DNA from: Terriglobia bacterium
Lineage (GTDB): Bacteria > Acidobacteriota > Terriglobia > Acidiferrales > UBA7541
Reading direction: 5' to 3'
Assembly (NCBI GenBank): GCA_963695545.1
Contig: OY968796.1
Coordinates: 2,464,001 to 2,528,000, forward strand
DNA: 64,000 nucleotides
Made by a program: the position numbers and the translations under genes. This document shows positions 1 through 64,000 of this stretch, piece by piece. Position 1 is the first letter of the stretch. Each line of letters opens with the position of its first letter. The notes under the pieces were generated by a model. The model had not been told where the DNA came from. It made no database searches and saw only the letters and a list, made by a program, of their open reading frames with translations.

Positions 1-1
1 G

Positions 2-1060
2 CACGGTTGGCAGAATCTCAAGTTGCAGATCGCAAGGAATGCCGGGCAAGAATACACGCACGTTTGGAGCACGCTCGGTACCTTCCAAAACAATCCGATG
101 GGCATCAATTGGTTCGCCATCGTCTTTGGTTTGGGCTTCGTGGTTTCGTTCGGTTATTGGACCACGGATTTCCTGGTGGTGCAGCGCATCCTCTCAGCCA
201 AGGACATGCGCGCGGCCAAAATGGCGCCGATCATCGGCGCCGGGTTCAAGATGTTTGTGCCGCTCATCGTGATCCTCCCGGGCCTCTTGGGAATCGCGCT
301 CTTGCCCATGAAGCTCATGCCCCAAGTTCTCGCGGATGCCACCGGGGGCCACAGTTACAACGAAGTGTTGCCGCTGATGCTCGCGCGTTACGCGGGCCCC
401 GGCCTGTTGGGTCTCGGGGTGACCGCGCTGATGGCGGGCTTCATGTCCGGCATGGCAGGCAACGTGACCGCATTCTCCACGGTCTGGACCTACGACCTCT
501 ACGGCGCGCTGTTGAAGAAGAATGCCACCGACCGGGAACTCGTCAATATGGGCCGGTGGTGCACGGTCTTGGGCGTGCTGATCAGTGTCGGTACGGCTTA
601 TATTGCCATGGATTTTAAGAGCATAATGGATTACGTCCAAGCGCTGTTCAGCTTTTTCATCGCACCGCTGTTCGGCACTGTGCTCCTCGGAATGCTCTGG
701 AAACGATGCACGGCCGCGGGCGGATTTTGGGGCTTGCTTTTCGGGACGCTCTCTTCCGTGGGAATGTGGGCTTGGGTGAAGGTGGATCCTGCAGCGGTTA
801 AGACGCTCACGTTTTACGGCAATGCGAGCGATATGGCGCAAGACGTCTGGCGCGGTTTGTGGTGTTGGATCGTGTGCGTGGTCGTAACTGTGGTAGTGAG
901 CCTGATGACGCGGCCAAAGCCCGATAGCGAGCTTGTTGGCCTGGTCATGGGCGTGACGCCGATCCCATCGGAAGGCCATCTTGCCCTCTATGAGCGGCCT
1001 ATATTTTGGGCGGCGGTCGTCATGATCGTGCTGATAGCGCTAAACATCTACCTCTGGTGA
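2..1060 (+). CDS. Sodium:solute symporter (SSS family) sugar transporter, 5' end outside the window
   Basis: Many TM helices and SSS motifs (YWTTDFLVVQRILSA, AGFMSGMAGNVTAFSTVWTYDLY, APLFGTVLLGMLWKR). The frame stays open to the window edge. Confidence 0.9.
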   Translation, partial: HGWQNLKLQIARNAGQEYTHVWSTLGTFQNNPMGINWFAIVFGLGFVVSFGYWTTDFLVVQRILSAKDMRAAKMAPIIGAGFKMFVPLIVILPGLLGIALLPMKLMPQVLADATGGHSYNEVLPLMLARYAGPGLLGLGVTALMAGFMSGMAGNVTAFSTVWTYDLYGALLKKNATDRELVNMGRWCTVLGVLISVGTAYIAMDFKSIMDYVQALFSFFIAPLFGTVLLGMLWKRCTAAGGFWGLLFGTLSSVGMWAWVKVDPAAVKTLTFYGNASDMAQDVWRGLWCWIVCVVVTVVVSLMTRPKPDSELVGLVMGVTPIPSEGHLALYERPIFWAAVVMIVLIALNIYLW

Positions 1061-1067
1061 GGAACAC

Positions 1068-1286
1068 ATGAGCGAACGCGAATCCATTTCGATCTGGTAT
1101 TTCATCGGGATTTCGTTGCTGGGCGATGGCCTGCTGACGCTCGGTGCCGGCTTGTGGGAGATATGGCATCACGTGGCGGTGCCCGTGGTACTCTCTGAGT
1201 TCCACGCGAACGCGTGGGGCGGAGCGGTGCTGACGGTCGTCGGCGCCGCCTACTGCTGGTGGTACGCGCCGGGCAGATCTCGATAA
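1068..1286 (+). CDS. Small two-TM membrane protein, possibly an SSS transporter accessory
   Basis: 72 aa with two hydrophobic segments. GAGG RBS, starting 7 nt after the SSS stop. Confidence 0.65.
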   Translation: MSERESISIWYFIGISLLGDGLLTLGAGLWEIWHHVAVPVVLSEFHANAWGGAVLTVVGAAYCWWYAPGRSR

Positions 1287-1352
1287 AGCCGACCGGCAAC
1301 TCTTCGAGCGAAGGCTTCCATTCGCGGAACTGTCGCTGTTCACCTGAGGCAC

Positions 1353-2780
1353 ATGGCAAACAAACAGAAAAAAATGACAATGGGCGTGATCGTGGGGAAT
1401 CGCGGATTTTTCCCGGATCACTTGGCGAAAACTGGGCGCGAAGAAATCCTAGCCGCGCTGGCGAAAGCCGGAATCGACGCCGTATCGTTGGGCGTGGACG
1501 AGAGCCATTACGGTTCCGTGGAAACGCACGAAGAAGCCAAGCGCTGCGCCGCTCTTTTCCGGCGCGAAGCCGCGCGCATCGACGGCGTGATCGTGACGCT
1601 GCCGAATTTCGGCGACGAACGCGCGATCGCGGATACGCTGCGCCTTGCGAATCTCGGCGTGCCGGTGCTCGTGCAAGCCACGCCCGATACGCCCGCCAAG
1701 ATGGGCATCACGCACCGGCGCGACAGCTTCTGCGGCAAAATGTCGGCGTGCAACAACCTGCGGCAGTATGGCATTCCGTATACGCTCACCGCGTCGCACA
1801 CGGTGCGGCCGGATTCGCTCGAGTTTGAAAGCGATCTGGCGACATTTTCCGCGACGTGCCGCGTCGTGAATGGACTCCGCAATCTGCGGATCGGCGCGAT
1901 CGGCGCGCGCCCCACGGCGTTCAACACGGTGCGCTACAGCGAAAAAATTCTGGAGGCGAACGGCATTTCGGTCGAGACGCTCGACCTTTCCGAAGTTTTG
2001 GGGCGCATCGGCCGCATGAAAGACGACGACCCGTCTGCGCTCGCGCGACTTGCGGCGATCAATAAGTATGTTTCGACCGCCGGCGTACCGAAAGAAGCTT
2101 TGATCAAGATGGCCAAGCTTTCCGCGGTGGTCGAGCACTGGATGCATGCGACGGACGTTCAGATCAGCGCGGTGCAATGCTGGACGTCGCTCGAGGAGAA
2201 TTTCGGAGTGGTTCCGTGCACCATGATGAGCATGATGAGCGACGGGCTGATGTCGTCCGCCTGCGAGACGGATGTTTGCGGCACGCTCAGCATGCACATG
2301 CTGCGATTGGCTTCGGAAACTCCCAGCGCGCTGCTCGATTGGAATAACAATTACGGCGATAATCCGGACAAGGCCGTCTGCTTCCATTGCAGCAATTTGC
2401 CCAAACATTTCTTCCGCGACGTGCGCATGGATTTTCAGGAGATTATCGCCGGCACCGTGGGCAAGGAAAATACTTTCGGCACCTGCGTGGGGCGCGTGAA
2501 ATCGGGAGCGATGAGCTTCGCGCGTTTCTCGACCGACGACGTCAAAGGCGTGGTGCGCGGATACGTCGGCACGGGAAAATTCACCGACGATCCGCTCGAA
2601 ACTTTCGGTGGCGCCGGCGTCGTCGAAATTCCCTGGATGCAGAAGCTGCTGCATTACATTTGCGAGAACGGCTTCGAGCATCATGTGGCGGCGAATTTTT
2701 CCACCGTTGACGCCGCCGTGCGCGAGGCCGCGGTGCGCTACCTCGGCTGGGAAACGTATTGGCACAACAGCGCCGATTGA
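1353..2780 (+). CDS. L-fucose/L-arabinose isomerase family protein
   Basis: Motifs NFGDE, RRDSFCGKMS, QCWTSLEE, SACETD, FHCSN and GFEHHVA typical of the FucI/AraA superfamily. Lies directly upstream of araD. Confidence 0.85.
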   Translation: MANKQKKMTMGVIVGNRGFFPDHLAKTGREEILAALAKAGIDAVSLGVDESHYGSVETHEEAKRCAALFRREAARIDGVIVTLPNFGDERAIADTLRLANLGVPVLVQATPDTPAKMGITHRRDSFCGKMSACNNLRQYGIPYTLTASHTVRPDSLEFESDLATFSATCRVVNGLRNLRIGAIGARPTAFNTVRYSEKILEANGISVETLDLSEVLGRIGRMKDDDPSALARLAAINKYVSTAGVPKEALIKMAKLSAVVEHWMHATDVQISAVQCWTSLEENFGVVPCTMMSMMSDGLMSSACETDVCGTLSMHMLRLASETPSALLDWNNNYGDNPDKAVCFHCSNLPKHFFRDVRMDFQEIIAGTVGKENTFGTCVGRVKSGAMSFARFSTDDVKGVVRGYVGTGKFTDDPLETFGGAGVVEIPWMQKLLHYICENGFEHHVAANFSTVDAAVREAAVRYLGWETYWHNSAD

Positions 2781-2819
2781 CGCGTCCCGCGCCGCGGGCG
2801 CCTCGAGAAAAGGAACCTG

Positions 2820-3512
2820 ATGCTCGAAAAGTTGCGCGGCGAAGTTCTCGAAGCCAATCTTTACCTCGCCACCGAGGGCCTGGCGCTTTTCACGTTCGGC
2901 AACGCCAGCGGCATTTCGCGCGAAGAAGGCTTGGTGGTGATCAAGCCGAGCGGCGTGCCCTACGAGACGATGACGCCGGAAGATCTGGTGGTCGTGAATC
3001 TTGACGGCCGCACGGTGGAAGGATCGCTGCGTCCTTCCTCCGATCTTGCCACGCACTTGATTCTTTATCGCGCGTTCGCGGAGATTGGCGGCGTGGCGCA
3101 CACACATTCGCACGCGGCCACTTCCTGGGCGCAGGCGCGAAGACCGATTCCGTGCTTCGGCACCACACACGCCGATTATTTCAATGGGCCCGTGCCTGTC
3201 ACGCGGCCGCTGACGCCCGCCGAAATCAAAAAAGATTACGAAGCCAATACAGGCCATGCCATCGTGCGCGCGTTTAAAAAGCTCGATCCGCTCGAAATAC
3301 CCGCCGTGCTGGTGGCGGGGCACGCGCCATTCTGCTGGGGCCGCACGCCGGCTGCGGCCGTGCACATCGCCGTGGTGCTCGAAGAAATCGCGGACATGGC
3401 TCTGGATACGCTGAGAGCCAATGCGCATGCCCGTCCGCTCGAACGTCCTCTGCACGCCAAACATTTTTACCGCAAGCACGGCACCACCGCGTATTACGGC
3501 CAGAGAAAATAA
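2820..3512 (+). CDS. araD: L-ribulose-5-phosphate 4-epimerase
   Basis: Class II aldolase motifs FTFGNAS, IKPSGV, PSSD, HTHS, GTTHADYF and the AraD-type C-terminus KHFYRKHG..AYYGQ. Confidence 0.93.
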   Translation: MLEKLRGEVLEANLYLATEGLALFTFGNASGISREEGLVVIKPSGVPYETMTPEDLVVVNLDGRTVEGSLRPSSDLATHLILYRAFAEIGGVAHTHSHAATSWAQARRPIPCFGTTHADYFNGPVPVTRPLTPAEIKKDYEANTGHAIVRAFKKLDPLEIPAVLVAGHAPFCWGRTPAAAVHIAVVLEEIADMALDTLRANAHARPLERPLHAKHFYRKHGTTAYYGQRK

Positions 3513-3569
3513 TCGAGGGCCGGCGAATTCCAACCCGCAAAATTCCATGAATAGAAGGGGGCAGCGCCC

Positions 3570-5606
3570 GTGAACTTGCCGAACGCGATTCGAGTTCTGG
3601 GACTGATGTTGTCCATCGCGCTTTCCGTTTTCGCGCAAGCTCCTAACGCCGCGCCGCAAGCCCCTCGCGCGCAAAATTCTACCGGTGGACCTCCGGCCGG
3701 TTTCATGCGAACTGCTCCGGATACGAGCGGGCCGGTGGGTACGTGGTACGTCGACGCGAACGACGCGCGGGTCACAATCGTGATCACTGCCGGCGCTGAC
3801 GCGAAATCCTTCACCGGCACACTCACGGACAATACCGGCGGGACGACGCCGGTTGACAACATCTCCTGGGACGCCGCCGCGCGGCAGATCGAATTTCGCA
3901 CGCGGGACGGCAACGGCGCGTGGTACTGGTGCCGCGCGACCATCGCCGAAGGAGTGCTCGCTGGGCGGTTCTCGAAGAACGAACAATCCGCGGACAAGCC
4001 CGCGCATCTTGAGGATTACAAATTTCACGTGACCGGATGGAACAGCACGTTTCTCGATCACGGGCTTGCTCCGCGTGCGTACGATCTCTTGCTCGACAAC
4101 GAGGCTCACGCCACGCTGCGCATCGACGTTTCCGAAGATGCCACGAGCGGATTTACCGGACGCTTCAAAATCTATGCCACCGAGCACGACGGCGCGCTGG
4201 GCGAACAAGTGGAATACGATGTCGCCGTGACGCACTGGGACGGCACGAATCTGAGTTTCCGGCACACGGAGCCGCTTGCGACGCAAATTTTCACCGGAAC
4301 GGCGAGCGGCGCGACGATTTCCGGCACGTACACCGATACTTCCCGCGCTGGAACATTCACCTGGACCGGCGCGCGCAGCCAAGTGCTCGGCTACGGATTC
4401 AGCATGGGCAAAACCGATCAAGATCGCGCGGCGTGGCAAACGCGGGCGCGGCGGCAACTTTATTTGCTGATGATGGGCGGAAATCCCGCGCCGCTCTCGA
4501 CCAAAGTGACGGTGCTGGCCGCCGATCTTCCGCCGATCGCTTCGACGCACATGAGCCCGGACCGCGACGACAATCCCGCGAAGTGGCCGCAGAATTACAA
4601 AATGTCTGAACTGCAATTCGATTCTACGCTGCCGAATCCATACGGCGGCGCGCCGTTGGAGCGGCGCGCGCACGCGTATCTCGCCGTGCCGACCACGCCG
4701 CCGCCCGCCGGAGGAAAATATCCGGTGGTGATCGCGGTGAACGGTCACGGCGGCAGCGCCTGGCGCATGATGAATCCCGATAGCGTGTGGTACGGCGACG
4801 CGTTCGCGCGGCGCGGGTTCGTGGTGCTCGCGCTCGATATCGGTCATCGACCGATCGGCGATCGGCAGGCGCCCTACATGTCGCAGCCGCTGTATCCCGA
4901 TCGCAATGCCGGCGACGATCCCGCGCACGGCAACGGCTTTCATCCTTCGATCAAAGCCGCCGGCTTCGATTCCGATTGGGAAGAAGACGGCGAACGTGTG
5001 TGGGACGCGATGCGCGCGCTCGACTATGTGCTCTCGCTGCCGAACGTCGATAGCACGCGCGTGATCGTGGTGGGCCATTCGATGGGCGGGGAAGTGGCTT
5101 CATTGATAGGCGCGCTCGAGCCGCGCATCAGCATGAGCATTCCCGCAAGTTTTTCGCCCGATCTCGGCGTGCTTTATTACCACGGCAATCACCCGTGCTG
5201 GCGCTGGATGAACGCCAACATTCGCGAGTACGTTGACGCCTCCGATTTTTTCGCGCTGACCGCGCCGCGGCCGTTGATCGTGGAGACGGGGCAAGCAGAT
5301 CCGACGTATTCGCGATTTCCCGAGCCGTTCGCATCCGATCTTGAAGTGATGCGCCGCGCGCGCGTGGCTTACGGCGGGGAAGTCGGCAACGTGATTCACT
5401 ACATGCACTACGATCAGCATCGCTTTCACGTCGGCGACATAAATCCGACGCAGCCCACCGAGTGGGGAATCCGCATCCCCGAAGGCATCGCGCCGACCGC
5501 GCCCGATTCCATCGAGTGGCAAGTGGACCCGCGCCGATTTGCAACGCGCGCGACGCTGTTCGATGCCATCGACTATTTCCTCGATATGAAGAGTGTGTCT
5601 CCGTAG
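3570..5606 (+). CDS. Secreted alpha/beta-hydrolase (putative carbohydrate esterase) with an N-terminal beta-rich region
   Basis: Signal peptide (..SVFAQ), YPVVIAVNGHGG, nucleophile elbow GHSMGG, and ALTAPRPLIV. Confidence 0.75.
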   Translation: MNLPNAIRVLGLMLSIALSVFAQAPNAAPQAPRAQNSTGGPPAGFMRTAPDTSGPVGTWYVDANDARVTIVITAGADAKSFTGTLTDNTGGTTPVDNISWDAAARQIEFRTRDGNGAWYWCRATIAEGVLAGRFSKNEQSADKPAHLEDYKFHVTGWNSTFLDHGLAPRAYDLLLDNEAHATLRIDVSEDATSGFTGRFKIYATEHDGALGEQVEYDVAVTHWDGTNLSFRHTEPLATQIFTGTASGATISGTYTDTSRAGTFTWTGARSQVLGYGFSMGKTDQDRAAWQTRARRQLYLLMMGGNPAPLSTKVTVLAADLPPIASTHMSPDRDDNPAKWPQNYKMSELQFDSTLPNPYGGAPLERRAHAYLAVPTTPPPAGGKYPVVIAVNGHGGSAWRMMNPDSVWYGDAFARRGFVVLALDIGHRPIGDRQAPYMSQPLYPDRNAGDDPAHGNGFHPSIKAAGFDSDWEEDGERVWDAMRALDYVLSLPNVDSTRVIVVGHSMGGEVASLIGALEPRISMSIPASFSPDLGVLYYHGNHPCWRWMNANIREYVDASDFFALTAPRPLIVETGQADPTYSRFPEPFASDLEVMRRARVAYGGEVGNVIHYMHYDQHRFHVGDINPTQPTEWGIRIPEGIAPTAPDSIEWQVDPRRFATRATLFDAIDYFLDMKSVSP

Positions 5607-5676
5607 TGCCAGTTGCTTCAGTTATTCGGCGAAGGATTCCCGCGATTCGGCTAGAATAGCGACAGCGGAGGGCACG

Positions 5677-5898
5677 ATGGCTCACAGCTATACGGTGATT
5701 TTTGAAAAAGAAGTTGAAGGCGGCTATCACGTTTTTTGCCCAACCTTGCCGGGATGCCATACCCAAAGCGAAGCCATCGAAGAAGGCATCCAGAACATCC
5801 GGGAGGCCATCGAACTGTACGTCCAAACTTTGGTCGAAGACGGCCTGCCGATTCCCACCGAAGACATCCTGATTAAGCCGATTGAGATTCCTGCGTGA
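5677..5898 (+). CDS. hicB: HicB family antitoxin (short form, no C-terminal DNA-binding domain)
   Basis: MAHSYTVIFEKEVEGGYHVFCPTLPGCHTQ..IREAIELY matches the HicB partial RNase H fold. GGAGGG RBS before ATG 5677. Confidence 0.88.
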   Translation: MAHSYTVIFEKEVEGGYHVFCPTLPGCHTQSEAIEEGIQNIREAIELYVQTLVEDGLPIPTEDILIKPIEIPA

Positions 5899-6122
5899 CG
5901 CCGAAGCTTCCGCCGGTCATCGCTAAATAACTTGTTCGCGTGGCCGAACGGCTGGGTTTTGTCTTCAGACGACAACGCGGAAGCCACGCAATTTACGTTC
6001 GAGCGAGCGATCAGGCTCGTATCGTGATTCCAATGCATAGCGGAGAATTGAAGCGCAAAACGCTGCGCGCGATCATTCAGGATCTACGAGTCAGCGTCGA
6101 AGAATTCCGCCGGATTCTTTGA
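5895..6122 (+). pseudogene. hicA: HicA family toxin with an in-frame TAA at codon 12
   Basis: GTG 5895 overlaps the hicB stop (GTGA). It reads MTPKLPPVIAK*LVRVAERLGFVFRRQRGSHAIY..IVIPMH..LKRKTLRAII, with TAA at 5928-5930. Confidence 0.82.
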
Positions 6123-6327
6123 CTTTCGATCCGCGCTCCTCAGCAGCCTCTCCGCTGTCAGGCCAAAGTTGCGGTTAGCGAGGTATTACCCCCGGTACCG
6201 GTAGGCTGGGATGACGTGTTTCGACACGGTTCTTACTCCGTTCGCTGTATGGTCTCGGGCGGCGCGTTTCCGTAACTTGGAGTTTGGAAAGCTCGTTTGA
6301 ATTTTTCGAGCGAGGAGGTCCAGACTC

Positions 6328-6519
6328 ATGCCGCTAATTCAAATCGTGGGGATTCTGATCGTGGTGGGTGTGATTCTTTGGCTGATCAACCGATTCATAC
6401 CGATGCAGGGAACGATCAAATCTATTTTGAACGGCGTCGTGGTGATTGTGGTGGTGTTGTGGCTGCTAAATGTGTTTGGGCTTTTCAGTTCCTTCTCTCA
6501 CATTCGCATTGGCGGGTGA
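6328..6519 (+). CDS. Small membrane protein, Thivi_2564-like family
   Basis: 63 aa, two TM helices, pattern LIVVGVILWLINRFIPM..IKSILN..VVLWLL. GAGGAGG RBS. Confidence 0.8.
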   Translation: MPLIQIVGILIVVGVILWLINRFIPMQGTIKSILNGVVVIVVVLWLLNVFGLFSSFSHIRIGG

Positions 6520-6545
6520 ATCGCGCGACCGCGAGCGGCGCTCGA

Positions 6546-7574
6546 TTAGCGCGGGACGGTAACGCGCGTGCGGCTGCGGGCGGCGGCGTAGATGGCTTCG
6601 ACCAGGGCGGTGCTGCGGCGGCCTTCCCGGCCGTCGCAGGCGGGCTTGCGGTGGTCGCGGATGGCGCACAAGAAATCTTCGAGCGCGGCTTTGTGGCCGC
6701 GAATGTCGCTGACCGTGGGCGATGCGGCGCAGGGATTTTGATCGCCGCTTTCGGTGCGGATCAGCGATGGGTCGGGCGTGTGCAGATCGGCGCGCACGAG
6801 CAAATCCTGTTCGATCGCGAGCGTGCCGGCCGAGCCGCTTAGTTCCACTTGGCGCGGATAACCGGGATAGACCGACGTGGTGGCGATCAGGGTGCCGAAC
6901 GCGCCGTTTGCGAATTCGAGGAGCGCGACGAGCGTGTCTTCGGATTCGATTTTGTGCAGCTTCGCGGCCATCTCAGCTTGCACGGCGGTTACGTCGCCCC
7001 ACATCCACAACAGCAAATCCACCGTGTGCACGCCTTGATTCATCAGCGCGCCGCCGCCATCGAGCGCGGTCGTGCCGCGCCATTTTGAGCCGGCGTAATA
7101 TTCCGGCGGCCGCCACCATTTCACGCGGGCTTCGGCGAGGATGGGCTTGCCAAGAATTCCGGCGTCGAGCAGGGATTTCAGGCGGCGCAGATCGGGCTTG
7201 AAGCGGTCCTGAAAGAAAACGCCGAGGCGCACGTCGGCTCGATCGCACGCGGCGATCAGCGCGTCGGCGCGGGCGGTCGAGATATCGATCGGTTTTTCGG
7301 TGAGCACGTGCAGGCCGGCGCGCGCGGCGGCGATGCCTTGTTCGGCATGCTGCCCGGATGGGCTGCCGATGGCGACCATCTCCATCGGGCGATGCGCGAG
7401 GAACGCGGCGAAATCGGTGTAGGGCGTGCCGCCGTGGGCTTTTGCGAGGCGCTCGATTTTTTCGCGATTGCTGCCGTAGATCGCGGCGATTTCAACGCCG
7501 GGAATGGCGACCGCCGCGCGCGCGTGAGTTTCGGAGATGTTGCCGCCGCCGATGATGCCGATATGCGTGGTCAT
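6546..7574 (-). CDS. Gfo/Idh/MocA family oxidoreductase (cytoplasmic)
   Basis: GIIGGGNI Rossmann motif, HVLTEKP, GGGALMNQGVHTVD. Likely start MTTHIG. Confidence 0.9.
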   Translation of the reverse strand: MTTHIGIIGGGNISETHARAAVAIPGVEIAAIYGSNREKIERLAKAHGGTPYTDFAAFLAHRPMEMVAIGSPSGQHAEQGIAAARAGLHVLTEKPIDISTARADALIAACDRADVRLGVFFQDRFKPDLRRLKSLLDAGILGKPILAEARVKWWRPPEYYAGSKWRGTTALDGGGALMNQGVHTVDLLLWMWGDVTAVQAEMAAKLHKIESEDTLVALLEFANGAFGTLIATTSVYPGYPRQVELSGSAGTLAIEQDLLVRADLHTPDPSLIRTESGDQNPCAASPTVSDIRGHKAALEDFLCAIRDHRKPACDGREGRRSTALVEAIYAAARSRTRVTVPR

Positions 7575-7601
7575 AGAAGCGTGATTATAGTCGAGCGGCA
7601 A

Positions 7602-8678
7602 TCAGGGATAATCGGCCAAGAATCCCTGATAAGCCTTTTCGATTTCGGCGGGCGCGGCGGTTTTGGAAAGAATCAGCACGCGGTAGCGGAACGTCACGAC
7701 TTGATGCGGCTGCATGGTGTAGTTCAGCGTTTGCTTGCCGCCGGTGAAATCTTTCACGCCAAATGGATTCGCGGCGAATAGGCCGTAGCCGCGGGCGTGC
7801 CAGTAGGTGGGCGAATTGGGATTTTGCGGATCGTCGAAAATCGCGATGGTCACGGGTTCGGCACCGATCTTGCCGGTGAGGATACACCAGCGGCCGCGCG
7901 TGGCCCAGGCGGCGTCTCCGGATTTGCCTTCGCTCGTGAGGTAATTTCCGGTGACGATGGAATTGTCCATCGGAGGAACTTTGGTGACGTTGCCGTTCGC
8001 GTCGGTGAAGATGCCGGGTTCGGTGGAGGGCATCTCGAGTTCGCGGCGCACGCGCATGCCGAGCAGGCCGTCTTTATTGTCGCCGAACACCACGGTTTTA
8101 TCCTGCGCTTCGAGCGTGGCGATCAAGTCGACGCTGCGGAAATCGGCGCCGCCGCGGAAGACGTATTTCGTGTCTTGCTTGAGCAGCGTGGTGCCATCGG
8201 GAATTACCCAATCCGATTTTGTTTCCAGCACTCCTTTTTCGGGGCCGCTTTTCGTGGCGACAATGGCGCGCTCGTAGATCGTTCCATATTTCGGGCGATC
8301 CTCGGGCTTGATGGCGTCGGAATTGTTCCAGAAATCGTAGCCGTTCACGTTGCTGTAGTTGAACCACAGGCCAACGTGATGCGGATGATCGGCGCGCTCG
8401 CCGGGGCCCGGCGGAAAACCGCGCGTGATGATGGTGCCCTGCGCGGTGCGCAGCGGGAAGAGCACGGGCTTTTTGATCGTGGTGGGATAAATGTAGCTGG
8501 TGAAGGGCTGGCCATCGATCAGGATGTCCACGCGCTGATTTGCGTCGTCGCGCACGACTTGGACGCCAGTGGCGTCGTCAGGCGCGGCCGGCGCGCGCGC
8601 GCCGGCGAAGAGAGCCGCAGCGAGAAAAATGGGCATGGTGAATTTCACCGCACGAGAAATTATCTTTGATCTGCTCAC
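7602..8678 (-). CDS. Secreted DUF6807 ('PmoA family') protein
   Basis: Signal peptide, KKPVLFPL, ITRGFP, DHPHHVGLWF, WHARGYGLFAANPFG. True start may be ATG 8636. Confidence 0.8.
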   Translation of the reverse strand: MSRSKIISRAVKFTMPIFLAAALFAGARAPAAPDDATGVQVVRDDANQRVDILIDGQPFTSYIYPTTIKKPVLFPLRTAQGTIITRGFPPGPGERADHPHHVGLWFNYSNVNGYDFWNNSDAIKPEDRPKYGTIYERAIVATKSGPEKGVLETKSDWVIPDGTTLLKQDTKYVFRGGADFRSVDLIATLEAQDKTVVFGDNKDGLLGMRVRRELEMPSTEPGIFTDANGNVTKVPPMDNSIVTGNYLTSEGKSGDAAWATRGRWCILTGKIGAEPVTIAIFDDPQNPNSPTYWHARGYGLFAANPFGVKDFTGGKQTLNYTMQPHQVVTFRYRVLILSKTAAPAEIEKAYQGFLADYP

Positions 8679-8681
8679 GCG

Positions 8682-10037
8682 TCAGGCTCCCACGACGACT
8701 TCTTGCTTGGCGTCGTCGAACGTGACGCGCTTGCCGGTTTGGATCGCGGCGACGTTCATGCACAGCGCGATGGAGTGACTGTAGCCCGCGTCAATGCTGG
8801 CGTTGGGCGTCTTGCGGCTGCGCACGCACTCCATCCAGTTGCGCACGTTGGCGAGAGTCATCTTGTCGTCGCCGGTGTCGGCTGCGGTGGAAGCGCCTTG
8901 CGCGGGGTCGTCGGTGAGGCTGACGGTGGGCAATAGATTCGCTTGCATGTTCATTTCGGCGGCGGATCTCGCGGTCAGGCCACCGTCGGACGTGATCTTG
9001 TTGGTTACCAAATCGAGCGTGCCGCCGTTCGAGCGGTAAATTTCCTTCACGTCGCCGGCGGAATTGGTCATGCGCGAAGAATAGATCACCTGGAAACCTT
9101 TGGTCGGGTCGTCGAGCGGGCCGTAATCGAACACGGCGGTCATGGTGTCCCAATTCTTGCGGCCGTCTTTCCACACGTAGATGCCGCCATTGGCGACGAC
9201 GCTGCGGGGATGCGGAAAGCCGCTGAACCAATGCACGGTATCGATCTGGTGCACGAGCCATTGATCGGGAATGCCCGAAGAATACGGCCAGAACAAACGG
9301 AACTCGAGATATTTGCGCGCGTCGAACGGCGGCAATGTTTCCGGATGAAGCGGGGCCTGATAGCGCGCCCAGTCGGTGTCCTCTTCCTTCAGCAGCGGCA
9401 CAACGGAGGGGCGGCGCCAGCGGCCGGGCTGATTTACGTTCCAGGTCATCTCGACGCAAACGATGTCGCCGAATTGGCCGGACTGAATGAAATCGTGCGC
9501 TTTTTGGTACACGGGCGAACTACGGCGCTGCGTGCCGACGGCCACGATGCGGTCACTCGACTTCACGGCGCTATGGAACATCTTGGCGGCTTCCATGGTG
9601 TGCGCCGTTGGCTTTTCGACGTAAGCGTCGCGCCCGGCGTGCACGGCTTCGGTGCCGTGATAGGCGTGCTGAAAATCGGCGGTGGCCGCGAACACTGCGT
9701 CCACTTCTTTGTGCGCATAAAGCTCTTCGTTATTGCGCGCGGCAAAAATTTGCTTGCCGGTGAGTTTCAGCACGCCGGCCTGGGCTTGATCGCGGCGCAT
9801 GCTCCAGATATCGGAGACGCCGACGAACTCGAAATTCAACTCGTCGGAACTTTCATGGAACGCGGGCATCAGGCTGCTGCGGAAGCGGTCGGAATAGCCG
9901 ACGATGCCGACGCCGACGCGGTCGTTCGCACCGATGATGCGAGCGTAACTCGACGCGCGCGTGGCGAGCGCCGTGCCGGCGAGGCCCGCGCCCGCGATTT
10001 TAAGAAAATCTCTGCGAGAACTCGTGTTTATAGTCAT
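8682..10037 (-). CDS. Tat-exported Gfo/Idh/MocA family oxidoreductase
   Basis: SSRRDFLK twin-arginine signal, IIGANDR, AYVEKP, VGTQRRS. Confidence 0.9.
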   Translation of the reverse strand: MTINTSSRRDFLKIAGAGLAGTALATRASSYARIIGANDRVGVGIVGYSDRFRSSLMPAFHESSDELNFEFVGVSDIWSMRRDQAQAGVLKLTGKQIFAARNNEELYAHKEVDAVFAATADFQHAYHGTEAVHAGRDAYVEKPTAHTMEAAKMFHSAVKSSDRIVAVGTQRRSSPVYQKAHDFIQSGQFGDIVCVEMTWNVNQPGRWRRPSVVPLLKEEDTDWARYQAPLHPETLPPFDARKYLEFRLFWPYSSGIPDQWLVHQIDTVHWFSGFPHPRSVVANGGIYVWKDGRKNWDTMTAVFDYGPLDDPTKGFQVIYSSRMTNSAGDVKEIYRSNGGTLDLVTNKITSDGGLTARSAAEMNMQANLLPTVSLTDDPAQGASTAADTGDDKMTLANVRNWMECVRSRKTPNASIDAGYSHSIALCMNVAAIQTGKRVTFDDAKQEVVVGA

Positions 10038-10079
10038 GAGATCCTTCCTCGAATTAAATTCGCAGTTCTGGATCCGATT

Positions 10080-11861
10080 TCACAATTTCCCGAAACCTGT
10101 TGGGTCGGCGGGCAAAAGAGTTTTCTCTTTCACTTCGTCCAATTCCGTGTCTGGAACGCGCTTATTCTGGAACGCGCGAAAATCCGTGACGTTCTCGAGT
10201 GAAAACAGCGGGACGTTCGACGGGCCGCGCACATTGAAGAACTGCGCGCCATCAACTTCTGCCAGACCGAACGTCGGCCGCACATCCGCGGCCAGCGCGC
10301 GAATTTCCACATCGCGAAATTCGACATTCTTTGCGTGGCGAATGTAGAAACCGTTCGCGGGCATGCGCTGAAAACGGCCGGGCTCGGGATAGACGGTTTC
10401 ATCCTCGGCCGGCACAAAGGCCGCATCGTCCGCCGTGCCGCCGCCCTGATGCTGGATAAAGACGTCGCTGATTTTCACGTCTTCGATGAGGTGATCGGGA
10501 ATGCCCAGAATCATCGAGCAGAGTTTCGACGCCGAATTCGACACCACCACGTTGCTGATGTTCACGCGCCGCAGCACGCCGATAGCGGCGCCGGCCGGAC
10601 CGCGCATGCGCCGGCCGAGCCGGATGAAAATCGGCGCGCTCGAAACGTCGCGCATGGTGATGTTCGTGATGCTGAGATCTTCAAGCATCGCGCCGTCGAC
10701 GCTTTCAAGCGCGAGGCCCTGGCAATTGTCGAAGACGCAGTTCGAGATCGTGATGTTGCGGAAGCCGCCGTTCGATTCCGTGCCGCACTTGATGCGGCCG
10801 GTCTTGAACGTACGCTGGCCCGGAGGAAAGGGCTGCCAAGTTGCGTCCAGCATCGTGCCGAGTTGATAGCCGGCGCAGACGAAGCAATTCGCGATGGTGA
10901 GGTCGTCGCACGAGATCGCTTCGCCCAGCGCGTAGGAACTTTTCAGCACGATCGCGTCGTCCCACGGAGAATTCACGCTGCAATTCGAGATGTGCACGTC
11001 GCGGCAGCAATCGATGTCCATGCCATCGCGATTGGTGTCGATGCGCAGATTGTCGATGGTCAAATTGTCGACGCCGGTGGCCAGGATTCCGAAATGTCCG
11101 CCCTGCAGAATCGAAAAATCGCGCAGCGTGATATTTCGGCAGAGCTTGAGAGCGATGGATTTGTTGCCGATGCCCGGCGATTCGGCTTTGGGTTCGGGTC
11201 CATAACCTTTGCTCAAAGCTTTGCCCCAAATCCGGCCGGGGCCTACGATCGAAGCGTTTTCGATGTTTTCGCCCCAGATCAGGCTGTTGTGAAAATGATT
11301 GTGGCCGTAATCCTGAAAGGCTTCCCACTGCGTGTTGGGCTCGGCGGCATCGTATCCGCCGACGCCGTTCGCGGGAGTTTCCGCGGAGAGAATCGTCGCG
11401 CCGGGGCCGATGTAAAGCTGCACGTTGCTTTTGAGGTGAATTGAGAACGAAGCGTACGTTCCCGCCGGGAAGCGCACGGTACCGCCGCCCGCTGCGACTG
11501 CGGCATCGATCGCGGCGTTGATGGCTTGCGTGTCGAGCGTCTTGCCGTCGCCGGTCGCGCCGAAGGCTTTCACGTCGAAGACGCCCGCGGCGCCGGCGGT
11601 CGGGGCGGCAGGGTTCGTGCGCGCGGGCTCGGCGGAGGGTTGGGGCGCAGCGGCGGCGAGCGCCGGCTGCGCGAGCACTTCTTGCGCGGCGAGCGCGCCC
11701 AAGATTCCGCCGCCGACGGCCTTCATCAGGCCGCGGCGATTCACGCTGCCCGGCGAAGAAGGCTCGGCCGTTGGTTCCGCGGTTGCCGCGGTTGCTTCTT
11801 CCTGCGAATTGCGTGCGCTTGTCCGAGAGTCAGATTCGAGCGACATCAAATATCTCCCCAT
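10080..11861 (-). CDS. Glycoside hydrolase family 28 (polygalacturonase/rhamnogalacturonase-like), Tat signal
   Basis: NRRGLMK signal, FDVKAFGATGDGKTLDT, NRDGMDID, WDDAIVLKS, GRIKCGTES, and beta-helix repeats. Confidence 0.88.
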   Translation of the reverse strand: MGRYLMSLESDSRTSARNSQEEATAATAEPTAEPSSPGSVNRRGLMKAVGGGILGALAAQEVLAQPALAAAAPQPSAEPARTNPAAPTAGAAGVFDVKAFGATGDGKTLDTQAINAAIDAAVAAGGGTVRFPAGTYASFSIHLKSNVQLYIGPGATILSAETPANGVGGYDAAEPNTQWEAFQDYGHNHFHNSLIWGENIENASIVGPGRIWGKALSKGYGPEPKAESPGIGNKSIALKLCRNITLRDFSILQGGHFGILATGVDNLTIDNLRIDTNRDGMDIDCCRDVHISNCSVNSPWDDAIVLKSSYALGEAISCDDLTIANCFVCAGYQLGTMLDATWQPFPPGQRTFKTGRIKCGTESNGGFRNITISNCVFDNCQGLALESVDGAMLEDLSITNITMRDVSSAPIFIRLGRRMRGPAGAAIGVLRRVNISNVVVSNSASKLCSMILGIPDHLIEDVKISDVFIQHQGGGTADDAAFVPAEDETVYPEPGRFQRMPANGFYIRHAKNVEFRDVEIRALAADVRPTFGLAEVDGAQFFNVRGPSNVPLFSLENVTDFRAFQNKRVPDTELDEVKEKTLLPADPTGFGKL

Positions 11862-11888
11862 GCGTGGATTGGACCCGTGGAGTTGGAC

Positions 11889-12770
11889 TTACGAGAGCGC
11901 TCCGGCGTTACGCAAATCATCTTTCATGACTGCCCAACACATGCGCGTGGATTGCTCGGGTGTGCCGCCGCCGTGCCAATGCGTTTCGAGGGTGGTGGCA
12001 TAGTGATAGCCCATTTGCATCAGCGCGCGGAATTGGCCGACCCAATCGACCAAGCCTGTCCCCATCAGCGCCCACTCGAAGCCGCTGCCATCGGCTTTCT
12101 TTTTGCAATCTTTTACGTGGCAGTGGCCGATGCGCTCGTGCGGCAGAAGCTGCCAACCGCCGGGGAAAGGAATTTCGCCGTCCATCACGGCGTTGCCGGG
12201 ATCCCAATTCAGCATGAGCGTGGGCGTGGTGACGGCCGCAAGCGTTCTGGCGGCTTCGGCTCCGGTGGCCGTGTTGCACGAGGGCTCGTTTTCGAGGAGG
12301 AAGATCATGTTCTGCTTGCCGATTTTTTCGGCTGTGTCGCGCAACTTCACGTCCATCGCGGCACGATAGGGCGCGGGATCCGCGAGGCGCCAGAAATCGA
12401 AACCGCGCACGCGGTCGGTGTTGAACACGCGCGCGAGCTCGATCGAGCGCTCGAGAACTTCGTCCTGCTGATCGAAGGTGTAATCGGAATTGTAGGTAGG
12501 ATTCTTCGGGCTGAACTCCGATTTCGGAGCGCCGGGCCAATCGACTTTGAACAGCGGACTGGCGATGTTCGTCACGCGCAGATTGAAACTTTCGAGCGTT
12601 TTGCGCGCCTCGGCGATTTCGTTGGCGTCGAGCGCCAGAATATTTTTGTTCCACATGGTGCGGAGCTCGATCCAATCGAGACCGAACTCTGTGGAAACCA
12701 CTTCGCAGGCGTGGCCGAAGTCCTGGGTGATTTCGTCGGAGATCACCGAAACGCGGAAGGGCGAATTCAA
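11889..12770 (-). CDS. Sugar phosphate isomerase/epimerase (xylose-isomerase-like TIM barrel), cytoplasmic
   Basis: ISDEI, LENE, WDPGN, HCHVKD and LETH metal-binding motifs. Confidence 0.85.
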   Translation of the reverse strand: MNSPFRVSVISDEITQDFGHACEVVSTEFGLDWIELRTMWNKNILALDANEIAEARKTLESFNLRVTNIASPLFKVDWPGAPKSEFSPKNPTYNSDYTFDQQDEVLERSIELARVFNTDRVRGFDFWRLADPAPYRAAMDVKLRDTAEKIGKQNMIFLLENEPSCNTATGAEAARTLAAVTTPTLMLNWDPGNAVMDGEIPFPGGWQLLPHERIGHCHVKDCKKKADGSGFEWALMGTGLVDWVGQFRALMQMGYHYATTLETHWHGGGTPEQSTRMCWAVMKDDLRNAGALS

Positions 12771-13735
12771 ATCGTGTACCCCAACTTTTGTTCGACGTAA
12801 GTTTTGCTGATCTCGGCCGATTGCTTTGGCGTGCGCGAAGGATCGGTGGGGCCATCGAGTTCGATCACCGCCCAGCCGCGGAACTGAATTTCCTGAAGCG
12901 CGGCGAACACGGCGGGAATGTCCACCGTTCCCTGGCCGAGCTCGACGAAGCGGTAGGGCCGGTTATCGCTCTCCTTCGAGGGAGTCACGGTCACGGCGTC
13001 CTTGATGTGCAGGAAAAGAAGTCGGTCGTGATATTCCTCGACGGCCTTCGCGGGATCGCCGCCGGCCGCCCAATAATGCGCGATGTCGAGTTCGAGCTTT
13101 GCGTAGCGCGGATCCACGGCGTCGAAAATTTTGTCCACTTCGCCGGCGCTCTGCCCGAGCGAATACATGTGATTGTGAAATCCCAGCTGAACTCCGATGT
13201 CGGCGGTGCGCTTGCCGAGATCGGTGAGCATGTGGCCCATGTTCTTGTAATCGTCGTCGACGACCACGCGATTTTTCGGGCGCGCGCCGATCACTTGCAG
13301 ATAACTGCCGCCGGCGTCGCGCAGGAACTTCGCGTGGTCGGTGTGCAGCATCAGTTGGGCGTCCTCGGACGAATCCACGTCCAGTTCGCCGCTCGAAAAC
13401 GCCACGAGTTTCAATTGATGCTGATCGAGCAGATCGCGAAGGGCCTGCGCGCTGCTGTTGAACTCCTCGATCGCGTTCGTGCGCACTTGAATCCCGGGAA
13501 AGCCCAACGCGGCGATGTCGTCGATGGCCTGACGATCGTTACCGTTCCAGGTGATCGCGGCGTATCCCCAGCGAATCTCCGCGGGCGCCGGCGTCACCGG
13601 CGTTCTGAAGTACGACAAATCCACCGGCGGATAGAGCGGCGCGATGGCTCGAAGCGCAGGCGCTCCGAGAAGCGAGCCGGCGAAGGTGGCGCCTAGCGCG
13701 GCGATGAAGTCGCGGCGAGAAACGGGAAGCGGCAT
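12767..13735 (-). CDS. Tat-exported IolE-like TIM-barrel sugar isomerase/dehydratase
   Basis: SRRDFIA signal, YAAITW, GFHNH, LDIAH, LHIKD, ELGQG, VIELD. Confidence 0.85.
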   Translation of the reverse strand: MPLPVSRRDFIAALGATFAGSLLGAPALRAIAPLYPPVDLSYFRTPVTPAPAEIRWGYAAITWNGNDRQAIDDIAALGFPGIQVRTNAIEEFNSSAQALRDLLDQHQLKLVAFSSGELDVDSSEDAQLMLHTDHAKFLRDAGGSYLQVIGARPKNRVVVDDDYKNMGHMLTDLGKRTADIGVQLGFHNHMYSLGQSAGEVDKIFDAVDPRYAKLELDIAHYWAAGGDPAKAVEEYHDRLLFLHIKDAVTVTPSKESDNRPYRFVELGQGTVDIPAVFAALQEIQFRGWAVIELDGPTDPSRTPKQSAEISKTYVEQKLGYTI

Positions 13736-14207
13736 GGATTGTCTCCTGTGATGATGAGGCGATGAGCGTCAGTCTGTTGAGGGAATCTTGGTGCGCACGC
13801 GGCGATTTTGGAAGTCGAGGTCAATGTGGCCGGCTCTGACGGGGAGCTGGACTCCGCTGGCGAAACGCATTCTATCAAATCTCGCCGACGAAGGCCTCGT
13901 GTTTTTCGGCGTTTCGTGGGATTTTGAATCCGCGCGCGAGTTTCAGAAGGGAACCAGGAATAAAATGAGGCTCCGAACGCGCGCACGAGAACCTGTCGAT
14001 GCCGTCAAACCTCCGCGCAACGATTAAGGGCCGGAGCGCATCGGAGAACGAAGGCGCTGCGGCGTGCCGAGCGGTGTCCCCCGGAGGGAATTCAATCCGC
14101 GCCAGAACGGCTGTATAATTTTGCGCCCCGGTCGGGGATCTTCGCAGCGGGGATTCGGGACGGACGGATCCACCGAGGACGTCTGCTTGTACTCTTGGGA
14201 GGATGGA

Positions 14208-14822
14208 ATGCGGCGTTTGGTAATCTTGGTCGGAATATTTTTCGCAATTGCGCTGCCAGCGGCGGCTCAGAAACTGCCGAAATTTGAGGTTTACGGCGGG
14301 TACGAGTTCGAGCACTTCACCACCAGCGATAACAGCTCGGGCACCTTGAACGGCTGGAGCATTCAGCCGGCATACTATCCGTTCAAATTCCTCGGCGCCG
14401 TCCTCGATCTCGGCGACGAAGAGTCCCCCGGCTACGACCAGAACAATGGAACCAAGGTGGACGCAAGCACGCACTCCTATCATGCCTACATCGGCCCGCG
14501 GTTCCGGCTCAAACTTGGCCGCTGGACGCCCTTCGCTGACGTGCTCTTCGGCGGCGTCTATCGAACCGAGGAGACGAACACGGTTGCATATTTCGACTCA
14601 GTCACGGGTGATCCTGTTCCGACCGGCACCGAACTCTCCGCAGCGCAGTTTAACTTTGCGGTCCATGCCGACGGCGGAATCGACTTCAAACTGACTCATC
14701 ATATCGCCTGGCGTCTGGAGGGCGGCTTCGTGCATACCAACTACACCATCACCAACGCGGCGATCGCCGACCCGAAGCAGGACAACATTACCGCCAGCAC
14801 CGGAATCGTGATCCGCTTCTAG
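14208..14822 (+). CDS. Outer-membrane beta-barrel protein (OmpA/OmpW-like 8-strand)
   Basis: Signal peptide (..AAAQ), amphipathic strands (FEVYGGY, YIGPRF, PFADVLFG, GGIDFKL) and a C-terminal Phe. GGAGG RBS. Confidence 0.8.
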   Translation: MRRLVILVGIFFAIALPAAAQKLPKFEVYGGYEFEHFTTSDNSSGTLNGWSIQPAYYPFKFLGAVLDLGDEESPGYDQNNGTKVDASTHSYHAYIGPRFRLKLGRWTPFADVLFGGVYRTEETNTVAYFDSVTGDPVPTGTELSAAQFNFAVHADGGIDFKLTHHIAWRLEGGFVHTNYTITNAAIADPKQDNITASTGIVIRF

Positions 14823-15183
14823 ACGTTCCGCGTCGAGCGGGCCGAATCAATACGAATTCGCACCGAAAAGTACGATTCGAATCAACTTAGCTCGGCCGGG
14901 GGGCGCACTCCTCGGCCGAGAATTTTTTCGGGCCGGCGCTTTTCGTGCGCGCGTGAGCCGGACTGGGCGCAGTCGGAAGAATCCCGCGGCAATTCCATAT
15001 CCGAAACTGGCGCTGCTGGCTGGCCACCGGTTATATGGACACCGCCGTAAGGCGGTGCTAGCATCCGCAGCGTCCGCGGAATGGCAGGATGCAATACTGG
15101 GGGCGCCCGGACCGCACGAGGTACGTCGCAGGAGAGGTCGGAGATTTATCGCAAGCCAGATTTACCCATAGGGAGCCACCGCC

Positions 15184-16380
15184 ATGACGCTGACTACTAG
15201 GAGAGCCGATGCCGTGGCGAAGGCGCTTGAATCGTTTCAGATCGAGCTGCCTTCGTGGGGTTTCGCTAACACCGGGACCCGATTCGGAAAATTCACGCAA
15301 GCTGCCGCCGCTTCAACCATAGAAGAAAAATTCAGTGATGCCGGGCAAGTTCACAGCCTGACCGGAGTGTGTCCGACCGTCGCGCTGCACGTCCTGTGGG
15401 ATTTGCCGGAGGGCATCGCGAGCGTCGGGAATGTGAACGACCTCGCGAAGCGCTACGGCGTGCGCCCCGGCTCGATCAATCCCAACGTTTTTCAGGATCA
15501 GATATATAAGCACGGCTCGCTCGGCAATCCCGATCCCGCCGTGCGCGCCGCGGCTGAGAAGCATCTGCTCGATAGCGCGGACATCGCCACGAAGCTCGGC
15601 TCGCGCGACGTTTCGCTGTGGTTCGGCGACGGCTCGAATTATCCCGGCACGGCCAATATCCGCGCGCGCCGCAAATGGTTTGAGGAAGGCCTGCGGAAGT
15701 TGCACGATCGCCTTTCCGGCAATCAGCGCATGCTCGTCGAATACAAACCGTTTGAGCCGGCGTTTTATCACACCGACATCGGCGATTGGGGCATGGCGCT
15801 GTTGCTCTCAAAAGCCGCAGGTCCGCGCGCCAAGGTGCTCGTCGACACCGGGCACCACTACCAGGCGCAGAATATCGAGCAAATCGTGACCTGGCTATTG
15901 GCCGACGGCATGCTCGCCGGCTTTCATTTCAACGATCGCCGATACGCCGACGACGACCTCACGCTCGGCTCGATCGATCCTTACCAGATTTTCCGCATCT
16001 TCCACGAAATTAGTTTCTTCGAGTGGGAGACCAAGCAGCGCGCCGACATCGCCTACATGATCGATCAAAGCCACAATCTCAAAGGCAAGATGGAAGCGAT
16101 GATTCAAACCGTCATGACGGCGCAGGAACTTTTCGCCAAAGCCGCCATCGTCGATCACGAGCGCCTGGCCGCCGCGCAGTCGAAAGCCGAACTCGTGGAC
16201 GCGGAAAATTGCCTCAAGGACGCGTTTTCAACCGACGTGCGCCCGGCCATCCGCGATTGGGCCCGCTCGCGCGGCTTGCCCGAAGATCCGCTGAAGGCGT
16301 TCCGCGAAAGTGGCTACCTCGAGCGCATCACCGCCGAGCGCGCCAAGAAAAACGCGGCGGCTGTTTCGAGCTACGCGTAG
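15184..16380 (+). CDS. rhaI: L-rhamnose isomerase (TIM-barrel, RhaI type)
   Basis: IELPSWGFANTGTRF, VEYKPFEPAFY, LVDTGHH, FHFNDRRYADDDL, MIDQSHN. Confidence 0.9.
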   Translation: MTLTTRRADAVAKALESFQIELPSWGFANTGTRFGKFTQAAAASTIEEKFSDAGQVHSLTGVCPTVALHVLWDLPEGIASVGNVNDLAKRYGVRPGSINPNVFQDQIYKHGSLGNPDPAVRAAAEKHLLDSADIATKLGSRDVSLWFGDGSNYPGTANIRARRKWFEEGLRKLHDRLSGNQRMLVEYKPFEPAFYHTDIGDWGMALLLSKAAGPRAKVLVDTGHHYQAQNIEQIVTWLLADGMLAGFHFNDRRYADDDLTLGSIDPYQIFRIFHEISFFEWETKQRADIAYMIDQSHNLKGKMEAMIQTVMTAQELFAKAAIVDHERLAAAQSKAELVDAENCLKDAFSTDVRPAIRDWARSRGLPEDPLKAFRESGYLERITAERAKKNAAAVSSYA

Positions 16381-16411
16381 GTTTCGCGCCGCGGTAAGTT
16401 TGGCGCCGATT

Positions 16412-17914
16412 ATGACGCCGTCGACAAACCAGCTTTTGAGCGCCGCCCAAGAGTGGCTTCTGATTGCGGCTGCCAGGGCGGCGCTCGTCCTGCTCATCCT
16501 TCCTGCCGCCGCGCTTGCGCCATGTGCGCGCGCGCAAGCCCAGGCTATCGTGCCGGGCGCCGCGGCTACTGCCTCGACTGCGGGGTTCGCGAGTGTCACG
16601 ATTCAGTCCAGCCAGCCCGGAAGTGTCGGACAGGATTTCCATCTTCTGGCCGACCGCTTAATACTTCGAAATTACTCGCTCAAGGATTTGATTGCCTTCG
16701 GATTCGATGAGGAGAGCGCCCTGATAATGGGCCCTCCGACGCTCGACACCAGGTACAACGTCGACGCGAAGGCCCCTGGGCCCTTCCCCGCCGCAGGAAA
16801 TTATGACGATCGAGAAGCGGTCCGCGCGATGGTTCGCAAGATGCTCGCGGACCAATTTCAATTGCAGGTTAACCGGGTCACGCAATCGGAGTCCGCGTAT
16901 GTGCTGACGGCGGGACCCGGCAGCGCCTATATCGGAGTGGCACCTTCGAGCGAACGTGGGCCGCTCCTGATGGTCGGCCCCACTCTCTTCACCGCCTCCG
17001 CAGTGCGCATGCACGATATCGTCAAGCAGCTATCGGACCGCTGGGGCCGGCCGGTGATTGACAGGACCGGCCTGAAGCAACGCTATGACTTCATGGTGAA
17101 CTGGGATTCGCAAACAGGCTCGTCGGCGCCCGACGTTCAGCAGCCTACACAGCCATCCGATCCAAGCCCGGAAGCGCTCGCGGCGCAGTTCAAGACCAAG
17201 CTCGGATTGACGTTGAAGTTGGAGCAAACTCCCGTCGAAGTGTTGGCCGTGGTTCGAGCGGAATCGCCCACGGATCTCCTTCCCGCCCGCGCCACTGTGC
17301 CGATGGACGCGAAACAGTTCGAGCAGTTCGTCGGTAGTTATGCGCTGCCCTTGAACCTCGTCGTCGCGATATCCCGCGACGATATCCACTTTTGGGCGCA
17401 CTTTTCGGGGAATCCACGCCAGGAAATATTTCCGGCTGGGCCGCGCGATTTTTTCTTCGAGGACGGCGATATGCAGATTTCGTTTGACGTGGACGCGCAG
17501 GGTCGAGCCACTGGGCTTCATCTGCAGGACCGTGGCCGGAACATTTTCTCGCCGCGGGTGGATGATGCGACGGCCAGTCAAATGATCGAGGCACACTTTG
17601 CAAAGCTTCGGGAGAAGACCGCCACGCCCGGAGGCGAGCAGGCCGTCCGTCGATTGATGGCGGAACTGGCTAGCGGCAAACCGGACTACGATCAGATGAG
17701 TCCGTGGCTCGCGCAGGCCACGCAGCAGCAACTGCCCGTCTTGCAGCCGGCGATCGCCGCGTTAGGGGCGGTGGTTTCCGTCAAGTTCATGGAAGTGGAC
17801 CCAGAAGGAGAGGACGTTTATCTCGTGACCTGTGAACACGGGGCACTGGAATGGCTCATCGTTTTGTCGCCCGATGGCACGATCAACAACGCGGGTACCC
17901 AGCCGGCTCCGTGA
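16412..17914 (+). CDS. TIGR03435/DUF3738-family protein fused to a DUF3471-like domain and a further C-terminal domain
   Basis: SLKDLIAFGF, RYNVDAKA, MLADQFQL, GRPVIDRTGLKQRYDF, LGLTLK. Then FVGSYAL..EIFPAGPRDFF..ISFDVD. Confidence 0.75.
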   Translation: MTPSTNQLLSAAQEWLLIAAARAALVLLILPAAALAPCARAQAQAIVPGAAATASTAGFASVTIQSSQPGSVGQDFHLLADRLILRNYSLKDLIAFGFDEESALIMGPPTLDTRYNVDAKAPGPFPAAGNYDDREAVRAMVRKMLADQFQLQVNRVTQSESAYVLTAGPGSAYIGVAPSSERGPLLMVGPTLFTASAVRMHDIVKQLSDRWGRPVIDRTGLKQRYDFMVNWDSQTGSSAPDVQQPTQPSDPSPEALAAQFKTKLGLTLKLEQTPVEVLAVVRAESPTDLLPARATVPMDAKQFEQFVGSYALPLNLVVAISRDDIHFWAHFSGNPRQEIFPAGPRDFFFEDGDMQISFDVDAQGRATGLHLQDRGRNIFSPRVDDATASQMIEAHFAKLREKTATPGGEQAVRRLMAELASGKPDYDQMSPWLAQATQQQLPVLQPAIAALGAVVSVKFMEVDPEGEDVYLVTCEHGALEWLIVLSPDGTINNAGTQPAP

Positions 17915-17980
17915 GCGTTCCTTTCGCAACGTATCTGCGGTGTGAACGGGAATCGCGACCGCGTGAGTCGCGCCGCGCGC

Positions 17981-20179
17981 TTATCGCAGAAATGCGTCCG
18001 GCAATCCGCCGTCCACCACGAACACTTGCCCCGTGGTTTTTGACGAGCGATCCGAAACCAGAAAATACGCGGCCTCGGCTTGATCTTCCGGCGTGATCGC
18101 GGCTTTGGTCAGCGTGCGCTGGGCATAGAACTCCGACAACTTATTCCGGAGTGAATCGGTGTCCTCAGATTCGGCGTACGCGATCCCGTATTTCACGAGA
18201 GATGAAATCACGCGGTCGCGCGGGAACATCGTCGATCCCGCCACCACCGTCGCGGGCGCGAGTCCGTTGACGCGAATCAGCGGCGCGAGTTCCACGGCGA
18301 GCCCGCGCACCAAATGATTCGCCGCGGCCTTCGACGTGTCGTACGCCAGCGATCCCTTTTTCGAGACCACCGCGTTCACGCTCGTCGTCAGCACCAATGT
18401 CCCGCGCAGCCCCTGCCTCTCCCACACCGCGCGCGCTTCCTCGGCTACCAGGTAGCCGCCCTGCACGTTGATATCGAACGTCAGCTTCCATTGGTTGTCG
18501 GTCACGTGTCCTGTTTTATCCGGCGGCACGAAAATTCCGGCCGTCACAACCACGTGATCCACGCCGCCATACGCCAGCACGGTTTGCTTCATCAATTCGC
18601 GCACGCTCGCGCGATCCGTGATGTTCACGCTCAATCCCACCGCCGGTCCGCTGCGCGAAATCCCCGTGCCCGCGACGCCGATGCCCACGCCATACACGTC
18701 CGTCAATTCCTTCGCGGTGGCCGCAGCTGCTTCGGGATTCAAATCCGCGCAGACCACGTGCGCGCCTTCACGAGCCAGGCGATGCGCCACAGCGCGACCA
18801 ATCCCGCTGCCCGCGCCGATCACCACCACAACGGCCCGCGCCAATTCTTTTTCCGCGGGCATGCGCCGCAACTTCGCTTCTTCCAGCGCCCAGTATTCGA
18901 TGTCGAAAGCTTCCTGCTGCGGAAGCGCGATGTATTCGTCGATGGCCTCCGCGCCGCGCATCACCTCGACCGCGCAGTTGTAAAATTCCGCGGTGACGCG
19001 CGATTCGCTTTTGTCCTTGCCCCACCCGATCATGCCGACGCCGGGGATGAGCATCACGGTTGGATTCGGATCGCGCATCGCGGGCGAGCCCGGTCGTTTG
19101 CATCGCTCGTAATACGTCGCATAATCCTTGCGATATTGCGCAAGCCCCGCCGCGAGCTTTTGCTTCAATTCCTCGACGCTCTCTTTTTCGCCGTTCCAAT
19201 CGACATAGAGCGGCTTGATCTTCGTCCGCAGAAAATGGTCCGGACACGAGGTTCCAAGCTCGGCCAAACGCGCGGCATCACGGCTATTCACGAATCGCAG
19301 AATCGCCGCGCTTGATTCCACCGTGGCGATGAAGCGCCGCGCTTTTGAGATTTCGCCGCGCAGCCACGGCAGCAACTCGAACAAAATTTCGTTCCGCTTC
19401 GCTTCATCGAGCGTCGCATGCTTCGCGCCGCCGAAAGTTTTTTCGCCTTTGTCGCGCGCCTCGATGTACGCCGCCGCTTTTTCGATCAGCCCCAGCGTAA
19501 GCTCGTAGCATTCTTTATTGCCTTCGGCCCAATTGATCAGCCCATGCTGCCCCAGAATTACGCCCTTCCATTTCGGATTGGCGCGCGAGAGCCGCTCGAG
19601 CTCCAGCCCCAACTCAAATCCCGGCCGCAGCCATGGCGTCCATCCCAGCTCGCCGCCGAACACTTCGCGCGTCAATTCTTCCGAGCGCCGCGCCGCCGCG
19701 ATCGCAATCACCGCGTTGGGGTGCATGTGATCGATATTCCGCGCCGCCACGAACGCGTGCAGCGGCGTATCGATCGAAGCCGCGCGCGGATTCAGATTGA
19801 ACGCGCAGTGCGGATACATTCCGACCATCGTGTCTTCCGCCTCGGTCTTCGGACCGCGCGGCGTCATCCCCGCGTACATCGATTGCAGCCCCTTAAGCTT
19901 GTCTTCGTACAGCGAAGCAAAATTCGCGAGCGTGCTGGTGCGCAAATCTCCGCCCGATCCCTTCACCCAGAGCACCTCGACCTCGCGCCCGGTCAGCGGA
20001 TCGCGCTCCACAGTTTTCGCCGAAGTGTTGCCTCCGCCCGTGTTCGTGATCCGTTGATCGCTCCCCAGCAAATTCGAGCGGTAGACCAGGCCCTCGTGCG
20101 GCGCCAATTTCGCCGCGCGCTCGTCGTCCCACAGATAATTCACGTATTGCAGATGAATGGTTTCATTCCGTACGGTCAT
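17981..20179 (-). CDS. Bifunctional rhamnulose-1-phosphate aldolase / short-chain (lactaldehyde) dehydrogenase (RhaEW type)
   Basis: N-terminal class II aldolase (TNTGGGNTSAK, SIDTPLH, DHMHP, SCPDHFLRTK) and C-terminal SDR (GAGSGIG, YDTSK). Also FDIEYWALEEAKL. Confidence 0.92.
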   Translation of the reverse strand: MTVRNETIHLQYVNYLWDDERAAKLAPHEGLVYRSNLLGSDQRITNTGGGNTSAKTVERDPLTGREVEVLWVKGSGGDLRTSTLANFASLYEDKLKGLQSMYAGMTPRGPKTEAEDTMVGMYPHCAFNLNPRAASIDTPLHAFVAARNIDHMHPNAVIAIAAARRSEELTREVFGGELGWTPWLRPGFELGLELERLSRANPKWKGVILGQHGLINWAEGNKECYELTLGLIEKAAAYIEARDKGEKTFGGAKHATLDEAKRNEILFELLPWLRGEISKARRFIATVESSAAILRFVNSRDAARLAELGTSCPDHFLRTKIKPLYVDWNGEKESVEELKQKLAAGLAQYRKDYATYYERCKRPGSPAMRDPNPTVMLIPGVGMIGWGKDKSESRVTAEFYNCAVEVMRGAEAIDEYIALPQQEAFDIEYWALEEAKLRRMPAEKELARAVVVVIGAGSGIGRAVAHRLAREGAHVVCADLNPEAAAATAKELTDVYGVGIGVAGTGISRSGPAVGLSVNITDRASVRELMKQTVLAYGGVDHVVVTAGIFVPPDKTGHVTDNQWKLTFDINVQGGYLVAEEARAVWERQGLRGTLVLTTSVNAVVSKKGSLAYDTSKAAANHLVRGLAVELAPLIRVNGLAPATVVAGSTMFPRDRVISSLVKYGIAYAESEDTDSLRNKLSEFYAQRTLTKAAITPEDQAEAAYFLVSDRSSKTTGQVFVVDGGLPDAFLR

Positions 20180-20212
20180 GGTCGGCCTTCCAAATCCGAA
20201 TAATTTTCTCGA

Positions 20213-20548
20213 TCAAGCCAGATGGAATACTTCGGTCAGCGAAGCGATCTGCTCGTCGGCGCGCAGCCCCGGAGCGCTCTCGAAGAAATCGGCCATCTCG
20301 TTTTGCCAGCGATGGTTCACGTCGGTCATGGCCATTTGTTCGATGGCCCGCGATAAATCCGGCGTCTCGACGTAACCGACCAGCAATCCATCCTCGCGCA
20401 AAAACAGCGAGTAGTTGTACCAACCGGCCTTGTGCAGCGCCTCGCGCATTTCCGGCCACACGTCGGCGTGCCGGCGCTTGTATTCTTCCAGGCGATCGGG
20501 TTTGACTTGTAACAGGAAACAGACACGCTTCACCGGCTCGTTGGCCAT
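20213..20548 (-). CDS. rhaM: L-rhamnose mutarotase
   Basis: EYKRRHADVWPEM..AGWYNYSLFL..WQNEM..EVFHL. AGGAGG RBS; alternative GTG start at 20560. Confidence 0.9.
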   Translation of the reverse strand: MANEPVKRVCFLLQVKPDRLEEYKRRHADVWPEMREALHKAGWYNYSLFLREDGLLVGYVETPDLSRAIEQMAMTDVNHRWQNEMADFFESAPGLRADEQIASLTEVFHLA

Positions 20549-20771
20549 AGCGGACTTCACTCCTCCTAAGAATCAAGTCCCCTAAAATCGGGCGTAGATG
20601 GCCCGAACGCAACGATGCTCGCCTCTCGCGCTCGCATAGTTCCGGCTGCGGCGATGATATCACAATTGAACTTTTCGTTTTTCGCGCGCCACATCCGCCC
20701 GTGTTCCCCTGTCGAATTCTCTTTCCACTTGCTTGCATCGCGCGCCCCGCCATAGACTTGCGCGTTCCGTC

Positions 20772-22268
20772 ATGTCACGAGACGCCACTTGTCTGGCCTT
20801 CGATCTGGGCGCCGAAAGCGGACGCGCCATCATCGGCCGCCTGCGCTCCGGCAAACTTTCCATCGAAGAGCTTCGCCGCTTCCGCAATGAGCCCGTGCGT
20901 TACCACGGCGGCCTGCACTGGGACGCCCCGCGCCTGTGGCTTGAAATGCAAGCCGCGCTCGCTGCTCTGCCCTCCGCCGGCGCCGCCGACGCCATCGATT
21001 CCATCGCGGTAGACACCTGGGGCGTCGATTACGCCCTGCTCGGCGAAAATGGCGAGCTGCTCGGCAACCCTCATCACTATCGCGACGCGCGCACCGACGG
21101 CGTAATGCAGCGCGTACAAAAACAATTGACGCCGGAATTTATTTATCGCATCACCGGCATTCAATTTCTCCCCTTCAACACGCTCTTCCAATTGGCCGCA
21201 GCCGCCGAGCGCACTCCGCGCCTGCTCGCGCTCGCGCAGCACCTCGTCACCATGCCCGATCTATTTCATTTCTGGATGACGGGCAAAGCCGTCTGCGAGT
21301 ACACCAACGCATCCACCACGCAGTTCCTCGACATCCACACGCACGCCTGGTCCACCGAACTTCTCGCGAAGCTCGGCATCCCCACGCATTTCCTCTCGCC
21401 GCTCGTCGAAGCCGGCACGGTTCTCGGCCCGCTTGTGCCCGATTGCGTTGCTCGCGCCTCGAGCGCCCTCGCGCGCACCGTGGTCGTGGCCCCCGCGTGT
21501 CACGACACTGGCTCCGCCTTCGCCGCCGTGCACTCCGGCGCGCGCACCGCGCTCTTAAGTTCGGGCACGTGGTCCTTGCTCGGCACCGAATGCGCGAAGC
21601 CCGTCGTCAGCGACGAAGCCCTGCGCCTCAATTTCACAAATGAAGGCGGCGTGTTCGGCACGATTCGTCTGCTCAAGAACATCACCGGCATGTGGCTGCT
21701 CGAAAGTTGCCGCCGCTCCTGGGCCGCGAGTCATGACAAAGAATTCGCCCACGGCGATCTTCTCGCCGAAGCCGCCGCCGCTCCGCCGCTGCGGCATTTG
21801 CTTGACCCTGACGACCCGTCTTTCAGCCACCCGCCCGACATGCCCGCCGCGATCGACGCTTTCTGCCAGCGCACCGGCCAGCCCACGCCCGTCGCGCCCG
21901 GCGCCTGCGCCCGCGCGGTCCTCGAAAGTTTGGCGCTCAAATATCGCGTGGTCCTCGAAGCGCTCGAAAAGCTCGCCGGCGCGAAATTCGAGGAACTGCG
22001 CATCGTCGGCGGCGGCTCGCAAAACGATCTGCTCAATCAATTCGCCGCCGACGCCACGGGCCGCCGCGTCGTCGCTGGCCCTGTCGAGGCCACAGCGCTT
22101 GGCAATATCGCGATCCAACTCGTCGGCACCGCCGCAGTCGCCGATCTAGCGCAAGCGCGCGAACTCATCGCCGCGTCTTTTCCCCCGCGCATATTCGAGC
22201 CGCGCCACACCGCGCCGTGGGACAATGCCTATCGCAATTTCAAATCGCTTTTGTCTGTGCCGATGTAG
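20772..22268 (+). CDS. rhaB: Rhamnulokinase (FGGY family)
   Basis: AFDLGAESGR, VDTWGVD, HYRDART, HDTGSA, SSGTWSLLG, FTNEGG, GPVEATALGN. Confidence 0.92.
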   Translation: MSRDATCLAFDLGAESGRAIIGRLRSGKLSIEELRRFRNEPVRYHGGLHWDAPRLWLEMQAALAALPSAGAADAIDSIAVDTWGVDYALLGENGELLGNPHHYRDARTDGVMQRVQKQLTPEFIYRITGIQFLPFNTLFQLAAAAERTPRLLALAQHLVTMPDLFHFWMTGKAVCEYTNASTTQFLDIHTHAWSTELLAKLGIPTHFLSPLVEAGTVLGPLVPDCVARASSALARTVVVAPACHDTGSAFAAVHSGARTALLSSGTWSLLGTECAKPVVSDEALRLNFTNEGGVFGTIRLLKNITGMWLLESCRRSWAASHDKEFAHGDLLAEAAAAPPLRHLLDPDDPSFSHPPDMPAAIDAFCQRTGQPTPVAPGACARAVLESLALKYRVVLEALEKLAGAKFEELRIVGGGSQNDLLNQFAADATGRRVVAGPVEATALGNIAIQLVGTAAVADLAQARELIAASFPPRIFEPRHTAPWDNAYRNFKSLLSVPM

Positions 22269-22289
22269 CGGAGGCCTTCAGGCCTCCAT
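22263..22289. repeat. REP-like palindrome copy 1 (ATGTAGCGGAGGCCTTCAGGCCTCCAT)
   Basis: GTAG followed by the hairpin GGAGGCC-TTCA-GGCCTCC. Identical 27-bp copy at 24897-24923. Confidence 0.75.
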
Positions 22290-22310
22290 GGCCGGTCCGC
22301 CGAGGAAACG

Positions 22311-23168
22311 ATGAAACTCTACAAACTCCAACACGGCGCCGCCGTCGAAATCGCGCGCAGCCTCTATCGTCTCCCCAGCGAAGATTGGGATGCCCTCCTG
22401 AATCGCGAAGACCTCTCGCGCTATCTCGCAAGCGCGATCAAGAAAATCCGCCCCTCCACTCTCGTCGCCGCCACGCCCAACGACATCCTCGCCCCCATCT
22501 CCAAACAAGAAGTCTGGGCCGCCGGCGTCACCTATCTTCGCAGCCGCACCGCGCGCCGCGCGGAATCGGAAGATTCCGGTGGCGGCAGCTTCTACGACCG
22601 CGTCTACACCGCCAAGCGCCCCGAACTTTTTTTCAAATCGAATCCGCAAAGCGTCGCAGGCCACGGCGAACCCGTGCGCATCCGCCGCGATTCCAAATGG
22701 AATGTTCCCGAGCCGGAACTCGTCGCCGCCGTCAACGCCCGCGGCAAAATCATCGGCTACACCATCGGCAACGACGTCAGCTCGCGCGACATCGAAGGCG
22801 AAAATCCCCTCTATCTTCCTCAAGCCAAGGTCTATCAACGCAGTTGCGCCCTCGGCCCCGGCATTCTGCTGGCGGAAAGCAATCTCCCGCGCACCACGAA
22901 AATCGATCTGGAGATCCTGCGCGCTAAGAAGGTGGTCTTCCGTGGCGATACAACTCTCGCGCAACTAAAACGCGCCCCCGCGAAGCTTGTCGAATTCCTC
23001 TACCGCGAAAACGCCTTCCCCCACGGCTGCTTCCTCTTCACCGGCACTGGCATCGTTCCCCCCGATACGTTCACGCTCGCACCGCGCGATGAAGTTCGCA
23101 TCTCCATCACCGGAATCGGCACGCTCTCCAACACCGTCGAACAGCTCGCTCCCAAGGCCCGCCCATAA
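22311..23168 (+). CDS. Fumarylacetoacetate hydrolase family protein, 2-keto-3-deoxy-pentonate dehydratase (XylX/KdaD)-like
   Basis: QEVWAAGVTY, RPELFFK, VPEPEL, GNDVSSRDIEGENPLYLPQAKVY, TGTGIVP. Confidence 0.85.
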   Translation: MKLYKLQHGAAVEIARSLYRLPSEDWDALLNREDLSRYLASAIKKIRPSTLVAATPNDILAPISKQEVWAAGVTYLRSRTARRAESEDSGGGSFYDRVYTAKRPELFFKSNPQSVAGHGEPVRIRRDSKWNVPEPELVAAVNARGKIIGYTIGNDVSSRDIEGENPLYLPQAKVYQRSCALGPGILLAESNLPRTTKIDLEILRAKKVVFRGDTTLAQLKRAPAKLVEFLYRENAFPHGCFLFTGTGIVPPDTFTLAPRDEVRISITGIGTLSNTVEQLAPKARP

Positions 23169-23252
23169 TCCCGCGTCGGCAGCGCGCCTCGACGCGCTCA
23201 TTCCTCTGTTAGCCGCCATTTTCGGAATCGAGCCCTTGCGCGGACCGCGACG

Positions 23253-24695
23253 TCACTTACTCGGTGAGCCCGGATAATAGACCATCACGTACAAATCGTT
23301 CCCCAAAAGATTCGTGCCCTGGAAGCCGTTGCCGAACGAAAAATTCCACTCGAACCCTTCGGCAGGCCCATCAGTCTGGCAAGGCGACGCGGCGGTTTCC
23401 GCTGCGCACGCCCAGTAGAGATAAGGCTGAATATTGTGAAACGCCCCGACCTTAACGTCCGGCACCGCGACCACCGGCTCGCCACGGTGCAGCCCCAATT
23501 GTTTGTAAAACAACTCTCCCATTAAGCTGCCTGTGCAGCCATAAGCGGTCGTCCCTTTCATGCTGCACGTTGGATCGGGCGGCCCGGTCTCCGGCATCTC
23601 CCAGTTCGTTTGCCCAAGGTATCCGCGGCCTTGATCGGCGCTGTTCATCGCGGCGGTCCATTGAAGCGCAGTCGCGTGTTCCATCGAGCCGTCAGGGTTG
23701 ATGCCTGCAACGCCGAAAGTTTGTTTGGCCGCCAGATTGGCGTCCGCGAGCCACGTGACTTGTGAAATTGGATCGTACACGGTTTCGCCGCCGGGATTCA
23801 CTTCCAATCCCTGCCCAGCGGCCGGCGGCGTGCCCGGCAGCTTGCCCTTGATCATCGGCAGCACGTAAAGATAATTCAGCGTGACGTTGGCCCCTTGAAA
23901 TCCGCTGTTGAACGAAAAGCTCACAAATCCCTGTTTCGGATCGGCGGCTGCGGACTCGGACCAATACAAATACGGTTGGAAATCTTTGAATGGCCCGGCC
24001 GTCGTCGGAGGCATGGGCACGCCCGTGTTCGGCTCACGAAGTCCCAGCGACGCATAATATAAAGATCCCAGCGCGCTCTCCGAACAATTGAATCCGAACG
24101 ATTCGCCGTTGCGCCCCGTCTTCGCGCAGCTCGCGTCTTTGCTGGGTGCCGTCGGAAGCTGCCAGTTATTGTGACCGAGGTAACCAGCGCCATTATCGAG
24201 CGCGTTCATCGCCGCGACCCATCGCACCGCCGTCGCGTAGTCCATCGACCCGCTCTTATTGACGTTTGAGACTCCGAATGTTTGCTTGCCGGCCAGATTG
24301 CCGTCGGCCAGCCACGTGACGTTCAGGCTTGGATCATAAACAGTTTGACCGTCGGCGGCAGGCACCAGCGGCGCGCTCGCGGGCGCAGGCGCGGCGGCAG
24401 AAGAGCTTTGCCCGCCCCGGCACGCGCTCACCACCTGCGGATCTATTTTCGGCAGCGCTATCGAAGCCATCTTCGGCTGCGGCGTCCCTTGCACGATCGG
24501 CTGGTAGCACGCCAGCAAAATCCCATTGCGCGCCCCGCCGCCTTGAACGAAGCCCGCATTCTTGCACGCCGCTCTGATCTGCTCGCACGACCCTTGATCG
24601 GCCCGCACTTGCCCGTTGGTAAGCGCAAGGTCCAGCCCAAACAACGTCATCAATGCGATCAGCGCGCGGACGAGTGTTCGTCGGATGGAATCCAT
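23253..24695 (-). CDS. Secreted protein with two tandem DUF1566 (Lcl-type, C-lectin-like) domains
   Basis: Two repeats of TVYDP..VTWLADxNLA..GYLGxxNWxxP..S.xGxL.Y..QPYLYW..FSFxxGFQG. N-terminal signal and a Cys-rich segment. Start taken at MDSIRR. Confidence 0.75.
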   Translation of the reverse strand: MDSIRRTLVRALIALMTLFGLDLALTNGQVRADQGSCEQIRAACKNAGFVQGGGARNGILLACYQPIVQGTPQPKMASIALPKIDPQVVSACRGGQSSSAAAPAPASAPLVPAADGQTVYDPSLNVTWLADGNLAGKQTFGVSNVNKSGSMDYATAVRWVAAMNALDNGAGYLGHNNWQLPTAPSKDASCAKTGRNGESFGFNCSESALGSLYYASLGLREPNTGVPMPPTTAGPFKDFQPYLYWSESAAADPKQGFVSFSFNSGFQGANVTLNYLYVLPMIKGKLPGTPPAAGQGLEVNPGGETVYDPISQVTWLADANLAAKQTFGVAGINPDGSMEHATALQWTAAMNSADQGRGYLGQTNWEMPETGPPDPTCSMKGTTAYGCTGSLMGELFYKQLGLHRGEPVVAVPDVKVGAFHNIQPYLYWACAAETAASPCQTDGPAEGFEWNFSFGNGFQGTNLLGNDLYVMVYYPGSPSK

Positions 24696-24896
24696 CTGGA
24701 CCCCCAGGCTCGCAGAGAAACTCTCGGAACCATACATCACTTTCTGATGGCCGACTAGATCTGACCCAGGATCGCGGTTGTTCATCTCCGAGACGGACGC
24801 CGCAGCTCAGCCGCTGCAAAGCCCGCGAACGCAAATCCACCGCGTGGAAGTCTCGAACGTGCCGCTCATTCTACCCAAGCGAGATTGCGAAGCTTT

Positions 24897-24923
24897 ATGT
24901 AGCGGAGGCCTTCAGGCCTCCAT
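24897..24923. repeat. REP-like palindrome copy 2
   Basis: Identical to 22263-22289, same orientation, intergenic. Confidence 0.75.
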
Positions 24924-25356
24924 CTTGCCCTTGCGCCGGGCATGCTGGCGGGACAAAAAAATCCTCCGCCGCAAATCGCAGGATAACCGCGTAGTTGACA
25001 ACTCACTCCGCATATCGCCGCGCCTCTGCGATCACTGAGTCGATTGACCACTGAAAACGTTTGGGAAAACAAAAAAAATCCGGAGAGCCATCGCTCAGAT
25101 CGCGAGTGAGCCGGTCTGCGTCGACCAGCGGGCCATTTTCGCAGATGAAACAGCGGATGAAATCGCTCGCGGATGTATCAAATGCAATTTGTCGTTAACA
25201 TTCGAAGACTCAAGTGGACCGCCCGCGCGGACCATAACAGCATAGACTACAGTAGGATAGATTGCGCAAGCCTCCCCGAGGCGCGACACAATCCTTTCGA
25301 AACGCTCCGAGAACGTCCCCGACATTCTATTCGAATAGTATACTGACAAAATACTC

Positions 25357-25385
25357 TTGACAGGTGTTGCCTTTTTCGCTATAAG
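25357..25385 (+). promoter_or_regulatory. Sigma70-like promoter TTGACA-N17-TATAAG
   Basis: Perfect -35 (25357-25362), 17-nt spacer, 5/6 match -10 (25380-25385). Perfect palindrome CTATTCGAATAG just upstream (25327-25338). Confidence 0.6.
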
Positions 25386-25489
25386 GTGGTATGAAGACGC
25401 AACACTTCGTCGAATCGCCCCTCCGCCTTCCTACCCGAGGTCCATCGCGCGCCGACAGCCTCGCGGCACTTTGCGCTCGTTGCAACAAA

Positions 25490-25644
25490 ACCCCCTATGT
25501 AAGCCCTTTGTTTTCAGAATCTTGCAAAAGAGTGCGCAACTTGTTGAAAACAAGACGTATCATGCCCCTTTCTTTTCACACTCATCCGCACTCTTTCCCT
25601 GCATCCCCTTTATTTGCAATACTTACGCAAAACATACCGGGGGT
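25490..25644. repeat. AT-rich element: four degenerate ~25-bp units plus nested inverted repeats
   Basis: Units share YTTN-TTTKCA-N4/5-WTNC. Inverted pairs AAAGAGTGCG/CGCACTCTTT and ACCCCC/GGGGGT. Confidence 0.55.
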
Positions 25645-25699
25645 GTATATACGGCTAGCGCGGCCAATCGAAGGCCCCACACAATCTAAACCACTTAGC

Positions 25700-28600
25700 C
25701 TACTCCGCCGGCCGCGCCACCAACTTCGGATCGCCCAAGATCCCCGATGGCAACGCCTCGATCAGGTTCATGTCCTGCGCCTGGAATCGCTCGCCATATT
25801 CCAGATTGAGCAGCCGGTAATCTGGGAACGCCTTGCCCGCCATCTCGTTGGTCGCCAGGTTCGCGACCACCACCTTGATCTGATTGTCGCCCGCGCGCAC
25901 CAGCGACGTCACCTCCACCTCGTACGGCGGCAACCAGACATCGCCCGCCGCGCTGCCGTTCACGAACACCTGCGCCGCCTCGCGCACCGGACTTTCAATC
26001 CACGCCTGCAATCGCAATCCGCCGGAGCCGGTGCCATCGCCCACCGCCGCGTGCACCACGGGCTTCTCGATCACCGTGCCCTGGCCGAAATCGAGAAATA
26101 CGCGGATGCCCGGCTTCATCATCGCCGCCGGCACCGTCACGGTTCTCTCGTACACCGCTTGCCCCGAATAATATTTCGTCGCCGCGTCATCGGTCCACGA
26201 ATGCAACTGATCCATCGTGATCGTCGAACCTGGAGCGGAGCCTAGCCCCGTGTACGTCACCGACCAATTCGTTCCCATGTCCACTGGCGCGGGCATCTCC
26301 GGCTGCTTGCCCACCCCTTTCTGCACACGATATTTGGTTCGATCCTTCGCCGCCGAGACGCGCTCCTTTTCATTCGTGAAGAAAACGATGCGCGACGCAT
26401 ACGGCTCAAGCGTCAGATCTATCGTCGAGCCCATACCTAGAGGCGTGCTCTTTCCCGAGATCGGATCCCAAATCTCCGCCTGTTCGCCCGTCACCCGGAA
26501 CGTTGCCTGCGTATCGACCAAGTGGTTGCTGGTGTTGGCCGCGAAATACAAATCGCCAAACTCCAGTTTGCGATGCACGAATCCCACTTCCGGAGCTTCG
26601 GGCGCGAGCACCACGTCCGGCTGGGTCAGTTGCGCCAAGGTTTCCCCCAGCTTCTTTTCGTCAGCCACGAAATGCCCCGCCGCCCCCGGCGCGCTGAACA
26701 ATATCTGCGAAAGTGCCGCAACCTCCGGCGAATCCGTCGCCGCCTCCTGCAATCCCGGCGCAAGCGAGGGCAAACTGCGCGTCGCGATCACAATTCCTCC
26801 GGCCTTTGCGAATGCCTCGATCTTGCGATACGTCTCGAGTGGCATCCGTTCGATGCCCGGCAAAATCAACACGCGATATGGAATCCCCACCTTGTCGATC
26901 GCGTCCGCATCGATGAAATCCAGATTGAATCCCGCATTCAAAATCTGCGGAATCACCGTGTCGCCCAGCAGCGGCACAATCGTCTGGTTCACCGAAATGC
27001 TTGATCCCAGCGGCGGCGTAAATCCCGCCGGCCTCGCCCCCGCAATGTTTGCCCCCGGCGTAATCAGTCCGGAATTCCCCACGCCCGAAGCCGCGCCGAT
27101 TCCGCGCCCCGTAGCCTCCCCAATCACCAGCGCATTGAATTTCGCCCACGCATCATCGGTGGGCAGAAGGAGCGCCACATCATTCGCCGGCTTGCCCTGA
27201 CGCAGCAAATAGCTCACGCGCTGCAAATATTGCGTCACGTCCGGCATAACCGTGTACCAGGGATTGTGATCGTCGAACACCGCCGCCGCGTAAAAATGCC
27301 AACCCGGTTCGCCCGCCGACGGCGGCGAATACGGCCATCCGTGACCGATCAATTGATTGCTGCCTTCGAGGAAATAAAGATCGGCGCCGGCCTTCATATC
27401 GATCGGCCGCGCGCGAAACACCGGAGAGTGCAACCACGTCCACGTCTCGGACGAAGTGACCGTCCGCCCGAACAGATGATTCGCCGACGACGCCCAGCGC
27501 ACCGCCGAGAAGCCGTTCCAGTTATAGCCTTCGCCCTCGGCCAGATCGACGAGCGCGTTGCTCGATAGCGTAGTAGGCGGCGTGCCGTAACTCTGCGAGC
27601 GGAATTTCGTTCCGTGCGCGTCGGCCCACTCGCGGAACGGCGTCAGGTAATTGTCATCGGCCAGTTCGGTCAGCGTCTTGCCCCAATCGTGCCGAATCGC
27701 GTCGGTTTGCGGACCGATGTCGCCGACGAGAGCGGGGAGATAGGGCGTCAAGTCGTAGCCGCGCCGCTTCTGAAATTGTTCGAGGAAATCGCCGGTCCAG
27801 TCCGACTGATAGACTTCGAGACTGTCGCTGAACACGGCGTAAGGAGGATTCGGGCCCAGCGCAGCCAGCAATTTATCGCCGACGGTGTGCAAATGCGTTT
27901 CCGCCGCCGCGTGATCGTAATGATCGAGCACGAATCCCTCCGCGCCCAGCGCCGGCCGCTTCACCTGCATTCCCGACCTGCTGGCGATGAAGAACAGCAC
28001 GTCGTGCGCTGCATCGAGAGCGGCGGTGCCATCCGGCAGGAGAAGCCTGCCATCGTGAATCGAATCCGCCGGCAGCATCACCGCGCCCTGTGGCGCGATC
28101 TTGCCGTCCGGTGCCGCCACCAGAAACGCGGCGAGGAATTTTTCGCCCGTAACGATGTCCGGCACTTCCACCGACGCCACCGCGCCGATCGGCACCGCGA
28201 CCACGCGCAGCATTCCGGCGGCTTCCGTCACCGGAATGTTCGGTCCGCCGAGCGGCCAGCCGCTGCCGAGCGTCAGATCGAAGCGCATGCCCAGCTCGCG
28301 CGCCCTGTCGGAAGCGAAGCGCAGATCGCCCAGGAATTCGTCGGAGAGATATGGAAAATTGTGAAAGCCCGTCGCGGGATCGTCGAGCGCCAGCGGATAA
28401 ACCGGCTGCACTTCCACTCCGCCGATTCCGCCGGCCTTCATCGCGCGCAATTCGCGCTCGAGTTCGTCCTTCGTCACCGAAGGCCCGAACCACCACCAGC
28501 GCACCATCATGCGGCTGTCATCCGGCGGCGTGATGAACAATTGCCTCAGCGTGCTCGCCGAATCGCTTTGGTCCGTGGTGCTTGCTTGTGCGGGAGTTTG

Positions 28601-28738
28601 AGACGCCGTCGCCGCTGTTGCCGATGGCGCCTGCGCTCGTGCCGGCCCGATTGCCGCGACGAAGAATATGATCGGCAGAATTATGATCGGGAGAATTGCG
28701 GCGTGCAGGCGGGGGTGAAACCGAAACGAATGCGACAT
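25700..28738 (-). CDS. Glycoside hydrolase family 106 (alpha-L-rhamnosidase-like), secreted
   Basis: MVRWWWFG..KAGGIGGVEVQP, LTLGSGWPLGGP, FSDSLEV, SSETWTWLH and a C-terminal beta-sandwich (VVANL..N..SGILG). Signal peptide. Confidence 0.85.
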   Translation of the reverse strand: MSHSFRFHPRLHAAILPIIILPIIFFVAAIGPARAQAPSATAATASQTPAQASTTDQSDSASTLRQLFITPPDDSRMMVRWWWFGPSVTKDELERELRAMKAGGIGGVEVQPVYPLALDDPATGFHNFPYLSDEFLGDLRFASDRARELGMRFDLTLGSGWPLGGPNIPVTEAAGMLRVVAVPIGAVASVEVPDIVTGEKFLAAFLVAAPDGKIAPQGAVMLPADSIHDGRLLLPDGTAALDAAHDVLFFIASRSGMQVKRPALGAEGFVLDHYDHAAAETHLHTVGDKLLAALGPNPPYAVFSDSLEVYQSDWTGDFLEQFQKRRGYDLTPYLPALVGDIGPQTDAIRHDWGKTLTELADDNYLTPFREWADAHGTKFRSQSYGTPPTTLSSNALVDLAEGEGYNWNGFSAVRWASSANHLFGRTVTSSETWTWLHSPVFRARPIDMKAGADLYFLEGSNQLIGHGWPYSPPSAGEPGWHFYAAAVFDDHNPWYTVMPDVTQYLQRVSYLLRQGKPANDVALLLPTDDAWAKFNALVIGEATGRGIGAASGVGNSGLITPGANIAGARPAGFTPPLGSSISVNQTIVPLLGDTVIPQILNAGFNLDFIDADAIDKVGIPYRVLILPGIERMPLETYRKIEAFAKAGGIVIATRSLPSLAPGLQEAATDSPEVAALSQILFSAPGAAGHFVADEKKLGETLAQLTQPDVVLAPEAPEVGFVHRKLEFGDLYFAANTSNHLVDTQATFRVTGEQAEIWDPISGKSTPLGMGSTIDLTLEPYASRIVFFTNEKERVSAAKDRTKYRVQKGVGKQPEMPAPVDMGTNWSVTYTGLGSAPGSTITMDQLHSWTDDAATKYYSGQAVYERTVTVPAAMMKPGIRVFLDFGQGTVIEKPVVHAAVGDGTGSGGLRLQAWIESPVREAAQVFVNGSAAGDVWLPPYEVEVTSLVRAGDNQIKVVVANLATNEMAGKAFPDYRLLNLEYGERFQAQDMNLIEALPSGILGDPKLVARPAE

Positions 28739-28868
28739 AAGGCCCTCCTCGGGTCATGCTGGTTCTCACGTCACCGGCCCGTTGGACTCGCCCAGCGCGT
28801 TGCCGGTTACAACGCCGCCTCGCTGGGTTTAATTCGGAAAATGTTTGGGCGCGCGCTCTCCGTGCCGA

Positions 28869-31298
28869 TCAGCTTTTCGCGGAACCAATCGGCTGCGCGA
28901 TCGCGGCCAACAATTCCATCACGTGCAGCACAGGACGCTCAAGGCCGTCGCGCAATTGTTCCTGGCACGAAGTGCCCGTCACAACCAATGTACGCGGCCC
29001 GCCGTCCGCTTCGATTTGCCGCACCTGCTGAAATAAATCTTCGCCGACGGACTGGCTCAAATCGTAGTAGTCCTTCTTGTAACCAAAACTGCCGGCCATT
29101 CCACAGCACTCCACTTGCGACGTGGCCACGTCGAATCCCGCCGCGCGCAGCAACGCTTCGGTCGGCTTCGCGTTGCCGCCGAACTGAATGGACCTCTGTG
29201 TTTCGCCGGACTGCGCGGAGCGCATTGCTTCAACCGTCTTCTGCTGGCAATGGCTGTGATAGAAGATGCGCGTGCCGAGCGGATGTTTTGCGGCGGGGAA
29301 AATCTCCGCGGCATTCAGGCCATCATCCTGTATGCACTTCCACAGATATTCGGCGGCGTCGAAAGTGTGCGCGCGCAGCGCTTCGCAGAGTTGCTGTCCG
29401 CTCTCGTCGCTCGCCAGCAGATGACGGTAATCCAACCGAAACATCGCCAGCACACTCGGTTCGACGACGATTATTTCGCGGCCTTCGTCGAGATATCGCT
29501 TCAGCAGTGCGGCTGTGCGCCGCGCTTGCCGCGTGGCCGTTGCGATCATGCCTTGCGAGAGCGCCGCGCGCCCATCGGGCGAAGTTGGGCTGACGATGAT
29601 ATCGACGCCGATCGCTTCGAGCACGTCGAGCGCGGCCAATCCGCGCGCAGGTGTGCCGTAATTGGTGAACACGTCGGCAAACAATACAGCTTTGTGTCGC
29701 GCTGTGCTCTTCGCCGAGCTCGGCGCCGCGCCCGCGGCGGCGCCGCTGGCGCGCGGGAGTTTCCGGCGAGACCGCCGCTTGGCTGCGGCGACGAGAGTGA
29801 TGGAAGCAAACGGAGGAAGTGCGCGCCGACGATCGAGCCCGACGAATCGCTCGAGCAGCGCGCGCGCGAAGCTAAAGCGGTTTACTGCGTTCGCGAGCGA
29901 CGCGAACGGCGCGCTGAATTTTCCGGCGAGATCGTAGCGGCCGAAGAAAAGTTTTTGCAGCGACGCACCGGCGTCGTCGGAGGGAACGCCCGCGAGCACG
30001 CGCTTCACGGCTTGCGCCGCGGCAGAGGATTCTTGTTTTCCCAGGCGCTGCCGCAGAACGGTGTTCAGCCACGGAATATCGATGCGCACCGGACACTGCG
30101 TGACGCAGCGCGAGCAGCCCGTGCACAATTCGGCGAAGCGCGAGCTCGCAAGATCGCGCGTGCCCGCTTCCCACGCGCCGCCGATTCCGCCGGAATAAGT
30201 TTGACCGCCGAAAGCGTGGCCGCCGACGGCCTGAAAATTCGCGCAGCAATTCGAGCATGCGCCGCAGCGAATGCAATACAGCGCTTCGCTCAGCACGGGA
30301 TCCGCGCGCATGCGCCCGCGCCCGTTGTCTACGATCACGAGGTGGAATTCGCGCGGCGGCGCGATGCCGTCGGAAATCACGGGCGCGGCAAGAGGCGGAC
30401 GGATCAGGCTGGTGTATGACGTCATGGGCTGCCCGGTGCCGCTGGCGGCGAGCAATTCGATGAACGGCGCGAGATCTTCGCGCGCGGGCAGAATTTTTTC
30501 GATGCCGGTGACGGCGATGTGCAGCGGCGGCACGAGCGTGGTCATGCGAATGTTGGCTTCGCTTTCGACCAGCACCAGAGTGCCGGAATCGGCGGTGACG
30601 AAATTTGCGCCGGAAATTCCGGCGTCGGCGTTCAGGAATTTGTCGCGCAGGCGATCGCGCGCGAACGCGGTGAGTTCTTCGCCGCTATCGAGCGGCAGAT
30701 CGGTTTTGAATACGCGCTTGAATAGCGCGGTGATTCGCTCGCGGCTGTAATGCAGTGCGGGGCCAACGATGTGCGAGGGCTGCTCGTCGGCGACTTGGAG
30801 AATGAATTCGGCGAGATCGGTTTCGGCGACTTCGATGCCGAGAGCTTCGAGCACGTGGTTTAAGCCGATTTCTTCCGACGTCATGCTCTTGGCTTTGACC
30901 ACCAGGCGCACGTCGTGCCGCTTGCACACCTCGCCGATGTAGTGCGAGGCGGCTTGCGCGTCCTGCGCCAGGAAAAAATGACCGCCGTTGCGGAGGACGC
31001 TGGCTTCGAGCTGGGCCACAAGCTGCGGTTGATCGCGAAGCGCGCGCTCCTTGATGGCGCGCGCTTGGTCCTTCAGCGCGTCGTAGTCGGAGATTTCGGC
31101 GGTGGCCACGTAGCGATTGCGATTGAATGTTTGCACGTTGTGGCGCACGGCGGGGCCTTCGACGCGTAACGCCATGCGAATCGCGGCCAGCAGCGCGGGC
31201 TTCGACGCTTTGCTGGCGAATGCGCGCGGCGATTCAACGTCGGAATCAATGATCTGCGCTATGCCTGCAGCAGGATTGGGGGAGGGGTTCTTGGTCAT
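28869..31298 (-). CDS. LutB/LldF-like L-lactate utilisation Fe-S protein fused to a C-terminal CCG-domain module
   Basis: VKAKSMTSEEI, ETDLAEFILQ, PSHIVGPALH, two 4Fe-4S motifs (CIRCGACSNCC, CTGCSRCVTQCP), then HSHCQQK, CCGMAGSFGY, GTSCQEQ. Confidence 0.88.
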   Translation of the reverse strand: MTKNPSPNPAAGIAQIIDSDVESPRAFASKASKPALLAAIRMALRVEGPAVRHNVQTFNRNRYVATAEISDYDALKDQARAIKERALRDQPQLVAQLEASVLRNGGHFFLAQDAQAASHYIGEVCKRHDVRLVVKAKSMTSEEIGLNHVLEALGIEVAETDLAEFILQVADEQPSHIVGPALHYSRERITALFKRVFKTDLPLDSGEELTAFARDRLRDKFLNADAGISGANFVTADSGTLVLVESEANIRMTTLVPPLHIAVTGIEKILPAREDLAPFIELLAASGTGQPMTSYTSLIRPPLAAPVISDGIAPPREFHLVIVDNGRGRMRADPVLSEALYCIRCGACSNCCANFQAVGGHAFGGQTYSGGIGGAWEAGTRDLASSRFAELCTGCSRCVTQCPVRIDIPWLNTVLRQRLGKQESSAAAQAVKRVLAGVPSDDAGASLQKLFFGRYDLAGKFSAPFASLANAVNRFSFARALLERFVGLDRRRALPPFASITLVAAAKRRSRRKLPRASGAAAGAAPSSAKSTARHKAVLFADVFTNYGTPARGLAALDVLEAIGVDIIVSPTSPDGRAALSQGMIATATRQARRTAALLKRYLDEGREIIVVEPSVLAMFRLDYRHLLASDESGQQLCEALRAHTFDAAEYLWKCIQDDGLNAAEIFPAAKHPLGTRIFYHSHCQQKTVEAMRSAQSGETQRSIQFGGNAKPTEALLRAAGFDVATSQVECCGMAGSFGYKKDYYDLSQSVGEDLFQQVRQIEADGGPRTLVVTGTSCQEQLRDGLERPVLHVMELLAAIAQPIGSAKS

Positions 31299-31367
31299 GG
31301 TCGCCGCTGAACTTTTATACAGGAAACCCGCATGAAAGCTATTATCCGTGAACTTATGCGAAAGCCG

Positions 31368-31919
31368 TTACACGAGAACGATGATGTGCAGCCGGTGCGG
31401 GCCGTGCACACCGCGCACCAGCGGGCCCATGTCCGCCGTGGCGCTTGGCCCGGTGACGAAAACGAAATTGCGATCCAAACCTTTGCTGCCGATGCGATCG
31501 CGGCGAAAAAGATCGCGCGGCGCTTCGACGATATCTTCGGCGGCGAGGACGGCGATGTGCATGCGCGCGAGAAGACTGATGAATCCGGTGTGATCGGGAT
31601 CGAGCGCAACGCAGATGGTGCCCGTGCGCGAGACGCCGGCGAAAGCATCCGTGATGCCGACATCCGCCGCACTGAGTTCGGATTTGCTGCGCCCTGTGAA
31701 CACGCCGGGCAAACGCTCGCACGCCGCGAAAAGATTTGCAGGCAGATCCGCGGGTGGGGCGACGGCGATGCGGCGCGCCGCGGGCGCCGCGCGCAGGACG
31801 GCGCGGGCTAATTCTTCGGACAGCCGGGAGATTTCCGCTGAGCGCGAAATTCGCTCTACGGTCGCGGCGGCGGCGCGCGCGGCGGATTCAAACGCATCGA
31901 GAGCGTTGGGTTGGTCCAT
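31368..31919 (-). CDS. LutC/YkgG-like LUD-domain protein
   Basis: ADVGIT, TGTI, ISLLARMHIAVL, FVTGPSATADM..LVRGVHGP. Start taken at MDQPN. Confidence 0.85.
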   Translation of the reverse strand: MDQPNALDAFESAARAAAATVERISRSAEISRLSEELARAVLRAAPAARRIAVAPPADLPANLFAACERLPGVFTGRSKSELSAADVGITDAFAGVSRTGTICVALDPDHTGFISLLARMHIAVLAAEDIVEAPRDLFRRDRIGSKGLDRNFVFVTGPSATADMGPLVRGVHGPHRLHIIVLV

Positions 31920-32275
31920 TAGAAATGGCGGCCGCCTCCTGCGCGCGAGAACGGGACGAATTTTGACACAAATGCGCACGCGGACCGCGGTTTTTTCGCC
32001 GAGAAGGCAAGAGTGCGATGGCCTTCGCGAGTGTGGACCATATAGTGGGACAGCTCTTCGGTGCCATGCCACGCCCGGATGGAAGCGGGAGTTTCCTGCA
32101 CGATCAAGCGAAAAGTTGGTGCGAAAGCTGGCGGCGCGGCCGCGATGCGTACAGGCGGATGGCTACCATATGTTAAATGAAACAATACGGTTACCGCAGC
32201 TCGATTAAAGGGAATTTCGGCGACGATAGGTGTTGGCAAGTTGCGCAGAGCAAATTCATCCGATCCAAAAATTAC

Positions 32276-32305
32276 TTGACACTCTGGAGGGTAGAGGTAT
32301 TAACT
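32276..32305 (+). promoter_or_regulatory. Putative sigma70 promoter of the TonB-dependent receptor
   Basis: TTGACA at 32276-32281 and TATTAA/TTAACT 16-18 nt downstream. Confidence 0.45.
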
Positions 32306-32414
32306 TCCAAGGTCGAAGGCTGCGATTTCGGCCGAGCCTGAACCCGTGTGGGGACATGGGTACGGTTGAAAGCGCGGCAGGGGTGGTTTAGTACAATTGA
32401 ACCTAGGAGGGCAA

Positions 32415-35400
32415 ATGGTCCGAGTAGACCGCCGTATCTCGGCGTTGTGCTGCGTTTTTGTTGCGCTCGCGTTGGTGCTTTTAATTCCGTTTAACTCATT
32501 CGCTCAAAACGTAGCTGTCGCAGAAGTCTCGGGTCAGATTTTGGATCCGACGGGCGCATCTGTGCCTGATGCCAAGGTGACGATGACCGAAGCCGACAAA
32601 AACGTGGATCACACCACGTTGTCGGACGCCGACGGCAGATATTTGTTTCCGAACCTGCCGGTGGGCCCCTACAAATTGACGGTGGAGAAAACAAGTTTCA
32701 AGACCTACGTGCAGACCGGGATCGTGTTGCAAGTGAACGATCACATCGCCATGAACGTGACGATGCAGCTCGGCGCCGTTTCCGAAAGCGTGGTGGTTCA
32801 GGCTGGCGCCTTGATGGTGCAGACAGACACCGCCGCCGTATCGAACGTGGTTACTGGGGATCAGATCAGCAATCTCCCCCTGAACGGCCGCTTCGCCTCC
32901 GAACTCATCTCCATGGCGGGTGTGTCCTCCGCGTACCAGCAGTCGTCGCCAACCTCTGGCTATGGCGATTTGACGGGGAGCAAGAGTTTCTTTAGTTCTT
33001 TCGCGGTCTCCGTGGCCGGCTCGCAATACAACGGCGTGAACTATCTTCTTGACGGCGGCATGAACAACGACACGTACGCGTTCGTGAACCTGCCATTTCC
33101 GTTCCCCGATGCGCTGGCGGAATTCAGCGTGGAAACCGACGCGCTTCCGGCCCAGACGGGCACGAAGGCGGGCGGGGTGGTGAACGTGGTGACGAAATCG
33201 GGCACCAACGACCTGCACGGCAATTTATTTGAATACCTGCGCAACGGAGATTTTAACGCGCGCGCCCATCCGTTCTTCACCGGTCCGCAGCCGGGAAGCG
33301 GGGGCACGCTGGCGACGAATTGCCAAGCCGATAACCCGTCAAATATCGCGAGCGTGGTCGCGGCGGCGAACGCTGCCGGGACCAGTGGCAACACCGCGGG
33401 AATTGCGGACGGCGGCGTGACGGGTAACTCGTGCGACATCCTGCGCCGCAACCAATTTGGCGGCACGCTGGGCGGCAAAATAATTAAGGATAAGCTTTTC
33501 TACTTCATGGGATATCAGGGCACGCGGATTTCCCAAGTCGGCGGCGCGACCACTAACGAGCCCACTCAGGACGAGATCGCCGACGGGGATCTCGCGCCCT
33601 ATTTCAACGACCTTGAGAGCTCGAAGAACCTGCTGGGCAACACGACCAACTACTGGGCAGGCCAAGCGAACTGCACGATCAAGTCGAATGCGACCTCGGG
33701 CCTTTCGACATCGCTCGCCACGCCTACGCCGTACTTCGGCGGCGCAGCGGGAAGTGCGAACCCCACCCTCGATCCGACCGATACGCAGGATCGTTTGCAG
33801 GCCGGCCAAACCTTTGATCCGATCGCGCTCAAGCTATTTGGCACGAACATGGTGCCGTACGGGCCGGGGCAAGGAACAAATCCCGCTGGCGCGAATTACA
33901 ATCCTTGCGGTTACCTTACGTACGCCGTTCCCTCGGTGCAAAACGAGGACCAGGTGATCGGCCGCATCGACTATGTGGTGAGCTCGAAGCAAACGCTTTT
34001 CGGGCGTTACTTCATCGACGACTTCACAGACCCTGATGCGAATACGCTCGCCGGGGGAACCAATCTTTTGCTGACCAGCTCGCCGGGCGTTTTTCAGAGG
34101 GCGCAGGCGTTCACGTTGGGGGACAGCTACTCGATCTCGCCGACCACGATCAACTCACTGCATCTAACCTGGAACCGCCGGCGGGACAACCGCACCACGC
34201 TGATTCCGGAAAGTTTGGCGACGCTGGGCGCAACGACGTATACCGAGACGAACGCCTTCCTGCAGATCACCGGACCGTTCAGCATCGGCAGCGGCACGGG
34301 CAACCTTGGCCATTTCAACGTGAACTCGTGGCAGGTTTCCGACGACGTCGATCTGATCCGCGGCAGGAATCACTTCACAATGGGAGCGGATCTGATTCGC
34401 ACTCAGGACAATACGCTCACCAACTACGAGAACGACGGCACACTTAGTTTCGGCACGACTTTCACGGGCAACGCTCTTGGCGATTTGTTGATGGGCGCCT
34501 GGAGCGGGTACAGCCAGAGCCGTCCGCAACAAGTGGCGTTCCGGGCGACGTTCCCGGCGTTTTATTTCCAGGATGTCATGCGCGTACGCAACGACCTAAC
34601 GATAAACGCGGGGTTGCGCTGGGAGCCGGAGCTGTTCCCGTACGACCTCCAGGGCCGCGGAGCGACGTTCAACCTGCAGGCTTTCCTCGAAAACGAACGG
34701 AGCCCGCAGTACGCCGCCGATTGCACGACAGCGGCGCTGGCAGTTAACCCGAACGCCTGTCCTCCGGCTGGATTCTTTTTTGACGGAGACCCGGGCCAGG
34801 GGAAGGCGTACTCATCGAGCCGCATCCTCAATCTCGCGCCTCGGCTGGGTATCGCGTGGAATCCATTCGGCAGTCAGAAACAGGTGTTTCGCGCGGGTGG
34901 CGGAATCTTCTATGACGACGCCGCGGTCTGGTGGAGTCAGCGGCTGACTTCGGACCCGCCGGGCATTGACGAAATCGACCTCACGCAGAGCCTTTCGAGC
35001 CTGGCGCCTGCGACGTCCCAGTTCTGCGGAACCTTGAGCCACCCGTGGTTGTACTACAACTCCGCAGGGTGCCAGGGCGCTCCGCTGGCGGGCAATCTAA
35101 ACGGCGGCACAGTTCCTTCGGGGACTTTCGCCGACGGGCCGTTCCCGGCGGTGCATGATTTTCCGTCGAACGCCCTTTGGGTGGTGATCCCGCCGAACGT
35201 CAAGCCGACGTATGTGGGTGAATGGACGGCAAGTTACCAGATTCAGTTCGCCAGCAACTGGATATTCACCGCATCGTACCTGGGCAACAAGTCCACCCAT
35301 CTGCCGTTGGGCTATTCCATTAACTTCTCCGAGACGCCTTTGGAGAACCTCGGGCAGCCGAACGTCTGCTTCTTGCCCGCCGCGGGAGTGGTCGCCACGG

Positions 35401-36440
35401 CTTCGGAACCGATTTGCGCCAGCGGAAACGAGCCACAGCGCCAGTATCTGAATCTTCTGGCGGGCGGGTCGGTTACAGCGAAGGCCGTGACCACAAACCT
35501 TGGTGTAAACGAGCTGAGCGGTGCAATGGAAATGGGCACGGATTCCAACAATGCCAACTACAACGCGTTGCTGGTAACCCTGAACCATCGCTTCTCGCAC
35601 GGATTCACGTGGCTGGCCAACTACACGTACAGCCACTGCTTCGATGAGGGAGAAGCGCAGGGCGACCTGAACGGCAACACCTTCTATCAAAACCAGCTGA
35701 ACTTTGACGGCAACTACGGGAGCTGCACTTTCGATATACGCAGCTTGTTCAACACGTCGGTGGTCGCAACTACGGTGATGAAGGGCGGTTGGAAGGGCCA
35801 TTTACTGGGCGGGTGGCAAATTGCTCCGAACGTCCGCGTGGTTAGTGGAGCACCGCTCAATTTCACGATTGGGGACAACACGCTGACGGGCGGCTCGAGC
35901 CAAGCTACGTTTGAGGATTTCACGGCGGGATGTAATGCGGCCGGGGCATACTCGAACGGCTTGGAGAAGGGCTACTCGTGGCTGAATCAAAGCTGCTTGC
36001 TCGAGGAAGCGAACACAACCTCAGCAGGGACAGCACAAGAACTGGTGAACCCGGTTTACACCAACACCGTGACGTGCACGGGGACGGCGACGAGTACCTG
36101 CCCAACGGGCACGACGGGCCTGGTGATCTCCAGCGGGACCACCGGCTCTGGACAGTTCGGCTTAATCCAGCGGAACTTTCTGCGGGCTCCCGGAGCGATC
36201 AACTTCGACATGTCGATCAGCCGGATGTTCCCGATTCACGAGCGGTTGCAGGCGGAGTTCCAGTTCGAAGCCTTCAACGTTTTCAACCACTGGAATCCGG
36301 CGGCACCGAGCGGCGGTTCGCCGACCGGCACGACGGGCTCCCAGAACCTGGGATACATCACAAGCGCGGCACTATCGGGGATTATCCCGACGCAAACCGA
36401 CCCGCGCGTGCTCCAGTTCGCTGTGAAGTTGCACTTCTAA
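32415..36440 (+). CDS. TonB-dependent receptor (Oar-like, N-terminal carboxypeptidase-regulatory-like domain)
   Basis: GQILDPTGASVPDAKVT, LPLNGR, VVTKSGTN.LHG.LFEYLRN, RRNQFGGTLGG, APRLGIAW and C-terminal PRVLQFAVKLHF. AGGAGG RBS. Confidence 0.92.
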   Translation: MVRVDRRISALCCVFVALALVLLIPFNSFAQNVAVAEVSGQILDPTGASVPDAKVTMTEADKNVDHTTLSDADGRYLFPNLPVGPYKLTVEKTSFKTYVQTGIVLQVNDHIAMNVTMQLGAVSESVVVQAGALMVQTDTAAVSNVVTGDQISNLPLNGRFASELISMAGVSSAYQQSSPTSGYGDLTGSKSFFSSFAVSVAGSQYNGVNYLLDGGMNNDTYAFVNLPFPFPDALAEFSVETDALPAQTGTKAGGVVNVVTKSGTNDLHGNLFEYLRNGDFNARAHPFFTGPQPGSGGTLATNCQADNPSNIASVVAAANAAGTSGNTAGIADGGVTGNSCDILRRNQFGGTLGGKIIKDKLFYFMGYQGTRISQVGGATTNEPTQDEIADGDLAPYFNDLESSKNLLGNTTNYWAGQANCTIKSNATSGLSTSLATPTPYFGGAAGSANPTLDPTDTQDRLQAGQTFDPIALKLFGTNMVPYGPGQGTNPAGANYNPCGYLTYAVPSVQNEDQVIGRIDYVVSSKQTLFGRYFIDDFTDPDANTLAGGTNLLLTSSPGVFQRAQAFTLGDSYSISPTTINSLHLTWNRRRDNRTTLIPESLATLGATTYTETNAFLQITGPFSIGSGTGNLGHFNVNSWQVSDDVDLIRGRNHFTMGADLIRTQDNTLTNYENDGTLSFGTTFTGNALGDLLMGAWSGYSQSRPQQVAFRATFPAFYFQDVMRVRNDLTINAGLRWEPELFPYDLQGRGATFNLQAFLENERSPQYAADCTTAALAVNPNACPPAGFFFDGDPGQGKAYSSSRILNLAPRLGIAWNPFGSQKQVFRAGGGIFYDDAAVWWSQRLTSDPPGIDEIDLTQSLSSLAPATSQFCGTLSHPWLYYNSAGCQGAPLAGNLNGGTVPSGTFADGPFPAVHDFPSNALWVVIPPNVKPTYVGEWTASYQIQFASNWIFTASYLGNKSTHLPLGYSINFSETPLENLGQPNVCFLPAAGVVATASEPICASGNEPQRQYLNLLAGGSVTAKAVTTNLGVNELSGAMEMGTDSNNANYNALLVTLNHRFSHGFTWLANYTYSHCFDEGEAQGDLNGNTFYQNQLNFDGNYGSCTFDIRSLFNTSVVATTVMKGGWKGHLLGGWQIAPNVRVVSGAPLNFTIGDNTLTGGSSQATFEDFTAGCNAAGAYSNGLEKGYSWLNQSCLLEEANTTSAGTAQELVNPVYTNTVTCTGTATSTCPTGTTGLVISSGTTGSGQFGLIQRNFLRAPGAINFDMSISRMFPIHERLQAEFQFEAFNVFNHWNPAAPSGGSPTGTTGSQNLGYITSAALSGIIPTQTDPRVLQFAVKLHF

Positions 36441-36464
36441 AACACGGCGGAATAAACCCTTACC

Positions 36465-36514
36465 GGCCCCGATGGAAACTCGATTTTCGAGTTCTCGTCG
36501 GGGCCCTTTTATTT
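36465..36514 (+). terminator. Rho-independent terminator after the TonB receptor
   Basis: Long hairpin GGCCCCGATG..AACTCGA / TCGAGTT..CGTCGGGGCC followed by CTTTTATTT. Confidence 0.75.
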
Positions 36515-36644
36515 GCGCGGAAGTTCCGTAAGGCAAGCGCGAGGACACAGGATCGTGGTTGCCGTGGCACGGCTCGTGGCTGCGGGTAGGAGTAGGGGGG
36601 GCTATTTGACGCAGAAACGGGCCGGCGGCGCGATCGGGAGGGCC

Positions 36645-37868
36645 TTAGGCTGCGCGGTGGCGAGGATTGGCGGGCAGCGCGGAAATGGCTGCGGCGCCGA
36701 CGAGCGTCAAACCGACAAGCAAAAGAAAGCCGGAGGAGTAGCTGCCGCGCGCGTCGTGCAATTTGGCGATCATCCAGGGAGACGTGGCTTCGGCGACGCC
36801 GCTGGCGGTGAGGATCACGCCCATGAGGCGGCCTAGAACTTCGACGCCGAAAATTTCGGCGGTCATCAGCGGAATCACCATGTAGTCGCCACCGAGGCCG
36901 AGGCCGAAAACGGCGGCGAAAGTATAAATCGCGAAATGCGATTGGTTGAGGAACAGAAGAGGAATGGCACCGGCGACTAAGAAAAAAATGAGCAGCATCA
37001 CGTGTTTGATGGGGATGCGGTCGGCGAGCCAGCCCATCAACAGGCGGCCCACGATGCTCGAGGCTAGAACGAGGGACAGGATGCGCGCGGCGCTGGATTG
37101 CGAGAAGTGCTGGTCAACGCTGAGGAAGAGTTTCAGATTTTGTTGCACGCCGGCGAGCGCTGCGATCGAGCACATGCTGCCGGCGGTGAGCAGATAGAAG
37201 GCGCCGGATTTGAACGCGGCGAGCGATGAACGCGGAGCCGGCGCAGGGCCGCGGCGGACTTCGCCGGGCGATTCCTTCACGAAGTAAGCCAGCGGGAACG
37301 CGATGATCACGATGAACACGCCAATCGTTTCGAGCGCGGCGCGCCAGCCGTAGCGTTCGACAAGCGCGGCGGAGAGCAGCGGCACCACCGCGCCTCCAAA
37401 ACCGATTCCGAGATACGCGATGCCCATGGCCTTGCCGCGAGCTTTATCGAACCAGCGCGAGACCAACACCTGAGCGGGAAGCGGACCGCCGCAGACGTAG
37501 CCGAGCGCGTTGAAGATGTAAAAGAAATAAAAACCGCTGAGAGTGGAGACGCGGCCGAGTCCGACGAGAGCGATGCCCGCCATCAGGATGCCGGCCATCA
37601 TCAAACGGCGCGGGCCGAAGCGGTCCACCAACCAGCCGGCGAGGAATCCGAACGCTGGTCCGATGACGAGCTTGCTGAGGGCATTGCCGGAGGTGACTTC
37701 GCCGCGCGTCCAGCCGAACTGGCGGACCATGAAATCGTAATAGAAGGGAAGGCCGTAGAGCGCGAGGCCCACGACGCAGAAAAGGCCGGCGAAGGCCGTG
37801 GCTGCGACTTGCAGCGCGCCGGGGCGCAGCGTGGGCGTGGCGGTGGGTGCGGTGGGGGGCTCGCTCAC
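36645..37868 (-). CDS. MFS transporter (OFA/MCT-like)
   Basis: About 12 TM helices, motif A GWLVDRFGPRR and GWLADRIP, SRWFDKARGKAMG. Confidence 0.9.
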   Translation of the reverse strand: MSEPPTAPTATPTLRPGALQVAATAFAGLFCVVGLALYGLPFYYDFMVRQFGWTRGEVTSGNALSKLVIGPAFGFLAGWLVDRFGPRRLMMAGILMAGIALVGLGRVSTLSGFYFFYIFNALGYVCGGPLPAQVLVSRWFDKARGKAMGIAYLGIGFGGAVVPLLSAALVERYGWRAALETIGVFIVIIAFPLAYFVKESPGEVRRGPAPAPRSSLAAFKSGAFYLLTAGSMCSIAALAGVQQNLKLFLSVDQHFSQSSAARILSLVLASSIVGRLLMGWLADRIPIKHVMLLIFFLVAGAIPLLFLNQSHFAIYTFAAVFGLGLGGDYMVIPLMTAEIFGVEVLGRLMGVILTASGVAEATSPWMIAKLHDARGSYSSGFLLLVGLTLVGAAAISALPANPRHRAA

Positions 37869-37923
37869 GACGCGTGGGTCTCGGGGCGCGGCGCGGGCGA
37901 GGGCGTCGGCGCAGATCGCGTTG

Positions 37924-40089
37924 TCACGGTTTGGGCGCCGCGGCTTGCTGTTGCTGATATTTATCGAACCAGGTTTTCACCTGCGCATCGAGCGCGGCGA
38001 GATCGGGTTTCGATTGCGCGATAGCTTGCGAATCCTTCCACTCTTTTTGCAAATCGCCGACGTTTACGGTTGAGCCGACGCGAATGAACAGCGGAAGTTG
38101 ATAGGTGTCGGCGGGCACGGTGATGGTTTTGCCGCCGGCGTAAATTTTGGTGGGCCGCCAAGCGTCGCGCCAGCGGGAACCACGAGGCAGATAGACATCT
38201 TGCGTGCGCTGACCATTTTTCCAAACTGGGGAGACCACGAGATCTGGGCCGTACTCGTAGGTCCACCAGTTGGTCCATGCCGCGGGAGATTTCGGATCGA
38301 CGAGAAAGAGCGGGCGAATGATGGGCATGCCGGTTGCGTGGGCCTGCTGCGCGGCGGCGTAACTGTAGGCGGCGAGTCGATCGTGCAGGCGGGCGTAGAG
38401 GCGCCAGAGGGCGATGAGATCGGTGTCGTAGCTGGGCGTGCGCGGGAGATCCCAGAAGCCGACGTTGCGCGTGGGGCCGACTTCCATAATCGGCGTGAAG
38501 GCGCTGAAGGCCAGCCAACGGCCGCAAATTTCCTGCTCGACGAGAAGCGTGTAGCCGCAAGTGTCCGTGCCCCAATTTGGGTAACCATCGACGGCGTTGC
38601 GCTGCGCGGCGATGATTTCGGCACGCAGACCGTACTCGGTGCCGGCGACGTCGCCGCCCCAGAAAACCCCGTACGCGGAGCTGCCGGTGTAAGCGGCGCG
38701 CGGCATGAGCACGAAATCCTGATCGGGATGAAATTTCAGGGAGATGTCGTAAGCGGCTTTGATGTACATCGGAGGATAGGCGTCGCGATCTTCGCGGATG
38801 GAGCGGCCATCGAAAATGCGAAAGGGGCCGGATTCGGGGATGTCCTCTTCAGAGCGATCCATTTTGAAGCCTTCGACGCCGATTTTTAGTAATTTCGCGA
38901 CGCCGTCTTGCCAAAAAGCTTTCGCGGCGGGATTCGAGAAATCGGCCATCGGATAATCTCGGAGCGGATCGGTTTGGCCGGGGAGGTTGTAACCTTTGGC
39001 GAGCGCTTCTTGTTCCATCTTCCCTTGGAAGAAGGGGCCGATCCACATGATCATGTGCGAATTTTGCTGCTTGATCCATTGGATGGACGCCTCGAAATTC
39101 GGCATGCGCTGCGTATCGATCTCGAAATCGTCGTAGCCCTGCGGGCCGGGGCCCCACGGGCGATCGATCCACATGATCGAGTTTGGAATGCCGAAGGCCT
39201 TCATCATCAGAACGTCTTCCATAAACTCGGAATTGAAGGGGCCGGTGACGGGCGTGCCGTCGTAGTAGGTGGCGCGCTCGGTGTTTTCGTCACGCCAGCG
39301 CCACGGGCCGTAGATCCATTTCGGCGGAAGGAATGGCGGGCCGGCGTCCATGGCGTGCTCGCGGACAAGTTCCGCGGGATCGCGCGATGTGTAGATTTTT
39401 AATTCGAGCGAGGGGCCTTCAAATTCGATTCGCACGCGCGAGGGGTCGGTGGCGCAGAAATCGAAATGGCCGGGCCAATCGGTCTTGACGAAAACGGCGT
39501 AGCCGCGCGAGGAGATGTAAAACGGAGCGTAAACCGAAAGCGTGGGCTTCAAGATCATATCGATTTGTTGGCCGCGCAAATTCAGGACTTCCGTGCGGCC
39601 GGCGGACCACGTCAATTGTTGCGGGCCGTCGACCAGGCGCTCCATGATGCCGGTGAAAAATTCGTCCTTGCCGGATTCGATTGAGAGGCCCCATTTCGAG
39701 ATGCCGGCGGAGGGTTGTGCGGAGAGGTGCACAGTAAAATTATCGCCGTCGGGCACGACGGAGAGTTTGACGACGCGGCCGTCGGGCATCGTGGCCTGGC
39801 CTTCGATCGCGCCATTTTTCTGAGGTGTCGCGATCAGCGAACCGGGAAGGGAAGCGCGGCCTTGCAACGTCTCGATGTAAAGGCCGTCGATGCGCAGGGC
39901 GCGGGCTTCCGCGCCCGATCCGAAAGGCGCCAAGGATTTCGAGGGCAGCGCGATCACAGCGGACGCGGCGGAATTCGAGGCGCTTTGATCCTGCGCGGGC
40001 ATCGTGGCCGGAGCGGATTGCGCTGCGGCGGAGGACGCTGCGAACGCTGCGAGCGCGAGAAGCAAGGCGAACCCTGGGCGACATTTCAT
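37924..40089 (-). CDS. Glycoside hydrolase family 31, secreted
   Basis: APFYISSRGY, WIDRPW, DFSNPAAKAFW, GFKMDRSEE (nucleophile), WGGD, WGTDTCGY, GMPIIRPLFL. Confidence 0.88.
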   Translation of the reverse strand: MKCRPGFALLLALAAFAASSAAAQSAPATMPAQDQSASNSAASAVIALPSKSLAPFGSGAEARALRIDGLYIETLQGRASLPGSLIATPQKNGAIEGQATMPDGRVVKLSVVPDGDNFTVHLSAQPSAGISKWGLSIESGKDEFFTGIMERLVDGPQQLTWSAGRTEVLNLRGQQIDMILKPTLSVYAPFYISSRGYAVFVKTDWPGHFDFCATDPSRVRIEFEGPSLELKIYTSRDPAELVREHAMDAGPPFLPPKWIYGPWRWRDENTERATYYDGTPVTGPFNSEFMEDVLMMKAFGIPNSIMWIDRPWGPGPQGYDDFEIDTQRMPNFEASIQWIKQQNSHMIMWIGPFFQGKMEQEALAKGYNLPGQTDPLRDYPMADFSNPAAKAFWQDGVAKLLKIGVEGFKMDRSEEDIPESGPFRIFDGRSIREDRDAYPPMYIKAAYDISLKFHPDQDFVLMPRAAYTGSSAYGVFWGGDVAGTEYGLRAEIIAAQRNAVDGYPNWGTDTCGYTLLVEQEICGRWLAFSAFTPIMEVGPTRNVGFWDLPRTPSYDTDLIALWRLYARLHDRLAAYSYAAAQQAHATGMPIIRPLFLVDPKSPAAWTNWWTYEYGPDLVVSPVWKNGQRTQDVYLPRGSRWRDAWRPTKIYAGGKTITVPADTYQLPLFIRVGSTVNVGDLQKEWKDSQAIAQSKPDLAALDAQVKTWFDKYQQQQAAAPKP

Positions 40090-40235
40090 TTGCGTAGTTC
40101 CCTCATTTTGCTATTGGGGCGTGCGCGGGATTCCGAATTCCGCTTGGTGAGATTCCTCGTTTTCGGATGCGGTTTCAAGTAAAAAAATGCGCTGCGGGAA
40201 AATTACGACGCCGTGGAAAATAGCGCGCGAGGCGC

Positions 40236-41171
40236 TTAGCGGTTCAGCGCGTCGCGAAGGAACGCGACGGCTTGCGGGGCGTCGCTTGCAAAATTCGCGG
40301 TGTGCGCGTCAATGCTGATTCCGCTGGTGTAATTGATCTCGCGGAGTGCGGCGAAGAAAGGCGCATAGTTGTACTCGTCCCAGCGCGCGGGGAAAACGCG
40401 GCCGTTGGGATTCGAGAAGTGGAAATGGCGGACGTAATCTTTCGCGGCGACGATCGCGGAAGGATCTTCGTGGGTTTGATCGAGGTAGTAGATGTCGAGA
40501 ACCAGCTGGATGTTTGGATCGTCGACTGCGCGCACCAGCTGCACACCTTCGGCGACGCTGTTGATGATGTTCGTTTCCTCTTGGCTTTGCGGCTCGACGG
40601 TGACGACAATGTTGCGCTCGCGGGCTTCGGGCGCAATGCGTTTCAGGAAGTCCACGAGTTGATCGAACGCGGCGTCGTGCGAAAAACCGTCGGGAACTCG
40701 GCGTGCGGCGCCGCTGCCGAGGACGATGATGTGCGCGTTCAGCGCGGCGACACGATCCATGGCTTTGCGGACGTACGCCATCTGTTGGTCTTTGTCGATG
40801 TTGGGGCCGGTCAGCTTGATTGTCGGGGGAATAAAAACGTCGGTGGCGAGAACCGGGAAGCCGCCCTGTTTCACTTCGTTCTTCAACTGCGCGAAATCCG
40901 CGTCGGAGAGCGAAACGATTTCAGCGGTGCTAAGTTCGACGTAATCGAAGCCGGCGCCTTTGGTGGCGCTGATCATTTTGACGGTTCCGCACGCGCCGAT
41001 CTTAATTGCTGGAGATTCGCTCCTGCCGACCGCGAGGAACAGTAGCGCGACGCAGCAGAGGACCAGGCAACGCAGTGTGAGGCGGGACAGGCGACCGCCA
41101 AAAGCTTGGCCGCTTGATGCGCGGTGCGAATTTTTCGGACGAACAAACATCGGCAACATTGTCTCTCTCAT
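40236..41171 (-). CDS. Ketose 3-epimerase-like TIM-barrel protein with N-terminal signal/anchor (paralogue 2)
   Basis: AGFDYVEL, VLGSGAAR, VEPQSQEE, LDIYY, HFHFSN. ATG 41171 overlaps the methyltransferase stop (ATGA). Confidence 0.8.
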   Translation of the reverse strand: MRETMLPMFVRPKNSHRASSGQAFGGRLSRLTLRCLVLCCVALLFLAVGRSESPAIKIGACGTVKMISATKGAGFDYVELSTAEIVSLSDADFAQLKNEVKQGGFPVLATDVFIPPTIKLTGPNIDKDQQMAYVRKAMDRVAALNAHIIVLGSGAARRVPDGFSHDAAFDQLVDFLKRIAPEARERNIVVTVEPQSQEETNIINSVAEGVQLVRAVDDPNIQLVLDIYYLDQTHEDPSAIVAAKDYVRHFHFSNPNGRVFPARWDEYNYAPFFAALREINYTSGISIDAHTANFASDAPQAVAFLRDALNR

Positions 41172-41998
41172 GCTTCGGCCGTGATGCATAGGTGCCAGCC
41201 CAAGCGGCGCTCAAGGGCGCGAAAAAGCGCGGGTGGCATTGCGCGGAAATAAAATTCCTTCACGTAGCGATACTGCAGATAGTCCGCAACGCGATAAGGA
41301 AATATGTGGTCTACGTTGACGTCGCGGACATGGAAACCGTGGCGTTCGAGGAGTTCGCGGCCTTCGCGGCGCGAAAATGTGTAGGTGATGGGGCAGCCGG
41401 TTTGCGCCTCGGAATTCTTGGCGACGAGTTCTGGAAGTTTCCAGAATCGGCCATGACCTTCGCCGAGGAGAATCCCCAGCACTTTCCAGGAGCGCCGGTG
41501 ATAGACCATGATTTTCACGGTCGTTCCGGGATGGGCGTAAGAGCGAAGCTCTTCGAGGACGCGGTCCGGGTGGGGCGTGTGGTGAATCACGCCGAAGGAA
41601 TAAATGAGATCGTACGGTGCGGCGGGCGCGAAGCTGCGCAACTCTTCCGCGTTGCCGCGGTAAAACTGCACCTGATCCTGAACGCCGTAGACGACGGTGC
41701 GCTGGCGGGCCAGCTCGACGGATTTTTCGGAGAGATCGACGCTGGTGACGCGCGCGCCGTGACGCGCGAAATTCACGGTGTCGGTGCCGATGCCGCAACC
41801 GATTTCCAAAACCGATTTGCCGCGCCAGCGCTCAAATTCGGCGAAAGCCGGAATGTGCGGCTCGACGCGATATTTGCGCGCTTCGACTTCGTCGAAATAT
41901 TCCTTCGTGCCAACCGGTTGGGACGAGTGGCGGATGTTACAGGGACGCGTGTCCCAGTAATCCTGGACGCGATTGATGGCGACTTCTTCAAATCCCAT
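41168..41998 (-). CDS. Class I SAM-dependent methyltransferase
   Basis: VLEIGCGIGTD (motif I), VDLS, YDLIYSFGVIHHTP. Confidence 0.9.
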   Translation of the reverse strand: MGFEEVAINRVQDYWDTRPCNIRHSSQPVGTKEYFDEVEARKYRVEPHIPAFAEFERWRGKSVLEIGCGIGTDTVNFARHGARVTSVDLSEKSVELARQRTVVYGVQDQVQFYRGNAEELRSFAPAAPYDLIYSFGVIHHTPHPDRVLEELRSYAHPGTTVKIMVYHRRSWKVLGILLGEGHGRFWKLPELVAKNSEAQTGCPITYTFSRREGRELLERHGFHVRDVNVDHIFPYRVADYLQYRYVKEFYFRAMPPALFRALERRLGWHLCITAEA

Positions 41999-42084
41999 GG
42001 TGAGCGCGAATGCCGGGCGGCCGGCTCGTACGATGCGATGCCCAGAACTACGATTTCAATTGTATCGCTTTGCGGCGCGCGGAG

Positions 42085-43011
42085 TCACTGACCGCCCGTG
42101 AGCGCGGCGCGCAGGAAGGCAATGGATTCGGGTGCTTCTTTCGCGAAATCGGTGGAGCTGGCTTCGACGCCCATCTCGCGGTCATAACCGATCTTGCGGA
42201 GATTGGCAAACAGCGGAGCGTAATTGTACTCATCCCAGCGCAGCGGAAGGACGCGCCCGGTCGGATTGGCCATATGGATGTGAACGATGTGATCGCCGGC
42301 GGCGAGAATGTCGGCGGGATCTTCTTTGACCATCTCGAATTGGTAGTAATCGAGATTCAATTGGATGTTCGGATCGTTCACCACCTTGATGAATGCGAGC
42401 GCCTCAGCCAGCGAGCCGATGAGATTCGATTCCTCGGGGCGCAAGGGCTCGATGGCGATGATCACGTTTCGCGCGCGCGCTTCCGGTCCGAGGCGCTTGC
42501 AGAAATCTACGAGCTGCGCGTAGGCCTCGTCCTTCGAAAAACCCTCGGGATAGGAGCGCGCGGGACCGCTGCCCATGGCGACCACGCGCGCGCCCAATTT
42601 CGAGACGCGATCAAGCGCCAGGCGGACGTACGCCATCTGCTGGTCTTTGTCGATGTTCGGGCCGCTCAGCTTGATGTTTCCGGGAATGAAGAGATATGTG
42701 TCCAGCACCGGAAAGTCGATCTGTTTCAGCTTCGCGCCCAACTGTGCATAGTCGGCGTCAGAGAGCGCGGCAACTTCGGAGGTTCGCAGATCCATATAGT
42801 CGAAGCCGGCGGCTTTCGCTGCGTCAATTTGGCTGATCGGGCCGCAATAGCCGATGCGCACTTTTGGCGTGTCGCTTTTGCCCGCGACGAGGCAGAGCAA
42901 CGCGAGGCCAACCAGGACGACGCTTCGCAGGGCGACGTCTACGGCGCGCGAGTGTGAGGCTGAGCGATTCGATGTTTGCTTACCGCCAGCCGGAAGCAAT
43001 CGATTGCTCAT
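42085..43011 (-). CDS. Ketose 3-epimerase-like TIM-barrel protein with N-terminal signal/anchor (paralogue 1)
   Basis: AGFDYMDL, MGSGPAR, IEPLRPEE, LDYYQ, HIHMAN, GVEA. Confidence 0.82.
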   Translation of the reverse strand: MSNRLLPAGGKQTSNRSASHSRAVDVALRSVVLVGLALLCLVAGKSDTPKVRIGYCGPISQIDAAKAAGFDYMDLRTSEVAALSDADYAQLGAKLKQIDFPVLDTYLFIPGNIKLSGPNIDKDQQMAYVRLALDRVSKLGARVVAMGSGPARSYPEGFSKDEAYAQLVDFCKRLGPEARARNVIIAIEPLRPEESNLIGSLAEALAFIKVVNDPNIQLNLDYYQFEMVKEDPADILAAGDHIVHIHMANPTGRVLPLRWDEYNYAPLFANLRKIGYDREMGVEASSTDFAKEAPESIAFLRAALTGGQ

Positions 43012-43015
43012 CGCG

Positions 43016-44416
43016 TCACTTTCCCGCCGGAGCGGCCGGCGTGCGAAACGGAGTAGGAGGCAGATTCCAAAGCGCTACGGGATCGGGATGCGCGGGATCG
43101 AACGGCGGCGTGTCGCCCAAGAGGTATCTTGCTATTCCGAGCTGATTGGTCTTTATGCCTTCGACGATGCATTTCGCAAGCTCGTAGGCGCCGTAGGAAT
43201 TGAAGTGGGTGTCGTCCTTGAGTTCAGCGGTCTGGCCGGGGAATGTGCCGGCCGGGTAGTGAACAAAGGCTCTGGTGGAATTGTCCGGGCCCATGGCTTC
43301 GTAAAAGACTTTGCTCATGGCGTTCAGATCGATCAGCGGGACATTTTCATCGCGCGCCAATTGGCGCATCGCGTCGGGATAATCGCCCAACGTGTTCACG
43401 ATTTTTCCGTCGGGGCCGAAGCTGCGGCGATTCATCGAGGTGACGAGCACGGGCGTGGCGCCACGCAGTCGGGCTTCGTCGATGTAGAGGCGGAGGTAGG
43501 ATTTGTAGTCGGTTGCGGCGTCGACGTGATCCGGGCCCGGTTTTTGATCGTTGTGCGTGAATTGGATGAAGAGATAATCGCCCGGTTTCATTGTGCTCAG
43601 AATTTTCGCGAGTCGATTTTCGGAGATGAACGCCTTGAGGGTTTCGCCCGATTCGGCTTGATTCGAGATCGATAAGCCGGGTTTGAAGAATCGCGGCAAC
43701 ATCTGGCCCCAGGCGCACCACGGCTCGTCGGTCTGATCGACGACCGTGGAATCGCCCGCAAGATAGACTGTGACGTCGTGCTCAACTTTGGTGATGGTGA
43801 TCGCCGCGATGCACGGGCGCTTGTTGCTGAACTCAAACGTCAGCTTGTGGTCCCAATCCATGGTGCCCACTTCGCGCTGCTTGAGCGACACCTGGCCGCC
43901 TCCGGCGATTTCCGGATAGCGAACGCTGACGGTGAAAGTGCGCGTGGCGATCTCGCCGTTCGTGGTTTGCACGACTTCGAGCAGTAAGCGGCGCGATTCC
44001 GCCTTGACCGTGGTGAGAGATTCTCCCTGCGGGTCGCCGAGCGAGAAGGTCACGTCGTAATCGCCTTCGGGGACATTCACGGAGAAGAAGAACGGCTTGT
44101 CGCTGGTGCAAAAGCCGCCGGGCGCCGTCGGCCGGGCGCTTTCGGGTCCGCTGCGATCGACGCAAGTGACTTGAGCGCCGGGCTCGAATCCGTATTCCTG
44201 GTCATTTGTATATGCGGTGGTCGCGACGACCTGGGTGGCTCCGGGAGCGGCCGGTTGCGGGCCGAAGGAAAAATTCAAACTCATCGGCGCGGACAGCGGC
44301 ACCGGCGCGGCGGGCAATGCTTGAGCGGACGCGTGCGCTACTGCGAAGAGCAGGACGAAGAGCGCTGCCGAAGGCAACACCCGACGGAGCGTGAATAGAA
44401 CGGAGGCGGCGCTCAT
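43016..44416 (-). CDS. Rhamnogalacturonan acetylesterase (CE12, SGNH hydrolase), secreted
   Basis: YLAGDSTV, WGQMLP, IQFTHND, DDTHFN, plus an N-terminal beta-sandwich. Confidence 0.88.
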   Translation of the reverse strand: MSAASVLFTLRRVLPSAALFVLLFAVAHASAQALPAAPVPLSAPMSLNFSFGPQPAAPGATQVVATTAYTNDQEYGFEPGAQVTCVDRSGPESARPTAPGGFCTSDKPFFFSVNVPEGDYDVTFSLGDPQGESLTTVKAESRRLLLEVVQTTNGEIATRTFTVSVRYPEIAGGGQVSLKQREVGTMDWDHKLTFEFSNKRPCIAAITITKVEHDVTVYLAGDSTVVDQTDEPWCAWGQMLPRFFKPGLSISNQAESGETLKAFISENRLAKILSTMKPGDYLFIQFTHNDQKPGPDHVDAATDYKSYLRLYIDEARLRGATPVLVTSMNRRSFGPDGKIVNTLGDYPDAMRQLARDENVPLIDLNAMSKVFYEAMGPDNSTRAFVHYPAGTFPGQTAELKDDTHFNSYGAYELAKCIVEGIKTNQLGIARYLLGDTPPFDPAHPDPVALWNLPPTPFRTPAAPAGK

Positions 44417-46113
44417 TGATATCGGTACAACTGTGCGCGGCGAGTCGTGGGAACGCCGGCGGGGAAGGTCAATCCCTCGCCGGACAAATTTTCCGCGGCG
44501 GCGGCGGAGAAATCATAGCGCAATTGTGTTTCGTCGCCGTTGAGCCAGCGGCCGGGCTTCCACTGGCCGTCAACGAAAGTGCCATCCTCGACTTTTGCGA
44601 AGCCGACGACGGCCGGGCCGGGCGTGTTGGGTGTGAATGTGACTTGCACATCGGCGCCGGCGACGATGAATTCATCGGGGGCGGTTGCGATTGCAAGCGC
44701 GTATCCGCTATCGGGCACGACGGTTGAGCGGCGCGTGACGCGCAGCGCGAAATGAAGCGTATAGCCGCCGAGCGAGACATCTTGCGACGGTCGATCTTTG
44801 GAAAGCCACACGCCGGCGATTGTGCCGCTCGCTTGGTGCTCAAGGATCACGGGAGCCATGGCGGAGAGCATCGCGTAGGCTTCGGGAATCGGCGCGGTGG
44901 GATCATCCTGGGATTCGATCGCAAACGGCGAGTAGCCGATCGAACCGGCGCCGACGGCGTAGAAAGCGTTGGCGGCCCCGACGGAGCCGGCTAAGGATTC
45001 GGGCACGAAGATTGGATTTCCGTTGCGGCTGTAGCTGGCGAGGATGTCCGGAAAATCGGGCAAGTAGACGTCAGGCGCGAGCAGATCGATGTGCGGTGCG
45101 GCGGATTGCCAAACGTCGTGCATCTGCGCGACAGCGCCGCCGCTCGGATAATCGCCGGGGCCTTTGTCTTCGGGCTGGACAATCCAAGTGTTGATGTACA
45201 TCGGGAGCGGCAGTTCGGTTTTGCCCGCGACGACGACGCGATCGATGTACCGCGCGTAGTTCCAAGCCATGAAGATTTCATCGGCAGCCGGACCGGGGCC
45301 GAAGACCTCTTGCCACGTGCCGGAAGTTTTTGCGCCGGCGTCTTCCCAGGTTTTGCGGAACTCGGGCAACAGAGTGTCGTGGTGCGCGGCGAGATACGCC
45401 GTCAGCTCTTTCGGCACGGGTTGGTTGAACGCGGCGTTGGCCGCGCGGGAGTGGTCGCGCGAATCGCCGAGGACGCCGACCTCATTTTCGACCTGGATGA
45501 AGAGGACAGTGTGTTGCGCGGAATCCACTTCGCGAAGATGGCGCAGCAGCGCGGCGAAGGCGCGCGAATCGGCATCGCGATTTGAATCGCTGAACGTGGA
45601 AAGAATCTCGAGATATTGGCCGCTGCTATTCTGAACGAGCGGAAAGCGCGCGGGATCTTTTTTGATCCACGCCGGCGCGTAGGTGGAGCCGGAATTTTTC
45701 CAACTGGCGAGCCAGAGAAGAACCAGGCGGAGATTGTTGCTGCGGGCGTCGCGCAGCAGACCGTCGAGAACGGTGAAATCGAAGTGGCCTTCTTCGGGCT
45801 CGATTTGCTGCCAGGTTACCGGCGTCAGCACGGTGTTCAGATGCATCGCGGCGAGCTTGGGCCAGATGGGTTGCATGTACTCGACGCTCGAGGAACTGGA
45901 ATTGTGCAACTCTCCGCCGAGGACGAGATACGGTTTGCCGTCCACGATGAGTTGCGTGACGGCGCCATTTTTCTGCAGATGGGGAAGAGCAGCGTCTGGA
46001 GCGGGCTGTTGCGCGGCTGCGCCAGGCACGGCGACGGCGAGCGCAGCGGAAAAAATCGCGGCGCGCAGGGCGGCGCGGCAAACGGACGCGCTAGATTTCA
46101 TCGATGGCCTCAT
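44413..46113 (-). CDS. GH35-like beta-galactosidase with DUF5597 domain, secreted
   Basis: LGGELHNSSSS, WQQIEPEEGHFDF, QVENEVG, YPSGG, IFVPES, RWLNGDET. ATGA overlaps with both neighbours. Confidence 0.85.
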   Translation of the reverse strand: MRPSMKSSASVCRAALRAAIFSAALAVAVPGAAAQQPAPDAALPHLQKNGAVTQLIVDGKPYLVLGGELHNSSSSSVEYMQPIWPKLAAMHLNTVLTPVTWQQIEPEEGHFDFTVLDGLLRDARSNNLRLVLLWLASWKNSGSTYAPAWIKKDPARFPLVQNSSGQYLEILSTFSDSNRDADSRAFAALLRHLREVDSAQHTVLFIQVENEVGVLGDSRDHSRAANAAFNQPVPKELTAYLAAHHDTLLPEFRKTWEDAGAKTSGTWQEVFGPGPAADEIFMAWNYARYIDRVVVAGKTELPLPMYINTWIVQPEDKGPGDYPSGGAVAQMHDVWQSAAPHIDLLAPDVYLPDFPDILASYSRNGNPIFVPESLAGSVGAANAFYAVGAGSIGYSPFAIESQDDPTAPIPEAYAMLSAMAPVILEHQASGTIAGVWLSKDRPSQDVSLGGYTLHFALRVTRRSTVVPDSGYALAIATAPDEFIVAGADVQVTFTPNTPGPAVVGFAKVEDGTFVDGQWKPGRWLNGDETQLRYDFSAAAAENLSGEGLTFPAGVPTTRRAQLYRYQ

Positions 46114-47315
46114 TTCACGTTCACGCCCCAAACTTTGGAGAGGCGCGAGGTTCCTGCGGGGCCCGCGACGTCGAGGATTACGGTGTAGCGGCCGGATTGC
46201 TGATACTGGTGAATTGGAAATTGATCGGTCGAGCCCGAGCCGTCACCGAAATCCCACTTCCAGGATGTGGCGCCGACGGAGAGATCCTTGAACGCGACGA
46301 GGCGACGGTCCATATCAACGACGGTGAAGGACCACTCCGCGTCAATCGCTTTGCGGAATTGCGGCTCAAGGGGCATGAGGCGGAATTCGCACAGGAAGGA
46401 AGCGTTGCCATACATCTTGTGCTGATTCGAGAGATTCCAGAAGCCGTCGTTGCCTTCTTTATTTACGTCGTTGTAATCGATCACCGCCCACGACAGGCCG
46501 ATCAACTTGTTTTCGTAGAGATTGGATTCAACCGAGCGCAGCGGGCCTTCGGCCGCGGCGTAATCGAAAGGCGTGATGAAGAATTCGAGCGTGAGTTTGC
46601 CGGATTCGCCGGGTTTGAAATTGTAGGAATAGGCGTGATTCGAGTAGGGCAACTCTTTCAGCCACTGCTGCGGGCCCCACATCATGGTCCAGTCCTTGTT
46701 TTCCGCCGGCGTGAAGATGTGATAGTTCTGCGCGTGGACGCTTTGGAACGAAAAAAAAGCGTCGCTGGGGCTGAGGTCTTTGTTCGGATGTTGTTCGGCG
46801 ATCAGCGGGCCGCCGGAAAGATCGCCGTCGACGACGATCTCGAAAGTGTCATTGTGCAGATCGGGGCGCGCGAAATCCCAATACTTATCGTAGGCTTGAT
46901 AGAGGAAAAAAAGTTGATTGAGGCCTTTCACCCAGCCCACTTTCACTTTCACGTCGAGATACGCGGGATCGGGCGCGGGATGCTTGCCGGTGTCGTCATG
47001 CATGCGATCGATGCCGATGGTGTAGTCGTCAGGAACGATATTCCAATCGGAGGCGTCGCCGTCGATGCGCGGAATCATGTTGGGAGGGAATTGAAAAACT
47101 TTAAAGACGGTGCCGGGGCAGCCGCCGCCGCTCGGTTCGGGCGATTGCGAAACTTGTGACGCCGGAACGAACTCCCGTTGCGAACTGGGCGGAGCTTGGG
47201 GCTGTTCCGGCGTCGACGGAGTCGCCTGCTGCGCCGCGGCGGGGAGCGCCGCTGCCGCAAGGATCGGCACACACACGAACGTCATGATGCATCGAGCAGA
47301 TCGACGCAGCTTCAC
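46110..47315 (-). CDS. Secreted CBM9/DOMON-like domain + PKD domain protein
   Basis: IPRIDGDASDW N-terminal motif and a PKD tail (FKDLS..SWKWDFGDG..P.HQY..GRYTV). AGGAGG RBS before GTG 47315. Confidence 0.75.
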   Translation of the reverse strand: MKLRRSARCIMTFVCVPILAAAALPAAAQQATPSTPEQPQAPPSSQREFVPASQVSQSPEPSGGGCPGTVFKVFQFPPNMIPRIDGDASDWNIVPDDYTIGIDRMHDDTGKHPAPDPAYLDVKVKVGWVKGLNQLFFLYQAYDKYWDFARPDLHNDTFEIVVDGDLSGGPLIAEQHPNKDLSPSDAFFSFQSVHAQNYHIFTPAENKDWTMMWGPQQWLKELPYSNHAYSYNFKPGESGKLTLEFFITPFDYAAAEGPLRSVESNLYENKLIGLSWAVIDYNDVNKEGNDGFWNLSNQHKMYGNASFLCEFRLMPLEPQFRKAIDAEWSFTVVDMDRRLVAFKDLSVGATSWKWDFGDGSGSTDQFPIHQYQQSGRYTVILDVAGPAGTSRLSKVWGVNVK

Positions 47316-47417
47316 TGGATTCCTCCTAAACGCGAGCGCAAAACCCGGTTTCGCCCGGCGGATCGTATCAGAAGCGTTTCGGGCCATGACGCCGCTTGCC
47401 TGCGGCTCAATCAATAA

Positions 47418-48623
47418 TTACTGCGGCCAGACGCGCAGCAGCACCACGCTGTGCGCGGTCAGGGTCGCGGTGTATGAGCCGGACATCGTGCCGAGATCTT
47501 TGCCGGCCCAGAGATCGCGCACTTTCACATTGCCCGTGATACCGAGCTTCGCGAAATCCACCGAGAAGGTCATCAATCCCTGCTGGCGATTGAACATGGC
47601 CACGGCTTGCGATCCATCGGCCATGGGCTTGGACCAAATTTCCATCGGTCCTTCGGCCCACACGCGATCGCCTTGCTTGCCGGCGGGATCCTGATCGACG
47701 GCGATGACGTCGCGATTGGTGAGCAGCGCGATGGTTTCCGGCGACATCGTGGAAAGATCGTTACCGGAAAGCAGCGGCGCGGCGAGGATCGCCCAGAGAC
47801 TCATGTGCGTTTTGTATTCGTCGGTGGTCATGCCGCCGTTGCCGACTTCGAGCATGTCGGGATCGTTCCAGTGGCCGGGGCCGGCGTATTTCGAGAGGCC
47901 GGCTTGCTCGAAGCCGATGGTTTCCATGCGCGCGTAGTGATCGTTGATGTCGCCGGTGGTGCGCCACAGATTCGCGCCGGCCGCGGGAGCCCATTGCCAC
48001 ACGGCGCCGTCGCCGTATTGGCAGAAGCTATAGACCATCGGGCGGCCGGTTTTTTTGATGGCGTCGCGCATCTTGACGTAGGCGTCGACCATCATTTGTT
48101 GCGCGGCCGCGGGCGTGGCGGCGGTTTTCATTACGTCGCGAAAACTGCAGAGATCGTATTTCAAATAGTCGATTCCCCAATTTGCGTAAGTCTGAGCGTC
48201 CTGATCTTCATGATTGAGGCTGCCCTCGAAGCCCGCGCAGGTTTTGGCGCCGGGGCTCGAGTAGATGCCGAGCTTCAATCCTTTGCTGTGCACGTAGTCG
48301 GCGAGAGCTTTCATGTCCGGGAATTTGCTGTTCGGCTGGATATTGCCTTGGGCGTCGCGATCGCCTTCCCAAGTGTCGTCGATGTTGATGTAGACGTAGC
48401 CGGCGTCGCGCATGCCGCTCGAGACCATGGCGTCGGCCTGCGCGCGAACGGTGGCATCGTCAATTTTGCGCGCGAAATGATTCCAACTGTTCCAGCCCAT
48501 CGGCGGCGTGGCGGCGACCTGCGGGGATTGCGCGCGAACGGGCGACGAAAGGCACAAAACGAGAATCAAAAGTGCGGAAGCCACTCCAAATGCACGCAAC
48601 GCGGCGTGCCTAATCCGATTCAT
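47418..48623 (-). CDS. Glycoside hydrolase family 27 alpha-galactosidase, secreted
   Basis: TPPMGWNSWN, NIDDTW, IDYLKYDLC, WRTTGDI, WNDPDMLEVGN. Start taken at MNRIR. Confidence 0.92.
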   Translation of the reverse strand: MNRIRHAALRAFGVASALLILVLCLSSPVRAQSPQVAATPPMGWNSWNHFARKIDDATVRAQADAMVSSGMRDAGYVYINIDDTWEGDRDAQGNIQPNSKFPDMKALADYVHSKGLKLGIYSSPGAKTCAGFEGSLNHEDQDAQTYANWGIDYLKYDLCSFRDVMKTAATPAAAQQMMVDAYVKMRDAIKKTGRPMVYSFCQYGDGAVWQWAPAAGANLWRTTGDINDHYARMETIGFEQAGLSKYAGPGHWNDPDMLEVGNGGMTTDEYKTHMSLWAILAAPLLSGNDLSTMSPETIALLTNRDVIAVDQDPAGKQGDRVWAEGPMEIWSKPMADGSQAVAMFNRQQGLMTFSVDFAKLGITGNVKVRDLWAGKDLGTMSGSYTATLTAHSVVLLRVWPQ

Positions 48624-48929
48624 TATTTTTCTCCCTCGAAATGCAGGCCGATCGCCGCGTGGCGCGAACGGTTCGGCGTGGTCTGACTGGCGCATCATAT
48701 CACTGCTGGTCTCGGCGCGAAGCAATCAGCCATTGGACTGAGTGCGCGACGGTTTTTGCCGGATAGCATCTTCATGTAGAGTAGACACCCGCGGATCGAC
48801 GCTCGACGGACGAAGCAACGCGTTTCGCGCGGGCCGGTTGGCTCGGCGGAACGCGTCACGCGGATCGGCAATGGCGTGGCTGATCGGAAATGTTTCTGAA
48901 TGGCCGACGCAGATGTGCAACGGAGAGGC

Positions 48930-50084
48930 ATGACTTCAGCATTCGATCTGCTCGAAAAATTTCGCAGAAAATTCGGCGGCGACGCGCGCGTGTTTCGCGC
49001 GCCGGGCCGCGTGAACCTGATCGGCGAATACACCGATTTCAACGATGGCTTTGTGATGCCCGCGGCCATCGGCCGAAACTGCTGGGTGGCTGCCGGGCCG
49101 CGCTCGGATCGCAAGCTGGTGATTCGTTCCGAAGATTTTTCGGAGACGTACGAATGGGATTTCGCTTCGGGCGATCCGGCGGGAACCGGCACGTGGAGCG
49201 ACTATCCGGTGGGCGTTGCGGTAATGCTGCGGAGAGGCGGCGCGGCACTCGGCGGAGCGAATCTGTTGATCGAAGGCGACGTGCCGATCGGGGCTGGCCT
49301 TAGCTCTTCGGCGGCCATCGAAGTGGCCACCGGCTACGCGCTATTGGACACCTCAGGATTGCCGGTCAACGGCCTGGAGCTTGCGCGCGTGTGCCAGCGC
49401 GCGGAGAACGGATTCGTCGGGGCGCGCACCGGGATCATGGACCAATTCGCTTCCGTGTTCGGGCGGGCGGGCCACGCGATCGTGCTGGATTGCCGCTCGC
49501 TCAACTATGAGCTGGCGCCGATTCCGAGTTCGGTGCACCTGGTGATATGCAATACGATGGTGAAGCACGAGAACTCGTCGGGAGAATACAATTTGCGGCG
49601 GGCACAATGCGAAGAGGCGGTGGTGCGTCTGGCTGCGTTTTATCCGGGGATCACCGCGCTGCGCGACGTGACGATCGAGCAGCTGGATCGGCAACGCGAC
49701 GCGTTGCCAGAGGTCGTTTACCGGCGGGCGGCGCATGTGGTGGCTGAAGACGCGCGGGTCCTGGCGGCCGTCGAAGCGCTTGCCGCGGGCGATCTTGTGG
49801 CGTTCGGCGAGCGCATGGCCGAATCGCACGAGAGTTTGCGGATGTTGTTCGAGGTCAGTTCGCCGGAGCTGGATGTGATGGTGCAGTTGGCGAATCGACA
49901 GCCGGGCGTATTCGGTGCGCGCATGACCGGTGGGGGATTCGGCGGCAGCACGATCAATGTGGTCGAAGCAGGAACGGCGGAGCGCTTTGCCGCGAACATG
50001 ACGCGGGCCTACGAAGAAGCGACCGGCCGGCGTCCCGATATTCAGATATGCGATCCTGGGCCGGGCGCGGGGCGCGCGGACTGA
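48930..50084 (+). CDS. galK: Galactokinase
   Basis: APGRVNLIGE.TDFNDG, PIGAGLSSSAA, GIMDQ, GARMTGGGFGG. Confidence 0.95.
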   Translation: MTSAFDLLEKFRRKFGGDARVFRAPGRVNLIGEYTDFNDGFVMPAAIGRNCWVAAGPRSDRKLVIRSEDFSETYEWDFASGDPAGTGTWSDYPVGVAVMLRRGGAALGGANLLIEGDVPIGAGLSSSAAIEVATGYALLDTSGLPVNGLELARVCQRAENGFVGARTGIMDQFASVFGRAGHAIVLDCRSLNYELAPIPSSVHLVICNTMVKHENSSGEYNLRRAQCEEAVVRLAAFYPGITALRDVTIEQLDRQRDALPEVVYRRAAHVVAEDARVLAAVEALAAGDLVAFGERMAESHESLRMLFEVSSPELDVMVQLANRQPGVFGARMTGGGFGGSTINVVEAGTAERFAANMTRAYEEATGRRPDIQICDPGPGAGRAD

Positions 50085-50108
50085 GCGCGGCCGACCGAAT
50101 ACATATAT

Positions 50109-51155
50109 ATGGATGACCAATTTCTAAGCGAAACTCCCCACCGGCGCTTCAACCCGCTGACGCGCGAATGGGTGCTGGTTTCGCCGCATCGAGCGAAGCG
50201 GCCGTGGCTCGGCAAAGTGGAAGCGGCGCCGACCGGACGCGAGCCGGAGTACGATCCGACCTGCTACTTGTGTCCGACGAACGCTCGGGCCGAGGGCGTT
50301 CATAACCCCGACTACAAAGCTACCTTCGTCTTTGACAACGATTTCCCGGCGCTTCTGCCTGATGCGCCGCCGGGGGCGGTGGACGAAGGCGGCCTGATCG
50401 TGGCGCGCACGGAAGCGGGTCGCTGCCGCGTGGTGTGTTTTACTCCGCGGCACGATCTGACGATTCCGCGCATGTCGATCGAAGAGATTCGGCGGGTCGT
50501 CGAGACATGGGCCGATCAGTACAGCGAGCTGGGCGGCCTGCCGTATGTGCGACACGTGCAAATTTTTGAAAACCGCGGCGCCTTGATGGGCGCGAGCAAT
50601 CCGCATCCGCATTGCCAGATATGGGCCGAAGCGGAATTGCCGAATGTGCCGGCGAGCGAACAAGAGTCTTTGCGCGAATATCGAGATCGGCAGCGCGGCT
50701 GCATGTTGTGCCGCTATCTTGAACTGGAGCTCGCGCGGCAGGAGCGCATCGTGTGCGCGAACGAAGGCTTCGTGGCGCTCATGCCGTTCTGGGCGGTGTG
50801 GCCGTTTGAGACCATGGTGCTGAGCCGGCGGCACGTGGCAAGTCTGGTTGATCTAAGCGATTCGGAAAGATATTTGCTCGCGGATTTGCTGCGGCGATTG
50901 ACGACTCGCTACGACAATTTGTTTGAATCGCCGTTTCCGTACTCGATGGGTTTTCATCAGAGCCCGACGGACGGCGAACCACACCCGGAGTGGCATCTGC
51001 ATGCGCACTACTTTCCGCCGCTATTGCGCTCGGCGACGGTGCGAAAATTTATGGTGGGCTACGAGCTGCTCGGGACGCCGCAGCGCGACCTGACTCCGGA
51101 AAGCGCGGCCGAGCGCCTGCGCGACCTCAGCGAAACGCATTACCTCGATCGATAA
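50109..51155 (+). CDS. galT: Galactose-1-phosphate uridylyltransferase
   Basis: [49 protein letters not shown]. Confidence 0.96.
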
Positions 51156-51265
51156 AGCTAGCTGCAACTCGCCGAATCGAACACGCAAGCCGGCAGCGCG
51201 GGCGCTCGGCACACGGCCCACGCTCGCGCCGCCGTGTTTGGCTCGCTTGAAGTTGAGCTGCCGAG

Positions 51266-54200
51266 TTAGTTTGTCGAAGCCGCGTCAATGTTGAGCGTGA
51301 TGTTCGTGGAACTCGTGGCAAGTACGGTGCTCCCTGTGCCGGTCACGGTGATGAGGTACTGCCCCGTTGGCGTGCCGGTGGTTGTGGTCGCGGCGGTCTT
51401 ATGGCAAGACGCTAGCGCCATGCCCATGGCGACCACCACGGCGACGGCCATGCCGAATCGCGCGAACGCGCCACGCCGCTGCTTCCTTATCCCATCGATC
51501 AGCAGTGCGCAGAGGATGACTAACGCTACGAGAATTCCGCCGAACGCCCCGAACGTATCGAACGGAGCGCCGCCGACCGGCGGCGTGAGTCGCGACGTCG
51601 TTGTGGGTGCGACGGTGGAGATCGACAGGGAAACGGTCGCGGTGGTAGTGCCGGGCGTGACCGTCGGCGGCGTAAACGTGCAGACAGACTCCGCCGGCAG
51701 GGTCGTGAGATTACAAGTCAGCGTAACCGCCGTTGAGTAATTACCCTCGGGTTCGACAGCGATAAGGTACAGGCCATTCTGACCCACCGTGACGGTTTGC
51801 GTCGTCGGGATTGCGGAAATGGCGAAGCTCGCCGCGCCAACCGTTTGCGTGAGCGGCGTCGAAGTCGTGCTCGCATCGTCCAAAGCGTCGCCGGAATAAT
51901 TGGCGTTGATCGTATATGTACCGAGCGCGAGGGACGAAACCATGGCCGACGCCACGCCATCGGGCTGCAAAGTTCCCTGGCCAAGAGTCGTGGCCGGATT
52001 CGTCGATGAGTTCACGAACGTCACCGTTCCGGTTGGCGTGCCCCCGACTTGTGGCGTGACGGTTGCCGTGAACGTAACCGGCCCGCCCAGGAAACCCGGG
52101 TTTGGCGCCGAGGTAAGCGTGACGGACGTCGTCTGTGGTCCGATCTGTATCGGCAAGGTCGCAGACACGCTCGACGCGGTGTTGGCGTCGCCGCCGTATG
52201 TGGCCGTGATGGAATGCGGACCGGGAACGAGCGTCGAGATCGCGAAGGTTGCCACGCCGGTCACGCCCACGGTATGTACCGGTACAGAGCCGAGTGTGGT
52301 CGAGCCATCCGCAAATGTCACTAAACCAGTGGGGATTTCCGCGCCGGCCGGCGTCACCGTCGCTGTGAACGTGATGCTGGAGCCTGCCGTATTCGGATTG
52401 CCCGCGTTCGAGGTGAGCACCGTCGATGTGGCTTCGGGAATGATCGTGAACTCATAAGCCGTGATGCTGCCGATCAACGGGCTGCTCAAACCATTTGCGG
52501 TGGCGGCCTGCGCGTCTGCGGCGAATGCGTAAAGAATGTGCGCACCGACGCCAATCGCCCCGGTCCCGCCGGAAAACGAGTTGCCGCCTCCAGTGGCCGC
52601 AAGCCACGGCCCTTGCCAAGTATCCACTTGGAAATAGACGTCAGCCACGGCGGGCGCATTGGGAGCGAACGTACTTGCCGTCGTGAAGTTAAACGTCGGG
52701 GCGCCGATGAACTGATTGCCGGCGAGCGGCGCAATCGTCGTGGTGAGGGGAACCGCTTGCGCGCCGGCCTCGGGAAACACGCTCACGTTGCCGCTCGTCG
52801 TATTTGAAACGAAGACCGTGTTCGTGATGGGATTCACGACGATGCCGGAGGGAGAATTGCCGGCGGCGACAGTGCTTACGGAGTTAGTCGCCCCGTCGAT
52901 CACGGTCACAGTGGAGCCGAAAGAATTTGCGACGTAGATCTTGTTCGTCACGGGATTGACGGCCACGGCCACGGGGCTCGAGCCCGTCGGCACGGTGGCG
53001 GTGCCGTTGGTCGCACCGCTGATGACCGTCACGTTGTTGCTGCCTTGATTGACGACGTAAATCATGTTGGTGATGGGATTGACAGCCACGGCGACGGCTC
53101 CGCTTCCGACCGCTACAGTGGCGGTGGTATTCGTGGCGCCATTGATCACCGTGACGGTTCCATCTTCGTTCGCCACGTAAATTCTGTTGGTCACCTGGTT
53201 CACGGCCACGGCGGTCGGATCGGCTCCAACGCTTACGGTGGTTGCGACGTTCGTCGCTCCGCTCACGACCGTGACGTCGTTGCTCAGCTCGTTCACGACA
53301 TAGACGTTGTCGCTTACCGGATTCACGGCCACGGCGACGGGTTTGGTTCCGACGGGCACCTGGACCGTCGAATTCGTCGCTCCGTTAATGACCGTGATGC
53401 TGTTGCCCTGTTCGTTCGCGACATAGATTTTGTCGGTCAAGGGATTCGCGGCCAGGGCCGTCGGTTCGCTTCCGACCGGGCCGATGGGCACATTTATGGC
53501 CGTATTCGTGGTCGCATTGATTGCCGTCACGCTAGCGCTATTCAGATTCGCGACGTAGATCTCGCTGGTCAAGGGGTCGTCGGCGACGGCGATGGGATTC
53601 GATCCGACTGGGATGGTCGCCGCGATGGCATTGGTGCGCCCGTTGAACACGGTCACACTCTGGCTGCCGAAGTTTGCCACGTAGACCTGATTTGTCGCCG
53701 GGTCCGCCGCACCGGCCAGAGGGTCGCTCCCAACCGTTGCGAGCGTTGGAGTGTTGGTCGCACCGTCGATCACGGTGACGATGTTGGTGCCCAGATCCGC
53801 CACGTAAATCTTGTCCATCGTGGAGTTCACGGCTACCGCGTGGGGGCCCGCGCTCGTGGTCAACGTCGCGGTCACAGCATTCGTCGCTCCGCTGATCGCG
53901 GACACCGAGCCGTTGCTGTTGCTGTAGTTCGCGACGTAAATCTCATTGGTCGTTGCGTTCACGGCCATAGCGGAGGGCGAAGGCCCAATCCCGGCTCCCG
54001 AGATCGTCGCCGAAACGCTATTCGTCGCCCCGCTGATTACGGAGACGCTCCCGGCGCCTCCAGAATTCGCCACGTAGATCACGTTCGAGACCGGGTTCAC
54101 AGCCACGGCGGCGGGACTCGATCCGACCGGTACGGATGTCGTGCCGTCCGTCGATCCGTTGATGACCGTAACGCTGTTTCCGCCCTGATTAGCGACATAG

Positions 54201-54967
54201 ATCGTATTCGTGATTGGGTTCACGGCGACGGCTACCGGGCCGCTGCCGGTGACCACGGTCCCCGAGAGGGAATTGCTCGCGCCATTGACTATGGTGACGC
54301 CGCCGGCACCGCCATTTTGAGTCGCCACGTACACTAGATCCGTTACCGGGTCCACGGCCAAAGATGTGGGTTCGCTGCCGGCAGCCAATATCAGACTTGT
54401 GGCGACAGCTGCCGTTACGGCCGGTGTGTCCGATGCGCCGTTGATAATCGTGACGCTTCCGGTGCCGGCGATCTCGTCGGCCACGAAGACTATGTTGGTG
54501 GCGGCATCCACCGCTATGGCGTTGGGCGCGCTTCCCGCGGGAAGTGTGAGGGTCGTGGTGGCATTCGTGGGCCCGTCGATCACCGTCACGGTGCCGCTGC
54601 CGAGGTTGGCGACGTAAATCTGGTTGGTTACTGGGTCCACGGCGATGGCGTCGGGGCTCGATCCGGTGGAGACGCTGACGATGTTGTTTGTCGCGCCATC
54701 GATGACCGTCACGGAACCCGCGTTCTGATTCGCGACGTAGATCTTGTTTGTGACCGGGTTCACCGCCACGGCGTAGGGAGCGGCTCCGGAAAATACGCTG
54801 GTTGTGACCGTTTGCGCGCGAGCGCATGGGGCCGCCACCAGCGCGCAGAACACCAATCCTAAAATGGCGATCTCGACTGCAATCTTGCTGGCAATATCGT
54901 GAACCATCCTCGAACTGTCGCGAAGGTGGTTTCTGGCATAGCTTCCGGAAATCATTTCTGTCGGCAC
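51266..54967 (-). CDS. Large surface protein: 16 YVTN-type beta-propeller repeats, Ig-like (Big_3) domains, and a C-terminal TM/lipobox tail
   Basis: 16 copies of P.AVAVNP.TN.IYVAN..SVTVI.GATN, two TFTATVT..PTG.VTF..Y.GD Ig repeats, and a signal peptide. True start may be ATG 54907. Confidence 0.88.
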   Translation of the reverse strand: MPTEMISGSYARNHLRDSSRMVHDIASKIAVEIAILGLVFCALVAAPCARAQTVTTSVFSGAAPYAVAVNPVTNKIYVANQNAGSVTVIDGATNNIVSVSTGSSPDAIAVDPVTNQIYVANLGSGTVTVIDGPTNATTTLTLPAGSAPNAIAVDAATNIVFVADEIAGTGSVTIINGASDTPAVTAAVATSLILAAGSEPTSLAVDPVTDLVYVATQNGGAGGVTIVNGASNSLSGTVVTGSGPVAVAVNPITNTIYVANQGGNSVTVINGSTDGTTSVPVGSSPAAVAVNPVSNVIYVANSGGAGSVSVISGATNSVSATISGAGIGPSPSAMAVNATTNEIYVANYSNSNGSVSAISGATNAVTATLTTSAGPHAVAVNSTMDKIYVADLGTNIVTVIDGATNTPTLATVGSDPLAGAADPATNQVYVANFGSQSVTVFNGRTNAIAATIPVGSNPIAVADDPLTSEIYVANLNSASVTAINATTNTAINVPIGPVGSEPTALAANPLTDKIYVANEQGNSITVINGATNSTVQVPVGTKPVAVAVNPVSDNVYVVNELSNDVTVVSGATNVATTVSVGADPTAVAVNQVTNRIYVANEDGTVTVINGATNTTATVAVGSGAVAVAVNPITNMIYVVNQGSNNVTVISGATNGTATVPTGSSPVAVAVNPVTNKIYVANSFGSTVTVIDGATNSVSTVAAGNSPSGIVVNPITNTVFVSNTTSGNVSVFPEAGAQAVPLTTTIAPLAGNQFIGAPTFNFTTASTFAPNAPAVADVYFQVDTWQGPWLAATGGGNSFSGGTGAIGVGAHILYAFAADAQAATANGLSSPLIGSITAYEFTIIPEATSTVLTSNAGNPNTAGSSITFTATVTPAGAEIPTGLVTFADGSTTLGSVPVHTVGVTGVATFAISTLVPGPHSITATYGGDANTASSVSATLPIQIGPQTTSVTLTSAPNPGFLGGPVTFTATVTPQVGGTPTGTVTFVNSSTNPATTLGQGTLQPDGVASAMVSSLALGTYTINANYSGDALDDASTTSTPLTQTVGAASFAISAIPTTQTVTVGQNGLYLIAVEPEGNYSTAVTLTCNLTTLPAESVCTFTPPTVTPGTTTATVSLSISTVAPTTTSRLTPPVGGAPFDTFGAFGGILVALVILCALLIDGIRKQRRGAFARFGMAVAVVVAMGMALASCHKTAATTTTGTPTGQYLITVTGTGSTVLATSSTNITLNIDAASTN

Positions 54968-55719
54968 TCCTTATAATGTGTGCGCCAAGACTCTTTTGTC
55001 CTGGAAGTTTCTGCCCGTCGGGCAGTCATCCATTCCACCGTCCGCCATTGGCGGACTCCCCTCCCGGCGACTTGCCAGCCTCGCGCTCACTGCGGGCGAT
55101 TGCCCGAGGTCTTTCTTGTTGCCGCGAGGACTGCCTCGATCAGGCGCTTTTGCTCGCAGGATTTTCGCTCATGTTGGCCCGTATTGGAAGTGAGCCCCAG
55201 CCAGGAAGCGTCGTTAGCCTTGAGCGTGCAGCCCTGAGATTATGCCCCTGATTTGGCAATCGCGGTAAGACTACTACGCGAAAAACTGGTCGAGCCCCGC
55301 GTCGCTCCCGGAGGCCCGCTCCCCCCGAGGCGGAATCCGGAGTCTTTCGGTCTAAACAGCGCGTAGGATGCCTGCGAGCGAAAAGATGCCTGGTGCACCG
55401 GCGGCGTTGCCCGCAGACTTCACTATTTTTGCGACTCGCATTGTGAAACGCTCATTTTGGTCCTCGCAATCGGCGGGGTGGTCGGCCCAAAGTCCGCACA
55501 CGACGCTCGCGGCCGGTTTTGATACAATCCCCCGGGTGTTGCGACCGCCGATTGCTGAACGCTCAAGCGCAAGCCGCAGAGCACTCATCGGAAACCGACT
55601 CTCCAATTCGCCGCTGAGATCATCGGGTGCGGCGCGACGCTTTCGCAGGAGAGGCACACCGGAATGTTTGGCGCAACAAGATTGTCGCGTGAGACTTTTT
55701 AACGCGGCCAGGAGATGCG

Positions 55720-57390
55720 ATGCCCGCTGAACTGACTTCGTTTCCATCCCGCCGAAAATTTATGCAGGGACTGGCCGCGGGCGCCGCTGCTTTGCCCTCG
55801 GCAGATTTGCTCGCGCGCGACGTGCCGACTGCGAAGGCGCCGCAAGGCGCTGCCGCCGCTTCGGCCGGCGCCGCGGGCGCCGCGGGCACGGCGAACTCCG
55901 GATGCATTTACAACGTGACCGCTTTCGGCGCCGTGGGCGACGGGAAAATGCTCAACACCGCCGCGATTCAGGCCGCGATCGACGCGTGCGCTAAGGCGGG
56001 GGGCGGAACCGTGCTGGTTCCTCCGGGCGTTTTTCTCACCGGTCCGCTATTTCTCAAGAGCCACATCGTGTTTGAAGTCGTCGCTGGGGCGACCCTGCTG
56101 GGCAGCGCGAACTTCAGCGACTACCCGACGATCGCGGGCCGTTGGGAAGGATTGGATCGAACGGTCTTCGCATCTCTCTTGACCGGGATGGACCTTGAAA
56201 ACGTAACCATCCAGGGTCGCGGCACGCTTGATGGACAAGGCCCAGTGTGGTGGGACGCTTTCCATAAGACCACGGCCCTGCGGCGGCAGATGAACTTGAT
56301 GGAGCGCGAGCCGGAAAATCCTCCGGGCTCGCCGCTGGCTTGGCCGCGCGCGCGCATGATCAATTTGTACCGCTCGAAGAACATCGTCATCCGCGATCTC
56401 TCCATCGTGAATTCGCCTTCGTGGAATATCCATCCGGTGGATTGCGAGAACGTGCTGATTGACGGTGTGAGTATCGTCAATCCCAAGATGTCTCCGAACA
56501 CCGACGGCATCGATCCGGAATCCTGCCGCAATGTGCGCATCTCAAACTGCTACATTTCGACTGGCGACGATTGCATCGTGATCAAATCGGGCTACAAGTA
56601 CATCGCCGATCATCCGTTCGGCGTGTGCGAGGATATCGCCGTAACGAATTGCGTTTTCGGATACGGACACGCGGGCGTTGGCATTGGCAGCGAAACCGCG
56701 GGCGGCGTGCGCAACGTCACCTCCAGCAATTGCGTTTGCGACGGCACGGCACGCGGTCTTTATATTAAGACGGCGCGTGGACGCGGCAACGTGATTGAGG
56801 ACATTCGCGCCGTCAACTGGGTGATGCGAAATATCGAGCAGGAGCCGGTGATGGTGACGCTCGTCTACCAGGGAAGTGGTGACCCCGCTAAGGCCATGCC
56901 CGTCGACGCCACCACGCCCACCGTGCGCAACGTCTATTTCTCAGGCGTGACGGCACGAACCTCGAAGCGCGCCATCGCGATCGAAGGTTTGGCTGAGAGC
57001 CCGATCCAAAACGTGTATCTTCGCGACATCGTTATCGAGTCGTCCGCCACGGGAGCGGATTGCACACGGGCCTCGGGCGTTACGTTTGAAAACGTGATCG
57101 TAAACGCTGATGGCGGGCCGTCGCTCTCAGCGAGCGATACCCGCGACCTCGACGTGCTTCGCTTTCGCACCAACAAAGCGAATCCGGGCCAGCCCGTGAT
57201 TCAATTGAACGGCGTGCAGGATGCGGTGGTGGAATCGTGCTCGGCTGCGCCTGGCAACGACGTGCTCGTGGAAGTGGCGGGGACCGAGAACGAAAACGTG
57301 CAGTTGCTTCGGAATCGCATCAATCCGGGCGGCACGCCGGTTTCCTTCGCCGGCGGCGCAGCCGAGAGCGTTGTCACGCGGCGCGATTGA
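55720..57390 (+). CDS. Glycoside hydrolase family 28 polygalacturonase-like, Tat signal
   Basis: SRRKFMQ, YNVTAFGAVGDG, SPNTDGIDP, TGDDCIVIKSG, GHAGVGIGSE. Confidence 0.92.
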   Translation: MPAELTSFPSRRKFMQGLAAGAAALPSADLLARDVPTAKAPQGAAAASAGAAGAAGTANSGCIYNVTAFGAVGDGKMLNTAAIQAAIDACAKAGGGTVLVPPGVFLTGPLFLKSHIVFEVVAGATLLGSANFSDYPTIAGRWEGLDRTVFASLLTGMDLENVTIQGRGTLDGQGPVWWDAFHKTTALRRQMNLMEREPENPPGSPLAWPRARMINLYRSKNIVIRDLSIVNSPSWNIHPVDCENVLIDGVSIVNPKMSPNTDGIDPESCRNVRISNCYISTGDDCIVIKSGYKYIADHPFGVCEDIAVTNCVFGYGHAGVGIGSETAGGVRNVTSSNCVCDGTARGLYIKTARGRGNVIEDIRAVNWVMRNIEQEPVMVTLVYQGSGDPAKAMPVDATTPTVRNVYFSGVTARTSKRAIAIEGLAESPIQNVYLRDIVIESSATGADCTRASGVTFENVIVNADGGPSLSASDTRDLDVLRFRTNKANPGQPVIQLNGVQDAVVESCSAAPGNDVLVEVAGTENENVQLLRNRINPGGTPVSFAGGAAESVVTRRD

Positions 57391-57431
57391 AGGATCCTTC
57401 GGTCGCGCACATGAGGCAGAACGACATCGTC

Positions 57432-59081
57432 ATGCAAGATAAAGTGCTGCGCCTTGACCCTCGGGACACAGTCATCATCGCGCTCAGCGATTTGAAGCAG
57501 GGCGAATCGGTCGGCGTCGATGGCGAGACGTACATTCTCGCGACCGACGTCTCAGCGAAACACAAATTCGCCGCAAAGGCCTTCGCGCCCGGCGATCCCA
57601 TCTTTATGTACGGCGTGATGGTCGGGCGAGCGTCAGCGCCGATTCGCCAAGGCGAATCCATCACCACGTTCAACATCCGGCACGACGCTGCCGCTTTCCA
57701 CGAAGAATCCGACGCTTTCCACTGGCAGGCGCCGGACGCATCGAAATGGAAATCGCGGACCTTCGCCGGCTACCTGCGCTCGGATGGGCAGGTGGGCACA
57801 CGCAACTACTGGCTGGTCGTGCCGCTGGTGTTTTGCGAGAACCGAAATCTGTTGGTATTGAAACAGGCGTTTGAAGAGGAGTTGGGTTTCGCCGCGCCGC
57901 AGATTTACCGGCGCTACGTGGCCGATCTGATCGGACTCTATCGCGCGGGTAAAACGGGCGAGGTCCGCAATTTTCGTTTCTCCAAGAGTCTGGAGCATGC
58001 CGCCACGCCGCCGGTTTTCGAGAACGTGGATGGGATCAAATTTCTGCTGCACCAGGCGGGCTGCGGCGGCACGCGCGAAGACGCGGAGAATCTGTGCGGT
58101 TTGCTGGCCGATTACATCCACCATCCGAACGTTGCCGGTGCGACGGTACTGAGTCTCGGCTGTCAGCACGCCCAAGTGTCGATTCTTCAGGAGCAGATCG
58201 CGCGGCGCGCGCCGAAGCTCGGGAAGCCGCTTTACATTTTCGAGCAGCAGCGCAGCCCGTCGGAATCGGCCATGTTGTCGTCAGCGATTCAGAAGACGTT
58301 TCTCGGATTAGTCGAAGCCGATCAGGCGCGACGCGCCCCGGCTGCGTTGTCGCATTTGTGCGTGGGCCTGAAGTGCGGCGGCTCGGACGGATTCTCCGGC
58401 ATCTCCGCCAATCCGGCCGTGGGGCACGTCGCGGATTTGCTCGCCGCGCTGGGCGGACGCGGGATACTTTCGGAATTTCCCGAGCTGTGCGGCGTCGAGC
58501 AGGAATTGATTCATCGCGCCGCGCGCAAGGAAGTAGGAGATCGGTTCATCCAATTGATGCGCGATTACGCCGCGCGCGCCAAAGCCGTGCGTTCGAGCCT
58601 GGATATGAATCCTTCCCCCGGCAACATTCGCGATGGATTGGTCACCGATGCGATGAAGTCGGCGGGCGCGGCGAAAAAAGGCGGCACGTCGCCAGTAACC
58701 GCCGTGCTCGATTATCCCGAGTACTCGAGCGAGCCGGGCCTGAATCTTCAGTGCACGCCCGGCAGCGACGTGGAAGCTGTGACCGCGCAAGTGGGAGCGG
58801 GCGCAAACGTCGTCCTGTTCACCACGGGCCTGGGCACACCGACCGGCAATCCCATCGCACCGGTGATCAAGATTTCCTCGAACACGCCGCTGGCGCAACG
58901 CATGGGCGACATCATCGACTTCGACACCGGCGCGATCGTCACCGGCGAGGAAACCATCGAGCAGGCCGGCGAAGCGTTGTTCGATTACGTGCTGAAGGTC
59001 GCTTCCGGCGAAGCGCGCACCAAAGCCGAAATTCTTGCGCAGGACGATTTCATTCCCTGGAAGAGAGGAGTTTCCCTTTGA
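57432..59081 (+). CDS. uxaA: UxaA-family (altronate) dehydratase
   Basis: N-terminal SAF domain, GQVGTRNY, GCGG, LGCQ, KCGGSDGFSGISANP, NPSPGN..GL, FTTGLGTP. Alternative start at 57411. Confidence 0.88.
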   Translation: MQDKVLRLDPRDTVIIALSDLKQGESVGVDGETYILATDVSAKHKFAAKAFAPGDPIFMYGVMVGRASAPIRQGESITTFNIRHDAAAFHEESDAFHWQAPDASKWKSRTFAGYLRSDGQVGTRNYWLVVPLVFCENRNLLVLKQAFEEELGFAAPQIYRRYVADLIGLYRAGKTGEVRNFRFSKSLEHAATPPVFENVDGIKFLLHQAGCGGTREDAENLCGLLADYIHHPNVAGATVLSLGCQHAQVSILQEQIARRAPKLGKPLYIFEQQRSPSESAMLSSAIQKTFLGLVEADQARRAPAALSHLCVGLKCGGSDGFSGISANPAVGHVADLLAALGGRGILSEFPELCGVEQELIHRAARKEVGDRFIQLMRDYAARAKAVRSSLDMNPSPGNIRDGLVTDAMKSAGAAKKGGTSPVTAVLDYPEYSSEPGLNLQCTPGSDVEAVTAQVGAGANVVLFTTGLGTPTGNPIAPVIKISSNTPLAQRMGDIIDFDTGAIVTGEETIEQAGEALFDYVLKVASGEARTKAEILAQDDFIPWKRGVSL

Positions 59082-59875
59082 TTCCGGCCGATCTTGCGAA
59101 GCAGGATTTTCGACTGGATGGAAAGACCGCCGTCGTCACCGGCGGCGCCCGGGGAATCGGGCGAGCGATTGTGCGCACGTTTGCCTCGCGAGGCGCGCGC
59201 GTGGCGATTTTGGATCTCGATCAAGCCGGAGCCGAGGACGCCGCGCGTGAAGCGGGAGGCGAGAGCGCCGGCGTCGTGGCCTACCGCTGCGACGTCGGCG
59301 ATGCGGAAAGTGTGCGCAGCGCTTTCGCCCAAATTCTTTCTCGCGGCGCGCTGCACATTCTCGTGAACAACGCCGGAATCGCGTTCATCGGCGATCTCGA
59401 GAAAACCGAGGAAAAGGACATCGACGCGTTGTATCGCGTCAACGTCAAGAGCGTCTATCTGTGCATGCGCGAATGCATCGGCCATATGAAAAAGAATGGC
59501 GGCGGCGTGATCCTCAATATGGCTTCGATCGCGGCCACCGCCGGGATCGACGAACGCTTTGCATACTCAATGACCAAGGGCGCGGTGCGCGCGATGACCT
59601 TGTCGGTCGCCCGGGATTACATCCGCGACAAGATTCGCTGTAATTGCGTGTCTCCGGCGCGAGTGCACACCCCATTCATCGATAATTATGTAAAAAAGCA
59701 ATATCCCGGCCGCGAGAAAGAAATGATGGAGCGCTTGTCGATGGCGCAGCCCATCGGCCGCATGGGCGATCCGCAGGAGATCGCCATGCTCGCTCTATTC
59801 CTTTGCTCGGACCAGGCTGCGTTCATCACCGGCGCTGATTATGTGATCGACGGAGGGTTCCTTACGGTTCGCTGA
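59078..59875 (+). CDS. SDR oxidoreductase (2-keto-3-deoxy-L-fuconate dehydrogenase-like)
   Basis: TGGARGIG, NNAG, RFAYSMTKG, PARVHTPF, QPIGRMG. TTG 59078 overlaps the uxaA stop. Confidence 0.85.
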   Translation: MIPADLAKQDFRLDGKTAVVTGGARGIGRAIVRTFASRGARVAILDLDQAGAEDAAREAGGESAGVVAYRCDVGDAESVRSAFAQILSRGALHILVNNAGIAFIGDLEKTEEKDIDALYRVNVKSVYLCMRECIGHMKKNGGGVILNMASIAATAGIDERFAYSMTKGAVRAMTLSVARDYIRDKIRCNCVSPARVHTPFIDNYVKKQYPGREKEMMERLSMAQPIGRMGDPQEIAMLALFLCSDQAAFITGADYVIDGGFLTVR

Positions 59876-59892
59876 CGGCCTCGACGCGATTC

Positions 59893-60750
59893 ATGACCCG
59901 ACTTGACGCTCACCAGCACTTCTGGAAATACCACGCGCCGGAATTTTCCTGGGTTACGGACGATATGGCTGTGCTGCGCCGCGATTTTCTGCCCGAAGAA
60001 TTCGCGCGCGAGCTTGCCGCAAACGGCATGGATGCGTCGATCGCCGTGCAAGCCAGCCAGAGCGAGAAGGAAACCTCGTTTCTTCTGAATCTCGCGGTCA
60101 TGCACAGCAGGATCGCCGGCGTGGTCGGCTGGGTGGACCTGCGCTCCGCGAACGTGCGCGAGCATCTGCGCGAATTTTCGCGCTACGATAAATTGCGCGG
60201 CTTCCGTCACATCGTGCAATCGGAGCCGGATGATCGCTTCCTGCTTCGAGAAGATTTTCTGCGCGGCCTCGCGTGCTTGAAGGAATTCAATTTCACGTAT
60301 GACATCCTGATTTATCCCAAACAATTGCCCGCCGCCGTTGAACTCGTCCGGCGCATGCCCAAGCAGCCTTTCGTAGTGGACCACGTCGCGAAGCCGCTCA
60401 TCAAATCGAAAGAGATCGATTCCTGGGCCCGCCGGATGCGCGAGATCGCCGCCGGCCCGAATGTCTATTGCAAAGTGTCCGGCCTGGTCACCGAAGCGGA
60501 TTGGAGTCACTGGCGCCCCGAGGATTTCGCGCCCTATCTCGACGTGGTTTTTGACGCCTTCGGTCCGGATCGCCTGATGTTCGGTTCGGACTGGCCCGTG
60601 TGCCTGATCGCCGGAACCTACAGCCAGGTGAAGCAGCTGATCCAGGATTACGTCGCCAAGCGCTTTAGTGCGGACAGTCAGAGGCAGAACGTCGAGCGGG
60701 CGATTTTCGGTGAAACCGCGGCACGTTTTTATGGGATTCAATCGGCATGA
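59893..60750 (+). CDS. Amidohydrolase-family sugar lactonase (L-fuconolactonase-like)
   Basis: DAHQHFW, GVVGWVDL, GFRH, VDHVAKP, CKVSGL, MFGSDWPVC. Confidence 0.88.
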   Translation: MTRLDAHQHFWKYHAPEFSWVTDDMAVLRRDFLPEEFARELAANGMDASIAVQASQSEKETSFLLNLAVMHSRIAGVVGWVDLRSANVREHLREFSRYDKLRGFRHIVQSEPDDRFLLREDFLRGLACLKEFNFTYDILIYPKQLPAAVELVRRMPKQPFVVDHVAKPLIKSKEIDSWARRMREIAAGPNVYCKVSGLVTEADWSHWRPEDFAPYLDVVFDAFGPDRLMFGSDWPVCLIAGTYSQVKQLIQDYVAKRFSADSQRQNVERAIFGETAARFYGIQSA

Positions 60751-60901
60751 TGATTTCTTTAGTGGCGCGCAGGGACCGCCCTGGTCGCAATGACGACCCG
60801 GGTATTGAGCGGCAATCCTGGGTTGCGCGAAAACACCGTTCGGAGGTAGCGTGAAGGTTTCGCCGCCTCGCAGGAGCGGCGTTATCGATCCCCGAGCCGC
60901 T

Positions 60902-61234
60902 ATGAGCCGACGCTGCTGCTTGGCCTTGGACCTAAAGGACGATCCGCAGCTCATCGCGGAATACAAGAAACACCACCAGAAGGTCTGGCCGGAGATCCTC
61001 GAGAGCATCAAGGGTTCCGGCATTGAGAACATGGAGATCTACCTGCTCGGCACACGCATGTTCATGATTATGGACGTGAACGACGGTTTTTCGTTCGAAT
61101 CCAAGGGCGCCGCCGATCGTTCCAACCCTAAAGTCGTCGAATGGGAGCGCTTGATGTGGAAATTTCAGCAGCCGCTTCCGCAGGCCAAGCCTGGCGAGAA
61201 GTGGCTTCTGATGGAGCGCGTCTTTAAGCTCTAG
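60902..61234 (+). CDS. L-rhamnose/L-fucose mutarotase family protein
   Basis: LALDLKDDPQLIAEYKKHH..VWPEI..GIENMEIY..WERLMWKFQ. Confidence 0.85.
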   Translation: MSRRCCLALDLKDDPQLIAEYKKHHQKVWPEILESIKGSGIENMEIYLLGTRMFMIMDVNDGFSFESKGAADRSNPKVVEWERLMWKFQQPLPQAKPGEKWLLMERVFKL

Positions 61235-61260
61235 CGGCCTTGTACCGGGAGGGCAAGCCG

Positions 61261-62706
61261 ATGCCATTCATCAATGAGGATTTTCTGCTAGGCACCAAGA
61301 AGGCGCAACGCTTGTACCACGATTTCGCCGAAGGCGAGCCCATCCTCGATTATCACAATCATCTTCCGCCGGAGGATATCGCCAGCGACCGGAAATTCAC
61401 GAATCTGTTCGAGATTTGGCTCGAGGGCGACCATTACAAATGGCGCGCGATGCGGGCCAACGGCGTATCCGAGCGCTACTGTACCGGCGATGCCACGCCG
61501 ATCGAAAAATTTCAGGCCTGGGCCCGCACCGTCCCGCACACCCTGCGCAATCCGCTCTATCACTGGACGCACCTCGAGCTTAAGCGCTATTTCGGCATCA
61601 ACGAACTTCTCGACGAGCGCAACGCGCAAAAAGTGTGGGATCGCGCGGGCGAAATACTTGCGAGCGGGGAATTGACGGCGCGGCGTATCCTGCGGCGCTT
61701 TCGCGTACAGGCGCTCTGCACCACCGACGACCCGTGCAGCGATCTCGCCGCGCACAAGGAGATCGCGCGAACTGAATCGGCTTTCCGTGTGTACCCGGCG
61801 TTTCGCCCCGACAAAGCGCTGATCGTGCACTCGCCCGAGCCGTTCAACGCCTGGGTGGATCGCCTGGCCGCCGTGAGCAACGTGCACGTCGCGTCTCTCA
61901 ACGATTTTCTGCGCGCCATCGAGCTGCGTCACGATTATTTCCACGCCGCGGGCGGGCGCCTTTCCGATCACGGCTTGGACACCTGCTTTTCCGATTTCCC
62001 CGCGGAAGCCGAAGCCGCGCGCATTTTCGATCGCGCGCGCGCGGGGCACGCGGCCACGCCGGAAGAATATCGCCAGTTCGCTTCCTTCATGATGCTCTAC
62101 TTCGGCCGGCTGGACGCGGAAAAGGGCTGGACCAAGCAGTTGCATCTGGGCGCGCTGCGCAACGCCAGCACGCGCGGCGTGCGTTTGGTCGGGCCGGATT
62201 CGGGTTTCGATTCCATCGGCGATTGGGAGCAGGCCCGCTCGCTGTGCTTGTATCTCGATCGGCTGGACACTGAGAACGCGCTGCCCAAAATGGTCGTCTA
62301 CAATTTGAATCCTGCGGACAATTATGTGTTCGCAACCGCCATGGGGAATTTCCAGGACGGCTCGATCGCGGGGAAAATGCAGTTCGGCAGCGGCTGGTGG
62401 TATCTCGATCAGAAGGAAGCCATCGAATGGCAGCTGAATGCGGTGTCCAATGTCGGATTGCTTTCGCGTTTCGTCGGCATGCTCACGGATTCGCGGTCCT
62501 TCATGTCGTTCCCGCGCCATGAATATTTTCGACGCGTGTTGTGCAATCTGATCGGCCGCGACGTCGAGGCCGGCGAATTGCCTGACGACGATTCGCTGCT
62601 CGGGCCGATGATCCGCAACATCTGTTTCGGCAACGCCCGGGATTATCTGGGTCTCGAATTGCCCAGCGCTGCCGCGGTGCGCGGAGAAAAAGTCGGAGTT
62701 CGCTAG
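61261..62706 (+). CDS. uxaC: Glucuronate (uronate) isomerase
   Basis: PILDYHNHL, GDHYKWRAMRANG, NPLYHWTHLEL, CTTDDP, GSGWWY, GMLTDSRSF.S.PRHEYFRR. Confidence 0.96.
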   Translation: MPFINEDFLLGTKKAQRLYHDFAEGEPILDYHNHLPPEDIASDRKFTNLFEIWLEGDHYKWRAMRANGVSERYCTGDATPIEKFQAWARTVPHTLRNPLYHWTHLELKRYFGINELLDERNAQKVWDRAGEILASGELTARRILRRFRVQALCTTDDPCSDLAAHKEIARTESAFRVYPAFRPDKALIVHSPEPFNAWVDRLAAVSNVHVASLNDFLRAIELRHDYFHAAGGRLSDHGLDTCFSDFPAEAEAARIFDRARAGHAATPEEYRQFASFMMLYFGRLDAEKGWTKQLHLGALRNASTRGVRLVGPDSGFDSIGDWEQARSLCLYLDRLDTENALPKMVVYNLNPADNYVFATAMGNFQDGSIAGKMQFGSGWWYLDQKEAIEWQLNAVSNVGLLSRFVGMLTDSRSFMSFPRHEYFRRVLCNLIGRDVEAGELPDDDSLLGPMIRNICFGNARDYLGLELPSAAAVRGEKVGVR

Positions 62707-62797
62707 CGCAGTCAATTGCCGAAAAGGACCAGGCGAGCGGGCTCGACCAGCGGTAGAACAGCAATCCATTTCTTCAATTTCTTCAACGGAGGTTTTC

Positions 62798-63283
62798 GTG
62801 CAAATCTCACGGCGTGATCTGTGTGTGCTTCTGCCCGGCGCGATTTTGCCGGCGGCGCTTTTTGTCGAATCACTCGCGGCACAAAATACCGCGCCCGCCG
62901 CCTCTGAGGCGCAACCTCCCTCCGCGCCACCGGAGCCGATTGCTTCAGGCGCTTATCCGTTCGACCAAATGCCGGTCACCAAGGGGCCGGCGTCCGAAGC
63001 CCACCACGTTTTCGCGGGTAAGATCGCCACGGGCGAGCTGGTCGAGGTTCACGAATCGATTCTCCCGCCCGGCGGTTCTCCCCACCCGCCCCACCATCAT
63101 CTGCACAGCGAAATGTGGCTGGTGCGTGAAGGCTCGATCGAATTCACGGTGGATGGCAATGTCTACGATATCGGTCCCGGCTCGGCGGGATTCGCGGCTT
63201 CGATGACGGAGCATGGCGTCAAGAATGTGGGCGCTGTTCCGGCAATTTATTTCGTTGTGGCCATCGGACCCGGCGCGGTCTGA
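62798..63283 (+). CDS. Cupin-domain protein with Tat-like signal
   Basis: SRRDL N-terminus and cupin motifs PHPPHHHLHSEMWLVREG and EHGVKN. Confidence 0.8.
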   Translation: MQISRRDLCVLLPGAILPAALFVESLAAQNTAPAASEAQPPSAPPEPIASGAYPFDQMPVTKGPASEAHHVFAGKIATGELVEVHESILPPGGSPHPPHHHLHSEMWLVREGSIEFTVDGNVYDIGPGSAGFAASMTEHGVKNVGAVPAIYFVVAIGPGAV

Positions 63284-63333
63284 ACGAAGGTTTCGCCACC
63301 ACGATTCCTCGCGGCCAACTAGGAGAACCGGCT

Positions 63334-64000
63334 GTGAATCGCAGAGAATTTTTCGGCAAGGCCGCGGGAAGCCTCGCAGCGGTTTCGGCAATCGCTTCCG
63401 CGGCCAAGGCGCGGCCCGTCGCGCCATCCGACACAATCAATGTGGGAATCATCGGTCCCGGCGCGCGCGGTCAGGATCTCATGCGCAATTTTCTGCTCGT
63501 ACCGGGCGTGCGCTTCTCCGCTCTGTGCGACATTTACGAACCGCGCTTCGCGCAGGCGCGCAAAGTCACGGGCGAGGAAACGCCGGCAGTCCACGACTAT
63601 CGCGAATTGCTCGATCGAAAAGATGTGGACGCCGTAGTCGTCGCGACGCCGCTCGGCCTGCACGAAGAGCACGTTATGGCAGTGCTCGAAAGCGCGCGGC
63701 CGGTGTACAGCGAAAAGGACATGGCGCTGTCGCTCGAAGGTTGCGATCGCTTGTACGCCGCGGTGAAGCGCACCAAGCAGACCTATCAATTCGGCACGCA
63801 ATATCATTTCGCGCCCTGGTTTCAAGAGGCCGTCACGCGAATCAAGGCCGGCAAGATCGGCCAGGTCACGCAGATTTATTCCTACTGGCATCGCGACAAC
63901 GATTGGCGCCGCCCGGTTCCCGATCCGAACGATGCGAAACTCGAACATCTGATCAATTGGCGGATGTATCGCGATATGTCCGGCGGCATTCTTGCCGAAT
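63334..64000 (+). CDS. Tat-exported Gfo/Idh/MocA oxidoreductase, 3' end outside the window (absent from the ORF track)
   Basis: AGGAG RBS, GTG 63334: MNRREFFGKAAG..SDTINVGIIGPGARG..CDIY..VDAVVVATP..YSEKDM..QFGTQ. Open to the window end. Confidence 0.88.
   Translation, partial: MNRREFFGKAAGSLAAVSAIASAAKARPVAPSDTINVGIIGPGARGQDLMRNFLLVPGVRFSALCDIYEPRFAQARKVTGEETPAVHDYRELLDRKDVDAVVVATPLGLHEEHVMAVLESARPVYSEKDMALSLEGCDRLYAAVKRTKQTYQFGTQYHFAPWFQEAVTRIKAGKIGQVTQIYSYWHRDNDWRRPVPDPNDAKLEHLINWRMYRDMSGGILAE

Follow-up and report, generated by a model that had tools for sequence, protein, structure and literature searches.

Signals at the N-terminus are the established substrates of the lipoprotein enzymes Lgt and LspA, and a small residue at position -1 is a feature of the cleavage site of signal peptidase II. 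Tags of the GlyGly-CTERM, PEP-CTERM and LPXTG types end in a helix followed by a basic tail. Pili of the chaperone-usher and type V kinds contain Ig-like folds that are incomplete until another chain contributes a strand. According to the accessible portion of the report on MYXO-CTERM (PMC11980579), this C-terminal tag carries an invariant Cys, for which lipidation (with Lgt as the leading candidate) and then cleavage were proposed; the order is Cys, helix and basic cluster, without a defined lipobox and with a topology that is inverted, and the Cys stays covalently on the passenger.

In the window, that is, the whole stretch of 64,000 nucleotides that was analysed, one gene was found to encode a large protein with a C-terminal tail that bears comparison with each of these systems. 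From the N-terminus to the C-terminus, its features are:

51266..54967, minus strand: host gene of the tail, a YVTN-propeller/Ig-like protein of 1233 aa from GTG, or 1213 aa from Met21 (ORF list and translation)
54815..54907, minus strand: predicted N-terminal Sec signal peptide, residues 21-51, with A-R-A at its end (sequence by eye and hydropathy)
52772..54811, minus strand: YVTN beta-propeller repeats forming the passenger, limits approximate (TIGR02276 in 13 stretches; 15 motif copies by regular expression)
51842..52408, minus strand: two Big_3_5 Ig-like domains, the limit of the second approximate (PF16640 in 2 stretches, the best at 854-940)
51611..51832, minus strand: N-terminal part of the split Ig domain (strands A-E), with a Cys pair (homology to intact repeats; model strands 2-72)
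51557..51610, minus strand: Pro/Thr-rich linker ahead of helix 1, of low confidence in the model (AlphaFold2 model and tail alignment)
51497..51553, minus strand: hydrophobic helix 1, a predicted stop-transfer running from outside to inside (hydropathy; model helix 93-117)
51458..51487, minus strand: basic loop RKQRRGAFAR, predicted to be cytoplasmic, equivalent of an n-region (sequence; net positive in 107/107 aligned tails)
51416..51457, minus strand: hydrophobic helix 2, equivalent of an h-region (hydropathy; model helix 122-141)
51404..51415, minus strand: lipobox-like L-A-S-C, with the Cys1188 codon at 51404-51406 (sequence; sole invariant column in 107 tails)
51377..51403, minus strand: Thr-rich tether past Cys1188, Gly-rich in most homologues (sequence and tail alignment)
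51284..51376, minus strand: the two strands (F and G) with which the split Ig domain ends (157-167 and 173-183 in the model; Ig match covering model range 1-183)
51290..51640, minus strand: match to NF058595 (invert_tail), model positions 1-111 of 113 (NCBIfam profile)

Met21 is the start in the database form of the protein (P0002), and the N-terminal segment is hydrophobic and signal-like. The upstream Ig half spans 74 residues (1046-1119) and is beta-rich, helix 1 comprises residues 1139-1157, and the basic loop comprises residues 1161-1170; the best 19-residue Kyte-Doolittle windows were 2.47 for helix 1 and 1.97 for helix 2. The tail layout described in the earlier note, including the position of the Cys codon, was accurate by ORF translation and hydropathy. 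The lipobox Cys had been placed about 40 aa from the C-terminus; its near-terminal position was borne out, and the distance was corrected to 45 residues in the 1233-aa protein.

With the canonical substrates of Lgt, LspA and Lnt, the tail shares a basic stretch, a hydrophobic helix, a small residue at -1, an invariant Cys and a flexible Gly/Ser/Thr tether. In canonical lipoproteins, however, the signal is N-terminal, whereas here it lies more than 1100 residues along a chain, with the tail Cys at position 1188 of 1233; this chain has its own N-terminal signal and a predicted stop-transfer helix before the lipobox. The lipidated product here would be a piece of 46 residues that stays on the passenger through non-covalent binding. 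The likeness to MYXO-CTERM and its myxosortase MrtX, so far as the accessible portion of that report describes them, lies in the C-terminal position, the invariant Cys and the lipidation, probably by Lgt, and later cleavage that are proposed for both. Unlike MYXO-CTERM as described there, the tail has the order helix, basic loop, helix and Cys, and its Cys is predicted to depart with the C-terminal piece. The MYXO-CTERM model TIGR03901 gave a weak match in only 2 of the 107 aligned tails (best E 0.018). Helix 1 and its basic cluster resemble the end of GlyGly-CTERM, PEP-CTERM and LPXTG tags, but the chain of the tail runs about 70 residues past the basic loop by way of a second helix. A weak match to the LPXTG model was found in 2/107 tails (best E 0.041), tag models of GlyGly-CTERM and PEP-CTERM were absent among the 25 of 67 families listed for the tails, and no T9SS family was among those listed for the tail. 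As in the donor-strand complementation of pili, an incomplete Ig-like fold would be completed by a strand of another chain; unlike in pili, there would be two strands, derived from the same gene product and carrying a lipid, and no sign of polymerisation was seen.

The tail had been put forward in the earlier note as an undescribed sorting signal. This was refuted by NCBIfam NF058595 (release 20.0), in which the tail is already catalogued as a putative C-terminal anchor. The last 194 residues matched this model with 46.9 bits (cut-off 37, E 3e-12), and the same tail scored 49.2 bits in a genome-wide search. The model is known here by its name alone, 'lipo-invert putative C-terminal anchoring domain-containing protein', which proposes, as does the tail, a C-terminal anchor with a lipoprotein link. 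The new question is therefore the mechanism and not the existence of the tail; to the putative anchor already known, the present analysis adds a split-Ig anatomy and a Cys invariance that are well supported, together with a proposed lipidation chemistry. NF058595 was listed for the 194-aa tail and was absent from the scan of the whole 1233-aa protein, and its match stops about 7 residues short of the protein C-terminus. Since the model begins at the end of strand E and omits the upstream Ig half, it does not itself contain the split domain, and it also scores proteins with intact repeats above its cut-off (L031, 76.3 bits; L032, 51.5 bits). The adjoining accession NF058596 was considered as well and proved to be an unrelated family without a match in this protein.

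A mechanical filter for the order helix, basic stretch, helix and Cys was run over the six-frame ORFs of the genome and returned four matches, three of which were these tails. As this was accompanied by the presence of the Cys in all of 97 split homologues chosen blind to Cys, described below, the tail architecture exceeds chance. With NF058595, six matches were obtained in the genome at E up to 0.001, three of them over the cut-off, and these three were the same proteins that the filter had caught; the count of paralogues called for in the earlier note thus gave three tails in the genome. The paralogues needed a profile, because phmmer with the single tail against the genome ORFs recovered only the tail itself.

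NF058595 scored over its cut-off in 29 of 41 relative genomes, a count to be read with the fact that the model also scores intact Ig repeats. In a survey of the phylum, a match was found in 19 of 201 genomes, 18 of which belonged to the genome's own class; the single match outside this class spanned model positions 80-112 only. Within the class (48 genomes), full tails were present in families f1 (2/2) and f7 (6/6), and the 40 genomes of eight other families had no tail, or partial strand matches only (2/40). In family f11, an NF058595 match was found in all 16 genomes. Full-length tails are confined to some families of the genome's own class among the genomes surveyed. A search with the full-tail profile against 1.84 billion representative proteins gave 33,214 matches at E up to 0.001, in which tails and intact repeats are mixed, and no tail match was found in the plasmid collection. 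Among 28 homologues, a strongly hydrophobic segment lay within the first 60 residues in 20, and several of the others look truncated. Source names were attached to three of the 28 (two 'Terriglobia' and one 'Acidobacteriaceae'), which makes Terriglobia the probable class and fits the mention of similar acidobacterial tails in the earlier note. The tail is real, widespread, conserved and lineage-restricted, and it belongs to the family that NCBI already names a putative anchor.

The interruption of the Ig domain was apparent from relatives with intact copies. In L031 and L032, tandem repeats of about 102 residues correspond to the first 74 residues of the tail and its last two strands, directly joined. 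A profile of the upstream Ig half alone (A1, 21 rows), which carries no hairpin or Cys information, was searched against 61 genomes of the class, of which 35 matched; 150 of 215 matches were listed. Sequences were taken from 30 returned loci and 94 more stretches, and three listed matches in earlier loci were left out. A local re-search with A1 of these sequences, drawn from the 150 of 215 matches listed, yielded 155 distinct domains covering most of the profile, of which 58 were intact Ig repeats and 97 were interrupted, all at one and the same loop, by a hairpin of two helices. The automatic classes were 100 split, 51 intact and 4 other; by eye, three of the 'split' were moved to intact and the four 'other' were counted as intact. 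The 97 split rows include at least four training rows of A1 and a few near-duplicates, and the split and intact counts are not independent events, since the homologues are related. In a provisional tree of the 155 N-terminal halves (73 columns, domains from the 150 of 215 matches listed), 12 changes between split and intact were counted, and no single origin is claimed.

Among the best 150 of 33,214 proteins, a split copy was detected in 28; in 28/28 it formed the final Ig domain and carried the Cys. The filter used overlooked at least two further split copies visible by eye. A few homologues (L047, L050, L162, P0023 and P0156) have an entire additional domain inserted after the Cys and ahead of strand F, which in P0023 is a choice-of-anchor D domain. 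Since whole extracellular-type domains fit at this point, the part past the Cys appears to behave like a mature lipoprotein. A Cys pair in the N-terminal half was present in 85 of 97 split and 15 of 58 intact domains from the 150 of 215 matches listed, a contrast that is biased because the search profile was made from split domains.

These homologies were supported by structure prediction. An AlphaFold2 model of the tail on the 107-row alignment had a mean pLDDT of 85.9 (88-97 in the strand blocks), with strands up to residue 72, helices at 93-117 and 122-141, and strands at 157-167 and 173-183. By VIA-align, 97 residues within model range 1-183 were superimposed on the Ig domain of a Micromonospora sialidase (1eut_A 404-502) with a Z of 12.7 and an rmsd of 1.8 A; because the N-terminal half supplies only about 75 residues, the terminal strands must belong to the Ig domain of the model. 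The same sialidase was the top Foldseek match of the tail model (E 6.8e-4). The two halves are thus predicted to fold as one Ig domain, and the check with AlphaFold2 that the earlier note had called for came out as expected, with the terminal strands complementing the upstream half. Taken with the intact homologous repeats and the fold search, this bears out the claim that the terminal strands finish a split Ig domain. It is well supported that two predicted membrane helices, with an invariant Cys, separate strand E from strand F of an Ig-like domain. Sequence and homology show where the hairpin is inserted, that the Cys is invariant, and that the tail has a basic loop and a terminal position.

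When the N-terminal half was modelled alone, its pLDDT remained at 90.5 and two short strand assignments were lost; an instability of this half without the terminal strands was considered and was not supported by this model. The two-chain prediction for the N-terminal half and the peptide past the Cys scored 0.52 (best control 0.00), weak support for their pairing. Of 157 solved complexes, 116 reached the mark, as did 2 of 215 mismatches, but only 18 of the 157, and both of these mismatches, reached it with a score of 0.60 or under; a pair of Ig half-domains can also pass through likeness to solved structures. Contact agreement between runs was at least 97%, and partner pLDDT was at least 67.

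Inspection of the Cys and its surroundings suggested a lipoprotein-like site. The Cys ends helix 2 in 97/97 split domains that had been chosen blind to Cys from the 150 of 215 matches listed, so that the expected invariance among homologous tails was found, and no other column is invariant across the 107 aligned tails, all of which match NF058595 at E up to 1. Residue -1 was G, A or S in 106 of the 107 aligned tails, compared with 60 of 136 control Cys residues, which were taken after hydrophobic stretches in the six-frame ORFs of the genome and form a crude set with spurious ORFs included; among the split domains the figure was 95/97, as counted by an automatic picker with one mis-pick. A lipobox pattern of the PROSITE style fitted 84/107 tails and 49/136 controls. 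The strict form [LVI][ASTVI][GAS]C, which the L-A-S-C of this protein fits, was found in only 27 of 94 split tails. Trp occupied position -3 in 19/107 tails, and was not among the seven commonest -3 residues in a crude set of 61 N-terminal lipoprotein-like ORFs. Asp was found at +2 in none of the 107. In the aligned tails, the Cys stood a median of 18 residues beyond the last K/R and was followed by a median of 43 residues. The tail Cys therefore looks like a lipoprotein Cys, in a lipobox that is looser than the textbook form.

Because the protein has an N-terminal signal and its passenger lies outside, helix 1 is predicted to run inward and helix 2 outward, and the basic loop would be cytoplasmic by the positive-inside rule. 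An outward helix 2 would have the topology of a lipoprotein signal and would leave both Ig halves on the same side, which favours a reading with action of Lgt and LspA and retention of the lipopeptide. On balance, we lean towards the view that the tail is probably an internal lipoprotein signal, which would be lipidated by Lgt and cleaved by LspA, the 46-residue lipopeptide being kept as strands F-G. The steps that we infer, from lipidation and cleavage to hairpin removal and destination, would run as follows. Sec would export the passenger; helix 1 would stop transfer, and helix 2 would re-enter with signal-peptide topology, so that the Cys and both Ig halves would come to lie at the outer face of the inner membrane. 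The housekeeping Lgt would add diacylglycerol, LspA would cut just ahead of the Cys, to which Lnt may add an N-acyl group. The lipopeptide would remain bound non-covalently as strands F-G, holding the large passenger at the membrane. In the last and least certain step, a general membrane protease would remove the leftover hairpin, and the complex could then move outward. A weak point of the scheme may be noted here: a cut by LspA alone would leave the passenger attached to helix 1, so that a second protease would be needed.

Single genes for Lgt, LspA and Lnt were found in the genome, all scoring above the cut-offs of their respective families, as well as two LolA-like genes. By eye, no obvious partner was seen in the ORF lists beside lgt, lspA, lnt or the other two tail genes. 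A broader proposal is made tentatively and regarded as possible but rather doubtful: that this is a general route of surface display in one acidobacterial lineage, without a dedicated sortase, in which housekeeping enzymes act on the internal signal and the hairpin is removed. A lipopeptide contributing two strands to the last Ig domain would then hold proteins as long as about 4000 residues.

Of the alternatives, the one that survives best is an uncut two-helix anchor in the inner membrane, with the Ig domain folded around the insertion and the Cys lipidated by Lgt without cleavage, engaged in a disulfide or otherwise modified. Both helices are hydrophobic enough for membrane spans (median best 15-residue KD of 2.35 for helix 1 and 2.43 for helix 2 in the aligned tails), and since the single-chain model is already closed, the Ig fold can close without cleavage. 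It also agrees with an uncut anchor that neither the linker nor helix 1 showed a conserved motif for cleavage in the 107 aligned tails, and that no dedicated protease was found among the five of eight candidates profiled. However, such an anchor would leave unexplained the small residue at -1, which points to signal peptidase II, and the fact that two Ig strands always persist past the Cys; moreover, a plain anchor would need just one helix. We consider it unlikely that the tail is used in this way.

It appeared still less probable that the tail is served by a dedicated, lineage-specific enzyme other than LspA, such as a myxosortase-like CPBP protein, a rhomboid or a member of a new family, which would cut near the Cys or transfer the chain to a lipid. 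Like sorting signals, the tail is lineage-restricted and multi-copy, the Trp at -3 departs from the usual lipobox, and three rhomboid and five CPBP genes are present in the genome. Nevertheless, all three rhomboids scored only 28-34 bits on the rhombosortase model TIGR03902 (cut-off 84), so that by this cut-off there is no rhombosortase, and the four of five CPBP proteins scanned scored 23-35 bits on Mrt_core (cut-off 100). The dedicated peptidase that the earlier note had hoped to trace by phylogenetic profiling did not emerge among the five of eight candidates profiled in 61 class genomes: none of the three rhomboids and two CPBP proteins followed the family pattern of the tail at the strict thresholds used, where single-protein queries can miss orthologues. 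Rhomboids 1 and 2 were nearly class-wide (56/61 and 60/61 genomes), and rhomboid 3 was present in families that lack the tail and was not found at E 1e-40 in the tail-rich f11. One of the profiled CPBP proteins was found only in the family of this genome, and the other was patchy. The order of basic stretch, helix and Cys is also that of a lipoprotein signal and the reverse of MYXO-CTERM as given in the accessible portion of PMC11980579. If such an enzyme did exist, the tail would be part of a self-contained sorting system akin to MYXO-CTERM or GlyGly-CTERM.

Very improbable is a variant in which, after the cut by LspA, the lipopeptide departs from the passenger or is exchanged into the incomplete Ig domain of another molecule, forming protein chains or a release switch. 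Complementation between chains is established for pili and the Cys pair may stabilise the N-terminal half alone, but the contrast in that pair is biased as noted above. Among the short ORFs of 32 regions there was no convincing free-standing gene for a signal plus strands F-G; these ORFs proved to be small complete proteins, remnants that looked broken, or pieces at contig edges.

In the literature outside subscription journals and supplements, no study testing the tail or 'lipo-invert'/NF058595 was found, nor was a precedent found for the action of Lgt/LspA on an internal lipobox. The words 'Acidobact', 'lipoprotein' and 'invert' do not occur in the accessible portion of the myxosortase preprint (10.1101/2023.06.07.544157). 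The T-Mac paper was rejected as a precedent, because the signal described in its accessible portion is an ordinary N-terminal one (PMC11833123).

Should the internal lipoprotein signal proposed here prove true, a non-covalent lipid anchor would be built into each gene, and Lgt and LspA would be shown to process internal signals. The prediction rules for lipoproteins would need to be widened if the enzymes do so, and a self-encoded split-Ig lipid anchor would be a compact tool for display. A location and a mode of anchoring would thereby be assigned to large enzymes and adhesin-like proteins, which number up to about 15 in a genome and occur in several families of a class that is probably acidobacterial.

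The length of the tail after the invariant Cys was found to vary. In three loci from relatives' genomes (L047, L050 and L162) and in two homologous proteins from the protein database (P0023 and P0156), the Cys was separated from the last two strands by an extra whole domain, that of P0023 being a choice-of-anchor D domain; therefore, the putative lipopeptide can reach 125–150 residues. In the third paralogue of the source genome (G000:C1:3838536-3843029), the Ig part before the hairpin (N-half) had diverged and the terminal strands were atypical, while the hairpin and the Cys were retained. The N-half profile search gave only 2 matches in this genome.

A minimal form was found in L182 and L185, which encode small proteins of ∼345–370 aa with a single intact repeat and a single split repeat in addition to the signal. 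In L043 (G010:C29), the profile matched the C-terminal end of a single 724-aa frame twice, at overlapping positions, and these matches suggest a duplication of the hairpin segment.

The NCBIfam model NF058595 was found to over-call 'lipo-invert' proteins, because the proteins of L031:2491-5208 and L032:979-3483 scored 76.3 bits and 51.5 bits, respectively, above the cut-off of 37 bits, although their Ig repeats were all intact and the hairpin was absent. Long arrays of the intact Ig repeat were also observed in P0032, P0036, P0069 and P0070, whose C-termini were quite unlike the tail; some of these proteins gave the impression of being archaeal. P0030, the top match of the full-tail profile search, contained 69 matched stretches.

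In the window, the tail gene is convergent with genes at 47418-51155 that, judged from their translations, are presumably for galactose use (alpha-galactosidase, galK and galT), and is upstream of genes at 55720-62706 that are presumably, on the same basis, for pectin/uronate use.

Apparent broken remnants of the tail, with in-frame stops, frameshifts or a missing N-half, were common in the relatives (L034-L041, L046, L172-L175 and L178). Their abundance suggests frequent gene turnover.
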